This document shows, one piece after another, positions 1-64,000 of a stretch of DNA of 64,000 nt. A program made the translations under genes and the position numbers. A model generated the notes under the pieces. It worked only from the letters and a program-made list of their open reading frames with translations, had not been told where the DNA came from and searched no databases. The stretch comes from Gammaproteobacteria bacterium. Lineage in GTDB: Bacteria; Pseudomonadota; Gammaproteobacteria; Pseudomonadales; Pseudohongiellaceae. The stretch is taken from positions 1,614 through 65,613 of the forward strand of contig JAPKAI010000004.1 in NCBI GenBank assembly GCA_028825335.1, written 5' to 3'. Numbering within the stretch: the stretch's first letter is position 1; each line of letters starts with the position of its first letter.

Positions 1-571
1 CGGCTACGGCTAGCTCGATATAATTTTGTGCCGCACCTGTGCACCACGCTATGGATCTGATAGGTCTAGAATTTCCTTCTATAGCGAGTGGTAGCCGGTC
101 AAGCTTGTCTGCGATCAGAGATTTCAGTGATTCAAAATTCGTGTCTTCGCTAATAGTCCCTAAAAGGCCTATAGGGTGGTTATTCTGCTTACCTAATTCT
201 CCATCAATTTCTATTCCTAACACCTTCGCCAGCTGCACATTGTTACCAAATTCTCGATGTACATCCAAGGGTAAGTGATAGGCAAATAGACTCAGGTCAT
301 GTTTTAGCAGCGCCTCAATTCGCGTTTTCTTAATACCCGATATCGATTGATCTTCGCCACGCCAAAAATAGCCATGATGTACCAACAAGGCGTCGGCACC
401 TGCTTCTACAGCCGCAGTGATTAGTTCCTGACAGGCAGTTACTCCAGTTACCAGTTTTGATATTTCTTTTTTCCCTTCTACTTGCAGCCCATTCGGGCAG
501 TAGTCTTTGAACTGCTCCGGCCGCAACACTTGTTTTAGTTCAAGTTCAAGCTCTTTCAGGCTAACTGGCAT
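1..571 (-). CDS. ybgI: Nif3-family dinuclear metal-centre protein (YbgI / GTP cyclohydrolase I type 2 homologue); the 3' end runs off the left edge
   Basis: Absent from the ORF track because there is no stop in the window. My translation of the minus strand from ATG (571-569) gives MPVSLKELELELKQVLRPEQFKDYCPNGLQVEGKKEISKLVTGVTACQELITAAVEAGADALLVHHGYFWRGEDQSISGIKKTRIEALLKHDLSLFAYHLPLDVHREFGNNVQLAKVLG... This is colinear with E. coli YbgI, including the VHHGYFW and HLPLD motifs. Confidence 0.85.
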   Translation of the reverse strand, partial: MPVSLKELELELKQVLRPEQFKDYCPNGLQVEGKKEISKLVTGVTACQELITAAVEAGADALLVHHGYFWRGEDQSISGIKKTRIEALLKHDLSLFAYHLPLDVHREFGNNVQLAKVLGIEIDGELGKQNNHPIGLLGTISEDTNFESLKSLIADKLDRLPLAIEGNSRPIRSIAWCTGAAQNYIELAVA

Positions 572-689
572 TGGAATCCACCTTTGCAACGCTGTATATT
601 GGTTTTGCTCAGTAATAATAACACAGTGTTATGCCGATCAAATTCGGCTTTGGTCCGAGCAAGGCAGCAATTTTCAAGGCGGTATCGTG

Positions 690-1814
690 ATGAGCAGCAC
701 AGGCAACCTAATCAAATATATAAGCTGGCCCGCAGTCTGTGGCATCCTGTTAGGCTTGGTAATTCTGCAATATCGGCAGATCGAAAAAATTAGCAATCAG
801 CCCCTGCCTGTCCCAATTAGCGAATCGACAAGCACCACCCCTCTATCTTTCTCCGAAGCAATCGCCCTAGCCGCACCTGCTGTCGTTGCTATAAACGCAA
901 CTAACGTCAATATCGAATCTATTGAGCGAACTTCAGAAGACCGCGTGAATTTGTACCTCGGAGAGAGAGCAAGTCTCGGGTCTGGCGTTGTTGTCAGCGA
1001 GAGTGGATTTATTTTGACCAACCTTCACGTTGTCGACACCCTTTTCGATGCGTTCGATGCACAGGTCACGCTCAACGATGGCAGAAAAATTTCGGCAATG
1101 GTCGTGGCATGGGATGAGGCTAGCGACTTGGCCGTCCTGCATATTAATATGAACAACCTGACCCCTATCAAGATAGGCGACGAAACGTCACTGGACGTAG
1201 GCGATATCGTGTTCGCTATCGGTTACCCACGCAACATCGGCCAGTCCGTCTCGCAGGGAATTATTAGCGCGCTAACTGAAAACTCAGAGAATACTCCCGG
1301 CATCATTCAAACCGATGCGGCTATCAATCCAGGCAATTCCGGAGGCGCTCTCATTAATTCCCGGGGAGAACTCGTAGGTATAAATTCTTCAATATTCTCG
1401 GAGTCGGGCAACTTCGAAGGTATCGGTTTCGCCACTCCAGCTAGCCACGCAATCGCTGCATTTCAGGAAATGGCGGATCAAGCCGTCGAGGCTAACGCAG
1501 GTTATCTGGGCGTGATTACTGGTGAAGCACTGAACGCTCAATCGAGTCAGCTATTCTTCGGTATAGACAATATTCGCGGCATGTTAGTGGAGAGCGTCGA
1601 TGAGGGTGGCGCAGCCGAACGAGCAGGCATACTACCCGGCGACGTCATCACCATGGTCGAGGAGACATCGGTAATAGATGCTCAGAACATCATGATGGAG
1701 GTTCGCAACAAAAAACCTGGCGATTCGATAGACATTCAAATCTACCGCGACGGGCAGAAATTCGTTCTACCTACTACATTGGGATTTGGCCAAGCCATAA
1801 TCATCGAGCCCTAA
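690..1814 (+). CDS. degS: Membrane-anchored HtrA-family serine endoprotease with one PDZ domain (DegS/AlgW-like)
   Basis: N-terminal TM segment (YISWPAVCGILLGLVILQY). Catalytic triad contexts TNLHVV, DLAVLHI and GNSGGALIN. C-terminal PDZ (GMLVESVDEGGAAERAGILPGDVI). Start moved to ATG 690 because the 507 start overlaps ybgI and encodes low-complexity sequence. Confidence 0.85.
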   Translation: MSSTGNLIKYISWPAVCGILLGLVILQYRQIEKISNQPLPVPISESTSTTPLSFSEAIALAAPAVVAINATNVNIESIERTSEDRVNLYLGERASLGSGVVVSESGFILTNLHVVDTLFDAFDAQVTLNDGRKISAMVVAWDEASDLAVLHINMNNLTPIKIGDETSLDVGDIVFAIGYPRNIGQSVSQGIISALTENSENTPGIIQTDAAINPGNSGGALINSRGELVGINSSIFSESGNFEGIGFATPASHAIAAFQEMADQAVEANAGYLGVITGEALNAQSSQLFFGIDNIRGMLVESVDEGGAAERAGILPGDVITMVEETSVIDAQNIMMEVRNKKPGDSIDIQIYRDGQKFVLPTTLGFGQAIIIEP

Positions 1815-1841
1815 CGATTTACGGTAAGTCTCTTGCGCTTT

Positions 1842-3161
1842 CTAACTGTCGGAGCGTTTCCGGCGATACTCGGCAGAAAGGGCATGTGCCTCAAGGTGTT
1901 CGTCTCGCGCAATGATGGATGCGGTACCTGCCAACACATGCGCGCCCGCCTCGGAGCAATTAATAATTGAGCTTCGCTTCTGAAAGTCATACACACCCAA
2001 TGCCGAAAAAAACTTCGCAGAGCCAGAGGTCGGCAAGACGTGACTCGGGCCAGCACAGTAATCACCCAAGGCCTCCGCACTGTAACGACCCATAAAAATT
2101 GCTCCAGCATTGTCGATTGAGTCTAATAATGCATCAGGATCTTCCACAGAAATCTCCAAATGCTCCGGCGCGATGAGATTGCTAACCTGCGCCGCCTCCT
2201 GTAAATCCTTTACCTGAATGAAGATACCTCGGTTACTCATCGATTCGGAGATAATCCCACGCCTGCTCATCGCAGGCAGCAATCTATCGATACTTTTCTT
2301 TACCTCTTCCAGGAAGCTCGCATCACTAGCAATCAATATAGACTGTGCTTGCTCGTCATGTTCCGCTTGAGAGAACAGGTCCATCGCAATCCAATCTGGA
2401 TTCGTCTTACCGTCGCAGATGATCGTAAGCTCGGAGGGGCCAGCTATCATATCGATACCCACTTCGCCGAAGACTAACTTCTTCGCTACGGTAACGAAAA
2501 TATTTCCTGGGCCAGCTATCTTATCCACCTTCTCGATCGTCTGTGTGCCATAGGCGAGAGCCCCTATAGCCTGTGCCCCCCCGATGGTATACAGCTGTGT
2601 GACGCCAGCAAGAGCCGCGGCAGCAAACACGAGCCTTCCTTCCTCACCATAGATAGTGGGAACTGTGGCAGTTATTTCTTTCACACCAGCAACCTGAGCC
2701 GGGATTGCTAACATAAGCATAGACGATGGGTAATTCGCCTTTCCGCCAGGAACATACACACCCACCCGCTTCAGTGGACTTATCTTCTGACCGTAGACTG
2801 AACCGTCGACTTCTTTATAGGTCCATGAATTCTGCTTTTGCTTCTCGTGATAGGTCCTTATTCGCTCGGCAGCATGGGTTAGCGCATCGCGCTGCTCCTT
2901 GGAGATGCTACCCAGAGCTTCCTGCATCAGCTCAGGAGACACCGATAGATCATCCATTGATTCTGCGGCGAAGTCGAATTGATTCGTATATTCCAACACA
3001 GCAGCATCACCTCGAGTCTTTACCTGCTGCAGAATGTCGCTAGCGATAGTAGTGACTTCGCCGGATACAATCATATCGCGCTGCAATAACTTCGCAAGAC
3101 GACCCTCAAAGTCAGGCTCGGATGTATTCAGACGATTAAGAGTAATGTTGTTATTGGACAT
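1842..3161 (-). CDS. hisD: Histidinol dehydrogenase
   Basis: 439 aa, full-length HisD-like (..SQAEHDEQAQSILI.., ..GDYCAGPSHVLPTSG..), located upstream of hisG. Confidence 0.95.
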   Translation of the reverse strand: MSNNNITLNRLNTSEPDFEGRLAKLLQRDMIVSGEVTTIASDILQQVKTRGDAAVLEYTNQFDFAAESMDDLSVSPELMQEALGSISKEQRDALTHAAERIRTYHEKQKQNSWTYKEVDGSVYGQKISPLKRVGVYVPGGKANYPSSMLMLAIPAQVAGVKEITATVPTIYGEEGRLVFAAAALAGVTQLYTIGGAQAIGALAYGTQTIEKVDKIAGPGNIFVTVAKKLVFGEVGIDMIAGPSELTIICDGKTNPDWIAMDLFSQAEHDEQAQSILIASDASFLEEVKKSIDRLLPAMSRRGIISESMSNRGIFIQVKDLQEAAQVSNLIAPEHLEISVEDPDALLDSIDNAGAIFMGRYSAEALGDYCAGPSHVLPTSGSAKFFSALGVYDFQKRSSIINCSEAGAHVLAGTASIIARDEHLEAHALSAEYRRKRSDS

Positions 3162-3222
3162 GATAGTTAGTAATAGTCAGAAGGTGAAAGTCAGGAGGTA
3201 GTTGTCTTCGAAAAAGCGTTCT

Positions 3223-3873
3223 TTAATTCTTGCCCACTGCGTCACCCAGTTGACCCAAAATTTCTCGTATCAGGGCATTCTTAATTTTCATCGATGCCTT
3301 GTTCACTATGATTCGCGAACTAATTTGCGCGATCAACTCGCGCGGCTCCAGACCATTAGCCTTTAGAGTTTTCCCTGTATCAACGATGTCTACAATGGCA
3401 TCGGCCAGACCCATCAATGGGGCCAATTCGAGCGCACCGTTTAGTTTGATAAGATCAATCTGCCTACCCTGCTCTGCAAAATATTTCTTGGCAATATTGG
3501 TAAACTTCGTCGCTACTTTCAACCTACCTTGTACTGGCTTAGCATTGACCGGCCCTGCAGTCATCATCTGGCAGGCTGCTATCTTAAGATCCAATGGCTC
3601 GTAGAACCCCTCATCACCGTACTCAAGCAATAGGTCCTTGCCTACAACTCCCATGTCTGCGCTGCCAAACTCTACATAAGTTGGAACATCACTGCCTCTA
3701 ATCACCATGAGCTTTACGTTCTCTCGATTGGTGTCGAAGATCAATTTTCGACTCTTGCTAATGTTTTCAGTTGGCACAATGCCTGCCTGCTCAAATAAGG
3801 GCAGTACTTCATCCAAGATACGGCCCTTGGTAAGGGCTATGACTAATTGATCAGAGTTCATATTGAATAGCAT
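3223..3873 (-). CDS. hisG: ATP phosphoribosyltransferase, short (HisZ-dependent) form
   Basis: About 212 aa with [13 protein letters not shown].. and [14 protein letters not shown] motifs. The length fits the short HisG type. The start may be the second ATG at 3861. Confidence 0.9.
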
Positions 3874-3948
3874 TTGTTTTGAATAGGTTTTTTAGAAACG
3901 AGCTCATCAGAAGATCTTCTCACAGTATAAACAGATTGCTCACACCCG

Positions 3949-5476
<1,528 letters not shown>

Positions 5477-5490
5477 TCTAATACTCCGAC

Positions 5491-6093
5491 TTACTTCCAG
5501 TTGTCTAACACGGCATCGATATCATCGCCATTCTGATCCATCAACGCTGAAAATTGAGTAAAATACTGCCTGCCCAAATTGATGCCAACCAAGCTTAAAT
5601 TCTTAAGTTTCCACTCATCGTTTTCGTTAAGAAACATTTGATACTGCAGCTCCAGATTGGTATCACCGCCACGCAACTCCATGCGTACTATAGTATCGGC
5701 GCGCGGATCGTCATCTGCATTATTTGATGGAAGGAAGGCTAATTCTTGCCCTTCGTAGGAAACCAATGAGGCACCGTAAAAACGCGTCAACGTTGCCCTT
5801 AATATGTCTGCAAAGCGATCCTTCTGAGCGTCGCTTGCAGATGCGGCATAGCGGTTCATAACTACCACCGCGACAGCATTAAAATCTACTATTGAGTTGA
5901 GCACTTCCTCAATTGCCCCAAAGTAGCTATCTCGATCAGTAAGAAATAGCCCGCGAGATTCCTGAACCGTACTCAATAGGTTCATTACTCCAATCTCAGC
6001 AGTTTCCACAGCCGTGTATTGTTGGCCATAGCTGAGCGCTGGCAACATTCCAACAAAGGCAAGGGCAACTATGAATTTATTCAATGATTTCAT
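5491..6093 (-). CDS. mlaC: Periplasmic phospholipid-binding protein MlaC (Ttg2D family)
   Basis: 200 aa with a signal peptide and MlaC-like core (FNAVAVVVMNRY...RFADILRATLTRFYG...WKLKNLSLVGINLG). Position matches the mla operon of E. coli and Pseudomonas. Confidence 0.8.
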   Translation of the reverse strand: MKSLNKFIVALAFVGMLPALSYGQQYTAVETAEIGVMNLLSTVQESRGLFLTDRDSYFGAIEEVLNSIVDFNAVAVVVMNRYAASASDAQKDRFADILRATLTRFYGASLVSYEGQELAFLPSNNADDDPRADTIVRMELRGGDTNLELQYQMFLNENDEWKLKNLSLVGINLGRQYFTQFSALMDQNGDDIDAVLDNWK

Positions 6094-6313
6094 TTGCTTA
6101 TCCTTAATCGTTACCCTAAGCCAAGTCCTAGAACCCGCTACAGGGATACCTACAGCACCAAAGTACAGAAAATGAGCTGAATTCAGACTGAACCTCTATA
6201 GAGCAGATGGGCAGTTTACATGAAATGGGCAGTTCAATAAATTATTACTTGCAAAGCTCTCCAAAGAATCTTCTAATTGGCCGCTTCTTCTCGGCATTAA
6301 GAATACTTCGTAT

Positions 6314-7267
6314 ATGTTCCTCGACACGGTCATCATCGTTCTCGGATTTATTGGTCTAATCTGGGGAGCAGACAAATTTGTGTTTGGCGCGTCAGTCCTC
6401 GCGCGACACTTTGGGGTTTCCCCGTTGATGATAGGCCTTACTATTGTTGCCTTTGGCACGTCGGCCCCTGAGATTTTTTCTTCCGCTGTTTCAGCACTCA
6501 ATGACAAACCCGAGTTGGCAGTCGGTAATGCGCTGGGCTCCAACCTTTTCAATATCGGAGTGGCTCTAGGCGTTGCCGCAATGATTAGCCCCCTTAAGCC
6601 ACCTAAGTCGCTAGTCAGTAAAGAAATTCCAGCGCTGCTTCTCGTCACCTTCGTTACCGGCATTTTGTTTTTAGACCTGTTCCTTGGCGTATTCGACGCC
6701 GTGGTCTTCATAGCCATTACCATCTATTTTGGCTATAGATTATTCCGCAAGAAAGTTAAGACAGGATCGCCACCGGATCTCAACGACGAAAATATCGGCG
6801 AAGTAAATAGCCTGCAAGCTGCTGCCTATATGGTATTAGGGCTGGCACTCTTGGTATTGAGTGCAGAGGCACTCGTGGCAGCCGCCATATCTATCGCCGA
6901 ATCGCTTGGCGTCTCAACGGCAATCATCGGCCTTACCGCCGTCGCTCTCGGCACGAGTCTTCCCGAATTGGCCGCATCGGTGACCTGCGTTCTGAAAGGG
7001 CATCATGACCTTGCGATTGGCAATATTGTTGGATCGAACATTCTAAATTTGCTCGCAGTACTTCCTTTTCCTGGTTTATTTGCCGCAGGCGCGATCGAAC
7101 CCGCTCTCCTCTATCGAGACTTTACTGGCGTACTAATACTTACTCTCATGTTGGCCTACTTCTGCTATACAGGTGTCAAGAAGGGTAAGATGATCAGCCG
7201 ATTCAATGGCGCCGTTTTCATGTCGCTCTATCTTGGCTGGTTTAGCGTCATGCTTTACCAGATTTAA
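6314..7267 (+). CDS. yrbG: Ca2+/Na+ antiporter family inner-membrane protein (YrbG)
   Basis: 317 aa polytopic protein with two alpha-repeats (GTSAPE..GNALGSNLFNIG and GTSLPEL..GNIVGSNILN). Conserved position before kdsD. Confidence 0.85.
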   Translation: MFLDTVIIVLGFIGLIWGADKFVFGASVLARHFGVSPLMIGLTIVAFGTSAPEIFSSAVSALNDKPELAVGNALGSNLFNIGVALGVAAMISPLKPPKSLVSKEIPALLLVTFVTGILFLDLFLGVFDAVVFIAITIYFGYRLFRKKVKTGSPPDLNDENIGEVNSLQAAAYMVLGLALLVLSAEALVAAAISIAESLGVSTAIIGLTAVALGTSLPELAASVTCVLKGHHDLAIGNIVGSNILNLLAVLPFPGLFAAGAIEPALLYRDFTGVLILTLMLAYFCYTGVKKGKMISRFNGAVFMSLYLGWFSVMLYQI

Positions 7268-7322
7268 ACAGACTCTCTCTAAAGTAGTCTGACGCACTCG
7301 CCTAAGGTATGATCTGATCACT

Positions 7323-8297
7323 ATGAACTCCGATTCCCCCCTCATTTTCAGTGCTCTTAGAACTATAGAGATAGAGAGCCGAGCCGTCAGTGAACTGCTC
7401 AATCGTATCGATGCTGACTTCGTAAAGGCCTGCGAGATTATATTGGCCTGCGAAGGGCGTGCAGTGGTGATCGGCATGGGCAAATCTGGTCATATTGGCA
7501 AGAAAATAGCCGCCACGCTTGCCAGTACCGGCACGGCAGCCATGTACGTGCACCCAGCCGAGGCGAGCCACGGCGATATAGGCATGATAACGGCCCATGA
7601 TGTTGTACTCGCGATATCCAATTCAGGCACCACCGGGGAAATATTATCTCTGCTGCCGGTACTGAAGCGAAAAGGCATTCCTCTAGTCAGCCTCACAGGC
7701 GATAAGCAATCTGAACTGGCCAAGGCCGCATCGGCAAACCTGGATGCTGCAGTGGAAGAGGAAGCCTGCCCGCTCGGGCTAGCTCCAACATCAAGCACAA
7801 CTGCTGCACTAGTACTTGGCGATGCATTAGCAATGGCCTTGCTGGAAGCTCGCGGCTTTACCCGTGATGACTTTGCCATCTCTCACCCAGGTGGAAATCT
7901 TGGCAGACGCCTCTTAGTAAAGGTACGAGATGTTATGCACTCTGGCGATGCTATTCCGAAAGTCATGACCGGCACATCTCTGCCTGAAGCATTGCTTGAA
8001 ATGAGCAGCAAAGGCTTTGGCCTAACAACCATAATAGGTAAAAGCGGAAATCTTCTAGGCGTTTTCTCGGATGGAGATTTACGACGCACGATAGACTCTG
8101 GCAAGGATATACAAAAAATCACCATCGACGAGGTTATGTCGCCAAGTTTTAAATACATTGACGCCAATGCCCTTGCGGCGGAAGCCGCCAAGATAATGCA
8201 AGAGTCGAATGTATATGTGCTCATCGTTAAGAGCGAGTCTCAACCGGTAGAGGGCATGCTCAAAATGCATGACCTACTCCAGTCGAATGTAGTTTAG
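7323..8297 (+). CDS. kdsD: Arabinose-5-phosphate isomerase (SIS domain plus tandem CBS)
   Basis: 324 aa; GMGKSGHIGKKIAATLASTG SIS motif and a C-terminal CBS pair. Confidence 0.9.
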   Translation: MNSDSPLIFSALRTIEIESRAVSELLNRIDADFVKACEIILACEGRAVVIGMGKSGHIGKKIAATLASTGTAAMYVHPAEASHGDIGMITAHDVVLAISNSGTTGEILSLLPVLKRKGIPLVSLTGDKQSELAKAASANLDAAVEEEACPLGLAPTSSTTAALVLGDALAMALLEARGFTRDDFAISHPGGNLGRRLLVKVRDVMHSGDAIPKVMTGTSLPEALLEMSSKGFGLTTIIGKSGNLLGVFSDGDLRRTIDSGKDIQKITIDEVMSPSFKYIDANALAAEAAKIMQESNVYVLIVKSESQPVEGMLKMHDLLQSNVV

Positions 8298-8302
8298 CCT
8301 GG

Positions 8303-8827
8303 ATGAATTCCATGATTTTTAGTAAAAGTGAAGAACAGGCAATCGAATCTGCCAGCAAGATTAGACTATTGCTACTCGATGTTGATGGCATCCTCACCGA
8401 TGGCAGGCTCTATTTCTCCAATTCCGGAGAGGAAAGTAAAGCCTTCCACAGCCTAGATGGCCACGGCATTAAAATGCTGATGCACGCCGGCATACCTGTC
8501 GGAATTATCACTGGAAGAGAATCAAATATCGTTGCTAAGCGCGCCGCCGATTTGGGCATAGATATCCTTTATCAGGGCCGCGAAGATAAAATCGATGTCC
8601 TCAAAGAAATAATTGCTAATAAAGAAATTGAAGCACACGCTATTGCTTATGCAGGAGACGACCTGCCTGACCTGCCAGTGCTACAAGCCGTTGGATTAAG
8701 CTTTTCAGTTCCTGGCGCGCACCCCGATGTAAAAAGGGCTGTAAACGCTATCACCACTCGTTCTGGCGGCGAGGGTGCTGTCAGGGAAATCACCGATTTC
8801 ATCATAAACGCACAAGCCAATCACTAG
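8303..8827 (+). CDS. kdsC: 3-deoxy-D-manno-octulosonate 8-phosphate phosphatase
   Basis: 174 aa HAD protein; LLLLDVDGILTDG and GDDLPDL motifs. Confidence 0.9.
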   Translation: MNSMIFSKSEEQAIESASKIRLLLLDVDGILTDGRLYFSNSGEESKAFHSLDGHGIKMLMHAGIPVGIITGRESNIVAKRAADLGIDILYQGREDKIDVLKEIIANKEIEAHAIAYAGDDLPDLPVLQAVGLSFSVPGAHPDVKRAVNAITTRSGGEGAVREITDFIINAQANH

Positions 8828-8938
8828 CCTTTTCTCAGCGCTAGAGCCCAATGACTCGCCCGACAATTTGGACCACCAAAGCAACAAATTCGTGTTAGGC
8901 TTCAACTACTTGCAAAAAATTCCAAGCGCTAAAAATTT

Positions 8939-9526
8939 ATGCAAAGGATAGGCCTTATCATTGTTCCAGGAATAATCGCGATAGCCCTGTTCGTCGGTAT
9001 AAATTCGTTTGATACCTTGAGCAATGAAGCAGACGCTCCCATTACCAACTCAAGCCTAGATTTCAATGCTTATTCCGAAGGCATCAATACAATACTTTAC
9101 GATACCCAAGGCAATATAAACTACACACTACAGGCAGAGCGCCAAGTTCACTACAATGATGACAGCACTGAATTTGAAAAGCCGTTTATTCGTCTGTACC
9201 AAGATGGCGATTCGCACTGGAGCATCGCAGCAAACTCCGGCAGGATTCCAGCCGTCGAAACGACCGCCGACGGGGCGCTCGAAAAGATAGAACTACTCGG
9301 TGATGTTCAAGTCTACAGTCTCGATGATTTCGGCAATAGAACGTTGATGTCCACTGAATTCCTAACGCTGAACACCCAGGCAGAAATCCTAGAGACCGAC
9401 CAGCCAGTGTCAGTTGTAACCTCTGCGTTTCAACTATCGTCTATAGGCATGATAGCCAAGCTCAGAACTGACGAAATCACCTTCCTGCGTGAAATTAGAG
9501 GCCGGTATGAACAAGCGACAAATTAG
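8939..9526 (+). CDS. lptC: LPS export protein LptC
   Basis: 195 aa with a single N-terminal TM anchor. Position between kdsC and lptA. Confidence 0.75.
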   Translation: MQRIGLIIVPGIIAIALFVGINSFDTLSNEADAPITNSSLDFNAYSEGINTILYDTQGNINYTLQAERQVHYNDDSTEFEKPFIRLYQDGDSHWSIAANSGRIPAVETTADGALEKIELLGDVQVYSLDDFGNRTLMSTEFLTLNTQAEILETDQPVSVVTSAFQLSSIGMIAKLRTDEITFLREIRGRYEQATN

Positions 9527-10037
9527 AGGCACCTCCCCATCGATGCTGGCATTGATCATCACCCTTGGCTGCCTGTCTATTACAAGTTCTTTCTCTCTAG
9601 AGGCCGACAAGGACCAGGAATTACTGGTAAGTGCAGACGGCGGTTCGCGCATGAGCATAATAGGCGATATCCGTTTAATGGAGATGTCTGAGAACGTTAT
9701 AATTACGCGAGGCACTATGGAAATCCGCGGGGACACGGCCACAATCGAAACCATTATGAGTAGCGGAGAAGTTAGCAAGGTTACTGTAGTTGGAACCCCG
9801 GTGTACTATCAGCAGCAGCTCGATTCTAGCGATGAACCGGTGAAGGGCTCCAGCAACAGCATCACGTTCTACTCTGACGAAGACAATGGCGCTACTATTG
9901 TCGAACTCGTTGGGGAAGCCGTCATTGAATCGCCTAGCTCTAATTTCAAATGCAGCGCGATCACTTACATCGCCGAGCTAGACCTCATGCGCGATTCGCA
10001 AGGCCCTTGCAGCGGCGAATTTAACACCTCGAATTGA
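9507..10037 (+). CDS. lptA: LPS transport periplasmic protein LptA (OstA-like)
   Basis: Signal peptide followed by a beta-jellyroll-like sequence. Conserved position. The track ORF begins at 9489; ATG 9507 (MNKRQIR..) gives a better signal peptide. Confidence 0.75.
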
Positions 10038-10044
10038 TAATAAT

Positions 10045-10764
10045 ATGTTAGAAGCCCAAAACCTTGCCAAAAGCTATAAGAAAAGAGAAGTCGTGCGCGA
10101 TGTCTCCATTTCTATACGGCAGGGTGAAATAGTAGGACTGTTAGGTCCCAACGGAGCTGGCAAGACCACCTGCTTCTATATGATTGTAGGACTGCTCCCT
10201 GCCGATAACGGTAAGGTACTGCTTGGAAATGACGACATCACCGATGCCCCTATGCATCAACGAGCCAGCCATGGCCTCGCCTATCTTCCGCAGGACTCTT
10301 CCATCTTTCGTACGCTGAGCGTTGAAGATAATATTTTTGCTATTTTAGAAACGCGCAAAGACCTTAGTAGCGCCGAGAAGCGAAGCAAACTGGAATCACT
10401 ACTTGAAGAATTCAACATACAACATATTCGGCACAACAAGGGCATGAGCCTTTCTGGTGGTGAGCGCAGAAGAACAGAGATTGCGCGAACGTTAGCTACC
10501 GATCCAAAATTTATTTTATTGGACGAACCATTCGCTGGAGTGGATCCGATTTCCGTGAGCGATATCAAGCAGATTATTCAACAGCTTAAGGCTCGCAACA
10601 TCGGCATACTCCTCACTGATCATAATGTTCGCGAAACCTTAGACATTTGCGAAAAGGCTTACATCGTGAGCGAAGGGAAAATCATCGCCGAAGGAAATGC
10701 CGCGGCCATCCTTTCTAATAAAAAAGTGAGAGAAGTTTACCTAGGCGATCACTTTCAAATATAG
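10045..10764 (+). CDS. lptB: LPS export ABC transporter ATP-binding protein LptB
   Basis: 239 aa; Walker [10 protein letters not shown], signature LSGGERRR, Walker B ILLDEP. Confidence 0.95.
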
Positions 10765-10980
10765 CTATTTTTGTTAAAACAAGCTTCCTCAGATAATCTT
10801 AAATCCATTTCTAAAAAATCAAATTCAGTCAACAAAAATCGCGTCGCAAATACTTGCCGAAAAGGCTATGCAAAGCAGGCATGAATCTTGCTATACTCGC
10901 TAATTCTTTCGCCAGTTAGCCGGCTCCATGAGCCTTAGAGTATTATTAATTTTTCCACTCGGTCTTAAGATGCATTCCTC

Positions 10981-12492
10981 ATGAAACTTTCGCTTCAGCT
11001 CAAGCTCGGTCAGCAACTGACCATGACTCCTCAGCTGCAGCAAGCTATTCGACTTCTGCAACTCTCAACACTCGACCTTCAGCAAGAAATTCACCAAGCG
11101 CTAGAATCCAATCCGATGTTGGAGCTAATCGAAAATGGCGAAGATGATGATGTCCCAGCCCCAGCAGATAGCTCTACAACCACAGACCCGAAAGCAGCCA
11201 AAGAAGCTGAATCTAGCATTACTACCAGAGACAACACCGAATTAAATGGTGACGACAACGACTGGCAAAACGATATCTCTAGTGACCTTGGCGTAGATAC
11301 GCATTGGGATGACATCTACCCAGGCACCTCCTCACAATCGAGCTCTTTCGACGGAGACTCCACTGACTTCGAGTCTCGAACCAGCGCCGAAGGCACACTG
11401 CAAGACCATCTTCTGTGGCAGCTCAATCTAACCCATATGTCTGAACAGGACGCTTCGATTGCGCTCGCAATTATCGATGCGATCGATACCAACGGCATGC
11501 TCACTACCGATCTCGAATCGATACACAGCGGCTTCGATAGCGACTTAGAAATAGAAATCGATGAGATAGTCGCCGTACTCCACCGCATCCAGCAGTTCGA
11601 TCCTATTGGCGTCGGTTATAGGAACCTTTCCGAATGCCTCATGCTACAACTTGCACAGATCAATTCCCAAGAGAATGAGAAAGCCGTTAGAAATGCCAAG
11701 CTAGTGATCAGCGAGCACATAGATCTTCTTGGCAATCGCGACTACGCGCAGCTTATGCGACGAACGAAGCTTAAAGAGGCCGAGTTAAGCGAGGCAATTA
11801 CCATTGTAGAGAGCTTAAATCCTAGACCGGGATCGAGTATCTGCCCGCCTTCGACTAGCTATGTAGTGCCAGACGTGATCGTGAGCAAGGACAGCACTTC
11901 GGGAAAATGGAAAGTCGAGCTAAACCCCGAAACAGCGCCAAAAATCCGCATCAACAGCGGTTATGCCTCTCTCGTAAAGCGGGCTGACACCAGTAATGAT
12001 AATAATTATTTGCGCAACAATTTGCAGGAGGCCAAGTGGTTCATCAAGAGCCTGCAGAGTCGCAACGAAACATTGATGAAGGTATCTACACGCATAGTCG
12101 AACACCAAAAGGATTTCCTCGAGTATGGCGAAGAAGCGATGAAACCGTTAGTGCTCCACGAAATCGCCGAGGCAGTTAGTATGCACGAATCAACAATTTC
12201 GCGCGTCACTACTCAGAAATACATGCACACACCCAGAGGTATCTTCGAGTTAAAATACTTCTTCTCTAGCCACGTTTCCACCAAGGGCGGCGGCGAGTGC
12301 TCTTCCACGGCAATTCGGGCGATAATACGTAAACTGATCGCTGCGGAGAATACCAAAAAGCCGCTGAGTGATAGTAAAATAACCAATCTATTAGAAGAGA
12401 AAGGCATCAACGTGGCTAGACGCACTATTGCCAAATATCGAGAGTCTCTCGCTATCCCCCCTTCTAACGAGCGCAAGCGACTGGCAAGCTAA
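10981..12492 (+). CDS. rpoN: RNA polymerase sigma-54 factor
   Basis: 503 aa; Gln/Leu-rich region I ([29 protein letters not shown]), acidic region II, and RpoN box [10 protein letters not shown]. Confidence 0.95.
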
Positions 12493-12565
12493 AGCACCTA
12501 ACCAGAAGATCTACCCAAACCAAAGCAGTCATCAGCAATCACCAAGAACCAGAGAACGTATAGCA

Positions 12566-13015
12566 ATGCAATTGGAAGACATACTCAGCCTTGAACGCTG
12601 CCACTGCCGAATTGAAGGCATGAGCAAGAAGAGAATACTAACCAAGGTTAGCGAGATCATTTCAGGAAATATTGACTCTTTGGAGGCTGCCGAAGTATTT
12701 GATGCGCTAATGGCTCGCGAACAGCTTGGTACGACTGGCCTGGGAAATGGCATAGCCATTCCTCATTGCCGCCTGGCTCCCTGCGAAAACATTATTGGGG
12801 CGTTGATCACCCTAGATCAGCCCGTTGACTTCGACTCTTTAGACAACAAACCAGTGGATATTCTGTTCGTCTTGCTAGTTCCCCACGAAAAGAACGATGA
12901 ACACGTACGCACTCTCGCCGGCCTAGCAACCTTATTTAATGATGAGGATTTTTGCTTCACTATACGACAAACACACGATAGCGAAGACTTGTACAATATA
13001 GCGATTACCTGCTGA
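12566..13015 (+). CDS. ptsN: PTS-Ntr enzyme IIA (PtsN)
   Basis: 149 aa from ATG 12566; phosphorylation-site context GNGIAIPHCRL. The track ORF's earlier start (12428) overlaps rpoN. Confidence 0.9.
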   Translation: MQLEDILSLERCHCRIEGMSKKRILTKVSEIISGNIDSLEAAEVFDALMAREQLGTTGLGNGIAIPHCRLAPCENIIGALITLDQPVDFDSLDNKPVDILFVLLVPHEKNDEHVRTLAGLATLFNDEDFCFTIRQTHDSEDLYNIAITC

Positions 13016-13080
13016 GAGCCTCTGCATTCAACTGAGGTTCCTCAGCAATACAACGCTTTAACCAAAACGGGGTAACCTTG

Positions 13081-13935
13081 ATGAAGCTAACCATAATCAG
13101 CGGCAGATCGGGCTCTGGAAAAAGCACAGTACTGCACATCCTTGAGGATCGCGGCTACTATTGCATCGACAATCTACCAGCTAGTTTGCTGCCAGCCCTC
13201 GCAGACCGCATCAGCCATGGCGATACCCACCTTCCCAATGTAGCCGTCAGTATTGACGCTAGAAATATCTCCGCTGACTTACAACAAGCGCCCGAAATAA
13301 TCAGTGAACTGCAGGCGAGAGAATTATTCACAGAGATAATATTCCTCGACGCCAACAGCCAAACCCTGCTGAAACGGTTCAGTGAGAGCCGCCGCAAACA
13401 CCCTTTAAGTAATGAGTCTACCGATCTGCGTGAAGCAATCGATATTGAATCAACATTATTGGAATCAATTTCCATGATGGCAAACCTCGTTATCGATACC
13501 AGTAATATGTCTCTTCATCAACTAAGAGACCTAGTGAAGAACCGACTGTTGGAGAGCAGCGAAACCAACATGGCATTGCTGTTCGAATCCTTCGGATTTA
13601 AAAATGGCGTCCCCGTAGATGCTGATTTAGTCTACGATGTTCGTTGCCTACCCAACCCTTATTGGGACACAGCACTCCGATCACTGACTGGACTTGACGC
13701 CGATGTTGCTAAATTTCTAGACTCGCAAGATGAGGTCCAGGAAATGGTCGATGACATAAGAGCTTACTTAGAGAAATGGCTGCCAAGGTATGAAAGCAAT
13801 AATCGCAGTTATATCACCGTTGCTGTAGGCTGCACAGGAGGCCAACATCGTTCCGTATACATTGGCGAGAAGTTGGGACAGTACTTTTCATCCAAAATCA
13901 AGAACGTGCAAACACGTCATCGCGATCTCGGTTGA
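13081..13935 (+). CDS. rapZ: RNase adapter / nucleotide-binding protein RapZ (YhbJ)
   Basis: P-loop GRSGSGKS at the N-terminus and a CTGGQHRSV C-terminal motif. Confidence 0.9.
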   Translation: MKLTIISGRSGSGKSTVLHILEDRGYYCIDNLPASLLPALADRISHGDTHLPNVAVSIDARNISADLQQAPEIISELQARELFTEIIFLDANSQTLLKRFSESRRKHPLSNESTDLREAIDIESTLLESISMMANLVIDTSNMSLHQLRDLVKNRLLESSETNMALLFESFGFKNGVPVDADLVYDVRCLPNPYWDTALRSLTGLDADVAKFLDSQDEVQEMVDDIRAYLEKWLPRYESNNRSYITVAVGCTGGQHRSVYIGEKLGQYFSSKIKNVQTRHRDLG

Positions 13936-13974
13936 TAAAGGCAACAGCCTAGGCGACTCAATTCAAAACAAGAC

Positions 13975-14241
13975 ATGCTAAAAGAAACAACTACAATTAT
14001 TAACAAAGCCGGATTGCATGCACGAGCCGCAGCCAAGTTAGTTGAACTAACTGGTGGCCTAGAGAGCGCGATTCAGATCGGCCATGACAAAATGGTCGAT
14101 GGCAAGAGCATCCTCTCGCTGATGATGCTAGCTGCCGTTCAAGGCACCGAGGTCTCGATCGAGGTCGACGGCCCAGATGAAGAGCAAGCCATGTCAGCCA
14201 TACTCGCCCTGATCCAAAATCGTTTTGACGAATCCGAATAG
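13975..14241 (+). CDS. ptsO: HPr-like phosphocarrier protein NPr
   Basis: 88 aa; GLHARAAAKLV active-site His context. Follows rapZ as in enterics and pseudomonads. Confidence 0.85.
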   Translation: MLKETTTIINKAGLHARAAAKLVELTGGLESAIQIGHDKMVDGKSILSLMMLAAVQGTEVSIEVDGPDEEQAMSAILALIQNRFDESE

Positions 14242-14467
14242 CAATCCAACCCCACTCCTAAACTCTTCTCTATCGCCCCTGCATCCTTAGAAACCATAGA
14301 CAGAGCCCTTCTTCCAAGCTTGTTTAAGTTCTATTAAGTGGCGTTTGGCTGTAGAATTGCGCAATCCCGCGTTGGTGCTAGCGACGCCCGCCACTATCGC
14401 TTGCCATTCGGGCCGGATTCGCACTCACTTAGCGAAGCTCAAACTAAGCATAAAGCCAAGCAACACC

Positions 14468-15826
14468 ATGTCTCAAGCCAAGGAATCTCAATCTCAGGAA
14501 ACTGTCGCACTTGAACTCAATCAAGCGCTGGACAGTGGCTCTCTGTATGAGGTTCGGCAACTCCTAAAATTGCTGCCCAGCGCTGGCATTGCCCATCTTC
14601 TCGAATCTTCTCCCCCGAAGACACGTAACGCCCTCTGGCAGTTAATCGACAAAGACGCCGAAGGTGAAGTCCTGCAGGAATTGAACGAGGACCTGCAGTC
14701 CGAGTTTCTTAGCGAACTAGATGCCCAACAAGTTCTAAAACTTACCGAAGGTTTAGAAACTGACGATCTGGCTGACATTCTGCAGCAGCTGCCTGACCAA
14801 GTGACGGTAGAAGTATTACGAGCGATGGATGAACAGGACCGACAGCGTGTCGAATCTATTCTATCCTTCAATGAAGACACGGCAGGCGGCTTGATGAACA
14901 CGGATACAATTACCGTGCGCCGTAGCCACACTCTGGAACTCGTACTGCGTTATCTAAGACGCCACGAAAGCCTCCCAGAGATGACAGACAATATTCTTGT
15001 TGTAGACCGTGAGGACAAGTTCTTAGGCATATTGCCGCTGCGAAGACTTTTAGTATCAGACCCGAATACAACTGTTAGAGACATAATGCGCGAAGATATA
15101 GATGCTATACCAGTTGATATGGGCGCAGCTCAAGTCGCGCTATTATTCGAGCAACACGACTGGGTGTCAGCGCCAGTTGTTGACTCCGATGGCAAGCTTG
15201 TCGGCCGCATTACCATCGACGACGTTGTAGATGTCATAAGGGATAACGCCGAACACTCATTGATGAGCATGGCTGGACTCGATGAAGAAGATGATAGCTT
15301 TGCCCCTATCCTGAAAACCGCGAGACGCCGCGCCCTTTGGCTCGGTGTGAATCTAATGACGGCTGTATTAGCCTCCGGTGTAATCTTTCTCTTCCAGGAC
15401 ACTCTAGATCAGGTCGTCTATCTCGCCGTACTCATGCCCATCGTTGCCAATATGGGTGGCGTAGCTGGCACACAGACGCTTACGCTAGTTATCAGAAGCC
15501 TAGCTCTTGGGCACATCAGTCAGTCTAATAGTCGCTGGTTATTAGTGAGAGAGCTTGGTGTGGCCGGCTTGAATGGGGCGGCATGGGCTGTTGTTATTGC
15601 AGCAATCACCTTCGCCTGGTACTCAGATTTACCACTGAGCTTAATAATAGCGGCGGCCATGATGATAAATCTCGTAGTAGCAGCTCTCGCCGGCGCCTAT
15701 CTTCCACTATTCCTAAATCACATCAAGATCGATCCAGCCCTTGCTGGATCTGTCGCACTAACCACGGTAACCGACTCAGTTGGTTTCTTCGTGTTCCTCG
15801 GTTTAGCTCAACTTTTTTACTTATAG
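14468..15826 (+). CDS. mgtE: Magnesium transporter MgtE
   Basis: N-domain, CBS pair and C-terminal 5-TM domain (..PIVANMGGVAGTQTLT.. ..TVTDSVGFFVFLG..). Start set at ATG 14468; the track start (14345) is a TTG. Confidence 0.9.
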   Translation: MSQAKESQSQETVALELNQALDSGSLYEVRQLLKLLPSAGIAHLLESSPPKTRNALWQLIDKDAEGEVLQELNEDLQSEFLSELDAQQVLKLTEGLETDDLADILQQLPDQVTVEVLRAMDEQDRQRVESILSFNEDTAGGLMNTDTITVRRSHTLELVLRYLRRHESLPEMTDNILVVDREDKFLGILPLRRLLVSDPNTTVRDIMREDIDAIPVDMGAAQVALLFEQHDWVSAPVVDSDGKLVGRITIDDVVDVIRDNAEHSLMSMAGLDEEDDSFAPILKTARRRALWLGVNLMTAVLASGVIFLFQDTLDQVVYLAVLMPIVANMGGVAGTQTLTLVIRSLALGHISQSNSRWLLVRELGVAGLNGAAWAVVIAAITFAWYSDLPLSLIIAAAMMINLVVAALAGAYLPLFLNHIKIDPALAGSVALTTVTDSVGFFVFLGLAQLFYL

Positions 15827-15831
15827 AAACT

Positions 15832-16335
15832 ATGAAATACGAACCTGATACAGAGTTAGAACCACCAAGTAAGACACGGCTCAAGCAAGGCGCTACCGAT
15901 TTACAACAACTCGGGCAGAAGTTGACCACCTATAGCTGCGCCGTCTTAAGAAAGCTATCTCTGAATGAGGTATTGATATCTGCCCTCGAAGAATACAATC
16001 GACTGCCCAATAGCCATGGAGCACGACGTCGTCAGCTACAATTCATCGGTAAGCTGATGCGTGACCTCGACTACGATGCTGTAATAAAAAGCATAAACGA
16101 CTTGGAAAGTGGCCACCTAAGGAAGAAAAAGAAGCCGTCCGCGGCTAAACTATTGTGTGAGGCAATATTGGAATCTGGCGATGCAGAAATCAATGCGGCG
16201 CTGGAACAATATCCTCAACTAAGCCGGCAGACCATGCGCCAGCTCTATCGCGAATACAATCGCGCCGCAGAAACGAGTCGTGGCAAGTTCAAGACCAAAC
16301 TACAAAATTATCTGCAGAAGCAGGTTAGTAGCTAG
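15832..16335 (+). CDS. yjgA: Ribosome-associated protein YjgA/DarP (DUF615)
   Basis: From ATG 15832 (MKYEPDTELEPPSKTRLKQ..). RRRQLQFIGKLMRD matches E. coli YjgA RRRQLQLIGKMLRQ. The upstream part of track ORF 15583-16335 overlaps mgtE and is discarded. Confidence 0.8.
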   Translation: MKYEPDTELEPPSKTRLKQGATDLQQLGQKLTTYSCAVLRKLSLNEVLISALEEYNRLPNSHGARRRQLQFIGKLMRDLDYDAVIKSINDLESGHLRKKKKPSAAKLLCEAILESGDAEINAALEQYPQLSRQTMRQLYREYNRAAETSRGKFKTKLQNYLQKQVSS

Positions 16336-16487
16336 ATCCAGCACGGCGATTCGAGCGTAAAAAAACATCATTTTACCTAGACTAGGGGTGCCTATACGGT
16401 ATCCCCATTAGATGATAAACTCGTTGCAAATTAATAGGCTACGCGATCTCCCCTTGAGAGCCCTAGCACTACAATAATAAGAAGAGG

Positions 16488-16787
16488 ATGCCCATGTCTG
16501 ACTCCCGCGCCAATTCCTACTGGAAAGCTAATATTCGCTTAGTACTCTCCCTGCTCTCTGTCTGGTTCTTCATTTCTTTCGGCTGCGGGATTCTATTTGT
16601 CGATGCGCTAGATACGATTCGATTCGGCGGCTTTAAACTCGGCTTCTGGATCGCGCAGCAAGGTTCGATCTTCGTCTTCGTGGCGCTAATACTTATCTAC
16701 ATTCGGGCAATGGATAAGCTAGACAGCAAGTACGATCTTGATGCTTCAGCTGAGGGCGCGAAACCGGCTCAGGAGGAATCACAATGA
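16488..16787 (+). CDS. DUF4212 small membrane subunit of a sodium:solute symporter
   Basis: 99 aa with two TM helices. Stop overlaps the start of the downstream symporter (ATGA at 16784-16787), which is the typical arrangement for DUF4212/VC_2705-type pairs. Confidence 0.75.
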   Translation: MPMSDSRANSYWKANIRLVLSLLSVWFFISFGCGILFVDALDTIRFGGFKLGFWIAQQGSIFVFVALILIYIRAMDKLDSKYDLDASAEGAKPAQEESQ

Positions 16788-18472
16788 GCGTACAAGTATG
16801 GACTTACCTTTTCGTCTTTCTTTCTTTCTCTCTCTATATTGGCATCGCTATCTGGTCTCGTGCCGGTTCCACTAAGGAATTCTATATTGCTGGAGGCGGA
16901 GTTACGCCTCTCGCAAATGGTATGGCGACAGCCGCAGACTGGATGTCGGCCGCGTCCTTTATCTCCATGGCAGGACTCATTTCCTTCCTAGGCAGAGATG
17001 GCACGTTCTACCTAATGGGCTGGACTGGCGGCTATGTGTTACTCGCCCTTCTCTTAGCACCGTATTTGAGAAAGTTTGGCAAATTTACCGTGCCGGATTT
17101 TATCGGAGATCGCTACTACTCACAGACTGCCAGACTTATAGCCGTATTCTGCGCTATCTCTGTCTCCTTCGTTTATGTTTGCGGCCAAATGCAGGGCGCA
17201 GGTATTGTGTTCTCTCGCTTCCTTGAAGTCGACTTCACGACTGGCGTGCTAATCGGCATGGCAATCGTATTCTTCTACGCCGTATTGGGTGGTATGAAGG
17301 GAATAACTTACACTCAGGTTGCTCAGTACTGCGTTTTGATCTTCGCCTTCATGGTCCCGGCGATATTCATCTCCATTATGATGACCGGCCAACCCATACC
17401 GCAGATCGGCTTTGGCTCTGAACTCACTGAGGCCTACGGCGGCGGTTACCTGCTGGATAGACTCGATGGCCTTAGCGAACAGCTTGGGTTTGCAACCTAC
17501 ACCGAAGGCCAGCGCAGCACCCAAGACGTATTCTTCATAACTGCTGCATTGATGTTCGGCACTGCTGGTCTGCCCCACGTCATCATTCGCTTCTTCACCG
17601 TACCTAGCGTGAGAGATGCCCGAAAGTCGGCTGGCTATGCACTAGTCTTTATCGCAATCCTCTATACGACTGCACCCGCAGTAGCCGCCTTCGCTCGCAC
17701 CAATCTCATCAATACAGTGAGCAATGCCGAATACGCCGCAGTACCGGAATGGTTCAGTAAATGGGAAGATACCGGACTAATCACCTTCGATGACAAGAAC
17801 AACGATGGCATCATTCAATATGTAGGTGATCCTGAGACTAATGAGTTAAATGTAAATAGAGACATCATGGTACTCGCCAATCCCGAGATTGCGGAGCTGC
17901 CCGCCTGGGTGATAGCGCTAGTAGTTGCAGGAGCGCTCGCCGCCGCTTTGTCGACGGCAGCAGGCTTACTCCTGGTAATCTCGACCTCGATTGCGCATGA
18001 CATGCTGAAACGAACCTTCATGCCCGATATTACCGAGAAACAAGAACTCGCCTGTGCGCGTGGATCGATCTTCGTGGCCGTGCTAATTGCCGGTTACTAC
18101 GGGATCAATGCGCCCGCCTATGTGGCACAGGTAGTCGCCTTCGCGTTTGGGCTTGCTGCAGCGTCATTCTTCCCTGCCATCGTCCTAGGTATTTTTCAGA
18201 AGCGTATGAATAAGGAAGGGGCTATCGCCGGAATGGTAGTCGGTTTTACTTTTACCGCGGCTTATATTATCTACTTCAAGATTATCAACCCAGCTGCAGA
18301 CAGTGCTGATAATTGGTTCTTTGGGATATCCCCAGAAGGAATAGGCTCTCTCGGAACATTGGCAAATCTAGTAGTAGCGCTGACCATAGCTAAGTTCACT
18401 CCAGCCCCTCCTGCGGCAGTACAGGAAATCGTAGAGAATATCCGCCTGCCAGGTGAGCCGACTCCTCGCTAG
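16784..18472 (+). CDS. Sodium:solute symporter (SSS family, VC_2705/ActP-like subfamily)
   Basis: 562 aa polytopic SSF protein, translationally coupled to the DUF4212 partner. Confidence 0.85.
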   Translation: MSVQVWTYLFVFLSFSLYIGIAIWSRAGSTKEFYIAGGGVTPLANGMATAADWMSAASFISMAGLISFLGRDGTFYLMGWTGGYVLLALLLAPYLRKFGKFTVPDFIGDRYYSQTARLIAVFCAISVSFVYVCGQMQGAGIVFSRFLEVDFTTGVLIGMAIVFFYAVLGGMKGITYTQVAQYCVLIFAFMVPAIFISIMMTGQPIPQIGFGSELTEAYGGGYLLDRLDGLSEQLGFATYTEGQRSTQDVFFITAALMFGTAGLPHVIIRFFTVPSVRDARKSAGYALVFIAILYTTAPAVAAFARTNLINTVSNAEYAAVPEWFSKWEDTGLITFDDKNNDGIIQYVGDPETNELNVNRDIMVLANPEIAELPAWVIALVVAGALAAALSTAAGLLLVISTSIAHDMLKRTFMPDITEKQELACARGSIFVAVLIAGYYGINAPAYVAQVVAFAFGLAAASFFPAIVLGIFQKRMNKEGAIAGMVVGFTFTAAYIIYFKIINPAADSADNWFFGISPEGIGSLGTLANLVVALTIAKFTPAPPAAVQEIVENIRLPGEPTPR

Positions 18473-18500
18473 AAATAATTCGTAGATAGCAGTAACAAAT

Positions 18501-18530
18501 AAGGCCCAGAGTGCTGACACTCTGGGCCTT
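18501..18530. terminator. Bidirectional rho-independent terminator between convergent transporter genes
   Basis: Perfect 13 bp stem AAGGCCCAGAGTG / CACTCTGGGCCTT with loop CTGA, flanked by A/T runs. Confidence 0.8.
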
Positions 18531-18552
18531 ATTTAATGAGGTGTTCTAGTCC

Positions 18553-20226
18553 TTACGTCTTATGCTTACCGTGCTCGGTTTCTTCCCAGTACTTCTTCAC
18601 GGTCTGCTTCATCTCTTTGTGCATGAACAACATGCCTATCAGATTCGGCACCGTCATCAATACGATCGTGATAAGTGCTATGTTCCACACGATGGTCGTA
18701 TCCGCCAGCGCTGCATAGAAAAAGCCCATTACGTATACCACACGATACGGCAGTACCGATTTCGGCCCTAGCAGGTAAGTCATGGCCCGATCTCCGTAAT
18801 ACGACCAGGCAATCGCTGTCGAGAACGCAAACAGCATAAGACCGATAGAAACAATATATTTACCGAAATCCCCAAACAGGCCTTTCGTATAGGCCATCGT
18901 CGTTAGCGGAACAGAATGCAGTAACGACTTGCCGGACACCTCCACTGCCGTATCATCCAGCCTGCCTTCGGACACAGAGACTTCGCCAGTGATAGGCTCT
19001 CCATCTCTAGAATAGAGGACATCCTCGGCAAAGGATCTTGAATTCAACAGCGTGAAGTCTTGATTACTGTCGGCGACGCGACCCTCCAATAGAGAAATAT
19101 CGCCAGAGAAACTACTCGCTCTAGATTCATTACCATTGAGGAAGGAAAAGAGCTGAGTCGCATCCTCTGCATTCGATTCCTCAAAGGTGCCAGCTACGAA
19201 CCTCATATCTGCGCGTTGAAACTCGTTTTCGAATTTTTCCTTCCATACACCAGATGAAAGAATCACAAGTCCGGTGATCGTGCAGATGACGATCGTATCG
19301 ATGAAAGGCTCAAGGATGGACACCATACCTTCATCAGCTGGCTCATCAGTTTTAGCAGCGGCGTGAGCGATAGGAGCAGACCCCTGACCAGCCTCATTGG
19401 AGTACAAGCCTCTGTTTACACCTCGGTCGAATGCATAGGCGAACGTGGCACCAAGAAAGCCACCGACAGCCGCAGAGCCAGTAAACGCGTCAGAAAAGAT
19501 AGACACAAATGAGGGAATTACATTCCCCATGTTTGGCAAGATTACTGCGAATGCACCTACAAGATAGATGATCGCCATGGCGGGCACGATAGTGGCGGCA
19601 ACTTTTGCAATTCGGCTAATGCCACCAATAATCACAAGAGCCAACAATACTGACAATACGCTAGCGGTAATAATAGGCTCAAGAGCGAACGTGCTCTCTA
19701 GGCCAGCGGCGATGCTATTAATCTGTGGCAGGTTGCCAGTTCCAAATGAACTCAACACCGTAGCGATCGCGAACAGGATCGCTAACCACTTCGCATTTAG
19801 ACCCTTCTCCATGTAGTACATCGGACCACCCGCCATGGTGCCATCAGCGGTCTTGGTGCGATACTTGTGAGAGAGAGTTACCTCTACAAACTTGCTGGTC
19901 ATTCCGAAGAATGCGGTCATCCACATCCAGAACAACGCTGCGGGGCCACCAAGATGCAAGGCCAAAGCCACGCCTCCGATATTGCCGGTTCCGACAGTAC
20001 CGGATAGCGCCGTTGCTAACGCCTGGAAATGGGTCGTGTCACCCTGCGCTCCATCCTTATCAAACTTGCCCGTAGTTATACCGATGGCGTGCTTAAAATA
20101 GCGTATCTGAGGAAACCCCAGATAGATTGTAAAGAAGATTCCGGTGGAGAGAAGCAAGGCTGGAAACCAAAGTGCGCTCCCTAGATAGCCGTCTATAAAA
20201 ATCAGAAAATCATTAACCGCGTCCAA
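18553..20226 (-). CDS. Sodium:alanine (amino acid) symporter, AGCS family, with an enlarged hydrophilic loop
   Basis: 557 aa; the N-terminal half (..[22 protein letters not shown]..) is classic AGCS. TTG start. Confidence 0.85.
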
Positions 20227-20284
20227 TGTAATACCCCACTAGTGCTATGTTCACTAAGTCTCAAAGCTGACTTTATTGCGACTA

Positions 20285-21106
20285 CTAATCGTCACTTATT
20301 GTAATCGTTGGACCCTCGCTATTAGAGGGCGCCGACGCTAGCAGCTGCTGCTCAACGTTTTTGGCCAATTCAATATAAGCCTTGGTGGCAGCGTGATCCG
20401 GTTTCGATGCTACCACAGGATTACCTGCGTCCGTTGTTTCTCTGATGGTTAAATCCAAAGGCAAACGACCTATAACCTCTACACCGTATTCGACCGATAG
20501 CGAGTCACCACCGCCAGTGCCGAAGATAGCCTCTTCATGCCCGCAATTAGTACAGGTATGCGTGCTCATATTCTCCACAACGCCCAATATAGGCACGTCT
20601 ACCTTCTTGAACATTTCGATTCCCTTGCGGGCGTCAGACAATGCTACATCCTGAGGCGTCGTGACGATAACTGCTCCACTCACCTTAATGGACTGCGCGA
20701 GACTCAGTTGGATATCACCGGTACCGGGCGGCATATCGACGATTAAATAATCCAGTTCAGACCAAGCCGTATCATTCAACATCTGGTTGAACGCAGAAAT
20801 AATCATTGGTGCCCGCCACACCATCGCTGTTTTCTGATCCACCAGGAATCCCATGGAATTACATTCTATGCCGTGAGCCAATAGCGGTAGCATGAATTTC
20901 TTATCATGAATTTTTGGTCTGGTGCCATCAGCAACGCCCATCATCAGAGGTAAGCTAGGCCCATAAATATCCGCATCCAAGATGCCAACTTTGCGCCCCA
21001 GATTAGACAGAGCCAACGCGAGATTCACAGCGGTTGTAGACTTTCCTACGCCACCCTTGCCTGAAGCCACACAAACAATGTAGTTTATCTTTTCAATACT
21101 TCTCAC
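20285..21106 (-). CDS. apbC: Fe-S cluster carrier ATPase ApbC/Mrp (short form without the N-terminal domain)
   Basis: 273 aa; deviant Walker A SGKGGVGKSTT, and CTNCGHE Cys pair. GTG start preceded by GAGGGAAG. Confidence 0.85.
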   Translation of the reverse strand: MRSIEKINYIVCVASGKGGVGKSTTAVNLALALSNLGRKVGILDADIYGPSLPLMMGVADGTRPKIHDKKFMLPLLAHGIECNSMGFLVDQKTAMVWRAPMIISAFNQMLNDTAWSELDYLIVDMPPGTGDIQLSLAQSIKVSGAVIVTTPQDVALSDARKGIEMFKKVDVPILGVVENMSTHTCTNCGHEEAIFGTGGGDSLSVEYGVEVIGRLPLDLTIRETTDAGNPVVASKPDHAATKAYIELAKNVEQQLLASAPSNSEGPTITISDD

Positions 21107-21413
21107 AAATCTTCCCTCTATTTCATCGATTACGATTGGTTACCGTGGCGTGCTATATATTCCATCGGCCATATCTGCGCTAGACCTAGAATCGATAGTC
21201 ACGATGACCCAGTTAAACTGCATCTGATTATCTTTGATTAACCTAGAAAAATCCAAGGATGCGGCAGTCCGCAGCGCACGCCAAGCCGATTATGCTTGTT
21301 TAGTTGATAATTTCTTCATTTAAAGAACATCTTCAGCAAATTTCGACGAGAAGACAGCAATCTGTGCAAATTGGGAATGACAGCCTAGCGACTTGACCGC
21401 TAGAATTGAGAAC

Positions 21414-21956
21414 ATGCAAAAAACACTCACACTCCTCTCATTCTTCATGTTCGTCGGCGCTGCGGCCCTACCTTTTTATGCAGCAGCTGAGCAGCAGGAA
21501 GAGACTGAGATCAAATTCGCGTTCTATTCCTCTGCCTGGGGAGAAAATACCGATGACGGCTTGCGCCTTGTCGCGTTCAATCAATCCCAGGCCCCAATTC
21601 GCCTAAACAGCATTGAATTACACGGCAGCGAGGAGGCAACAGAGTCTATCCTTATCGACGTAGACTTAGAGGTTCCTTCCGAAGGCTATGCCGATAAAGA
21701 GTTCGATTATCTGGACCTACTCTCAGACGATGAATGTATCGATCGAACTATGCTAGATAATTGGAAGCTCGTAGAAATATCGAACTACACATTAAACCCA
21801 TCGGTGCGAAACCTCATTATCGAGAACACGGATTCGTTTCGGATCTATCAATGCGTAAAGACTATCTCCACCTCGTGGACCGACCTCGATAGCAATCAGC
21901 TAGTCGAATACGACGAATGGGTCCTGTTCCATTTCGAAACTCGCAGAGACTTATAA
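21414..21956 (+). CDS. Hypothetical exported protein
   Basis: ATG 21414 gives signal peptide MQKTLTLLSFFMFVGAAALPFYAAAEQQ. No recognisable motif. Confidence 0.5.
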   Translation: MQKTLTLLSFFMFVGAAALPFYAAAEQQEETEIKFAFYSSAWGENTDDGLRLVAFNQSQAPIRLNSIELHGSEEATESILIDVDLEVPSEGYADKEFDYLDLLSDDECIDRTMLDNWKLVEISNYTLNPSVRNLIIENTDSFRIYQCVKTISTSWTDLDSNQLVEYDEWVLFHFETRRDL

Positions 21957-21992
21957 CTACAACAGACAAAAAATAATGGAGATCTCTAAACG

Positions 21993-22030
21993 AAAAAACC
22001 CCACTTAAATAAGCGGGGTTTTTTGTGGGG
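21993..22030. terminator. Bidirectional terminator (hypothetical gene / hppA)
   Basis: AAAAAACCCCAC-ttaaataa-GCGGGGTTTTTTGTGGGG. On the minus strand CCCCGC/GTGGGG pair and are followed by a T6 run. Confidence 0.6.
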
Positions 22031-22092
22031 CTTGCTGAGAACTGTTTTACACAGACTTCAGAAACCCTTTTGTTCGAACGCTTTTATTCTTC

Positions 22093-24219
22093 CTACAGCA
22101 AGATGCCTCCGTATTGAACGAAGAATGGTGTAAATACTAGACTCAGAATCGCAGATAGCTTGATCAGGATGTTCAACGAAGGACCCGAAGTATCTTTCAT
22201 TGGGTCGCCCACCGTATCACCAACAACAGCCGCAGTATGCTCATCCGAGCCTTTGCCACCGTGGTGGCCCGCTTCAATATATTTCTTAGCGTTGTCCCAT
22301 GCTCCACCACTGTTAGATGAGGCGATAGCCAGCACACCACCAGTAATTAGCGAGCCGATCAGCAGCGCAGCAACTGCCTCAACACCGAACAGGTAGCCTA
22401 CAACGATTGGCGAGCCCATGATCAGCACGCCAGGGGCGATCATTTCTTTTAGCGCTGCCTGAGTTGATATAGCTACACACTTTGCGTAATCCGGCGTGCC
22501 CGTACCTTCCATAATACCTGGGATGGTTTTGAACTGATGACGCACTTCTTCGATCATCGCGAATGCGGCAACACCTACCGATTTCATGGTCATAGCTGAG
22601 AACAAGAAAGGTAAAACCGCACCGAGAAACAGGAAAGTGAATACTAGTGGCTCTAGCAAGCTCATAGTAATCGGCTCACCGCGCAGTTCCTCGGCAGTTA
22701 AAATAAAGGCTGCGAACAAGGCAAGTGAAGTTAATATCGCAGCACCAATAGCAAATCCCTTACCAATGGCTGCAGTAGTATTACCAGCAGAGTCTAGGAT
22801 ATCAGTTCTACGTCTAACTTCTGATTCCAAACCTACCATCTCCGCAATACCACCAGCATTGTCAGCTACAGGGCCGTAAGCATCAATAGTCAGGGTTAGC
22901 ACAAGGCTTCCCAACATACCCAGTGAAGCGATCGCGATGCCGTACATGCCCGCAAGTTCCCAAGAGATGAAGATGCTTATCGCAATGGCGATATAAGGAA
23001 GCACAGTACTCTTATAGCCAAGTGCAAGGCCGTAGATGATGTTAGTAGCGACGCCAGTCTCACAGGACTTTGCGACTTCTTGCACAGGAGCAAATTTTTC
23101 AGATGTGTAGTAGCCAGTCAATAAGCCAACCGCCAACCCTGAAACCAAGCCTGCCAAGAAGCATAAGTAAACACCGACATTCGTATACTTTGCACCGTTC
23201 AAAATAAAGTCAGCTGGAATTAGCGCAGTAGTAAAGAAGTACATAACCACAGCCATAATAGCGCTGGATATAATAAGTAGCTTCATCAGAGCTGGCGCTA
23301 CGTCGTCTTCAGTCTTTACACCAACCAACAGCTTAGTAAATAGTGCTATTGGAATACCTACAGCACTAATCAAGATCGGGAATAACAATGCATCTGGGTT
23401 ACCGGCAAAAACGACCGCACTAATAACCATTGCAGCACAGGTGCTTTCCGCACAAGAACCGAAAAGGTCAGCGCCCATACCAGCAACGTCGCCTACGTTG
23501 TCACCAACGTTGTCTGCGATTACCGCTGGGTTACGTGGGTCATCCTCTGGGATGCCCTGCTCAACCTTACCTACCAAGTCAGCGCCAACGTCTGCAGCTT
23601 TAGTGAAGATACCGCCGCCAACACGTGCAAATAGCGCGATTGTAGATCCACCCAGTCCAAAGCCGGCAATCACTTCCATGAGGATGTGATTGTTCTCAGG
23701 ACCAAGGTCAGCGAGCAACCAGCTCATCACCACATAGATGATAACCAGCCCAAGCGTCGCGAGTCCGACAAGAGCAAAGCCCATTACAGCGCCAGAGTTA
23801 ATCGCTACATCATACGCTGCGGAAATGTCCTTCTTTGCAGCAACCGTAGTTCGTGCGTTGCCTTGAGTCGCTACCTTCATACCGATATAGCCAGAAGCTA
23901 TTGATATCGCACCACCAAACAGGAAGGCGATAGCAGTATAGATACCCTCATGGATATCTGGAGTATGAGTATTATCGATCAGAATGGCGATAATAGCGGC
24001 GAAAACCCCCATGAATATCGTCAGGACTTTGTATTCTTGCTTCAAGAAAGCCATCGCTCCATCGGCAATAGCGCCGTGGATGAAAGTTAGCTTCTTCGAC
24101 TGTTCTTCATCTAGCCCTAGATCAAGCGGAATACTTACTACCTTCTTCATGTAAAAGAAGGCTATCCCCAAGCCCATCAGCGACAGAACTGTAGTTACCC
24201 AAATTGTTATGCCTGACAT
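22093..24219 (-). CDS. hppA: Membrane-bound ion-translocating pyrophosphatase (K+-dependent sequence type)
   Basis: 708 aa; GGG(I)[25 protein letters not shown] and [14 protein letters not shown] motifs. Confidence 0.95.
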
Positions 24220-24294
24220 CGAAATTCTTCCCCTTGCAATGGAATGTTTATTTTTAAGGCGCGCACTTTACCATAATGAACGCCGCAAAAAAAG

Positions 24295-24310
24295 GCGATA
24301 AACACGCTGT
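24295..24310 (+). repeat. Copy 1 of an exact 16-nt direct repeat GCGATAAACACGCTGT
   Basis: Identical 16-mer at 25400-25415. Both copies are intergenic. Confidence 0.9.
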
Positions 24311-24411
24311 GAAACCAGTATTTCAGTGCTTTTCGAGGGATTGGGGGAGAAACAATAACTAGCCCACTTTGCAAGAAGCGGGGCGGGGACATAAAACGAC
24401 TTATTTGGGTG

Positions 24412-24597
24412 TTATTTCTTAGATTTGCTGCGCTTCTTTTTAGTACTTGAGTGAGTACTAGAGCCCTTGCTTGTCGCCTTATTGGCCTCAATGCGAGCCA
24501 AGTGAAAAGCCTGACGCATCTCATCGAGTTTTGCCTCCTTACGCTTGTTTAGCTGGTTTTCCTTACCTGCTTGAAAATCGACGACTTTATTGTTCAT
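24412..24597 (-). CDS. Small, highly basic hypothetical protein
   Basis: 61 aa with a Lys/Ser-rich tail (..STKKKRSKSKK), directly downstream of the coiled-coil lipoprotein gene. Weak RBS. Confidence 0.35.
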   Translation of the reverse strand: MNNKVVDFQAGKENQLNKRKEAKLDEMRQAFHLARIEANKATSKGSSTHSSTKKKRSKSKK

Positions 24598-24622
24598 ATC
24601 GAGATGCTAGCCCCAAAGCTGT

Positions 24623-25264
24623 CTATAGCGAATTGGCCTGACGCACTAATTCATTCTTAACCGATTCTAACTCTGCTATTAATTCCTTCGCCAGAGGCTC
24701 CACTGTATTGCCCGCCTCATCGGTATTTTCGTACTTGGCCTGCTCTGCCGCCAACGTCGTTAAGAGCTCTTCGGCGGTCTGGATAGCTCGCGTCAACGTA
24801 GAAGCCCTCGACTCTTCTTCGCCTACTTCTGTCTCGATTGATGCTATCTGTTGTTCCAGAGCTGTAATTCTGTCTAGCCTATCCTGTCTTTGCGCTTCTG
24901 CTGCCGCTATCGCAACACGCCGATCACGTTCCGCCTGTGCGATCGCTTCCTGCTCTTCGCGTTCCGCATCCGCTCGGGCTTTAGCCTCGGCAAGCTGCCG
25001 CTGCTTTACTTCTTCAACTCGCGCACGTTCTGCCGCCGCTAGCTCTCGTTGCGCTTGAAGCTCTGCTGCTCGGGCACGCTCTTGATCCGCTACGACTTGC
25101 GCCGCCGCCATACGTTCGGCTTCGACAACAGCGATCTCTGCATCTTTAATGGCCTGAGACACACAAGACGCCAACACCAGTAGCAGTAGAGTAGCAACAA
25201 CTGCTCGAATTTTAGCCGCACTCGGGAGTAAACGTGCTTCGCGCTTGGGTAAACGGTTTTCCAT
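24623..25264 (-). CDS. Coiled-coil lipoprotein, Ala/Glu/Arg-rich
   Basis: Lipobox LLVLASC, then long AEAKARADAEREEQEAIAQAERDRR-type heptad-like repeats. Confidence 0.6.
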   Translation of the reverse strand: MENRLPKREARLLPSAAKIRAVVATLLLLVLASCVSQAIKDAEIAVVEAERMAAAQVVADQERARAAELQAQRELAAAERARVEEVKQRQLAEAKARADAEREEQEAIAQAERDRRVAIAAAEAQRQDRLDRITALEQQIASIETEVGEEESRASTLTRAIQTAEELLTTLAAEQAKYENTDEAGNTVEPLAKELIAELESVKNELVRQANSL

Positions 25265-25399
25265 GACAATTTCCTTCAGACTGAGCGCCTAGCATTCAGT
25301 ACACTGCCTATCTATCAAGGGATACCAACTCCAAGCCCTTGATTAATAAATTATTTCCACTATAAATCGTAGATTCTGTCGACTTTGTCATACTTTATA

Positions 25400-25415
25400 G
25401 CGATAAACACGCTGT
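25400..25415 (+). repeat. Copy 2 of an exact 16-nt direct repeat GCGATAAACACGCTGT
   Basis: Identical to 24295-24310. Lies in the divergent promoter region 25265-25508. Confidence 0.9.
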
Positions 25416-25508
25416 TTGTCAGTAAAATCTAGGTCTACTTCTATTATCGGCAGGATCAAGATACTTTGCATCCCGGCGGCTTAATTCAGCGAGCAAGACG
25501 AATTCATC

Positions 25509-26867
25509 ATGAGCAGGCAAGCCACATTGGACTCTAGAAATTCAACACGCCCAAAACTCCCCATACTCTTGCTGCGCACCCTTGTAGTGCTGCTCCTCAG
25601 CACGCCAGTGATCGTGCTGCTGCTTTCTATAGAGACCTCTCCCAGTCTCGTCGCTGAACAACAGTTTACTGATGAAGAGCTTTCCAGAATTGAAACCCTG
25701 CTGCTGGAAAGTACCCCTCAGTCCCCTAGCATTGCAAGCCGACATGAACTACAGGTCAACTCTGAGGAACTGAACTTACTACTGCGCTACGCGGTTAATA
25801 TTATGAACCTCTCCTCCGACTGGGCAGCACGAACCCAGCTATCCCAAGACAAACTAAGTGCCCAATTGAGTGTTCGGCTCGGCTCAAGACCGCTGCCCAT
25901 GTACTTGAACGTAGAGGCCGACTTCATCGAAGATGACAACCGACTAACGCTGGATGCATTACGAATAGGCAAAATTGCTGTGCCCAATAGATTTCTACAA
26001 TTCACCTTGCAGCGCCTACGAGGCAACCTCGCAACCGAAAACATCGCCTATATGGATATCAGTGAACTGATCAACAATGTTGAAACTGTCAAGGTCGAGC
26101 TGAACCAAATGAGAGTTGCAATGCAATGGGACCCGAATCTAATTAGTCGCATCGGTAACCAGGCGCAGCAGCTTTTTATATCTGAGCAGGATCAGCAACG
26201 AATAATCGACTACTATGCCATCATAACAAACATAGCGGCGACCGTGCCCATCGACATTCGTGCCGTATCGATCAATGCTTTTCTATCGCCACTGTTTACC
26301 GCAGCGGCGAACAAGACCCTAGCGGGCAGTGACCCGATTGCAGAGAATCGAACTGCCTTTCAAACCTTAGCCATCTATTTGAATGAAGAATCGATCGCAC
26401 AACTCATCGGGGAAGAAGCCGCCCGGGAAATCGAACCCGCCCCCTTTATAGAGGCAAGACTGCTCAGGCGTCATGATCTAGCACAGCATCTTGTTTCGAC
26501 AGCCGCAATAACCGCTTCGGCTGGCGCAGATCTGGCACAGATGCTGTCTACAACGAAGGAAGCCTATGATGCGCGCTATCGTTCCGGGTTCAGTTTTTCT
26601 GATCTTACTGCGAATAGCGTAGGTGTCACCATCGCTCGACTTGCAACCACCGACCCTGATACTGCGAAAATCATGCAGGCCCGGCTGGCAAGCCTACAGA
26701 ATGAATCTGACTATATGCCCCAGGTAGGAAACAATCGAGATGGCCTATCCGAAACCGACTTCAATGCGATGTATACGGACAGAAGCAGTCCGCAATACGC
26801 ACAGCGACTCGCTGAAATTAAGACACTCATCGATAGCCGGCCGCTCTTTTCCGGATTGCTTCAATAG
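25509..26867 (+). CDS. Hypothetical membrane-anchored protein
   Basis: 452 aa with one N-terminal TM (LPILLLRTLVVLLLSTPVIVLLLSI). No motif recognised. Confidence 0.6.
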   Translation: MSRQATLDSRNSTRPKLPILLLRTLVVLLLSTPVIVLLLSIETSPSLVAEQQFTDEELSRIETLLLESTPQSPSIASRHELQVNSEELNLLLRYAVNIMNLSSDWAARTQLSQDKLSAQLSVRLGSRPLPMYLNVEADFIEDDNRLTLDALRIGKIAVPNRFLQFTLQRLRGNLATENIAYMDISELINNVETVKVELNQMRVAMQWDPNLISRIGNQAQQLFISEQDQQRIIDYYAIITNIAATVPIDIRAVSINAFLSPLFTAAANKTLAGSDPIAENRTAFQTLAIYLNEESIAQLIGEEAAREIEPAPFIEARLLRRHDLAQHLVSTAAITASAGADLAQMLSTTKEAYDARYRSGFSFSDLTANSVGVTIARLATTDPDTAKIMQARLASLQNESDYMPQVGNNRDGLSETDFNAMYTDRSSPQYAQRLAEIKTLIDSRPLFSGLLQ

Positions 26868-26891
26868 AAGACTTCCTCAACTAAGTTAACC

Positions 26892-27269
26892 TTGAAGGCG
26901 GCACCCATCTTGGACCAGCTCACGCCCAAGCAAACACAAGAACTGCGCTTGCTCCTAAAATCCAACAAAACCAGGCTGGAACAACAGCTATGCGACTCTG
27001 AATCGGCGACTGGTGTTGTGACCCTAGATCAAAGTTCTGTAGGCAGGCTTTCTCGTATGGATGCTATGCAACAACAGAGTATGGCCGTATCGACTCGAGC
27101 GAAGGCAGAGGCTAGCTTGAGAAAGACCCTCAAAGCTCTGCGTCGAATGGATGCAGAGAACTTTGGTTACTGCGACCAGTGCGACGAGCCAATCCAGTTC
27201 AAACGACTAAAAGTGCAGCCCCAGGCAAGCCATTGCCTGAAGTGCCAAGATCAACTAGATCACATCTAA
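26892..27269 (+). CDS. TraR/DksA-family C4 zinc-finger protein
   Basis: C-terminal CDQCDEPIQFKRLKVQPQASHCLKCQ four-Cys finger preceded by a coiled-coil-like region. TTG start is uncertain. Confidence 0.65.
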   Translation: MKAAPILDQLTPKQTQELRLLLKSNKTRLEQQLCDSESATGVVTLDQSSVGRLSRMDAMQQQSMAVSTRAKAEASLRKTLKALRRMDAENFGYCDQCDEPIQFKRLKVQPQASHCLKCQDQLDHI

Positions 27270-27366
27270 GACAGGCGTTATCATTAGCCCGTAGCTTCCA
27301 AATTCCAGAATGCTGGTGTATAACACCGCCAGCACTGCCTCCCTTGAACTCATCTGAGCCGCCATT

Positions 27367-28596
27367 ATGACCAAAAAAGGCTTTAACACTACAAATCTGC
27401 ATTCCGACCGCAGAGACAATCCGGAACATGGCGTATTGCACAAGGCCATTCATCCGTCAGTCGCCTATGGCTATGAAGATGCCAGAGAATTGGCTGAAGT
27501 CTTTCAAGGGAAACGCGCAGGCTATAACTATGGTCGGCAGCTAAATCCTACCGTTACTGCACTTCAAAATAGAATTACGGCAATGGAAGATGGTATCGCT
27601 ACCGCCGTTTTCGCAACTGGCATGGCCGCTATCGCATCTACGATGCTATCGCTCCTTAGACAGGGAGACCACATCGTCTCTAGCGCATTCCTGTTCGGAA
27701 ATACGAACAGCCTGTTTGGCACATTTCAGAATCTAGGCATCGAGGTCACGTTCGTCGACGCAACTGACGTCGTTGAGGTTAAATCTGCGATCAAAGAAAA
27801 TACCCGATTGGTGTTCGTCGAAACCATCGCTAATCCTGCCACACAGATCGCAGACTTAGCTGGGATAGGCGCGCTGTGCAAAAGCGAAAACCTAATCTTC
27901 TGCGTCGACAACACCATGACCTCACCTCATCTGTTTCAACCAAAGTCGGTAGGCGCCAGCTTCAGCGTTAATTCCCTGACGAAATACATAGGCGGCCATG
28001 GCAACGCACTCGGTGGCGCGATCACCGATACTGGCCTCTACGACTGGACCGGCTTCGCGAATATCTACGACAATTATAAAAACCAAGAAACCCAGTTGTG
28101 GGGCATTACCCAGGTCAAAAAGAAGGGTCTGCGAGACATCGGCGCCTCTTTAGGCCCTGAAGCCGCTCATCATCTGGCAGTAGGTTCTGAGACGCTGAGC
28201 CTGCGCATGGATCGGGCGTGTAGCAACGCCCAGAAAGTTGCCGAATTCTGCGCACAACACCCCAAGGTGAAGCAGGTTTACTATCCTGGGCTGCCGGTCC
28301 ATCCGCAGCATGCGCGAGCAAAAGAACTGTTTAATGGCTTTGGCTCTATTATGAGCATCGACCTCGCCGACGGCGTCGACTGTTTCGATGTGTTAAATGC
28401 GATGGATAATATAGTCTCATCCAGCAACCTCGGAGATACCCGAACTCTAGCCATTCCTGTTGCCCATACAATCTATTATGAGATGGGAGCAGAGCGTCGT
28501 GCCTCCATGGGCATCGCTGACTCAATGATTCGCTTCTCAATCGGCATAGAAGAAGTCGATGATCTGCTGGCAGATTTAAAGAAGGCCCTTGCTTAA
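27367..28596 (+). CDS. Cys/Met-metabolism PLP-dependent enzyme (O-acyl-homoserine sulfhydrylase / cystathionine gamma-synthase family)
   Basis: 409 aa; PLP-lysine context SVNSLTKYIGGHGNALGG. Family-typical N-terminus (..TNLHSDR..) and C-terminus (..IRFSIGIEEVDDLLADL). Confidence 0.8.
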   Translation: MTKKGFNTTNLHSDRRDNPEHGVLHKAIHPSVAYGYEDARELAEVFQGKRAGYNYGRQLNPTVTALQNRITAMEDGIATAVFATGMAAIASTMLSLLRQGDHIVSSAFLFGNTNSLFGTFQNLGIEVTFVDATDVVEVKSAIKENTRLVFVETIANPATQIADLAGIGALCKSENLIFCVDNTMTSPHLFQPKSVGASFSVNSLTKYIGGHGNALGGAITDTGLYDWTGFANIYDNYKNQETQLWGITQVKKKGLRDIGASLGPEAAHHLAVGSETLSLRMDRACSNAQKVAEFCAQHPKVKQVYYPGLPVHPQHARAKELFNGFGSIMSIDLADGVDCFDVLNAMDNIVSSSNLGDTRTLAIPVAHTIYYEMGAERRASMGIADSMIRFSIGIEEVDDLLADLKKALA

Positions 28597-28617
28597 CTAT
28601 TCGTTAGTGGAAGATTC

Positions 28618-28965
28618 ATGATCAGTATTATTAGCGCAGATGAAATAGAAGAAGGCACCTCGAAAGGGATTGAGCTTAACTATCTCTATATGTTTGCTGT
28701 TAAGAAGGATGCTGAATTATTTTTGTATTGGAATCGCTGCCCACATCTGGGCACTCCACTCGAGTGGGAGGAAAATCGATTTCTAGACCCCGATGGCGCA
28801 TTAATCATCTGCTCCACCCACGGAGCTCTTTTCGAGATAGAGGATGGCCGCTGTCTGGCAGGCCCTTGCAAGGGCAAACACCTACAGGCAATACCGTTTA
28901 TCATAGACAAGGGGATGGTCATGGTCGAGGAATCGGCATTGCGCGCTCCGACACCGCTGCAGTAA
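28618..28965 (+). CDS. Rieske [2Fe-2S] domain protein
   Basis: 115 aa; CPHLG ... CSTHGALF Rieske ligand motifs. Confidence 0.75.
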   Translation: MISIISADEIEEGTSKGIELNYLYMFAVKKDAELFLYWNRCPHLGTPLEWEENRFLDPDGALIICSTHGALFEIEDGRCLAGPCKGKHLQAIPFIIDKGMVMVEESALRAPTPLQ

Positions 28966-28999
28966 GGCATTTCGAATACTTTCTAGCTTTCACCAAGTC

Positions 29000-29725
29000 C
29001 TAGCCTAGCAGTACGGGCACCTTTTCTCGAAGTGTGACGCACGAATTTTGCACATCAAAGTCCGCTCGATAGGCGAGCACCTCCACTCCCTTTGACGCTA
29101 CTTCTCTAAGCAAGCGACCATACTCAGGATCTATATCGTCTGCAGGGATGATCCGTTGTATACCGCTGTGCTGAACGCAAAACAGCAACACTGCTCGATG
29201 ACCTTGGGTATGCATATGCAGCAACTCTTGCAGATGCTTCTGACCACGAGTCGTTACAGCATCAGGAAAGCTACCTAGTCCATCGCCTAGACCGAGGCTC
29301 ACATTCTTTACTTCGACATAACACAGTGCATCCGGGTCCCGAGCGGTTCCCTCGAGAAGTAAGTCGATGCGGCTCTTCTGTTCTCCATAGGCTACTTCTG
29401 TACGTAGTGACCCATAAGCCGTCAGCTCCTCGATGCTGTTTGATGTAATTGCTTCGTGTACAAGCTTGTTAGCCAATCCTGTGTTAATGCCAACGATGTG
29501 TTTGCCATCGACCTCGACAAGCTCCCAAGTGCAGGTATACGTCCTCTTCGGGTTTTCAGAGTCGGAGTACCAGACCCTGCTGCCTGGCTCTTGGCAGTTC
29601 TTCATGGAACCTGTGTTAGGACAGTGAATCGTTATGGACTCTCCCTCCTTATTCGTAATATCAGCCAGAAACCGTTTATAGCGCTTTAGTAATACGCCTT
29701 CCTGTAATTTCTTTTGCAACTGCAT
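29000..29725 (-). CDS. sfsA: Sugar fermentation stimulation protein A
   Basis: 241 aa; LLKRYKRFLADI N-terminal signature. Conserved neighbourhood with dksA. Confidence 0.9.
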   Translation of the reverse strand: MQLQKKLQEGVLLKRYKRFLADITNKEGESITIHCPNTGSMKNCQEPGSRVWYSDSENPKRTYTCTWELVEVDGKHIVGINTGLANKLVHEAITSNSIEELTAYGSLRTEVAYGEQKSRIDLLLEGTARDPDALCYVEVKNVSLGLGDGLGSFPDAVTTRGQKHLQELLHMHTQGHRAVLLFCVQHSGIQRIIPADDIDPEYGRLLREVASKGVEVLAYRADFDVQNSCVTLREKVPVLLG

Positions 29726-29760
29726 AGGCAGATTCCTGTGGGTTGAGAAAGGAAGGTAGT

Positions 29761-30930
29761 TTATAGCAAGGCGTTCTGAAGCCGCTGGACACCTAGCTCT
29801 AAACTGTCCATGTCTGTGGTAAATGCTATACGCACGTGTCTCTTGCTTTCGAAATCACCAAAATCTGTACCAGGAGTCAGGGCGATTCCATGATCTTCTA
29901 ACATGTTCTGACAAAATATCTCGCAGTCATCGGAGAACTTAGAAATATCGGCATAGACATAAAATGCCCCCTGAATATTGTCAGAGAGTAAGAAGCCCAT
30001 ACTTTTAAGCGCCCCTGCTAGGAAGTCTCTTCTGTGGCGAAATGCCTCTCTACGCTCTTCAAAAATTAGTTTTGCTTCGGGAGTGAACGCCGCTAGAGCC
30101 GCATATTGAGAAATTGATGATGCCGATATATACATATTCTGAGCGAGTATAGTGGCCATCTCGACATGCTCTTGGGGCACTACGATCCAGCCCAAGCGCC
30201 ACCCAGTCATGCCGAAGTATTTAGAAAAGCTATTCACTACAAAGGCTGATTGATCTAGCTCCAGAACACTTGGCAAGTCGTCAACGTAGTGAAGGCCATG
30301 ATAAATCTCATCAACTAAGAGGTGCTTTTGTCTCGATGCCGCCCAATTACAGGCCGCTTTAAGTTTCGATCGTTCCAGTATTGTGCCTGTAGGGTTACTT
30401 GGGGATGCCAGCCACAGGCCGCTGGTATTGTCTGTGCAGTATTCATCCAGCTGCTCTAGCGTAGGCTGGAAATTCTGCTCAACACTTACCGGAATTAGCT
30501 GCGGCTGCGCTGACATCATGTGAATGAAGTTGCGCACACAGGGGTAGGCAGGATCGCTAAGCAAGACACCATCGCCAGCGCGCACCAGCAGGTTCGCCAA
30601 TAGATTCAGGCCCCCACTCGCGCCCGGCGTGATCAGTATACGATTCGCGTCAACCTCGACGTTGTAGTTTTCCCGGTAGTGGACAGACAAGCATTCTCTT
30701 AACTCAGCAAGGCCTGTAGCAGCTGTGTATTGCGTCAGCCCGTCATCAAGGGCCCTCTTTCCCGCTTCTATGATTGGCTGTGCTGAAGAGAAATCGGGCT
30801 CACCGACTTCCATATGCACTATTCGACGTCCCAAGGATTCCAAGTGCTGCGCTCGGGCCATGACCGTCATCACGCGAAAAGGGTTCACCTTCGATAGTGG
30901 GTCTTGATCCGTTATTCGGTCATTGGACAT
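29761..30930 (-). CDS. Class I/II PLP-dependent aminotransferase
   Basis: 389 aa; NSFSKYFGMTGWRLGW PLP-lysine motif. Confidence 0.85.
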   Translation of the reverse strand: MSNDRITDQDPLSKVNPFRVMTVMARAQHLESLGRRIVHMEVGEPDFSSAQPIIEAGKRALDDGLTQYTAATGLAELRECLSVHYRENYNVEVDANRILITPGASGGLNLLANLLVRAGDGVLLSDPAYPCVRNFIHMMSAQPQLIPVSVEQNFQPTLEQLDEYCTDNTSGLWLASPSNPTGTILERSKLKAACNWAASRQKHLLVDEIYHGLHYVDDLPSVLELDQSAFVVNSFSKYFGMTGWRLGWIVVPQEHVEMATILAQNMYISASSISQYAALAAFTPEAKLIFEERREAFRHRRDFLAGALKSMGFLLSDNIQGAFYVYADISKFSDDCEIFCQNMLEDHGIALTPGTDFGDFESKRHVRIAFTTDMDSLELGVQRLQNALL

Positions 30931-31285
30931 GCTAGGGTTCCTGCAGAGACATAGGGAAATAGACGGAGGTCATTATAGTAGACCAATTTTGAAGACAGCT
31001 AGGTTTAAATAGTCTTAAGATCAGCTCGGGGCCCTATCCAACTAACTGATGATTTCTATAGCATCCCCATAGAGAATCTGGTAGCTTACCCAGCTTTCTG
31101 AAAAATGCACATTTCCAACGCGAAGAACACGCATTGAGAGCATGTAAAATCAATCATCAAACTCTATCGATACACGTTCCAAAGAGTTTGTTTTATAAAT
31201 GAAAAATCCTCATTTATGCGGCGGCTTGCCTACAAGACAGGCAATACAATTCGCTAGATAGGGATACACAGAGGCATTAGCGCTC

Positions 31286-31729
31286 ATGGCTAACTCTCAG
31301 AGCTTAGAATCACAACCGGTTCTAAAGAACTTCGTTCCGTACAAGCCGAAGAAAACCGAAGTGTACATGAACGAGAAGCAGCGCGAGCACTTCAAGGTGA
31401 TACTGCTAGACTGGCGCGAGCAATTGATGCAAGAAGTCGATCGCACTGTGCATCACATGCAAGATGATGCGGCGAACTATCCAGACCCCGCCGATCGTGC
31501 AACTCAGGAAGAGGAATTTAGCCTCGAGCTGCGCACGCGTGACCGGGAGCGCAAGCTAATCAAGAAGATCGATAGCACCATCGAACTCATCGCTCAGGAT
31601 GACTATGGATACTGTGATTCTTGCGGAATCGATATTGGCATCCGCCGACTAGAAGCACGACCGACTGCTAACAAGTGCATCGACTGTAAGACTCTAGACG
31701 AGATTAAAGAAAAGCAACTCGGTAGCTAA
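31286..31729 (+). CDS. dksA: RNA polymerase-binding transcription factor DksA
   Basis: 147 aa; coiled-coil with the DxxDxA tip ([11 protein letters not shown]) and a [25 protein letters not shown] zinc finger. Confidence 0.95.
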
Positions 31730-31883
31730 GCTACTATTGTGTAGCCGCAGTCGCATGCGCTGCTCCAAGAAACAGCGCATGTGACCAATCTCACCGACGA
31801 GCCGCCTCAGAACCAGCCATTTTCTGCCTTCCTAATTGAGAAAGAGAAATACGGGCCCTATCCGTATTAGACTGGCACTCAAT

Positions 31884-32795
31884 ATGCAAAAACCAACAGC
31901 TACACAAATCGATACAGAGTCGAGACAGGGCTACATCGGTCGCTTCGCCCCCTCGCCCACAGGCCCCCTACATTTCGGCTCGCTGCTTGCCGCGTTAGCG
32001 AGCTTCCTCGATGCGCGTGCAAACCAAGGTAAATGGCTAATGCGTGTAGAAGACTTAGACCCGCCTAGGGAGCCCGCCGGCAGCGCCGAGCTTATCCTGC
32101 AACAGCTTCAAGACCTTGGCATGGATTGGGATGATGAAGTGCTCTATCAGAGCTCACGCTTGGATGCATATGAAGAGGTCATGGATCAGCTTCAAGAGAA
32201 GGGCCTGTGCTATCCCTGCGATTGCACTCGGCCGCAGATCAGGGAAATGGGGTTGGTCTACAATGGCTCCTGTCGTGAACGGGGCGCCCCACCAGAGACG
32301 CCCTATGCGCTGCGCTTAAAAACTGACGCGCTAGAAATAGGCTTCGATGATGAGATTCAAGGGCACTTCGCCCAACAACTAGAATCCGAAGTTGGCGATT
32401 TCGTAATTCGTCGAAAGGACGAGCTATTTGCCTATCAGCTAGCTGTCGTTGTCGACGATGAATTTCAGAATATAACTCATGTAGTGAGGGGCTGGGATCT
32501 GCTCGACTCAACCCCGCGACAAATCTATTTGCAAAGAGCCCTCAATTACCAAGAAATGAGCTACGCCCACATCCCGATCATCGTCGATGAAAAGGGGCAG
32601 AAACTCAGCAAACAGTCTTTTGCACCATCGATTGAAACTGATAGAGCATCCCAGGCAATATACAAGGCACTGACTTTTCTTGGCCAAGCACCACCGACAG
32701 AAATAGAAAAAGAGAGCCCCAAGTCTCAGTTGCAGTGGGCTATAGGCAGTTGGGAGAGTCAATGGGTAGCAAAAGTCGGCAACCTACCACTGTAG
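31884..32795 (+). CDS. gluQ: Glutamyl-Q tRNA(Asp) synthetase
   Basis: GRFAPSPTGPLHFGS (HIGH-like) and KLSKQ motifs, about 300 aa, follows dksA. Start set at ATG 31884; the track start is a TTG at 31836. Confidence 0.9.
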   Translation: MQKPTATQIDTESRQGYIGRFAPSPTGPLHFGSLLAALASFLDARANQGKWLMRVEDLDPPREPAGSAELILQQLQDLGMDWDDEVLYQSSRLDAYEEVMDQLQEKGLCYPCDCTRPQIREMGLVYNGSCRERGAPPETPYALRLKTDALEIGFDDEIQGHFAQQLESEVGDFVIRRKDELFAYQLAVVVDDEFQNITHVVRGWDLLDSTPRQIYLQRALNYQEMSYAHIPIIVDEKGQKLSKQSFAPSIETDRASQAIYKALTFLGQAPPTEIEKESPKSQLQWAIGSWESQWVAKVGNLPL

Positions 32796-32887
32796 TAGCG
32801 AGTCGATTGCTTGACCCTCATAGCCATAGACTTGACCAGACGCTCCTTATAACATCTAGCAAGCGTTATCACTATGAAGGAATACCT

Positions 32888-33064
32888 GTGTATATACCTC
32901 GATCAATCTTGGTCCTGTTACTAATAATCTATCTGCTGTTCTTACTTAGCGTAGATTGGATCAACCAGAGCGCTGGCGGCTGGTATCGCCCGTTCTTTTT
33001 GGGCTTCATAGTAATCCTTGTCGCGAGCTGGTCTCATCGAGAACAGGATTCCGATGAATTTTGA
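32888..33064 (+). CDS. Small two-TM membrane peptide overlapping the cbrA start (cbrX-like)
   Basis: GTG 32888 is preceded by GAAGGA six nt upstream. The 58 codons encode two hydrophobic helices (SILVLLLIIYLLFLLSV, FFLGFIVILVASW). Its TGA (33062-33064) lies 8 nt inside cbrA (ATG 33054). The earlier part of track ORF 32735-33064 overlaps gluQ. Confidence 0.45.
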   Translation: MYIPRSILVLLLIIYLLFLLSVDWINQSAGGWYRPFFLGFIVILVASWSHREQDSDEF

Positions 33065-35975
33065 AGTAAGTACAATCGTCGCTCTCGGCAGCGGCTATCT
33101 CGGGCTATTGTTCGGCATCGCCTTCGTGACGGAGCGCGGCTGGATTCCCGAAAAAATCGTTCGCCATCCGATCGTTTACGTGCTCTCTCTCGGCGTATTC
33201 GCCAGCGTCTGGGCTTACTATACCTCCATCGGCAACGCCCTGCGTGATGGCTATGGTTATCTCGCTGGCTCTATCGGCATCTCGCTGGCATTTCTACTTT
33301 CACCTTTGTTATTGCGCCCCCTACTAGAACTGACTCGCACCTACCAGCTGAGCTCACTAGCTGATCTAGTGGCATTTCGCTACCGTTCGCCTTGGGCGGG
33401 CACAGTTTCCACCCTCGTCATCCTGATCGCCGTTATTCCCCTTATAGCACTGCAGATAAGAGCAGTTTCAGACACAGCATTTTTGCTTTCACCTGAGGCG
33501 GGGCAAAGCTTCTTCGCACTCGGCTTCTGCGTGATAATTACTCTATTTTCGATTCTGTTCGGCACTTCTAGAAGGGCTGGACGGACACAGTACGATGGCC
33601 TAGTCATGGCGATTGCCTTCGAATCGCTAGTGAAGCTGATAGCGTTCCTCGTTGTCGGGGCGTTCGCGGTGTATGGCGCCTTCGGCAGTTTCAGTGGACT
33701 CGATCAATGGTTACAGGAGCAACCTGAGCTTATAGCAAGTCTAAAGAACACCGACTACTTCTCTTCGTTCCATGTTATGACGCTACTGTTCTTCACTGCT
33801 GCGGTCGCGATGCCACATATGTTCTACGTAACCTTTAATGGCAATAATGGTCAGCGAGCCCTCTCGTTTGCGAGCTGGGGATTGCCTCTGTATTTCTTAC
33901 TGCTTAGCCTACCAGTCCTTCCCATTCTCTGGGCCGGCCTACAGTCACGCAGCAGTGTGCAGGTGGAATACTTCCCGGTAGTTATCGGTGCCGCCTACGA
34001 TGCTCCTATGATCAGCCTACTCGCCTATCTAGGTGGATTGTCCGCCGCGAGCGGGCTGATCATCGTTATAACGCTCGCGCTCTCAAATATGTGCCTGAAC
34101 CATTTGATACTTCCCATCTATCAACCGAAGGCGAATGAGGACATTTATCGCTGGCTACTCTGGAAGCGCCGCACCCTTATAACCGCAATTATATGGCTAG
34201 GCTTTCTCTTCCATTACCTACCTAGCGAGCAAATAAGCATTCAGGTGATCGGTATTGTCGCGTTCACCGCATGCCTGCAATTTATGCCGGGCATAGTCGC
34301 GATTCTTTACTGGCCAGCGGCAAATAAAAAAGGATTCCTATGGGGGCTGGGCACTGGCGTGCTTATCTGGTTTCTATTTCTAATGCTACCGCTGTTATCC
34401 GACACGGACCCCCTTGCGTTAGTTTCGGTCAATTGGCGTGAGATAACCGCCCTCTCACTCATTAGCAACTGCGCGCTATTCTTAGCCGTCTCACTCTTCA
34501 GCACGAGCAGCGACGCAGAACGAAGCTCTGCCGATATTTGCACGCTCGATACAATTAAGCGCCGCAAGCGCAGTGGTCTGGTGGCTAAATCACCGCGCGA
34601 CTTTATTAAAAGCCTCAGCAAGCCTCTAGGCGAGAAAACCGCAAACCGAGAAGTGAGCCTGGCATTAAAGGATTTAAACATTGGCGAGAATGATCGGCGG
34701 CCGTACGCTATGCAACAACTGCGCGATAAACTGGAAGCTAATCTATCGGGCTTACTCGGCCCCTCGATTGCACGAAAGATTATCGATGGCTACCTTCCTT
34801 ATAGCATCGTCTCCCAGCACCGCAGCTCGGATCTTAATGTAATCGAGAGTCGTATCGAAGCCTATCGCAGTAATCTGTCTGGCATGGCGGCAGATCTCGA
34901 CAATCTGAGACGCTACCATCGTCAGATCCTGCTTGATCTACCCTTAGGTGTCTGTTCACTCAGTACCGACAATGAAGTCATCATGTGGAATCGAGCGATG
35001 GAGCAGTTTACTCAGCTGAATAGTGCCGATGTCGTTGGCTCTCAACTTATCGATCTCTCGGAACCTTGGCTAAGTCTGTTCGCAAACTTTATCGATGACG
35101 ACGCCAGTCATGCCTATAAGTATGCATTCGAATTAGATGACCAGAAGCGGACGGTCAACCTCCACAAGGCTCTAATAGAACAAACCAGCGACCCAGATTC
35201 CATTCACGAAGGCGTAATCATTCTTCTGGAAGACATTACCGAAATGGAAATTCTCGAAGCGGGTCTTACACACAGTGAAAGACTTGCCTCCATCGGTAGG
35301 CTGGCTGCAGGCGTAGCTCATGAGATTGGAAACCCGATCACCGGCATTGCCTGCCTCGCACAAACCATTCGAGACGAATACGACAACAAAGAATTGCTCA
35401 ACCTTGCCGAGCAAATTATCGAACAAACCGACCGCACATCGACGATCCTACAATCCTTGGTCAACTTTGCGCACGCAGGTACAAACAAGACTCAATACGA
35501 AAGTGAAATAGTAACTATTAGCGAATGCATGACACAGGCTCAGACTCTGGTATCCCTGGATAGAAAGAGCAAAGAATTAAACCTGCGCATCGACTGCGAC
35601 CCTGATGCGAAAGTTCTCGGCGACTCGCAGCGCCTCTTGCAGGTGTTAATTAACCTAATCAACAACGCTCGTGATGCAAGTCAAGCAAATGGCGAAGTCC
35701 TCTTGCAGACACGAGTATTAGGCGAGACAGTCGAAATCGCTGTTATCGACGAAGGAATCGGCATTCCCCTAGCGATAAAGGATCGCGTCTTCGACCCCTT
35801 CTTCACAACCAAAGAGGCGGGAGAAGGCACTGGTTTAGGGCTCTCCCTCGTTTTCAGCATAATTGAAGACTTAGGTGGTGATATTGATATAATCAGCCCC
35901 GCAAACGAAGACACAGGCGGCACGCGGGTATTACTGCGATTTCCTTGCTACCATAGCGATTCCGCCACGCACTAG
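33054..35975 (+). CDS. cbrA: Sensor histidine kinase with an N-terminal SLC5/sodium-solute-symporter-like domain (CbrA-type)
   Basis: About 973 aa. About 13 TM SSS-like helices, a PAS-like segment, H-box AHEIGNPITGI, and N/G boxes (NLINNARDA, GTGLGLS). No receiver domain. Paired with an NtrC-type regulator. Confidence 0.85.
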   Translation: MNFEVSTIVALGSGYLGLLFGIAFVTERGWIPEKIVRHPIVYVLSLGVFASVWAYYTSIGNALRDGYGYLAGSIGISLAFLLSPLLLRPLLELTRTYQLSSLADLVAFRYRSPWAGTVSTLVILIAVIPLIALQIRAVSDTAFLLSPEAGQSFFALGFCVIITLFSILFGTSRRAGRTQYDGLVMAIAFESLVKLIAFLVVGAFAVYGAFGSFSGLDQWLQEQPELIASLKNTDYFSSFHVMTLLFFTAAVAMPHMFYVTFNGNNGQRALSFASWGLPLYFLLLSLPVLPILWAGLQSRSSVQVEYFPVVIGAAYDAPMISLLAYLGGLSAASGLIIVITLALSNMCLNHLILPIYQPKANEDIYRWLLWKRRTLITAIIWLGFLFHYLPSEQISIQVIGIVAFTACLQFMPGIVAILYWPAANKKGFLWGLGTGVLIWFLFLMLPLLSDTDPLALVSVNWREITALSLISNCALFLAVSLFSTSSDAERSSADICTLDTIKRRKRSGLVAKSPRDFIKSLSKPLGEKTANREVSLALKDLNIGENDRRPYAMQQLRDKLEANLSGLLGPSIARKIIDGYLPYSIVSQHRSSDLNVIESRIEAYRSNLSGMAADLDNLRRYHRQILLDLPLGVCSLSTDNEVIMWNRAMEQFTQLNSADVVGSQLIDLSEPWLSLFANFIDDDASHAYKYAFELDDQKRTVNLHKALIEQTSDPDSIHEGVIILLEDITEMEILEAGLTHSERLASIGRLAAGVAHEIGNPITGIACLAQTIRDEYDNKELLNLAEQIIEQTDRTSTILQSLVNFAHAGTNKTQYESEIVTISECMTQAQTLVSLDRKSKELNLRIDCDPDAKVLGDSQRLLQVLINLINNARDASQANGEVLLQTRVLGETVEIAVIDEGIGIPLAIKDRVFDPFFTTKEAGEGTGLGLSLVFSIIEDLGGDIDIISPANEDTGGTRVLLRFPCYHSDSATH

Positions 35976-36023
35976 CGCAGACGGATTATTGAACCAATAT
36001 CAACAACCGAATTAAGTAATCAC

Positions 36024-37397
36024 ATGACAGCGATGCAACAAGTTTTAGTAGTGGAAGATGAAGTAGTTATTCGAACTGCCTTGAAGCGATTACTAGAACG
36101 CCACGAATACAAAGTCAGCGAAGCGGGAACCGTCAAAGAGTCGATAGACAATTTCGACATGGACGACTTCGACGTGATAATCAGCGACTTGCGACTGCCG
36201 GGCGCACCTGGTACCGATCTGATTAAGGCAACCACCACGCCGGTTCTAATCATGACCAGCTACTCAAGTATTCGCTCAGCCATCGATTCGATGAAACTTG
36301 GCGCCGTCGACTACATCGCCAAACCATTTGAACACAAAGAACTAATTGCGTCCGTAGCCAAAGTAATTCGCGAACACGCTAAAGCGCCACGTCAATCTAT
36401 TAAAGCGCCTCCAGAATTTGAACCTCCCGTTCATGGAATGATCGGTAGTTGCCCGCAGATGATGGAACTGTTTCGAAGAATTCGTAAAGTTGCCCTTACC
36501 AATTCTACCGTCCTAATCAATGGAGAATCGGGAACGGGAAAAGAACTCGTTGCTAGAGCGATTCACAACTTGAGCAATCGCCACGCAGAGGAAATGATAT
36601 CTGTAAATTGCGCAGCGATTCCAGAAAACCTAATTGAGTCTGAACTATTCGGCCACGAGAAGGGAGCCTTTACCGGCGCCACTGCAACCAGAACAGGTTT
36701 AGTCGAAGCCGCTAATGACAGCACGCTATTCCTAGATGAAATTGGCGAGCTACCGCTCGAAGCTCAGGCCAGACTGCTAAGAGTTCTGCAAGAAAATGAG
36801 ATTCGCAAGGTCGGCTCTGTGCAGTCAAAGAAAGTCGACGTGCGCCTAGTCGTTGCTACCCATCGCGACCTCAAGCAATTGGTAGTAGATGGACACTTTC
36901 GTGAAGACCTCTATTACCGCATCAATGTGATGACACTCTTGATCCCGCCGCTTAGAAACCGCGGTGACGATATATTAGAATTAGGTGAAGCCATTCTACA
37001 ACGCACCTGTAAGCGCCTTAAAACAAAGATGCTCAAAATGAGCGACGGTGCTAGACGCGCCATATTCAATTATGGCTGGCCGGGAAATGTACGTGAGCTG
37101 GAAAATGCGATAGAACGCGCTGTTGTGCTGGCCGAAGAATTGGAAATCTCAGAAGAGCTTCTTGCTATAGACGACGAAGAGAAACCGACGCCAAATCAGA
37201 AGTCGGAATTACAGAACCTACAGAATACTCCCCAGCCAATCGAGGAGCTCTCATTAGAAGACTACTTCCAGCGCTTCGTTCTTGAGCACCAAGACGCCAT
37301 GAATGAGACCCAGCTCGCGAAGAAATTGGGCATAAGTCGCAAGTGTCTTTGGGAGCGTCGCCAGCGCTTCGGCATTCCCCGAAAGAAGAAGCACTAA
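36024..37397 (+). CDS. cbrB: Sigma54-dependent response regulator (NtrC family, CbrB-type)
   Basis: REC domain (VVEDE..., [11 protein letters not shown]), AAA+ domain with GESGTGKE Walker A and the GAFTGA loop, [10 protein letters not shown], and a C-terminal HTH. Confidence 0.9.
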
Positions 37398-37553
37398 TTC
37401 TAGAAAGAGACTAAAAAAGTCACTGACATCGACATTTACTTCGCGTCAACTGCTCCCCTCGAACAGCACCGGACTTACTCCTGCCGGCTGCTATAACCCG
37501 AAGTAATGAGCATACCGCCAGCCTGAGCTTTGCACGTGGGCTGGAGTGTAATT

Positions 37554-37600
37554 TGTTACTGCTACCCTTTTACCCACCCAATCAGGGAATATCCGTAACA
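37554..37600 (+). promoter_or_regulatory. Candidate CbrB upstream activating sequence: TGTTAC-N35-GTAACA
   Basis: Perfect hexamer inverted repeat (TGTTAC 37554-37559, GTAACA 37595-37600), 75-120 bp upstream of the sigma54 promoter. The half-sites equal those reported for Pseudomonas CbrB. Confidence 0.45.
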
Positions 37601-37673
37601 AAAGTGGGAATTTAAGATTTGATCACTAGCTTCTAAAAGACTAAGTCACTGATAAATAACAAATTAGTCTTCT

Positions 37674-37689
37674 TGGCACAGTAAGTGCT
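37674..37689 (+). promoter_or_regulatory. Sigma54 (-24/-12) promoter
   Basis: TGGCACagtaaGTGCT versus consensus TGGCAC-N5-TTGCW. GG (37675-76) and GC (37687-88) are 12 nt apart. Confidence 0.7.
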
Positions 37690-37699
37690 GTATATAAAA

Positions 37700-37975
37700 G
37701 CATAATAATAACAATAAACAATAATAATAAATCTTAATAAAAATAAAAATAGCATTACTAAGTTAAAAAACTAAGGTTAGTGCACTAAATAATAAAAAGG
37801 TCGGGTTGTAGTCTGAATTTGACGTTTGTCATCTAACTTCATAATTACCACCTTAATACTTATGCAGTACCGATTTGGGTGCTCACTTAATAAGAATAAT
37901 AAATTAGTAAATAACAATAACAATAACAAAATCTAGCTTCCAAGTGGGGGGGGTGGTATTCACCCCCCTAATTAT
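37700..37975 (+). ncRNA. crcZ: CrcZ-like A-rich (ARN-repeat) Hfq/Crc-sequestering sRNA, about 275 nt; ends approximate
   Basis: No credible ORF. Starts about 12 nt downstream of the sigma54 -12 element. Three clusters of overlapping AANAANAA motifs (37702-37750, 37787-37798, 37888-37930), ending in a G/C hairpin. Sits between cbrB and pcnB, as crcZ does in Pseudomonas. Confidence 0.6.
37946..37968 (+). terminator. Terminator-like hairpin closing the putative sRNA
   Basis: GGGGGGGTG-gtatt-CACCCCCC stem-loop. The downstream tract (TAATTATAT) is only moderately U-rich. Confidence 0.5.
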
Positions 37976-38245
37976 ATCCTTCAAAATACCCAATTCCTTC
38001 ATACTTCCTATTCTGGCTGCGCCGTGCCTGCAGTTTTCTCCCGTTCCGTGTATCATGCTTATTGATGCTTACAATCCGAATTCCAATTCATTTGAGGGGC
38101 TTTTACAGCCGACGCACACTACTCTCCTGTAATCTCGTACTTTGCATTGGTGCCACTAAAGAAAATAAGCCGTGATCAACTCCTCTAACCATCCCAGACC
38201 AAGCTTCGCTTCGCTACACAACAGCGCACCGGAGTGCGACCAACA

Positions 38246-39601
38246 ATGAATCAATCTACGCCAGGTACTGATCTCGTAGGTATCGAGAACGCAACCGTTT
38301 TAGAACGTGATAATCATCCGATCTCACGCAAACATATATCACCGAATGCCGTAAAGGTTCTCTACAAGCTCGCAGAAGCTGGATACCATGGATTTCTAGT
38401 AGGCGGCGGAGTGCGCGACTTATTGCTCGGCAAAAGCCCTAAGGACTTCGACATAGCCACCGATGCGTCGCCGGAGCAACTCAAGTCCCTGTTTAGAAAT
38501 GCTCGAATCATCGGGCGCCGCTTCAAAATAATTCATCTGCGCTTTGGCCGAGAGATCATTGAGGTTACAACATTTCGCGCACCTCATGATTCGGAAAATA
38601 AAATTGACGACAATGTACCTAGGCGGCGCATTCAGAACCAAGAATCTGCCCATTCAACCGCTGGAATGATCCTAAGGGACAATGTCTACGGCAACATTGA
38701 CGAAGACGCCCTACGTCGGGACTTCACCATCAATGCTCTCTACTACACAATAGACAAGTTCCGCATCCTCGACTTCAGTACCGGCCTAGACGATTTGGAG
38801 TCTAAGCAGATTCGCATGATAGGCGATCCCGCTGAGCGCTATAAAGAAGATCCCGTAAGAATGCTGCGCGCAATTCGTTTTGCAGCGAAGCTTGGCTTCA
38901 CCATCGAAGAGAAAACAGAGAAGCCCATCAATGAATTGGCTCATCTACTAGAATCTATCTCTACGGCAAGACTCTTCGATGAAACGATCAAATTGATGAC
39001 TGGTGGCGATGCCGAGAAAACATTCGAATTGCTTCGCCGCTACCGGCCTGGCGTCTATCTCTTCGCACCTACCCTCCGCGCACTGGATAAACTCTCCGGC
39101 CCGCCTTGCAAGCTGGTAGAGCTGGCACTTAGAAATACAGACGGACGCCTTGCTGAAGGCAAATCGGTAACTCCAGCATTTCTCTTCGCAGCCCTACTCT
39201 GGCCAGTGTTGCAGCTTCGCTTAGAGGCGCAGAAATCGGACGAAGGCAATCAGCATCAGCTATTCCAACAGGCAGTACAGGAAGTGCTGATGGAACAGAT
39301 CCAATACACGGCTGTGCCCAAGCGCTTCACTATCGCCGCAAAGGAAATATGGGAACTACAATCACGGCTCATGCGTGACAATAAGCGCAGCATCGAAGGC
39401 TCATTCAGCCACCCACGATTCAGGGCAGCATACGATTTCCTATTGCTACGTGAAGAGGCTGGTGAAGACTTAGGCGGCCGCGGGGAATGGTGGACGCAAT
39501 TCCAGCTTGGCGATACAAGTCAGATCATTCAGCGCGCAAGCATTGAGTCCGATCCATCAAAGAAGAGACGTCGTCGACGTAGGCCAAAGACTGAAAGTTA
39601 G
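38246..39601 (+). CDS. pcnB: Poly(A) polymerase I
   Basis: About 451 aa; GGGVRDLLLGKSPKDFDIAT nucleotidyltransferase motif, RRDFTINALYY, and a basic C-terminal tail. ATG 38246 (the track start is GTG 38234). Confidence 0.9.
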   Translation: MNQSTPGTDLVGIENATVLERDNHPISRKHISPNAVKVLYKLAEAGYHGFLVGGGVRDLLLGKSPKDFDIATDASPEQLKSLFRNARIIGRRFKIIHLRFGREIIEVTTFRAPHDSENKIDDNVPRRRIQNQESAHSTAGMILRDNVYGNIDEDALRRDFTINALYYTIDKFRILDFSTGLDDLESKQIRMIGDPAERYKEDPVRMLRAIRFAAKLGFTIEEKTEKPINELAHLLESISTARLFDETIKLMTGGDAEKTFELLRRYRPGVYLFAPTLRALDKLSGPPCKLVELALRNTDGRLAEGKSVTPAFLFAALLWPVLQLRLEAQKSDEGNQHQLFQQAVQEVLMEQIQYTAVPKRFTIAAKEIWELQSRLMRDNKRSIEGSFSHPRFRAAYDFLLLREEAGEDLGGRGEWWTQFQLGDTSQIIQRASIESDPSKKRRRRRRPKTES

Positions 39602-39632
39602 GTGCCTCTAATTCAGGAAACGTGATTCTACT

Positions 39633-40298
39633 ATGACACAGAGCGATTTCAGCAAGGCTGCTCCGGGCTATATTGCAGTTGAAGGCCCCATTGGAGTCGG
39701 CAAGACAACTCTCACTAAGCGACTAGCCGATTCTTTTAACTACGAATTACTGCTCGAAAAAAGCGAGGAGAACCCATTCCTCGATCGCTTCTATCAGAAC
39801 CCTAAACAGCACGCGCTATCCACTCAACTGTTCTTCCTCTTCCAGCGCGCACAACAGATACAAGATCTTCGTCAGAACGACATGTTCGAACCGGTGCGAG
39901 TGGCAGACTTTCTAATTGACAAAGACCAACTGTTCGCGCAGCAAAATCTAGAACCGGATGAGTTCGAGCTCTATCTGAACGTCTATCGCCATCTCACCAT
40001 AGATGCGCCTGCGCCCGATCTGGTTATCTATCTGCAAGCACCCACCAATGTACTGCTAGATAGAATTCAGAAACGTGCAGTCGAATCCGAGCAACTCATC
40101 GAACTTTCCTATCTGCAGAATTTGAACGAAGCATATGCCGAATTTTTTCATTACTATGATAAGTCGCCGCTGCTGATCGTAAACAGCGAAGACATAGATC
40201 TTGCCAACAGCGAAGATGACTATCAGCAGCTTGTTAAGCGCATAGTGTCTGCTGGTGCAGGAACGCACTACTTCAATCCTCGACCCTCGCTTATTTAG
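39633..40298 (+). CDS. Deoxynucleoside kinase family protein
   Basis: 221 aa; P-loop EGPIGVGKTT, plus ..FLDRFY.. and ..DLVIYLQAP...RIQKR.. dNK-type motifs. Confidence 0.8.
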   Translation: MTQSDFSKAAPGYIAVEGPIGVGKTTLTKRLADSFNYELLLEKSEENPFLDRFYQNPKQHALSTQLFFLFQRAQQIQDLRQNDMFEPVRVADFLIDKDQLFAQQNLEPDEFELYLNVYRHLTIDAPAPDLVIYLQAPTNVLLDRIQKRAVESEQLIELSYLQNLNEAYAEFFHYYDKSPLLIVNSEDIDLANSEDDYQQLVKRIVSAGAGTHYFNPRPSLI

Positions 40299-40372
40299 AG
40301 CTAATTATTCATTGCCGGCATATTCCTATTGCCAATGATAGGCATTGTCTTGCTAGGCCATCTGTATATACT

Positions 40373-40744
40373 ATGTATATGAATTCAGATTTTATGTTCT
40401 CCCAAACCAATAAACGGCCCATGTATCAACAGATCATGGAGCAAATTATCCAGCGCATCGCGATAGGAGATTGTCCGCCCAATACTCCATTGCCGTCCAT
40501 TCGGCAGATGGCAACCGAGATAAAGGTCAGCCTTATTACCGTCAAGCGGGCATACCTAGAGTTGGAGCGCAAAGGTGTGATTTCCACCCAACAGGGTAAA
40601 GGCAGCTGGGTGAATGGCTCACTAGATTTCGAGAAGCTTCAGCGCGAAGAGTTAACACAACATTTGGAGCAAGTCGGTAAATTGGCGAAGTCCTTGGCTA
40701 TATCTCAGGGCAAGCTATTAGACATGATAAAAAAGTATGCCTAA
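40373..40744 (+). CDS. GntR-family transcriptional regulator, short YtrA-like subtype
   Basis: 123 aa; winged-HTH (LPSIRQMATEIKVSLITVKRAYLELERKGVISTQQGKGSWV) with only a short helical C-terminus. Confidence 0.8.
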   Translation: MYMNSDFMFSQTNKRPMYQQIMEQIIQRIAIGDCPPNTPLPSIRQMATEIKVSLITVKRAYLELERKGVISTQQGKGSWVNGSLDFEKLQREELTQHLEQVGKLAKSLAISQGKLLDMIKKYA

Positions 40745-41065
40745 GAAGGAGTAGGCGCTAATGGCCATAGCAGTATAGCGTGTGAAATACAGGGTGCGAT
40801 AACCAGTACAGCAGCTTATAGCGTACGCTTGTGCAAAGCAGCTACGACCAATATGCTCGACAGAGAAAGGCAGCGCGGGCACACAGAAAGCTATTAGTAG
40901 TGCCGGGTTTATTTCTCATCATCGTATTATCGAGTTTCGCGTCCCCATCAGCATCTAAACTGCGCACTACATGATCGATATGGAGCTAACGACGATCAAT
41001 GAAGCTATATAGCGCGCATGTTAGTCTCTTCATCCAAATATTAAGCAAAGGGACCGGACCCAAAC

Positions 41066-42304
41066 ATGGGTGATGTAATTGTGCTCGGCGGGGGAGCGGC
41101 AGGTTTAATGTGCGCACTGACAGCTGCCAAACGTGGCCGGCAGGTGCTGGTACTGGAAAAAGCCAACAAGATTGGCAAGAAGATCCTAATGTCTGGCGGC
41201 GGGCGCTGCAACTTTACCAACTACAGTATCGAGCCTGAAAACTTCCTATCCGCCAACCCACACTTCTGCAAATCTGCACTCAAGCGCTATACCCAGTGGG
41301 ACTTTATAAAGCTGGTTGAGCAACATGACATCGAATATGAAGAGCGCAAACACCAGCAACTGTTCTGTAAGGATTCGGCTAAGCAAGTTCTGGCAATGCT
41401 CCAGAACGAATGTGAGCAGGCTGGCGTGACAATTTGGAGCCATTGTGAAATCAAAAGCATCACTGCGCTGCATTCCCCGATTAATGCACAAGAAGATACA
41501 ACGGCAGATCGCTATCAGCTAGAGTTTGCGCGGGGCAAAAATGAACCGAAAGAAATCCATAGCCTCTCCTGCGAATCTCTCGTCGTTGCCACCGGTGCAC
41601 TGTCAATTCCAAGTCTGGGTGGCAGTGACATGGGCTATGAAATTGCCCGGCAATTTTCCCTAAAGCTTACCGAGCGCCGGGCAGGGCTGGTGCCTTTTAT
41701 GTTCAGCGATAACTTTAAAGCAGTCTGCGAACGCATTGCGGGATTATCAGCAGAAGTTGAAGTCAGCTGCAACGAACAAAAGTTCAGTGAAAGTCTGTTA
41801 TTTACCCATCGGGGAATCAGTGGACCCGCAATACTACAGATCTCCAGTTTCTGGCATCCCGGCGATTCGATATCACTCAATCTGTTACCCGGCATACTGG
41901 CAGATCAATGGCTATGTGAGATGAAACTTGAGAAAGGTAAAAGCCTTCTAAAAACGGTCTTACAGCAAAAGCTGAGCAAGGCACTGGTAGCAGAGTTACA
42001 GAAGCTATGGTGGCCTAAACAGGCAGAAACAAGCTTGGCTGAATTTGCCGACCAACAACTCAAGTCCATTGGCGAACAGCTCAATCAGTGGACATTAAAG
42101 CCATCAGCCACCGAAGGTTATCGCACCGCTGAAGTGACCTTGGGCGGCGTTGATACCGATGGCATCAGCTCCAAAACGATGGAGGCCATGCAACAACCGG
42201 GATTGTTCTTTATCGGCGAAGTGCTTGATGTCAGTGGTCACCTTGGCGGCTTCAATTTCCAGTGGGCCTGGTCCTCAGGTAATGCTGCTGGGTTATATGT
42301 ATGA
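41066..42304 (+). CDS. HI0933/YhiN (BaiN-like) FAD-dependent oxidoreductase
   Basis: 412 aa; GGGAAGLMCA dinucleotide motif, SGGGRCNFTN, and a C-terminal GEVLDVSGHLGGFNFQWAWSSG. Confidence 0.85.
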   Translation: MGDVIVLGGGAAGLMCALTAAKRGRQVLVLEKANKIGKKILMSGGGRCNFTNYSIEPENFLSANPHFCKSALKRYTQWDFIKLVEQHDIEYEERKHQQLFCKDSAKQVLAMLQNECEQAGVTIWSHCEIKSITALHSPINAQEDTTADRYQLEFARGKNEPKEIHSLSCESLVVATGALSIPSLGGSDMGYEIARQFSLKLTERRAGLVPFMFSDNFKAVCERIAGLSAEVEVSCNEQKFSESLLFTHRGISGPAILQISSFWHPGDSISLNLLPGILADQWLCEMKLEKGKSLLKTVLQQKLSKALVAELQKLWWPKQAETSLAEFADQQLKSIGEQLNQWTLKPSATEGYRTAEVTLGGVDTDGISSKTMEAMQQPGLFFIGEVLDVSGHLGGFNFQWAWSSGNAAGLYV

Positions 42305-42422
42305 CTGCTTCTGGCTGGAAGCGCCGCAATCAGGTACTTAGTAAAAGAGAGAGAGACGCTATTGGCGCCCTGCTCTTGATAATGATTCAATGTTATTAAT
42401 AAAAACGTGATGAGAACTCGAC

Positions 42423-42929
42423 ATGAAATATTACAAAACAGAATTGAAAATCATTAGCAAAGTTATAGGAATCGCCTTATTGCTATTCGCAAGTTTGGCT
42501 AGCAATGCCCAGCAATCACATCCAGAGTATGCCGCCGTGAAGCTGGTGATAGACAACTTCTTTGAAAGCATTAATACAGGCGATGGTGAGTTGCTAGCAA
42601 GCCTTGAAGTTGAAGGTGCGCAGATATTAAACATCAGAGAAAATACCGCTGGGGACTATGAGTTCGCAGCAAGAAGTTGGTTCGCCGCTGAGAATTTTGG
42701 CTCCGACACCCAACTTACCGAGCGCTATTGGGACGACGAGTTGCTTATATCGGATGTTCTCGCTGTATTCTGGGCACCCTATGATTTTCACATTAACGGC
42801 GAATTCTCCCATTGTGGAATCGATGTACTAAACCTGATACAAATTGAAGGCGAGTGGAAAATTGGCCATGCTATGTGGACTATTCAGCGGCCGAACTGCG
42901 AACCCTCACCGCTGGGTCCGTTGAACTGA
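42423..42929 (+). CDS. Exported NTF2-fold protein (putative lumazine-binding-like)
   Basis: Signal peptide, then AVKLVIDNFFESINTGDGELLA..., which is typical of SnoaL/NTF2-like small proteins. The assignment is tentative. Confidence 0.5.
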   Translation: MKYYKTELKIISKVIGIALLLFASLASNAQQSHPEYAAVKLVIDNFFESINTGDGELLASLEVEGAQILNIRENTAGDYEFAARSWFAAENFGSDTQLTERYWDDELLISDVLAVFWAPYDFHINGEFSHCGIDVLNLIQIEGEWKIGHAMWTIQRPNCEPSPLGPLN

Positions 42930-43023
42930 CAGGTGTACAAAGCAGGCCAAAATACCTATAGCCGTTGTGTATATCATTAACGCCTGTTTTTGGCGGAACT
43001 ATCCTATTTCCACAGCTACGGTA

Positions 43024-43052
43024 TTGACTCATAGTTAAGCTTCTACTATATT
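43024..43052 (+). promoter_or_regulatory. Sigma70-type promoter of the SRPBCC-arsR operon
   Basis: TTGACT (43024-29), 17 bp spacer, TATATT (43047-52), 25 nt before the ATG. Confidence 0.55.
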
Positions 43053-43064
43053 AGTTAAAACTAA
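43051..43064. promoter_or_regulatory. Palindromic operator candidate TTAGTT-AA-AACTAA
   Basis: Perfect 6+6 inverted repeat overlapping the -10/+1 region. This is a typical location for ArsR/SmtB autoregulation. Confidence 0.4.
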
Positions 43065-43076
43065 ATAGAGAGTAAT

Positions 43077-43718
43077 ATGAATTTCGATATTGAACATCAT
43101 TTTCGTGCAGTCCAAAGGTCTGTAAGCTCAGTCGCACGTGATGGGAAAGCCGCAAAGGCAGTTACTCTCGTTCGAAGCTACCCAACGGTAATTGCAGGTC
43201 TTTGGAGCGCGCTAACCAACAGTGAGCGAATACCGCGGTGGTTCTTGCCCGTTTCTGGCGATCTCAACTTAGGCGGTCGCTATCAATTCGAAGGCAATGC
43301 AGGTGGTGAAATCAAGGAATGTAAACCCCCTACCTATCTTTCTGTTACGTGGGAGTGGCAAGACGATATCAGCTGGCTGGAAGTTCGGCTTAGCGAGGCT
43401 GGAGAGAACAATACCCAGCTGACTCTTATCCATACTGCCTTGGTTTCAGAATTCTGGACCCAATTTGGCCCAGGCGCTACTGGCGTGGGCTGGGAGACGG
43501 GACTAATTGGGCTTGATCATCATTTAATAAATCCGAATGTGCCGATGATGGATAAAGGACAATTTTCGTCGTCGCCTGAGGGTAGAGCTTTCGTTGCACA
43601 AAGCAGCGAAGATTGGGGCAGAGCGTCTATTGCCTCAGGTACCGAGGCTAAAGAAGCGCTGGAAGCAGCCAAAAAAATAACCGCTTTCTTTACCGGCGAT
43701 AACTCAGAGACTTCTTGA
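43077..43718 (+). CDS. SRPBCC superfamily protein (AHSA1/START-like)
   Basis: 213 aa; ..LWSALTNSERIPRWF.. is typical of the Aha1-like SRPBCC family. Co-transcribed with an ArsR regulator, a common pairing. Confidence 0.7.
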   Translation: MNFDIEHHFRAVQRSVSSVARDGKAAKAVTLVRSYPTVIAGLWSALTNSERIPRWFLPVSGDLNLGGRYQFEGNAGGEIKECKPPTYLSVTWEWQDDISWLEVRLSEAGENNTQLTLIHTALVSEFWTQFGPGATGVGWETGLIGLDHHLINPNVPMMDKGQFSSSPEGRAFVAQSSEDWGRASIASGTEAKEALEAAKKITAFFTGDNSETS

Positions 43719-44053
43719 TGCATGCATTCGATGTTCTCGGTGATCCGGTACGAAGGCGCATTCTTGAACTCTTAGTTGAAGATGAGCAGGGATCAGGTGC
43801 CCTCGCAAACATCATTCAAAAAGAATTTTCCATTACTCAGGGTGCAGTATCCCAACATCTTAAAATCCTCCGCGATTCAAATTTTGCGAATTCAAGAAAG
43901 GACGGTGTTCGACGGATTTACTCAATTGAAGAGAAGGCTTTCCAAGAGACCCATCTTTGGCTAAATCGATTTCGGCAACTCTGGGAACCAAAGCTCGACG
44001 CCTTCGCGATGGAAATTGCGAAAGGAAAGAAACAGCGTAAACCTGAACAGTAG
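43718..44053 (+). CDS. ArsR/SmtB-family transcriptional regulator
   Basis: LGDPVRRRILELL ... ITQGAVSQHLKILRDSNF wHTH. The ATG overlaps the upstream TGA (TGATG). Confidence 0.85.
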   Translation: MHAFDVLGDPVRRRILELLVEDEQGSGALANIIQKEFSITQGAVSQHLKILRDSNFANSRKDGVRRIYSIEEKAFQETHLWLNRFRQLWEPKLDAFAMEIAKGKKQRKPEQ

Positions 44054-44142
44054 CCAGATCAAAGTCTGCCATAAAGTGTGCTATGGCAATCGATAAAATT
44101 ACGCTGAATCCTGTCTGAATTTAAATTCCTCGCCGGCTTTCT

Positions 44143-45162
44143 TCACTCTTCCGTAGCGACCGTGCCGGTTTCAGACAGAGGCGAGCCGTCGCCATTGAGT
44201 CCCATGGATTCATAGCGTCTCCAGCCTGCAAGAATACCAACCAATCCGTGATTACCCTCGTGACAGGCGTATTCATACAGTGGGTCACCCGCGCGGCGCA
44301 GCGGAAATTTTCCAGACCAGGTCTCGTCCCATGACTGAGAGTCTTCAACCGTAAAATCGTAGTCCAAAGTATCTGCATCTATTCTGCTGAAGCGTTCGGT
44401 TATCTGTGCCTGAGCAGACATGCCGGCGTAGTTATAGTCGTGATAGTAATTTTGAGTATGAACAACAAGGGTATCGCCTTCCCAGTGAGCGACAGAATCC
44501 CCTTCCCACTTAAGCTGTTTCGTGTGGTGTTCACTATCCAGTCTAATTATGCGCGCGGTGTGAACCATTTCGTTCAAGATTACAATATGGTCTTCCGTCT
44601 GCACGAGCTGAACATTGTTATTGTAGGCGCTGGGAATCATCGGTGGACCAGCATTGAATCCCACAAGGCAGCGGTCAACTGCGGTACGGCCTTCTGGACC
44701 TGCACTCTCGAACACCATTTGCCCATAGGCAGCACGGCGCTCTTGACCCTTAGCATTAACTGCCGGTCGCCTGCCAGTCGGCGGATCATAAATAAGTGAA
44801 GTTCGGCGATCGGCGATTGTCTGCACACCTCGCTCATACCAGAAATTATTATAGGAGATAACACCCGGTGGATATCCAGCCCCACCTACCGAGTCAATAA
44901 TTAGGTCTCGGTTCTGGCGGCGATTTTCGAACTCCTCCCACTCCTTGGCCTGTTCAGGGGTAAGCACCTCGAAGTCTTCCAGTTCTCGTGGACGATTCAG
45001 TGGTGTCAGCGTTCGAAACGTATAGGTGCCCTGCAGATCAGGCTGGCCATACTCGGTACGCGGGAAGCCATCATCTTGTGCCGAGATTAGGGGAGCAGCC
45101 ACAATGCTGGCTAGTGCTAGGATCAGTTTGGCATGAATTCTAATGTTCACTCGAATCTCCAA
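44143..45162 (-). CDS. Hypothetical exported protein
   Basis: 339 aa ORF. Signal peptide (..AKLILALASIVAAPLISAQDD). TTG at 45162 or GTG at 45150 as the start. Confidence 0.6.
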   Translation of the reverse strand: MEIRVNIRIHAKLILALASIVAAPLISAQDDGFPRTEYGQPDLQGTYTFRTLTPLNRPRELEDFEVLTPEQAKEWEEFENRRQNRDLIIDSVGGAGYPPGVISYNNFWYERGVQTIADRRTSLIYDPPTGRRPAVNAKGQERRAAYGQMVFESAGPEGRTAVDRCLVGFNAGPPMIPSAYNNNVQLVQTEDHIVILNEMVHTARIIRLDSEHHTKQLKWEGDSVAHWEGDTLVVHTQNYYHDYNYAGMSAQAQITERFSRIDADTLDYDFTVEDSQSWDETWSGKFPLRRAGDPLYEYACHEGNHGLVGILAGWRRYESMGLNGDGSPLSETGTVATEE

Positions 45163-45339
45163 TATTTGCTGTTTTTTTCATACCCGTAAATGGATCTATC
45201 ACCCAAAATTACGCCGGTTTTAATCATTATTCAAGAGGAAATAGCAGGCTCACACCACATATTCGGAACTAATTTGATTCTTTGTCCCTATTTGCTGATA
45301 CTGACAATGTTGCCTATACATCGACAGAGAGGATACGCA

Positions 45340-45843
45340 ATGAATAAACGAAAGCTCGCTGGGGTCTTGATCGCAGCGGTATTACTGACTGGGGTTCTCA
45401 GCTGGATGTTCACGGCGCCGTATCTGGGTAACGAGGGCCTTGCTCGCGCGCCCGGTGTGATAATTGGAGGAACACCAACTCCATCCTTGGATGACTTCAC
45501 GCCGCTCAATGAGCGCTTTCCCGGCCCCATACGCATGAAGCAAACCGGATTTCCGCCTTTTGTTACCTATCTGTCCTGGGTCGGCACACCCGATGGTGTT
45601 ATCACTGCCACCCACCCTGACGGAGCCTTCTGGGCTCAACAAGTGAGAGACCACGGTGGTGATGGATGGCTGCGGATTGGCGAAGCGACTTTCACGATGG
45701 AGGCCATCGAAATTTTCGGTGACGAGCGCATCGCCATGATGGGCCAATGGGCCGCCATGGCGGGAATAACTATAGATGATTCACTCTACGAGGGGGCAGA
45801 ACCTCTGCGTAACTGGGAGGTATTTTTCTGGAAGCCTCGGTAG
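45340..45843 (+). CDS. Hypothetical membrane-anchored protein
   Basis: ATG 45340 preceded by AGAGAGGA. Begins MNKRKLAGVLIAAVLLTGVLSWMF as a signal anchor. The upstream part of the track ORF was rejected. Confidence 0.5.
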   Translation: MNKRKLAGVLIAAVLLTGVLSWMFTAPYLGNEGLARAPGVIIGGTPTPSLDDFTPLNERFPGPIRMKQTGFPPFVTYLSWVGTPDGVITATHPDGAFWAQQVRDHGGDGWLRIGEATFTMEAIEIFGDERIAMMGQWAAMAGITIDDSLYEGAEPLRNWEVFFWKPR

Positions 45844-46345
45844 GAAAAGCGAATCTAAAAATGAGGCCAGAGTAAATTTCATCAAATTTTTCGGAGAATA
45901 TTCAGGGAGTTCGGATTTAAAATTTTTTACGTAATTGATATAATGGCGCCCAAGAGCGGAGTCGAATATATATTAAAATCAATAATTTAGAGTAAATAAT
46001 AATATTTACCTGCCATCTTACCTACCATAAAATGATTTCAGATTTACTTTTACCAGACCCCCCTGTTTCCTAGTAACAGTCCAGTCAGTCAGCCCACCCT
46101 CGGGGCGGCCTTTCCGCACCTCTTAATCATTGTTGTACCAGCCTCCATATACTAAAGTCGAATTTAAAAAATAATTAGATTTGAAATTTCGGAGGTGAGA
46201 TATAATTGCTGTAGATGTTGTTCAACTTGTTGCTGCTTTTGGTGTGATGTTTTCAATACTGACGGTCATTATTTAGAAAATACGTGCATAGCCAATGGAG
46301 GGGCGCTCTGGGTTTTGATTTACCAGATTTCGAAATTTTATCTAC

Positions 46346-47416
46346 TCAATCAGGCTTGGGTCCACTGAACTCATTTGCATAGATACTACCTTCGGTAGCG
46401 ATTACTAGACAAATTGAGTTATCAGGGATCGCGATATCCAACTTAGCGTTTGACAATATTGCAGCTAAGCCAGCAGCGCCTGATGGGGTGGTAGCGAGTT
46501 CATTCTGGGCCAAAAAATTCACGGCTGTAAGTGCATCGTCATCGCTCACGCAGACGAAATCATCAGCGAGCTCCTTGAGTATATTGAATGCAATAAGTGA
46601 GGGCTCCTTGCAGTCCAACCTGCCCATGGAAGAAATTGGACCACTGACTGTAGTGGTGCGTCTTAGCTTGTGGCTCTCAAAAAGACAAGGCGCGGCATCG
46701 GGCTCCACTACAATGATTTTAGGTTGTTTTTTCCAGTTTTTGCGAATCTCAAAAGCCATGCTCGCTGCCAGTCCGCCAACTCCAGCTTGAAGAAATACAT
46801 GCGTCGGCCAGCTGTCGTTAAGTAAAAATACTTGCCGCATTTCCTCAGCGATAACCGTATATCCTTCCATAACTAACATGGGTAGGTGGTAATACCCCGT
46901 CCAGGAGCTATCAGCGAGTAATATCTCTCCATTTGAATTATCATTCATGGCCACGAACATACTCTCCTCGTATGTTTCGCCGGAGCGAATCACCACCGCG
47001 CCTAACGCTGTAAGCCTCTGCGCGAAAGACGCTGGAACAGAGTCTGCAATGTGAACTCGAGAATTTGCATTGAATAGTTCAGCGCCTTTTGCCACGGCAA
47101 TTCCGTGATTGCCTGCGCTTGCACAAACGAAAGTGAACTTATTGCTCCAACCTCGAACTTCCAGATCAGTTAGTCGCCGAACTGGCAATTCACTACCATT
47201 CTCTTCTTGCCATTGCTCAAGCAGAAACTTGGCCACCGCATAAATTCCACCTAAGGCTTTAAAAGAGCCAAGTCCCATGCGGTTTGTTTCGTCTTTAATT
47301 AATAGTCGAATATTATTGAGCGCAGAGATTTCCACAATCGGAGTTTGCGCGTATGACGGGCAAACCTCTAACAGGTCAAGAGGGCATCGAACATTTAGAG
47401 ATAACTTATAATCCAT
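46346..47416 (-). CDS. PLP-dependent enzyme of the Trp-synthase-beta fold, diaminopropionate ammonia-lyase-like
   Basis: 356 aa; GLGSFKALGG PLP-lysine motif, GVGGLAAS Gly loop, and MGRLDCKEPS resembling the DAPAL MAGLACGEPN motif. No obvious RBS. Confidence 0.65.
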   Translation of the reverse strand: MDYKLSLNVRCPLDLLEVCPSYAQTPIVEISALNNIRLLIKDETNRMGLGSFKALGGIYAVAKFLLEQWQEENGSELPVRRLTDLEVRGWSNKFTFVCASAGNHGIAVAKGAELFNANSRVHIADSVPASFAQRLTALGAVVIRSGETYEESMFVAMNDNSNGEILLADSSWTGYYHLPMLVMEGYTVIAEEMRQVFLLNDSWPTHVFLQAGVGGLAASMAFEIRKNWKKQPKIIVVEPDAAPCLFESHKLRRTTTVSGPISSMGRLDCKEPSLIAFNILKELADDFVCVSDDDALTAVNFLAQNELATTPSGAAGLAAILSNAKLDIAIPDNSICLVIATEGSIYANEFSGPKPD

Positions 47417-47543
47417 AGAAAGCAGGATACTATGGTTTCATCCAGATCAGGAAATGGGAACAAGTTTGGCTTGAATACTCCTACCTCTAGCCTTACTATC
47501 CTCTTCCCGACTGATCCAGCAGATTTAGCAAGTAGAAGCAGCC

Positions 47544-48356
47544 ATGAGTACACACACACACAGCAAAAATATCACTCTCACCACGCTATTCAAAATCAAG
47601 AAGCGCGGCGAGAAATTCGCCTGCATGACTGCCTACGACGCTTGCTTCGCCGCGATCCTTGGCGATGCTGGAGTCGAAGTAATTCTTGTTGGTGATTCAT
47701 TAGGCATGGTGCTACAAGGTCATGACAGCACGCTTCCTGTAACGATGGACGACATGATCTATCACATGCAATGCGTCAAGCGTGGCAACAAAGGCGCTCT
47801 GCTGGTAGCCGATCTGCCCTTCATGAGCTATGCCTCCGAGACTCAAACCCTAGAGAATGCTGCCGCACTAATGCGCGCTGGTGCGCACATGGTGAAGCTC
47901 GAGGGAGGTGCATGGATCGAGAACACAACCAGATTATTGGCCGAGCGCGGCATTCCCGTCTGCGCGCACATGGGCCTAACACCTCAATCCGTCAATCGAA
48001 TCGGTGGCTTCCACGTTCAGGGGCGCGATACCGAACAGGCTGATGCCATAATCGCAGAAGCGAAACTCTTAGAAGACGCCGGTGCCAGTACCCTGCTGCT
48101 CGAGTGTGTGCCGCGTAGTTTAGGCAAGACAGTTACCGATTCATTAGACATTCCAGTAATCGGCATAGGGGCCGGACCTGACACAACAGGGCAAATTATG
48201 GTCTTGCATGACGTATTGGGCGTCTCTGTGATCTCACCTAAATTTGTGAAGAACTTCTTGCTCGATTCAAAGAATGGCATTCCCGGCGCCATCGAAGACT
48301 ATGTGCAAGCGGTGAAGTCTCAGTCGTTCCCTGCCGACGAGCATTGCTTTAACTAG
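47544..48356 (+). CDS. panB: 3-methyl-2-oxobutanoate hydroxymethyltransferase
   Basis: 270 aa; [13 protein letters not shown] and VKLEGG motifs. Confidence 0.95.
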
Positions 48357-48388
48357 CCACTCTTAAGCTACTCTTAACAAGTACAGCT

Positions 48389-49240
48389 ATGCAAACCCAG
48401 AAAAAAATCAAGGACCTCCGACAAATCCTTAAGACTGCGCGGTCGCAGGGCAAATCTATTGCGCTTGTTCCGACTATGGGCAATCTACACGAGGGCCATC
48501 TGCAGCTAATACGACAAGCCAGAGATCGCTACGACTTCATCGTCTGTAGTATCTTCGTCAATCCTCTGCAGTTTGGAGAGAAAGAGGATCTAGGCGCCTA
48601 TCCGCGAACCCTCGAAGCAGATCGTGAAAGTCTACGCAGGGAGAAGTGTGATTGTCTGTTTCTCCCCTCTGTTCAAGAAATCTATGGCGACGGCCTAGAA
48701 CAGCAAACCTCGGTTAACGTGCCAGGTCTAACTGAAAACTTCTGCAGCACTAGCCGACCAGGACATTTCGAAGGCGTAGCCACTATCGTAACAAAACTAT
48801 TTAATATCGTTCAGCCAGACGCCTCCTTCTTCGGACTAAAAGACTACCAACAGTTTTTAGTCATTCGAAAACTCACGCAGGATCTCGCACTTGAAATTGC
48901 TATTCACGGCATAGAGACGCATCGCGAGGAGAGCGGCCTCGCCATGAGTTCTCGCAACAATTATTTAAGTAAGCAGAACAAAGAAAAAGCAGCAAGTTTA
49001 TATAAATGCCTGCGCAGTTGTGCCGAGGCTATTCAGCAAGGCAATACCGATTTCCAGCAACTCGAGAAAAAGGCTAGAACAGAACTTAAGAAGGCTTCTT
49101 TAGAGCCTGACTACTTCCAGATTTGCGATGCCGAGTCACTACAACCCCCCTCCACAGATACACAGCATATCGCGATTCTTGGCGCCGTCTTCGTTGGCAA
49201 AAGCCGTCTGATCGACAACATCCGCTTTCAACTCAGCTAG
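48389..49240 (+). CDS. panC: Pantoate-beta-alanine ligase
   Basis: 283 aa; VPTMGNLHEGHLQL HIGH-type motif. Confidence 0.95.
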   Translation: MQTQKKIKDLRQILKTARSQGKSIALVPTMGNLHEGHLQLIRQARDRYDFIVCSIFVNPLQFGEKEDLGAYPRTLEADRESLRREKCDCLFLPSVQEIYGDGLEQQTSVNVPGLTENFCSTSRPGHFEGVATIVTKLFNIVQPDASFFGLKDYQQFLVIRKLTQDLALEIAIHGIETHREESGLAMSSRNNYLSKQNKEKAASLYKCLRSCAEAIQQGNTDFQQLEKKARTELKKASLEPDYFQICDAESLQPPSTDTQHIAILGAVFVGKSRLIDNIRFQLS

Positions 49241-49416
49241 ACCCTCGAAATCAAGCTCTTTATCTCCTCGAACCGCGCGAATAAAGGGCTGCAGCAGTTT
49301 ACCAGTTGCCCGTGAAGTTGCTTTAAGGCATACTAATTGACCAATATTTTGCAGGCCTTAGCGCCATACTCAACAGCGTTAGCACAGCTACCCATTAGCA
49401 GATAAGGAAATGCCTC

Positions 49417-51354
49417 ATGTCAGAAGACAAGATCTATCCAGTTTCAGATGCCGGATCTAGCAACACTTATCTGAACAAAGACAGCTTCCAGACGATGTAC
49501 CAGCATTCCATAGATGCACCCGAAGACTTCTGGGCTGAACAGGCTGGAAATTTGTTGCACTGGCATGAACCCTGGAAGAAAGTCACCAGTGGTGGATTTG
49601 CTAAGGCCGACACGAAGTGGTTTGAGGGAGCTAAATTAAACGTTGCATATAACTGCATCGACAGGCATCTGGAGCAACGCGGCGAACAAACTGCGATCAT
49701 CTGGGAAGGCGACGATCCCGCGCTCGACAAAAAGATAACGTATCGCGAATTGCATCAGGAAGTTTGCAAGCTCGCTAACGCTCTTAAGGCCAGAGGTGTC
49801 AGCAAGGGCGACCGCGTCTGCATCTATATGCCAATGGTTCCTGAGGCAGCGTACGCGATGCTCGCCTGCGCACGCATCGGCGCCGTGCACTCCGTCGTGT
49901 TTGGCGGCTTCTCTGCTGAATCTATTAAAGACAGAATTTTAGACTCTGACTGCCAGAGCGTCATCACTGCCGACGAAGGTGTACGCGGTGGGCGGACGAT
50001 TTCCTTGAAGGCTAATGTCGATGAGGCGCTCGAGCATTGCCCGAATGTGCACTCCGTTTTCGTTGTACGCCGCACCAATATCGAAGTTCCTTGGCACGAA
50101 GAACGCGATGTTTGCTATCACAAAGCCACCGAGGCCGCAGACAATGAATGCGAACCTGAGCTCATGGACGCGGAAGACCCACTGTTTATTCTGTATACCT
50201 CCGGCTCAACCGGCAAGCCGAAGGGCGTTTTACACACGACCGCCGGATATCTGCTCGGCGCAACCATTACCCACAAATACGTCTTCGATTATCACGAGGG
50301 CGACGTCTATTGGTGTACGGCCGATGTGGGCTGGGTCACTGGGCACTCTTATATCGTATACGGCCCACTCGCGAACGGCGCCGTAACGCTAATGTTCGAA
50401 GGTGTGCCTACTTATCCAGATGCCTCGCGCTTCTGGCAAGTCATCGACAAGCATCAAGTAAATATTTTCTATACGGCACCTACTGCTATTCGTGCACTGA
50501 TGTCAGCTGGCGACGAACCAGTTAAGAAAACTTCGCGATCCTCATTACGGTTGTTAGGTTCAGTAGGCGAACCCATAAATCCAGAAGCCTGGGAGTGGTA
50601 CTACCATGTTGTAGGTGATGCACGCTGCCCTATCGTCGACACCTGGTGGCAAACCGAGACCGGCGGAATCATGATCACACCCATACCCGGTGTAACTGAC
50701 TTAAAACCTGGCTCTGCCTCAACACCGTTCTTTGGAGTCGAGGCGGCATTACTCGATGCTGATGGCAAAGAGTTAGAAGGCGCGGCTACAGGCAATCTCG
50801 TACTCTGTAACAGCTGGCCCAGCCAAATTAGAAGCGTATACGGCGACCATCAGCGCTGCATCGACACCTATTTCACGACCTATCCCGGCTACTACTTCAC
50901 TGGCGACAGCGCCCGACGCGATGCCGATGGCTATTACTGGGTAACGGGCCGCGTTGACGACGTGATTAACGTATCTGGCCACCGACTTGGAACCGCCGAG
51001 ATCGAGAGCGCACTGGTACTGCACCCATCCGTTGCCGAGGCCGCAGTCGTCGGCTATCCACACGATATTAAGGGACAGGGCATCTATGCCTATGTCAGCC
51101 TCATGACCGGCTGCGAGGCTTCCGAGGAGCTGCGCGCAGAACTACTCAAATTTGTTGCCAAAGAAATCGGCGCCTTTGCCAGGCCAGAGATTATTCAATT
51201 CGCGCCCGGATTGCCCAAGACGCGGTCGGGAAAGATCATGCGTCGCATCCTGCGCAAGATTGCCTCGGACGAGCTCGAGAACCTAGGCGACACCTCAACG
51301 CTTGCCGACCCAGACGTGGTCGATGAGTTGATAGAGAATCGAGTTAATCGCTAA
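49417..51354 (+). CDS. acs: Acetyl-CoA synthetase
   Basis: 645 aa; [15 protein letters not shown]-binding motif, WWQTETGG, and a C-terminal SGKIMRR. Confidence 0.95.
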
Positions 51355-51560
51355 TTTCAAGGAATTTACAAGGCTAAGCAACGACACCAGGAAAGTTGCA
51401 ACAAGTAGTCACGGTTGCTGTCTAACTCTGAGTGTTGGAGCTATAGTTGCCGCTATTCTGTGTAAGATTAACCGAGGCGTTCTGGTCCTATTCAACGGGT
51501 TTAGCCAGCGCTCCCAGCTAAGCATCACGCAATCATGCTCACCCAACTCGCAAACTAGCC

Positions 51561-52889
51561 ATGCAATCCGGACTTAGAATTCAATTTAATCCAAACAGTT
51601 CATTGCTGATATCTCTGAGCAGGCGCTTGATCGCACTGTTTCCCCTCACGCTGCAGGGATTAATTACACTGCTATTAACAGCCTATGCCCTGCGCGTGTA
51701 CGGCTATGGCGCCATGGACCTAGTCGTTTTCTCTTTGGCTATTTGCGCCCTGACTATCCTAATATTTAGCCTATTCTGTTCTATAGTCAGCGGCGTCTTC
51801 ATTCAACGCCGAGTGCGGATAAGCCTTGATCAACTCGCCAATAGCAGCGAGCCGATAAAGGTCGAAGCTGGCTACCCAAATGAAACCGGCTTTCTGCTTC
51901 CAGCACTGAATTACTTCCCCTTGGTCAAACTCAGCTGGCGAGTAATCTACCCCGACTTCGTGGAGACACAAATTCGTGTCGCAGCCGATGGCAAGCTTCT
52001 CGAAGAAATCGTGCCAGAGAAGCGCTGTAAGACAGAACACGTTACGCGCCTGTTTACAGTTTCCGATGTGCTCGGTTTCTGTCGTTATTCCTGGCAGCAG
52101 AAACAGGATATCTCCTGCAGCGCATTGCCAAAAACCAACACTGTAAAAACTCTTCCGCTTCTGCGCTCGTTAACCGCTGAGGATGGCATACCAAATCCAT
52201 CTGGAGATCCCGATGGCGATCGCATGGAAATTCGCCCCTACGTGCCAGGGGACTCGGTGCGCAATATCATGTGGAAGGTGTATGCACGCAACCGACAACT
52301 GAACGTTAGGCTCGCCGAGAAGAGCGTCTTCCACAGCAATCGCACTGTCGCCTATCTATTGAGCAGCGACAATGATGAAGCTGCTGCTGCCGTTGCTCGT
52401 GTTGCATTGGAGACAGGTGCTCTAGGTGACGACTGGGCTTTCTCAGCCGATGGCTCCGAGACTCCTGTGAACGCACTTCCCGCCGCGCTAGATGCCATTG
52501 CGAAATCCAGGGCAATCGATAGAACACTAGGCTATGGTCTAGATGAATTCCTAACAAAGAGCGCCGGCCAGGCCGGTACGCACTGCATCGTATTTGGGGC
52601 AGCTGAATTCGCCCCTTGGTTTGAACAACTGAAGAAAACAATCTCTCGTTTTCCCGGTCGTTTCTCCCTAGTACTTGCAACCGATGGATTCAACGAGACC
52701 GAGCAGCTAAAACTATGGCAACGTCTCTTACTGCAAGATGATCCAGCTGGCGGGAAAGATAGCGAGTTTGGAGGCTCTAGAGCTGATTTGCTTAAGTTAT
52801 TGACCGCTCTCGGGCAACTAGTAGAATCAACCATAGTTGTGGACAGAAAAGCGGGGCTCAGTTTCGACCAGAATCTTAGAAAAGTATAA
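51561..52889 (+). CDS. DUF58-family protein with N-terminal TM helices (MoxR-associated)
   Basis: IRPYVPGDSVRNIMWKVYARNRQLNVR matches the DUF58 signature R.Y.PGD..R.I.WK..AR. Confidence 0.75.
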   Translation: MQSGLRIQFNPNSSLLISLSRRLIALFPLTLQGLITLLLTAYALRVYGYGAMDLVVFSLAICALTILIFSLFCSIVSGVFIQRRVRISLDQLANSSEPIKVEAGYPNETGFLLPALNYFPLVKLSWRVIYPDFVETQIRVAADGKLLEEIVPEKRCKTEHVTRLFTVSDVLGFCRYSWQQKQDISCSALPKTNTVKTLPLLRSLTAEDGIPNPSGDPDGDRMEIRPYVPGDSVRNIMWKVYARNRQLNVRLAEKSVFHSNRTVAYLLSSDNDEAAAAVARVALETGALGDDWAFSADGSETPVNALPAALDAIAKSRAIDRTLGYGLDEFLTKSAGQAGTHCIVFGAAEFAPWFEQLKKTISRFPGRFSLVLATDGFNETEQLKLWQRLLLQDDPAGGKDSEFGGSRADLLKLLTALGQLVESTIVVDRKAGLSFDQNLRKV

Positions 52890-52928
52890 CTTATTGATTG
52901 TTAAGCAGTTATAAATCGAGCAATTACA

Positions 52929-55085
52929 ATGACGCTGAAAAGAGCAAGCAACAAGGTAGCAAAGACACAGCATTTCTTGCCGACTAGTCTGCGCGCGGCA
53001 ATTATAGCCAGTAGCTATTGGGTACTAAGCCTGTCCCTAACCGTTGTCAGCGGTTCCGTCGCCTCCTTCATCGGCTGCCTGTTCGCCTGCTATCTGATCG
53101 ACCTTGGCATTCATCGGTCCCCCTTAAAGCGACTACGCACCTTCACCATCAATCTAATGAGCCTCAGCTTCCTGCTCTTAGGTTTGTTACTCGCATCGTT
53201 GGTAACCAGCACAACTGTGATCTCGGAAATTACCAATCCAATGTTTGCCTTCAACTCCGGCGAGTTCATCAAGTGGTTTGCAATCAGCGCCTCTCTCACA
53301 GTTTGCTTGCGCGTCCTCGCACAACGCACAAGCTATGGCGCCGTCATTGAAATACTCTTCGTAGCTATCGCCTTTGTTATAACCTTGTCCGCACATCGCA
53401 ATGGCATGATCCACCGCCCCTTCCTTATCGGCGACTATGCGTTGACCCGAGGCATTGATCCGTCTTCGATACTAATGGCATTCGGATGTGGCGCGGTTCT
53501 TTCCCTCGCTGCTCTGCTGATGATCGAGAATAACCATCGTCGCCTGCCCTATCACTTTACCGTTCTCGGGCTCCTATGCTTCTCGCTGTTGTTTTATGTC
53601 CGACTGTTTGGACTACCGACACCACAGCTAACAGACGATCTAGGGCTAACAGGAAAAGAGCAAGCTGGCAATGGCGCCCAGCGTGAGAACCCATTCAGAG
53701 ATAGCGAAAACAACGCAGATGACAAAGAGGCGCCCGTAGCGGTCGTCGTTTTTCGGGATGACTATGAACCTCTAAACGGCTCCTACTATTTTCGCGAGTC
53801 GGCGTACTCCCAGTTCAATGGCACCCTGCTCGACTTTACGACACGTAGCGACATGGACCAGGACCTGATCAAGAACTTCACGAACTCGCGCATCGAGACC
53901 AACCAACTACCCAAGGCGACAGATCAGCGCACACCGGTTCGTGCCAGTATCGGCATGCTAATCACGCATCGCATACCGTTTGGTCTAGAAAGCCCGATCG
54001 CCTATGAGAACACGGCGAACCCGAACAATCTACGCTTTAAGCGAACCTATGACACCTACTCGCAAGCGCCGGAGTATGACTTCAACTACCTACTCGGCCG
54101 CGAACTAGGCAGAGCCGATTGGTCGCAGGAAGTCTGGGATGAATACCTAAAACTTCCCGACGACCCACGTTACAAAGAACTCGCCGAGAACCTGATCGCT
54201 GACCTAAAGCCCGAGTTCACCGATGACCCCTTTGCCAAGGCCTGGGCAATAAAGACTTATTTGGATGAGAGCGGCATCTACAGCCTGAAGAACGAGCATG
54301 CCTACGAGACTGATCCGGCTGGTTCATTCTTATTTGGCGATCTAACTGGCTACTGCATGCACTTTTCCTTTGCCGCCACCTATATGTTTCGTAGCTTGGG
54401 CATCCCCGCTCGAGTAGGCATCGGCTATGCTGTTCCTGCCAGTAATAAAGCAGGCGGTTCATCGCTACTGATACAGGCTGTGCATGGGCATGCATGGCCT
54501 GAGATTTATTTTCGCGACATTGGCTGGGTAATCGTTGACCCGGCGCCACAGCAAACGCTAGTGGATATGACTACTGACCCACAGAACAATCTGCAGCAAC
54601 TATTGGGCGATATGCTACGCAACGATGCGTCTTTTGATGACTTCCTGCAGTCGCAGCAGACATCCTCGATAAACCTACAACTGATTCTGAATGTTCTGTA
54701 TGCCCTAATCTTAGCGACTCTGCTTAGCGCCTACACAATCAAGTTCTACCGCATTTGGATTCCATCTCGAGCGGCGACAGACAAGCAATATCGGCTTAGC
54801 TATCGAGCGATGCTAGATCAACTCGCAGCCATCGGCTTGCATCGACAATTTGGAGAGAGCCGCGAGCAGTTTGCCCGACGCGTCGAGGCAGTGGCGCCGA
54901 GTATGCAGAAATTAACTAATCAACATCTCGCGCTAGCCTTGGGCTCTCAGGACAAGAGCAGTCTTGATGCGGCAAACTGGGCAGAGTTACGCAGCACCAT
55001 CGCACAAGAGATAGGTCGCAATACACAGACTTGGAAGCGAATTGTCGCCTGGATCAATCCTTTTTCCTGGCTGCTCAGTAAATAA
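52929..55085 (+). CDS. Transglutaminase-like membrane protein (TgpA-like)
   Basis: 718 aa; N-terminal polytopic domain, then the Cys-His-Asp core GYCMHFSFAATYMFRSLGIPARV...HAWPEIYF...GWVIVDP, and a C-terminal TM. Confidence 0.8.
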   Translation: MTLKRASNKVAKTQHFLPTSLRAAIIASSYWVLSLSLTVVSGSVASFIGCLFACYLIDLGIHRSPLKRLRTFTINLMSLSFLLLGLLLASLVTSTTVISEITNPMFAFNSGEFIKWFAISASLTVCLRVLAQRTSYGAVIEILFVAIAFVITLSAHRNGMIHRPFLIGDYALTRGIDPSSILMAFGCGAVLSLAALLMIENNHRRLPYHFTVLGLLCFSLLFYVRLFGLPTPQLTDDLGLTGKEQAGNGAQRENPFRDSENNADDKEAPVAVVVFRDDYEPLNGSYYFRESAYSQFNGTLLDFTTRSDMDQDLIKNFTNSRIETNQLPKATDQRTPVRASIGMLITHRIPFGLESPIAYENTANPNNLRFKRTYDTYSQAPEYDFNYLLGRELGRADWSQEVWDEYLKLPDDPRYKELAENLIADLKPEFTDDPFAKAWAIKTYLDESGIYSLKNEHAYETDPAGSFLFGDLTGYCMHFSFAATYMFRSLGIPARVGIGYAVPASNKAGGSSLLIQAVHGHAWPEIYFRDIGWVIVDPAPQQTLVDMTTDPQNNLQQLLGDMLRNDASFDDFLQSQQTSSINLQLILNVLYALILATLLSAYTIKFYRIWIPSRAATDKQYRLSYRAMLDQLAAIGLHRQFGESREQFARRVEAVAPSMQKLTNQHLALALGSQDKSSLDAANWAELRSTIAQEIGRNTQTWKRIVAWINPFSWLLSK

Positions 55086-55139
55086 TCCTTGTAACTCTTT
55101 ACCTAAGAGCCAAACCCGTTCAAAGAAGTGGAGCAAACT

Positions 55140-56195
55140 ATGACAGACAGTATCACCGAAGTAGCTGAGCCTATGCCCCTCAGCGATACTGAGGAAGTAA
55201 GCAGCAATACTCAAATCGACGCAGCCGTTGACGTGTTAAATAGGCTGAGCGCTGCCGTAAAGCAGCAGGTCCTAGGCCGTGATGATGTTATCGAACTAAC
55301 TCTCATCGCATTAGTAGCTGACGGACATGTGCTGCTCGAAGATTTTCCAGGCTCCGGTAAAACCACGCTCGCGAAAGCGCTGGGCGAAGCTATCGTCGAC
55401 GATGGCAGCGACAAGAGTCGTGCGGACTTCATCTTGCCCTTTCGCCGCATCCAGTTTACTCCAGACTTACTGCCTTCGGATGTCACCGGCGTACCGGTAT
55501 TCGATAGCAACAGCAACGCTTTCCACTTCCGACATGGCCCTCTGTTTGCCCATGTTGTTCTCGCAGATGAGATCAACAGAACGTCGCCGAAAGTGCAGTC
55601 CGCTATGCTCGAAGCAATGGGCGAGAAACAGGTTACCGTCGACAACATCACCTACCAGCTCGATGCACTTTTCTTTGTTATTGCCACGCAGAACCCGCTT
55701 GACCTCGTAGGCACCTATCCGCTGCCCACTCCACAACTCGATCGCTTCCTGTTTAAGATAACGATGAATCATATCGATCGTGAATCTGAATTGGATGTTC
55801 TGGACACGTACAAACAACGAAGAGATCTAAGTGCGGATAAAATTACCGTTACTCGCGATGATGTCCTATTCGCCAGAGAACAGATCGATGCAGCAGTCAC
55901 AATTAGCGGCAGCATCAAATCCGCACTCGTCGATATTTCCAGAAACCTACGCGAGGACGAACGAGTACTTCAGGGCAACTCCACGCGCAGCATGGTACTT
56001 ATGCTGCCAGCCCTGCAAGTCGCTGCAGCACTGCGTGGCAGAGACTATGTGAGCGCCGAGGATATTGAACTTCTACTACCCAGAGTTCTAGGTCACCGTA
56101 TTGAACTAGCACCGGGTGTTGCAGACATGAACAAGGTGCTCATCGATGCCATGCGCGGGCCCATGGAACAGCTAGCTAGAGGCACGCTAGCCTAA
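55140..56195 (+). CDS. MoxR-family AAA+ ATPase
   Basis: GSGKTT Walker A, RIQFTPDLLPSDVTG, LADEINRTSPKVQSAMLEAMGEKQVTV, ATQNP. ATG 55140 (the track start is GTG 55128). Confidence 0.9.
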   Translation: MTDSITEVAEPMPLSDTEEVSSNTQIDAAVDVLNRLSAAVKQQVLGRDDVIELTLIALVADGHVLLEDFPGSGKTTLAKALGEAIVDDGSDKSRADFILPFRRIQFTPDLLPSDVTGVPVFDSNSNAFHFRHGPLFAHVVLADEINRTSPKVQSAMLEAMGEKQVTVDNITYQLDALFFVIATQNPLDLVGTYPLPTPQLDRFLFKITMNHIDRESELDVLDTYKQRRDLSADKITVTRDDVLFAREQIDAAVTISGSIKSALVDISRNLREDERVLQGNSTRSMVLMLPALQVAAALRGRDYVSAEDIELLLPRVLGHRIELAPGVADMNKVLIDAMRGPMEQLARGTLA

Positions 56196-58261
56196 TGCAC
56201 AATCGGAAACCTAGAATTTGGCCGCGACGGACAGTCGCGAGTCTCAGCTTGGTTACGATTCTTATAGCTGCTTGCAATGTCTCTGCCCAAGATGATAATC
56301 CTCGTTCCCTCGAAAGCATCGAGATACCTCAGGCTCAGCGCCAACTCTGTTTTGGCTTCACCGATGTTGGCGACACGAACGCGCTTGCCGTCTGCGATGC
56401 ATTGAATCTCGATCTAAATGTGAAAGCTCGCGAGTTAAGCGAGCAGTGGCTGCGCCAAGAACCGAATTCTCCAGGCGCGCAGTTCGCACTTGCTGAAGTC
56501 CTGCTAACCATCGAAGGCAATATGCCTAGAGCGCTTTTTCACCTGAACCGCGCGGAGCAGCTTACCAACTACAACAACATACCAGAGGCGCTAGAATCGG
56601 GAAATCTGCAATGGCACTACCTGACACTGAGCCAACTGTCCTATGTGCACCAACTCATGGGCGACCAGCTTCTCTCACTGGAATATCTAGATAGGCTCGA
56701 AGAAGTCTACGGACAAGACGTCGAATCATTCCGCGGCTGGCCGCTAATCAAACTCAAGCAATACGATGCGGCTCGTGAGAGTGCAAACCGGGTTCTACAA
56801 AATACCGACAACGAGCGGGAACGAGCGCGTGCCTGGAACACGATCTGCGCGGCCGACTTGGCCAGCCTACAACCTATCGAGTCCTTAACTGCCTGTGACC
56901 GTGCAGTGAGTGAGGATGAGGCTTTTGCCGATTCGGTAAGCGATTACGACACGGTCTACTTGAGCAATGCATCGGAAGTTGCGCTAAGCCTATTACGAAT
57001 GGATGAGGCAGAAGAATATCTCAATCGTGCGACTCGCTATCTAAATGCGGATAGCGTGGCAAACCCTTGGATCTATAAACTCTATCTACTCATGAATCAG
57101 GGTCGCTTCGATGAATCCCGCGAGGCGCTCGATCGCATGCTTATCTGGCGCGAAGCACAAGAACCCATCGTCAACGTGATGAATCGTGCTGAGCACTTTC
57201 TCGTTACAGCCAGCTTCCTCCTGCTCGCAGGCTATAGCGAGGACGCGATCAAACTCACCACAACGGCATTGAATCAACCTGATCGGAATGGCTCATACAG
57301 CGCTGACGACGCACAGAAAGACTCCATGGCCGCTCTGATCAACATGATGGCCAACCGACTCGAGTATCAGCTCCAACTGGAGAAGGTGGCTACGATGGAT
57401 TTCTTCGAATCTCTGTCTGCACGCGCCAATGCCCTAAGTTTTCAATTCAATGCGTGGCGTTCGGAGCGTCGTGCCGCTGCACTGTTCGCCGAGTTCGATG
57501 TACTACAAAATAGACTGCGCCCCTATGCACCCTTAGATGTACACATTCCCGAATGGATCGAACCGGAAATCGTCGGCAGTATCGGCACGGGAGTCATGAG
57601 TAACATAATTGAGCAAGCGAATAGCAATGGAGCCTTTATGCTCAACGCCGGCTACTATCATTCCTACAAGGCAGAAGTTGCCGCACTAGACAATGATCGC
57701 GATGCCGTTATGCGCGAAGGCGCAGCAGCTCTAAGCCAACTACCAGCACAGGAGGTCTTGCTTCGTGCTCGCTTGGCTGCACAAATGGGCAAGATGGCCT
57801 GGCACGGCAATCGCCATGCACAGGCCCTATCCCTGTTTGAAAACGCTTACCTACAAGACCCCAGTGTACTGCGCCGCCTCGGCATAAGCCTACCGGTAGC
57901 TATAACAAACGATGGGACAGATTTCTCCGAACAGGTAGCAGGCTACCTAGCCGATTCGCCACGTTTTTCTCGAGAAGCAAACGGAATGGGCCTGGAGGTT
58001 AGCACCTCACCCGATATATCCATATGCCTTAAAACAAGAACAGGCACCATCTTGTCGTGTTACACTATGGCCGCTGCCGAAAGTGAAAGCAGCAAGTGGA
58101 ATGCTCAACAACTGACACAAATGTTTCATACCCAAACCTTCGGTTTAGGCTTTGATATTAGTCAAGCTCAGCGTTCTATCCTGATGGGATCAAGCGTCAT
58201 CCTCAGCTCACAAAACGATCGTTCTCTGCAGCGTAATCGAGAAGCCGTACTGGATCGCTAA
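56195..58261 (+). CDS. Exported helical-repeat (TPR-like) protein coupled to moxR
   Basis: 688 aa with a signal peptide (..SLVTILIAACNVSAQDD). Its ATG overlaps the moxR TAA (TAATG). The TPR-like call is from composition only. Confidence 0.55.
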   Translation: MHNRKPRIWPRRTVASLSLVTILIAACNVSAQDDNPRSLESIEIPQAQRQLCFGFTDVGDTNALAVCDALNLDLNVKARELSEQWLRQEPNSPGAQFALAEVLLTIEGNMPRALFHLNRAEQLTNYNNIPEALESGNLQWHYLTLSQLSYVHQLMGDQLLSLEYLDRLEEVYGQDVESFRGWPLIKLKQYDAARESANRVLQNTDNERERARAWNTICAADLASLQPIESLTACDRAVSEDEAFADSVSDYDTVYLSNASEVALSLLRMDEAEEYLNRATRYLNADSVANPWIYKLYLLMNQGRFDESREALDRMLIWREAQEPIVNVMNRAEHFLVTASFLLLAGYSEDAIKLTTTALNQPDRNGSYSADDAQKDSMAALINMMANRLEYQLQLEKVATMDFFESLSARANALSFQFNAWRSERRAAALFAEFDVLQNRLRPYAPLDVHIPEWIEPEIVGSIGTGVMSNIIEQANSNGAFMLNAGYYHSYKAEVAALDNDRDAVMREGAAALSQLPAQEVLLRARLAAQMGKMAWHGNRHAQALSLFENAYLQDPSVLRRLGISLPVAITNDGTDFSEQVAGYLADSPRFSREANGMGLEVSTSPDISICLKTRTGTILSCYTMAAAESESSKWNAQQLTQMFHTQTFGLGFDISQAQRSILMGSSVILSSQNDRSLQRNREAVLDR

Positions 58262-58328
58262 TTCAATACCCGCAGTTTCCAACTGCCTAAGATCTCTTCA
58301 ATGTTTACTCCATTGATGGAAAATAGCT

Positions 58329-59528
58329 TTGCCTACTCGCACATCATTATCAAAGACTCTCATTATCTTACTAGCGGCCACATCCGCACTTGGCCCTGCT
58401 TCCATGCAGATCTTACTGCCTGCCCTACCGGTAATTAAAGAAACATTTGAAGTAAGCACTGAAGTTGCTCAGCTCACCCTCAGCCTCTCGATGCTAGCCA
58501 TTGCTTTAGGCACTCTATTCTATGGCCCTCTGTCAGATAAGTATGGGCGCAAGCCCGTCATGCTGCTTGGTCTGTCGATCGCACTAGTCGGATCGGTATT
58601 CTGTTTCTTGGCGAACACCATCGAATTGCTTATCCTGGGAAGATTCATTCAAGCCTTCGGCGCAGCAGTTGGCCTCGTGCTCGCACGCGCCATAGTACGC
58701 GACGTTTATGGGGCACAGGAGGCTGCACGCGTCATCGCGACACTCGTCATGGTGATGGTGGTGGCACCCATGCTTTCGCCAGCGCTGGGTGGAGAGTTAA
58801 TGTTGCGGCTTGGCTGGGAATATGTCTTCGTAGTAATCGCCATCGCGTGTATCTTGATCTCATTGCTGCTTTTTAAGAACTTGCCAGAAACCCTCAAGGA
58901 ACCGGTGCCCTTCACTGGCGTCGTAGCAATGATAGGTAACTATGCGCTACTATTTCGGTCGCGTGCATTCTGCGGTTATGCCTTCTGCGTTACTTTCGTA
59001 TCAGTCATCTTCTTCAGCTTTATTTCTGCCGCGCCAGAGATCATGGTTGCGGTATTGAAACGCCCTCCTAACGAGTACGGATACTACTTCGTAATGATCC
59101 CCATCGGGTTCATGGCAGGAAACTACTTCGCGCGTCACTTCGGCCGATCGATGGAACTGAACCGCATGATTGGCATAGGCGTAAGCTTAGGATTTATAGG
59201 AGTTTCTCTAGCAATTGCGCTGCAACTCATGGGGTTTCATCAACCTATTGCCCTGTTCGCACCTATCGCTTTGGCTGTACTCGGAAATGGAATAGCTCTA
59301 CCCAATGCGCAGGCTGCCGCGATTAATGAATTCCCCAAATTTGCAGGCAGTGCATCTGGCCTAACAGGCTTTCTACAAATGTTCTTCTCTGCCATCTCTG
59401 CGCAATTGGTTGCCGTGATCTTTAACGGAACAGTATATCCCTTATTGATTTTGATGCTAATCGCATCGATTCTATCGCTAGTCTGTTTCAATCTAGGCGT
59501 GCGGGTCAGCCCGAAAGCTTCTGCCTAA
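58329..59528 (+). CDS. MFS transporter, Bcr/CflA drug-efflux subfamily
   Basis: 399 aa, 12 TM; GPLSDKYGRKPV motif A and a LGRFIQAFGAA region. TTG start. Confidence 0.8.
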   Translation: MPTRTSLSKTLIILLAATSALGPASMQILLPALPVIKETFEVSTEVAQLTLSLSMLAIALGTLFYGPLSDKYGRKPVMLLGLSIALVGSVFCFLANTIELLILGRFIQAFGAAVGLVLARAIVRDVYGAQEAARVIATLVMVMVVAPMLSPALGGELMLRLGWEYVFVVIAIACILISLLLFKNLPETLKEPVPFTGVVAMIGNYALLFRSRAFCGYAFCVTFVSVIFFSFISAAPEIMVAVLKRPPNEYGYYFVMIPIGFMAGNYFARHFGRSMELNRMIGIGVSLGFIGVSLAIALQLMGFHQPIALFAPIALAVLGNGIALPNAQAAAINEFPKFAGSASGLTGFLQMFFSAISAQLVAVIFNGTVYPLLILMLIASILSLVCFNLGVRVSPKASA

Positions 59529-59617
59529 TCTAAAACGAGAAATACTGACTAGCATCAAGTTTGGTTTCTGCCTATAGCGTTACTCTATTCCTATAAATTG
59601 GAAAAGGAGTAATTCTC

Positions 59618-59713
59618 ATGAAAAGTAAAACTATCAAACCAGCCTTTCTAGCTGTCGTTTCACTAATCACCGTTGTTTCGCTAGTCGGATGCAACGCGAA
59701 TTCGTTCTACTAG
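59618..59713 (+). CDS. 31-codon lipoprotein micro-gene (mature peptide only about 7 aa)
   Basis: Below the track size cut-off. AAGGAG lies 7 nt before the ATG. Encodes MKSKTIKPAFLAVVSLITVVSLVGCNANSFY with lipobox LVGC, followed by its own hairpin and T-run. Confidence 0.5.
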   Translation: MKSKTIKPAFLAVVSLITVVSLVGCNANSFY

Positions 59714-59736
59714 CTGCTGCTATGCGGGAAAATGTG

Positions 59737-59759
59737 GCTATCAGGAGATAGCTATTTTT
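59737..59759 (+). terminator. Rho-independent terminator after the micro-lipoprotein gene
   Basis: GCTATC-agga-GATAGC followed by TATTTTT. Overlaps the stop codon of the convergent gene. Confidence 0.5.
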
Positions 59760-61440
59760 CGTAATAAGTCACGTAGCCAGTGAACATTTCATCGTAGCTC
59801 TCTAGACCAAACGTAACTTCTTCACTGGGGTCAGGGTTGAACGGGTTGGAATAGGAATTGTCGAAGGCACCGCGCACGTGGATACTATCGCCAGCTTCTA
59901 GGCTCAACGCCTCGCTCAGGTGATAGTGCGGCTGCCAGCCATAGTTGTAAGCAGGAATGCTCAGCACGCCACGCTGCTTACCGCCTGCTGTCTGTATTTC
60001 GAATTTCATCTTCTTACCACGAAAATTCATTCGCGCCCGGACGCTCGTAACGACTACCGATTTCTCGAACTGGTAGCTAGCCTCCATAGCATGATTCGAA
60101 TCGTATGGCTCGATCACGAACCGTGGTGAAATTGCCTTCGTTAACAATTCTTGTCCTGGAGGCTCGTCGTAAAAATAAAGCCCAATGGATGTTTCATCTG
60201 TGGTAGCGAGCCCATTTGTCACGTAGTGAAACTGCATGGACAACTTATGTCCTTTAGGTATGAGAATTCCCGTCCCTTCGCCAAAAATAGTAGCTGGATT
60301 GTTACCAGGAATAAAACTACCCAAGAAGCGGCGCGTGCTGATTTCGTTGTCGGCCTCGTCTCCCCAAAAATCTTCTTCTGCTGGCGAGATAAATGTCATC
60401 AAATGGTGAAGGACTGTCTCCTTTCCAGGGTTGTATTGAAATGCACGCACCCAGACATCGCGATCGAACGGTAGTGTCGCTTCTGTGTACAAATAATCCT
60501 GTATTCCTACAGCCGCGATCTCGTTCGCTGGTGTCCCAACGATAAAATCAGGCTCACCTAATTCCCATTCGAAAATCTTCTCTGTCGGAACGAGCTCTAA
60601 AGGGTCAACAGGGTTATCGCCTCTAGGCGCTCCCGCATCCATCCAATGCACAAGGGTTTGCAGCATTTGAGCTGACGGATATTGCGCACTGTCGGTATGA
60701 CCTATCACCGGGTCGACCTGTATAGGCGGCATGCGCTTATTCAGCAGCACCTCGCGAATCATCGGCGACCAACCTAGAAGAGAGATATAGCTGTCTAGCG
60801 CGAAGGGCCCGGCTCCACCCCAGCGATGACACTCAGCACAGTTTTCAATAATAATCGGGGCAACTTCAGTGGTGTAATCGGGGGGGCTTGCTACCAACTT
60901 GTCACGCATCGGATAGTCTATGGCGCAGCCGGCAACATCGTTTTTAACTGTGTCATCAACATCGCCATCGAGCAATGTCTGCAGGGTTGTATCCAAAAAT
61001 TGATTCGCAGCGCCACGGTAGAACAGTGAGAGCCGCTCAGGATTAAAGACCAGAACTTCTCCGCCCTGCTCAATCTGCAGCGATGCACTCACAAGCTGAG
61101 TAGCGTCATCGAGAAGCGGCAAGTCTAAGCCCCGCTCGCTCGCCTCAATCCTGCCTGCACCCGATGAATCTAACAGTAAAAACTCGATGCCTTGATCGGC
61201 GTATTTTGCATTCAACTCAGAAAGGTAGTTCACGCTGTCGGAAATATTGGCGCAACTGGGATAATAAGACATCATCACTACTGCCTTGCGGTGCTGGTAG
61301 CGACTGATCTGATGGAATTCACCACGATCATCAAGCAGCGCAAAATCCCCGACCCGATCTAAAGACCCAAAGGCTTGAGTCATTAATACGCTTGTTCCTA
61401 GAGCTATTGTAATCGTGGCTAAACTTCTAAATACGGTCAA
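59752..61440 (-). CDS. Exported multidomain protein: thioredoxin-fold (redoxin-like) N-domain, mono-haem CxxCH, and a copper-monooxygenase-like C-domain
   Basis: 562 aa with a signal peptide. CAECH at 60826-60840 verified on the minus strand. The C-terminal region (..VLHHLMTF.., ..HKLSMQFHY.., ..MFTGYVTYY) resembles the PHM/DBH fold. TTG start preceded by AGGAAG. Confidence 0.6.
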   Translation of the reverse strand: MTVFRSLATITIALGTSVLMTQAFGSLDRVGDFALLDDRGEFHQISRYQHRKAVVMMSYYPSCANISDSVNYLSELNAKYADQGIEFLLLDSSGAGRIEASERGLDLPLLDDATQLVSASLQIEQGGEVLVFNPERLSLFYRGAANQFLDTTLQTLLDGDVDDTVKNDVAGCAIDYPMRDKLVASPPDYTTEVAPIIIENCAECHRWGGAGPFALDSYISLLGWSPMIREVLLNKRMPPIQVDPVIGHTDSAQYPSAQMLQTLVHWMDAGAPRGDNPVDPLELVPTEKIFEWELGEPDFIVGTPANEIAAVGIQDYLYTEATLPFDRDVWVRAFQYNPGKETVLHHLMTFISPAEEDFWGDEADNEISTRRFLGSFIPGNNPATIFGEGTGILIPKGHKLSMQFHYVTNGLATTDETSIGLYFYDEPPGQELLTKAISPRFVIEPYDSNHAMEASYQFEKSVVVTSVRARMNFRGKKMKFEIQTAGGKQRGVLSIPAYNYGWQPHYHLSEALSLEAGDSIHVRGAFDNSYSNPFNPDPSEEVTFGLESYDEMFTGYVTYYEK

Positions 61441-61485
61441 CTCAAACTTCCTTTGCTGGTTGTGAATAACAAATTTTTTAACGGT

Positions 61486-62622
61486 TTACTGTGGCATCGG
61501 AAACTTGCTGATGTGTGGGTTTTCTTGACGGTCACGCGAGTAATTGCGATCCGGTCTTTCCATTCCACCCCTAGCTGGCCCACCGGCATTGTAGATGCCG
61601 CCGCGCAATACAGAGATCAAGTAATCACGATGGCTAAATAAGTACTCTTCCTTGTTCGTGTATTCAGCAACCATGGTTTCTATTGCTTCAGATCGCCCCA
61701 TCAATTCGGGATAGGCTAATGCATCGCCTATCACAACCTTCAATGCCTCGATATTATCCACGATAGCGGAAGCTTCGGGATGGAACGTGTAGAAATTAGG
61801 CGCTATGACGGGAATGGTAGGAATATCAGAGGGCAGTGAGACTAAACTGCCGTGTAGGCGAGTTGTTTTCTCTTTGTAGTACTGCAGTACATTCTCGACA
61901 TCACGAATCTTTGCCTCCTGATTTGCCGCGGTAGTCACCACTTCCAGCGTCGCAATCTTTAACCATTGCGAAGCCCAGGTCAGCCCACTTAACTGCGGGA
62001 ATCCAACACGGTAAGAATAGGCATAGGGATGATCTGCGAGAAGCTCATCCGACTTTGGCTTGTCAGCCACGGAGTGCTCGTCGTTGCTTAGATAGCGCGC
62101 AACGGCTGCATCGACGGCGACCTTCTTGTCATCAAAGGAATCATCCAGGTAAATCTCTAGCAACTCTTCAACGAATTCACGGCCTCGCTTCAGTGTCTGC
62201 ACGGCAACATCAGGAAGTGCGCCACTCTCGGCTAATGCCTGGGCCGCCTCTTCAGCAGTCTGCTGCCGATTGATGGTAACAATGATGCCCGGCACAGCAC
62301 GGCTTTCGAATACGCGATGCGGCCCCAGCATGGCCAGGTGATCACCTGCGGAGTGATAGTGAGACGCGGTTGCTTCGGCTAACTCCTCTAGCTGCTCAGT
62401 TAGTAGTCGTTTGCCAATCGCAGCCGATGGAGATTCGTTTGTCGCTTCGATTTCCTCAAATACGCGAGCATGCAATACATCATGGGCGTACAACAGATTC
62501 ACCAACTCCGGAAAGAGCTGATTCAGCACAGGGCTATCGGCCATAACCACATTCGGGCGCAGCAGCGTTAGAGCGCACAGTCCGGTTACGGCAAATTTTG
62601 ATAGCAGCGAGAGGTTCCGCAT
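61486..62622 (-). CDS. Hypothetical exported helical protein
   Basis: 378 aa with a signal peptide (..LCALTLLRPNVVMADS). Lies 45 nt upstream of the redoxin/cytochrome gene, so probably the same operon. Confidence 0.55.
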   Translation of the reverse strand: MRNLSLLSKFAVTGLCALTLLRPNVVMADSPVLNQLFPELVNLLYAHDVLHARVFEEIEATNESPSAAIGKRLLTEQLEELAEATASHYHSAGDHLAMLGPHRVFESRAVPGIIVTINRQQTAEEAAQALAESGALPDVAVQTLKRGREFVEELLEIYLDDSFDDKKVAVDAAVARYLSNDEHSVADKPKSDELLADHPYAYSYRVGFPQLSGLTWASQWLKIATLEVVTTAANQEAKIRDVENVLQYYKEKTTRLHGSLVSLPSDIPTIPVIAPNFYTFHPEASAIVDNIEALKVVIGDALAYPELMGRSEAIETMVAEYTNKEEYLFSHRDYLISVLRGGIYNAGGPARGGMERPDRNYSRDRQENPHISKFPMPQ

Positions 62623-62844
62623 AATTTTCTCCAGTGGATCCCAACTATCAGTCAGGACGAATTCCTTATAAAGAAGGCTATTTTATAAGATGCTCAAAGC
62701 CTATGCGACATAATGTCTCAGTCGGATTAGAGTGGAAATAGGTAAATACCAAGAATTGCTAGCTATATTAATAGCTTAGCTAGAATAAATAATAGGAGCG
62801 CCCAATCGGTGTCACACAAAACTACAGATCCAAGGGCCGAATAT

Positions 62845-62878
62845 AGAAAAATGTGCGGCCTTTCCAGCAGTAAGCCGC
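62845..62878 (-). terminator. Weak terminator candidate after the arylsulfotransferase-like gene
   Basis: On the minus strand, GCGGC-N14-GCCGC followed by ACATTTTTC. Confidence 0.3.
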
Positions 62879-62935
62879 GACCCCAACTGTGTTTGAGCAC
62901 ATACAAAGACGAAGCTTAAAAAGCGAATTAGCAAT

Positions 62936-64000
62936 CTACGGCTGCGCAGGTATCCTAAATTCACCCAAAGCTGGAGGTATCACCGCCCTTTCCCTTGGCG
63001 GGTCTAACTGAGGCACCCATTCATAGGGAATTCGGTAAGCTCGGTAAACTCGAGGACTAGGCGTAGCCTCATCGCTAACAAAAGGACTTACAAATTCCCA
63101 AACCAGCTCCTTGTCTTCGGTGAGTTCAAAAAACCGACCATTCATGCCTTCGTTGATCATAGTGTTGCCGTTAGGCAGCCGCTGAGCATTACTCACATAC
63201 CAGCTATAGAACTGAAAACTTTCGGTGAAAGAGTCGATCGAGTACTCCCAAACCACCTCAAATGTAAGAGGATTGATTTCCAATACACGAGAGCTGTCTC
63301 GCGTTAACGCATTAGTGCCATTCGGTCGCGCAGGATTTGCACTCCCATAGCCGCCTTTGCCGCCATTATCGAATACCAACAAATTGCCTGCACCGGGAAG
63401 ACCTTGTGGAATGATATGTGGATTGTGCTGACCAATAATCTGACCAAGCTCAGCCAGAGGCTCTGACTCTGTGTAATCCGGACCCATACGCCAGACTATG
63501 CTGCCATCGCGCGCAATAATAGCAATTATGTTTGCTGTTCGACTACTGATCATGATGTGGTCCGGATGGAAGCGCTCATCTCCGGCGTCGTACCACTTAT
63601 TCGGACCTAAGTAATTTGCCGAATTTACATGCAACCAGTCCGCACTCTGTCTTGCGTTGTTAAAGCCCACTGATCGATAGATCGCATTACGTGCATCTTG
63701 CGAAAATCCCATCTCGTCGATGTGGTCACTGGCCAACCACTCCCATAGAATTTCGCCGTCCCAGGAGACTTCGTAAATATAATCATCTTCTAAGCGTTTA
63801 TCGGAGACATTAAGGTTCGTCACATTCTTGTGCGCAAGAATGAGAGTATTACCGCCTGTCGCATTAGGCAGTAATTCAGGAGAGTAGTAACCGATGGGAT
63901 TGCCCTCTCTTTGCCAATCGTGATGTTGGCGTGAAGCCCAGACCGCGGGTGCGCTCTCGTTCGTCTCTTCTTCATCATTACTCGTCGGCCCAGCCACCAT
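62936..64000 (-). CDS. Arylsulfotransferase (ASST)-like beta-propeller protein; the N-terminus probably lies beyond the right edge
   Basis: ..DWLHVNSANYL...DHIMISSRTANIIAIIARDGSIVWRMG.. and ..GNLLVFDNG.. resemble ASST / Arylsulfotran_2 blades. No signal peptide is seen at the window-edge Met. Confidence 0.55.
   Translation of the reverse strand: MVAGPTSNDEEETNESAPAVWASRQHHDWQREGNPIGYYSPELLPNATGGNTLILAHKNVTNLNVSDKRLEDDYIYEVSWDGEILWEWLASDHIDEMGFSQDARNAIYRSVGFNNARQSADWLHVNSANYLGPNKWYDAGDERFHPDHIMISSRTANIIAIIARDGSIVWRMGPDYTESEPLAELGQIIGQHNPHIIPQGLPGAGNLLVFDNGGKGGYGSANPARPNGTNALTRDSSRVLEINPLTFEVVWEYSIDSFTESFQFYSWYVSNAQRLPNGNTMINEGMNGRFFELTEDKELVWEFVSPFVSDEATPSPRVYRAYRIPYEWVPQLDPPRERAVIPPALGEFRIPAQP

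Follow-up and report, generated by a model that had tools for sequence, protein, structure and literature searches.

We propose with good confidence that a 64,000-nucleotide stretch of DNA from a marine Pseudohongiellaceae bacterium (hereafter the window) carries, between cbrB and pcnB, the crcZ equivalent of this family: a non-coding RNA of ~270 nt, transcribed on its own and predicted from its sequence and those of its relatives. CrcZ (RF01675) of Pseudomonas and Azotobacter, which is encoded between cbrB and pcnB and is 407 nt long in P. aeruginosa PAO1, serves as a decoy of Hfq, alone or with Crc. The predicted sRNA gene of the window (37700-37975, plus strand), which extends from the +1 to the end of a terminal hairpin with its tail and is delineated by conservation and by a new model termed CM R1, is most likely a compact version of CrcZ and orthologous to it by position, i.e., a CbrB/sigma54-driven Hfq decoy.

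Gene neighborhood and putative promoter

The genes around the RNA follow the order sfsA, aminotransferase, dksA, gluQ, cbrX, cbrA, cbrB, RNA, pcnB, and the same nine-gene order from sfsA to pcnB recurs collinearly in the Pseudomonas-type crcZ loci used for comparison, which were confirmed as CrcZ by Rfam (152-333 bits). The cbrX-like small ORF (32888-33064, plus strand; 58 codons, hydrophobic), recognized by its translation and by tblastn, has a stop codon overlapping the cbrA ATG at 33054; in 73 Pseudohongiellaceae-family sequences and 31 Pseudomonas-type loci, tblastn places such an ORF immediately before cbrA, and translational coupling has been described for cbrX of P. putida (PMC9100948, PMC8871633). 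The cbrA gene (33054-35975, plus strand) codes for a sensor kinase in which an SLC5-type membrane domain is joined to PAS, HisKA, and HATPase_c domains, the latter three being detected by Pfam. The SSF domain is not called by Pfam at E <= 1e-3, and the region is instead accounted for by ~13 hydrophobic segments in residues 16-498 and by collinearity, residues 9-976 showing 49-51% identity to CbrA of Pseudomonas-type loci. Downstream, cbrB (36024-37397, plus strand) codes for an NtrC-family sigma54 enhancer-binding response regulator (Pfam: Response_reg, Sigma54_activat, AAA_lid_14), and pcnB (38234-39601, plus strand) for poly(A) polymerase I (TIGR01942: 481 bits, cut-off 305.65). Full-length identity to the proteins of the Rfam-positive loci amounts to 49-52% for CbrA, 60-64% for CbrB, and ~50% for PcnB. 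An SLC5-PAS-kinase CbrA with an overlapping cbrX upstream and an NtrC-family CbrB downstream is the organization of a CbrAB two-component system, and the flanking genes are, judged by their sequences, true CbrA/CbrB/PcnB orthologues. Hence, an earlier note on this DNA had correctly placed its element in the crcZ-equivalent position between cbrB and pcnB; it had also remarked that the host does not look like a typical high-GC pseudomonad. The GC content of this Pseudohongiellaceae genome is ~48%. Searches with tblastn using E. coli Hfq and P. aeruginosa Crc (the latter query identical to PDB 4JG3) recovered neither hfq nor crc within the 64-kb window.

The predicted CbrB-type enhancer (37554-37600, plus strand) comprises the half-sites F1 (TGTTAC, 37554-59) and R2 (GTAACA, 37595-600) separated by 35 nt. 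This TGTTAC-N35-GTAACA pair is the sole one on either strand of the 64 kb (0.03 in shuffles) and is conserved in relatives, such that the inverted repeat recognized in the earlier note is upheld. The accompanying claim that 35 nt represents two extra helical turns is wrong: the published tripartite CbrB site reads TGTTAC-N12-14-GTAACA-N15-19-GTAACA (PMC8871633; see also PMC6296734), and 35 nt equals its normal F1-to-R2 distance rather than an abnormal F1-to-R1 gap. The F1-R2 spacer measures 34-35 nt in 61 of 71 Pseudohongiellaceae loci versus 36-38 nt in Pseudomonas-type loci, and the distance from R2 to TGGCA 72-74 nt versus 74-76 nt. The middle GTAAC (the R1 subsite) is absent from every one of the 71 Pseudohongiellaceae loci, and a lineage-specific block, GCTACCC-N3-TTACCCA (37561-76), stands where Pseudomonas has R1. 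This natural loss of R1 is relevant to which CbrB subsites are required.

Between the enhancer and the promoter is an IHF-like site (37641-37655, minus strand; TTATCAGTGACTTAG) that fits WATCAR-N4-TTR. In its strict form, the element precedes the TGG by 32 nt in 37 of 71 Pseudohongiellaceae and 75 of 108 Pseudomonas-type promoters; this match, too, had been picked out before, and it has the same promoter offset in both lineages. The dependence of crcZ on IHF is documented (PMC6296734, PMC8395346). The predicted sigma54 -24/-12 promoter, TGGCAC-N5-GTGCT (37674-37689, plus strand; TGGCACAGTAAGTGCT), has its GG at 37675-76 and its GC at 37687-88. Such a motif is not unusual by itself (the window has 2 matches, with 0.26 expected); 72 related spacers, however, carry the form TGGCAY-N5-nTGC at the equivalent position, and degenerate -24/-12 elements are present in five relatives. 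With its position thus kept and rpoN encoded in the same window (10981-12492), the sigma54 promoter of the earlier note stands. The predicted +1 falls near G37700; the stretch from -12 to +1 varies among relatives, and conservation of the RNA begins a few nt from +1. A simple promoter scan of the plus strand found no sigma70-like promoter. At the sequence level, the RNA is therefore preceded by a CrcZ-type promoter, i.e., an RpoN-type element with an upstream CbrB-type site and an IHF-like site but lacking R1, whose geometry matches that of the Rfam-positive loci within ~2 bp.

Conservation, A-rich blocks, and structure of the RNA

The Pseudohongiellaceae-family set comprises 81 sources (the window and 80 loci), and CM R1 finds the RNA in 78 of them, always as a single copy on the plus strand, with 245.8 bits for the window RNA and 47-267 bits in 77 related loci; a second, CrcY-like copy is found neither in the window nor in the 80 loci. 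Its length across the family is 233-291 nt (median 267). Across 66 cbrB-pcnB spacers, identity is 0.07-0.33 past the cbrB stop, reaches 0.5-0.9 over the stretch that begins with the enhancer and closes with the hairpin, and falls from 0.63 to 0.20 just 3' of the latter; the conserved stretch accordingly runs from the enhancer through the hairpin. The GC fraction of the RNA region is 0.24-0.27 versus 0.45-0.52 in the flanks. Promoter, enhancer, and A-rich blocks are all kept among relatives, in line with the earlier reading of the spacer, and the judgment that the gap holds no credible ORF is also sustained, in that no ORF of the spacer is conserved among relatives: the minus-strand ORFs of 40 and 50 codons and the plus-strand ORFs within the RNA were rejected as genes, their starts differing in column and frame from one relative to another. 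A neutral AT-rich spacer is excluded on comparative grounds, because the RNA is both conserved and covarying.

The RNA combines six (ARN)n blocks with three stem-loops that covary and has a GC hairpin at its terminus. Between 37700 and 37975 there are 19 overlapping AANAANAA matches as against 1.3 +/- 1.3 in composition-matched shuffles and a mean of 0.15 per 276-nt tile across the window, and none of the six (ARN)>=4 runs is paired in either the MFE or the consensus structure; the A-rich clusters described earlier are hence genuine. A-rich block 1 (37703-37751, plus strand), which is single-stranded, carries three (ARN)5-6 runs at 37704, 37717, and 37736 and accounts for the majority of the alignment's invariant columns; block 2 (37784-37796, plus strand) has an (ARN)4 run at 37788, and block 3 (37886-37932, plus strand) an (ARN)5 at 37889 and an (ARN)7 at 37910. 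In 32 ARN triplets compared across relatives, position 1 is A in 94% and position 2 a purine in 98% of cells, and the entropy is 0.92 bits at position 3 versus 0.20-0.25 at positions 1 and 2 (p = 1.5e-8). This triplet-periodic constraint spans all six blocks and is the pattern expected at the sequence level of binding to the distal face of Hfq.

Stem-loop 1 (37752-37783, plus strand; GCAUUACU.AGUU/AACU.AG..UUAGUGC), identified by folding and by pairing in relatives, has two helices that are paired in 98.7% and 94.5% of cases across relatives and an apical part that is variable, or deleted in some clades. The TTAGTGCACTAA "palindrome" of the earlier note does not form a hairpin of its own, since UUAGUGC is the 3' arm of this stem-loop and pairs with GCAUUAC. 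Stem-loop 2 (37797-37854, plus strand), a long interrupted hairpin (AAGGUCGGG...CCACCUU) recognized by folding and covariation, shows strong compensatory changes (e.g., GC:35/AU:29, CG:29/UA:18, AU:31/GC:31), and stem-loop 3 (37866-37883, plus strand; AGUACC/GGGUGCU; -8.9 kcal/mol, z = -3.1) shows them in 6/6 pairs. In the CM-guided alignment as a whole, 86.8% of cells are paired versus 37-49% with partners slid, with compensatory changes in 36/47 pairs; the structure-blind MAFFT alignment likewise gives 81.7% paired and compensatory changes in 31/48 pairs. RNAalifold on the MAFFT alignment recovered just 18 pairs because the stems are misaligned there, and the structure was taken instead from the projection of the window MFE fold together with the CM-guided alignment. 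The best-conserved part of the RNA is this structured core, not the A-rich blocks alone, which hints at a further function.

The RNA might instead be an Hfq-dependent base-pairing sRNA, or a decoy for another protein, in which the ARN blocks would only load it on Hfq (as in class II sRNAs) and the regulation would be carried out by stem-loops 1-3 or by a conserved single-stranded GCUUCC that lies ahead of the terminal hairpin. These elements are conserved and covarying and have no counterpart in Pseudomonas CrcZ, and an A-rich sRNA of Acinetobacter, sRNA99, behaves in Hfq RIL-seq in a manner likened by its authors to CrcZ (PMC12802169). We nevertheless regard this as an unlikely explanation of the RNA: six ARN blocks far exceed the need for loading and equal the load of CrcZ, and the triplet-periodic constraint extends to every one of them. 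Direct reading of 37700-37975 reveals no GGA motif, which speaks against a decoy of the Rsm/Csr type. A base-pairing role could coexist with the sponge activity that we favor.

The terminal GC-rich hairpin (37947-37969, plus strand), GGGGGGGUGG-UAUU-CACCCCCC(U), has a predicted energy of -19.3 kcal/mol and compensatory changes between clades in 7/8 pairs, and provides a terminator-like 3' end. The hairpin had been noted before and is indeed present, with the correction that it is without a U-tract in the window's clade; consequently, termination, or 3'-end formation, is uncertain there, and a simple terminator scan of the plus strand was empty. As pcnB follows on the same strand ~260 nt 3' of the hairpin, the sigma54 promoter might conversely drive pcnB under CbrB control, with the A-rich region serving as an extended 5' UTR or an attenuator instead of a free sRNA. 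We consider this very improbable because canonical U-tract terminators occupy the equivalent position in other clades (loci L018, L019, L029, and L045), conservation collapses directly past the hairpin, and pcnB is preceded by a separate conserved promoter-like motif of its own between the hairpin and the gene (GTGTATCAT here, TGCTAGAAT in Pseudomonas-type loci). Moreover, a like arrangement in Pseudomonas gives the discrete CrcZ, for whose properties the same source provides background (PMC8395346). Even for a discrete RNA, some read-through past the hairpin into pcnB may occur.

Relationship to CrcZ and other decoy RNAs

The Rfam model of CrcZ (RF01675), whose gathering threshold is 95 bits, scores 17.1 bits on the window (E = 0.029 when 843 nt are searched) with an alignment that starts in the third A-rich block and spans just 37887-37975. 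At threshold it has no match in the whole window or in 11 relatives, with positive controls at 152-333 bits. The GC hairpin accounts for the other weak Rfam matches (rli48, enterovirus CRE, SIB, blv_FSE), which are attributable to chance. Matches by nhmmer and CM fall only inside crcZ (E ~5e-4 to 1), and CM R1 scores 9-26 bits on Pseudomonas crcZ, mainly through the A-rich blocks and the terminator, a similarity that could arise by convergence. The RNA starts GCAUAAUAAUAACAAUAA where Pseudomonas-type CrcZ starts GCACAACAACAAUAACAA, with GCAyAAyAAyAAUAACAA as the collinear start motif common to both, and A-rich block 3 aligns weakly with the 3' A-rich module of Pseudomonas CrcZ, the 3' modules of the two RNAs being alike in having two A-rich motifs, a linker, and a hairpin starting with a G-run. 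The earlier statement that there is no obvious primary-sequence identity beyond the motifs has to be revised for the 5' and 3' ends, where weak collinear similarity is found.

The faint similarity of the RNA bodies and the unrelated central structured part would be compatible with an A-rich RNA that evolved independently, or with a mere AT-rich spacer, in either case non-homologous to CrcZ. This appears highly improbable: besides the conservation and covariation that rule out neutrality, the loci have in common the nine-gene synteny, the promoter geometry including the IHF-like site, the collinear transcript start, and the 3' module. Of the two options left by the earlier note, a divergent member or an independent solution, the evidence favors the divergent orthologue. 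Because of the synteny and promoter collinearity, we infer that the RNA shares ancestry with Pseudomonas CrcZ and has since diverged into a shorter, more AT-rich form with its own structured core and without R1.

What the two RNAs share, then, is the slot with its extended synteny, F1 and R2, the IHF-like site and the sigma54 promoter at like distances, and unpaired stretches with five to six ARN/AAnAAnAA blocks, the motif load being nearly the same (medians of 15 versus 14 AANAANAA matches and 6 versus 5.5 ARN runs in Pseudomonas-type CrcZ). The differences are in size (a median of 267 nt versus 363 nt in 94 Pseudomonas-type loci, i.e., ~100 nt shorter, in keeping with the "much shorter" of the earlier note), composition (34% versus 49% GC), the missing R1 GTAACA, and stem-loops 1-3, which have no CrcZ counterpart. 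The RNA thus lies outside the length and internal-stem range of CrcZ (~360-410 nt), and the CM alignment shows insertions replacing the internal stems.

CrcY and CrcX, the paralogues of CrcZ in P. putida, P. fluorescens, and P. syringae, are likewise CbrB/sigma54-dependent A-rich Hfq decoys; they map to other genomic sites and are still recognized by RF01675, unlike the single copy in the crcZ slot seen here. Two Pseudomonas-type loci, L189 (152 bits with RF01675) and L191, look like such paralogues by sequence because they are without flanking cbrB and pcnB. Six loci with GC <0.45 from the metagenome scan, among ~12 lacking cbrB and pcnB, were set aside as chance matches to the search pattern.

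CsrB, RsmY, and RsmZ, which sequester CsrA/RsmA through multiple GGA motifs located in hairpin loops and are transcribed from a sigma70 promoter under GacA/UvrY control, follow a comparable logic in which a two-component system produces repeated single-stranded motifs between hairpins that titrate a global translational repressor. In the present RNA the motif is ARN (the Hfq distal face) and the promoter of the sigma54/CbrB type; with no GGA, no plus-strand sigma70-like promoter, and no Rfam match, it does not belong to the Rsm/Csr type. The sRNA99 of Acinetobacter baumannii represents an A-rich Hfq-associated sRNA in another family of Pseudomonadales, whose RIL-seq behavior its authors likened to that of CrcZ; it is set apart by its description, the accessible portion of which gives three (AAN) motifs only and mentions no cbrB-pcnB location or CbrB/sigma54 promoter (PMC12802169).

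The proposed circuit and its distribution

By analogy with Pseudomonas, we propose that the RNA would function as an Hfq/Crc sponge. When preferred carbon is low, CbrA would activate CbrB, which would bind the TGTTAC...GTAACA enhancer ~75-120 bp upstream and, with IHF bending the intervening DNA, open the sigma54 (RpoN) promoter at 37674-37689. Transcription would start near 37700 and end at the GC hairpin (37947-37969), and the predicted fold of the product displays six single-stranded (ARN)4-7 blocks spaced by the three conserved stem-loops. These blocks would capture Hfq hexamers at their distal face, whether or not Crc takes part, and thereby draw Hfq away from A-rich sites located at ribosome-binding regions in mRNAs for catabolism and uptake, relieving catabolite repression. 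More tentatively, and with considerable doubt, the CbrAB-CrcZ system might be older and wider than Pseudomonadaceae and the RNA a distinct minimal family, more than a diverged CrcZ, with six Hfq-binding ARN blocks on a three-hairpin scaffold absent from Pseudomonas CrcZ, in which the scaffold or GCUUCC has an extra activity; the RNA might, for example, engage another protein besides Hfq, base-pair with targets, or assemble several Hfq hexamers independently of Crc.

The Pseudohongiellaceae (OM182/Pseudohongiella) are abundant marine bacterioplankton. Since the module (cbrX, cbrA, cbrB, enhancer, IHF-like site, sigma54 promoter, A-rich RNA, and pcnB) is present in such bacteria, in at least 78 Pseudohongiellaceae-family sequences, "reverse" catabolite repression via Hfq may shape substrate choice in the ocean. 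CbrAB and crcZ have been stated to be exclusive to Pseudomonadaceae (PMC6296734, PMC8871633), and the literature searched yielded no paper linking CrcZ to marine relatives; the host family lies outside the stated range, and the sequence data suggest that this mode of carbon control extends beyond Pseudomonadaceae. The RNA escapes the present Rfam model and could be annotated with CM R1. As a natural minimal CrcZ, which packs as many Hfq sites into 100 nt less and shows a clean triplet-periodic constraint, it should be useful for structural work on Hfq-RNA assembly.

Scattered AANAANAA matches near start codons were also considered as a sign of an Hfq regulon and discarded, the 50 single matches in 128 kb (both strands) not being statistically informative; the sole convincing candidate among them, belonging to a symporter operon, is at 16473.

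The cbrB-pcnB locus in Pseudohongiellaceae

The predicted RNA gene (37700..37975, +) lies in an 836-bp gap (37398-38233) between the gene for a NtrC-family sigma54 activator, cbrB (36024-37397), and pcnB (38234-39601; TIGR01942, 481 bits), where the GC content is 0.24-0.27 at 37600-37900 as against 0.45-0.52 in the flanks. The closest CbrB-like proteins are named Pseudohongiella or Pseudohongiellaceae, the former being placed by NCBI in the Pseudomonadales, family Pseudohongiellaceae. The gene 5' of the regulator codes for a kinase of 985 residues, the first 500 of which include ~13 hydrophobic segments; PAS, HisKA, and HATPase domains are also present. This gene is preceded by a hydrophobic cbrX-like ORF of 58 codons (32888-33064, +), whose stop overlaps the cbrA ATG at 33054, the same layout as the overlapping cbrX-cbrA arrangement described in P. 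putida (PMC8871633, PMC9100948). This ORF is kept 5' of cbrA in 73 Pseudohongiellaceae-family sequences, and a counterpart with 38% identity can be recognized in 31 Pseudomonas-type loci (i.e., crcZ loci used for comparison); this suggests that the translational coupling of cbrX to cbrA is ancestral. Farther 5' in the window are gluQ, dksA, an aminotransferase gene, and sfsA. The window also contains rpoN (10981-12492, +; NF004595, 738 bits) in a cluster with lptB (10045-10764) and rapZ (13078-13935); hence, the sigma factor required by the predicted promoter is present. Neither hfq nor crc was found within the 64-kb window (the Crc query was checked against PDB 4JG3).

A genome scan with the regulator as query recovered 80 loci (77-97% identity), all from MAGs or isolates of Pseudohongiellaceae, with the order cbrA, cbrB, spacer (540-1300 bp), pcnB preserved wherever the contig permits. 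When 66 whole spacers were aligned and each compared with the window, identity rose from 0.07-0.33 past the cbrB stop to 0.5-0.8 in the enhancer and 0.55-0.91 over the promoter and RNA, and fell to 0.20 directly past 37977; the limits of the conserved unit are thus exactly those expected for an enhancer, a promoter, and a transcript. An earlier note had read the gap as a compact CrcZ-like sRNA with a sigma54 promoter and a CbrB-type enhancer: its inverted repeat, IHF-like site, promoter, A-rich clusters, and hairpin all lie where it placed them, and the enhancer, -24/-12 element, and A-rich RNA are conserved in relatives. About 10 variable nucleotides follow the promoter, and strong conservation then runs from AAUAAyAAUAAAyAAUAAUAAUAA to a GC hairpin that lies 233-291 nt past the predicted start. 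Among the relatives, no ORF keeps its position or frame.

Enhancer and promoter architecture

The TGTTAC-N35-GTAACA pair, comprised of the half-sites F1 (37554-37559) and R2 (37595-37600), occurs once in the window (0.03 in shuffles). The promoter motif TGGCAC-N6-TGCW has two matches against 0.26 expected and is therefore not decisive by itself; the second (TGGCAC-N6-TGCA, 31873-31888, +) overlaps the gluQ start codon (ATG at 31884), has no CbrB-type enhancer 5' of it, and is probably a chance match at that per-window expectation. In 72 relatives' spacers TGGCAY-N5-nTGC is found 120-500 bp past the cbrB stop, mostly at ~170-370 bp. Five more loci (L030, L035, L038, L066, and L070) have degenerate elements ~200-260 nt past the stop (e.g., TGGCTCAGTAATTGTGC, TTGGTATAGTAAGTTCG), which may reflect promoters that were weakened or changed in certain sublineages; all five retain both enhancer and RNA, and one further locus is masked by Ns.

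At a fixed distance 5' of the relatives' promoters are TGTTACyGCTACyC...TACCCA...GTAACA and a YAA-N4-TTGAT element. This geometry is nearly superimposable on that of the Pseudomonas-type loci, with F1-R2 spacers of 34-35 versus 36-38 nt, R2-to-TGGCA distances of 72-74 versus 74-76 nt, and the IHF-like element 32 nt before TGG in both. The published CbrB site is tripartite, TGTTAC-N12-14-GTAACA-N15-19-GTAACA (PMC8871633; mutational work in PMC6296734), so the spacing of 35 rather than 14 nt, earlier taken for an anomaly, is simply the distance from F1 to R2. The absence of the middle GTAACA subsite, R1, is a real enhancer difference from Pseudomonas: it is present in 95 of 101 Pseudomonas-type loci and in none of 61 scored Pseudohongiellaceae loci, where a lineage-specific conserved GCTACCC...TACCCA occupies its place, providing a natural R1-less CbrB enhancer.

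A-rich blocks, fold, and 3' end of the RNA

The 276 nt from 37700 contain 19 overlapping AANAANAA matches (1.3 +/- 1.3 in composition-matched shuffles; an average of 0.15 in tiles across the window) and six (ARN)4-7 runs. In the 32 triplets of these runs (the runs being delimited on the window sequence, and the sequences scored being phylogenetically related), A fills position 1 in 94% of cells and a purine fills position 2 in 98%, while position 3 is free (entropy 0.92 bits versus 0.20-0.25 at positions 1 and 2; Mann-Whitney p = 1.5e-8). For a non-coding RNA, such 3-nt periodicity is predicted by the A-R-N rule of Hfq distal-face binding, a rule that CrcZ uses (PMC8395346).

Single-sequence folds of the window and seven diverse relatives share one plan: a long unpaired A-rich 5' block, the stem-loop SL1 (37752..37783), a short A-rich linker, SL2 (37797..37854), SL3 (37866..37883), a long A-rich block, and a terminal hairpin. 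In a structure-blind MAFFT alignment, 81.7% of cells are paired (39-50% in slid controls), with compensatory change in 31 of 48 pairs and 209 cells changed on both sides (96 +/- 13 in shuffles). A covariance-model-guided alignment of 78 sequences gives 86.8% (37-49%), 36 of 47 pairs, and 303 cells (95 +/- 14.5), but unlike the MAFFT alignment it is fitted to the structure and biased in its favour. An extra base-pairing or second-partner role of the conserved core is possible. Most Pseudohongiellaceae copies also have a single-stranded GCUUCC or CUUCC (37936-37941, +) between the final A-rich block and the terminal hairpin. This motif, possibly an anti-SD-like seed, is missing from Pseudomonas CrcZ.

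The terminal hairpin (37947-37969; -19.3 kcal/mol) is without a U-run in the window's clade (37947-37985 in the window) and is therefore missed by a simple terminator scan; its sequence varies among clades, some of which add a canonical U-run (L018, L019, L029, L045). The 3' end of a Pseudomonas-type crcZ (L083) likewise has no U-run. That the region is instead a pcnB leader is unlikely, since other clades have U-tract terminators at the same site, conservation collapses past the hairpin, and another conserved promoter-like motif stands before pcnB. This motif, GTGTATCAT (38049-38057, +), lies between the hairpin and pcnB with a conserved CCTGyAGTTTTC 5' of it, occurs in 48 of 74 spacers with a local conservation peak of 0.60, has a counterpart, TGCTAGAAT, at the analogous place in Pseudomonas-type loci, and is probably pcnB's own promoter.

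Relationship to CrcZ and predicted mode of action

CbrAB with crcZ has been described as exclusive to Pseudomonadaceae (PMC6296734, PMC8871633, PMC9100948), and a full-text literature search found no link of CrcZ to Pseudohongiella or any other marine member of the Pseudomonadales. The locus thus extends a well-known system both taxonomically and structurally rather than introducing one of a new kind. A metagenome scan with a pattern combining the Rfam CrcZ consensus and a -24/-12 element yielded 120 loci, ~100 of them Pseudomonas-type (GC ~0.6), with those tested scoring 152-333 bits in the Rfam CrcZ model. The same model, a check that the earlier note had proposed, gives 17.1 bits on the window against a threshold of 95, and has no match at threshold in 11 relatives. 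Conversely, a covariance model built from the Pseudohongiellaceae RNAs scores 47-267 bits on 78 of 81 family sources and only 9-26 bits on Pseudomonas-type loci, where every match that was checked against promoter coordinates falls inside crcZ. These alignments cover the 5', middle, and 3' A-rich blocks and the terminator, with the central stems as large insertions; nhmmer behaves in the same way. The Pseudohongiellaceae RNA is ~100 nt shorter (median 267 versus 363 nt) and has 34% rather than 49% GC, with the same motif load (15 versus 14 AANAANAA; 6 versus 5.5 ARN runs). The RNA is thus predicted to act as CrcZ does and occupies the same genomic slot, yet it lies outside RF01675 as now defined; its value is as a new RNA family or variant that can be detected and as a natural minimal CrcZ.

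Full-length identities to Pseudomonas-type proteins are 49-52% (CbrA), 60-64% (CbrB), and ~50% (PcnB), the order sfsA, aminotransferase, dksA, gluQ, cbrX is common to both, and the transcript starts are collinear (TGGCACGGCAACTGCTTTATATCTGGCACAACAACAATAACAAGC in Pseudomonas-type loci, TGGCACAGTAAGTGCTGTATATAAAAGCATAATAATAACAATAAAC in the window). Convergence with CrcZ is disfavoured by the nine-gene synteny common to both lineages and by promoters that agree at the base-pair level. Two metagenomic loci, L189 (152 bits on RF01675) and L191, have CrcZ-like RNAs with a sigma54 promoter and no flanking cbrB or pcnB, and are presumably CrcY/CrcX-type Pseudomonas paralogues; no such second copy of the Pseudohongiellaceae RNA was seen in the window or the 80 loci.

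Alongside the observed conservation, structure, motif constraint, promoter architecture, synteny, and presence of rpoN, the best reading is a decoy RNA whose transcription would be activated by CbrB, IHF, and sigma54, with a predicted 3' end, and whose six ARN sites would bind the Hfq distal face and thereby titrate Hfq, possibly with the participation of Crc. This would imply Hfq-based catabolite control in common marine heterotrophs. Elsewhere in the window, AAUAAUAAGAAGAGGAUGCCCAUG (16473-16490, +) includes five ARN triplets overlapping the Shine-Dalgarno of a small ORF, which is followed by the gene for a VC_2705-family Na+/solute symporter (16784-18472; TIGR03648, 845 bits); this is plausibly an Hfq-repressed uptake operon and a candidate target of the circuit.
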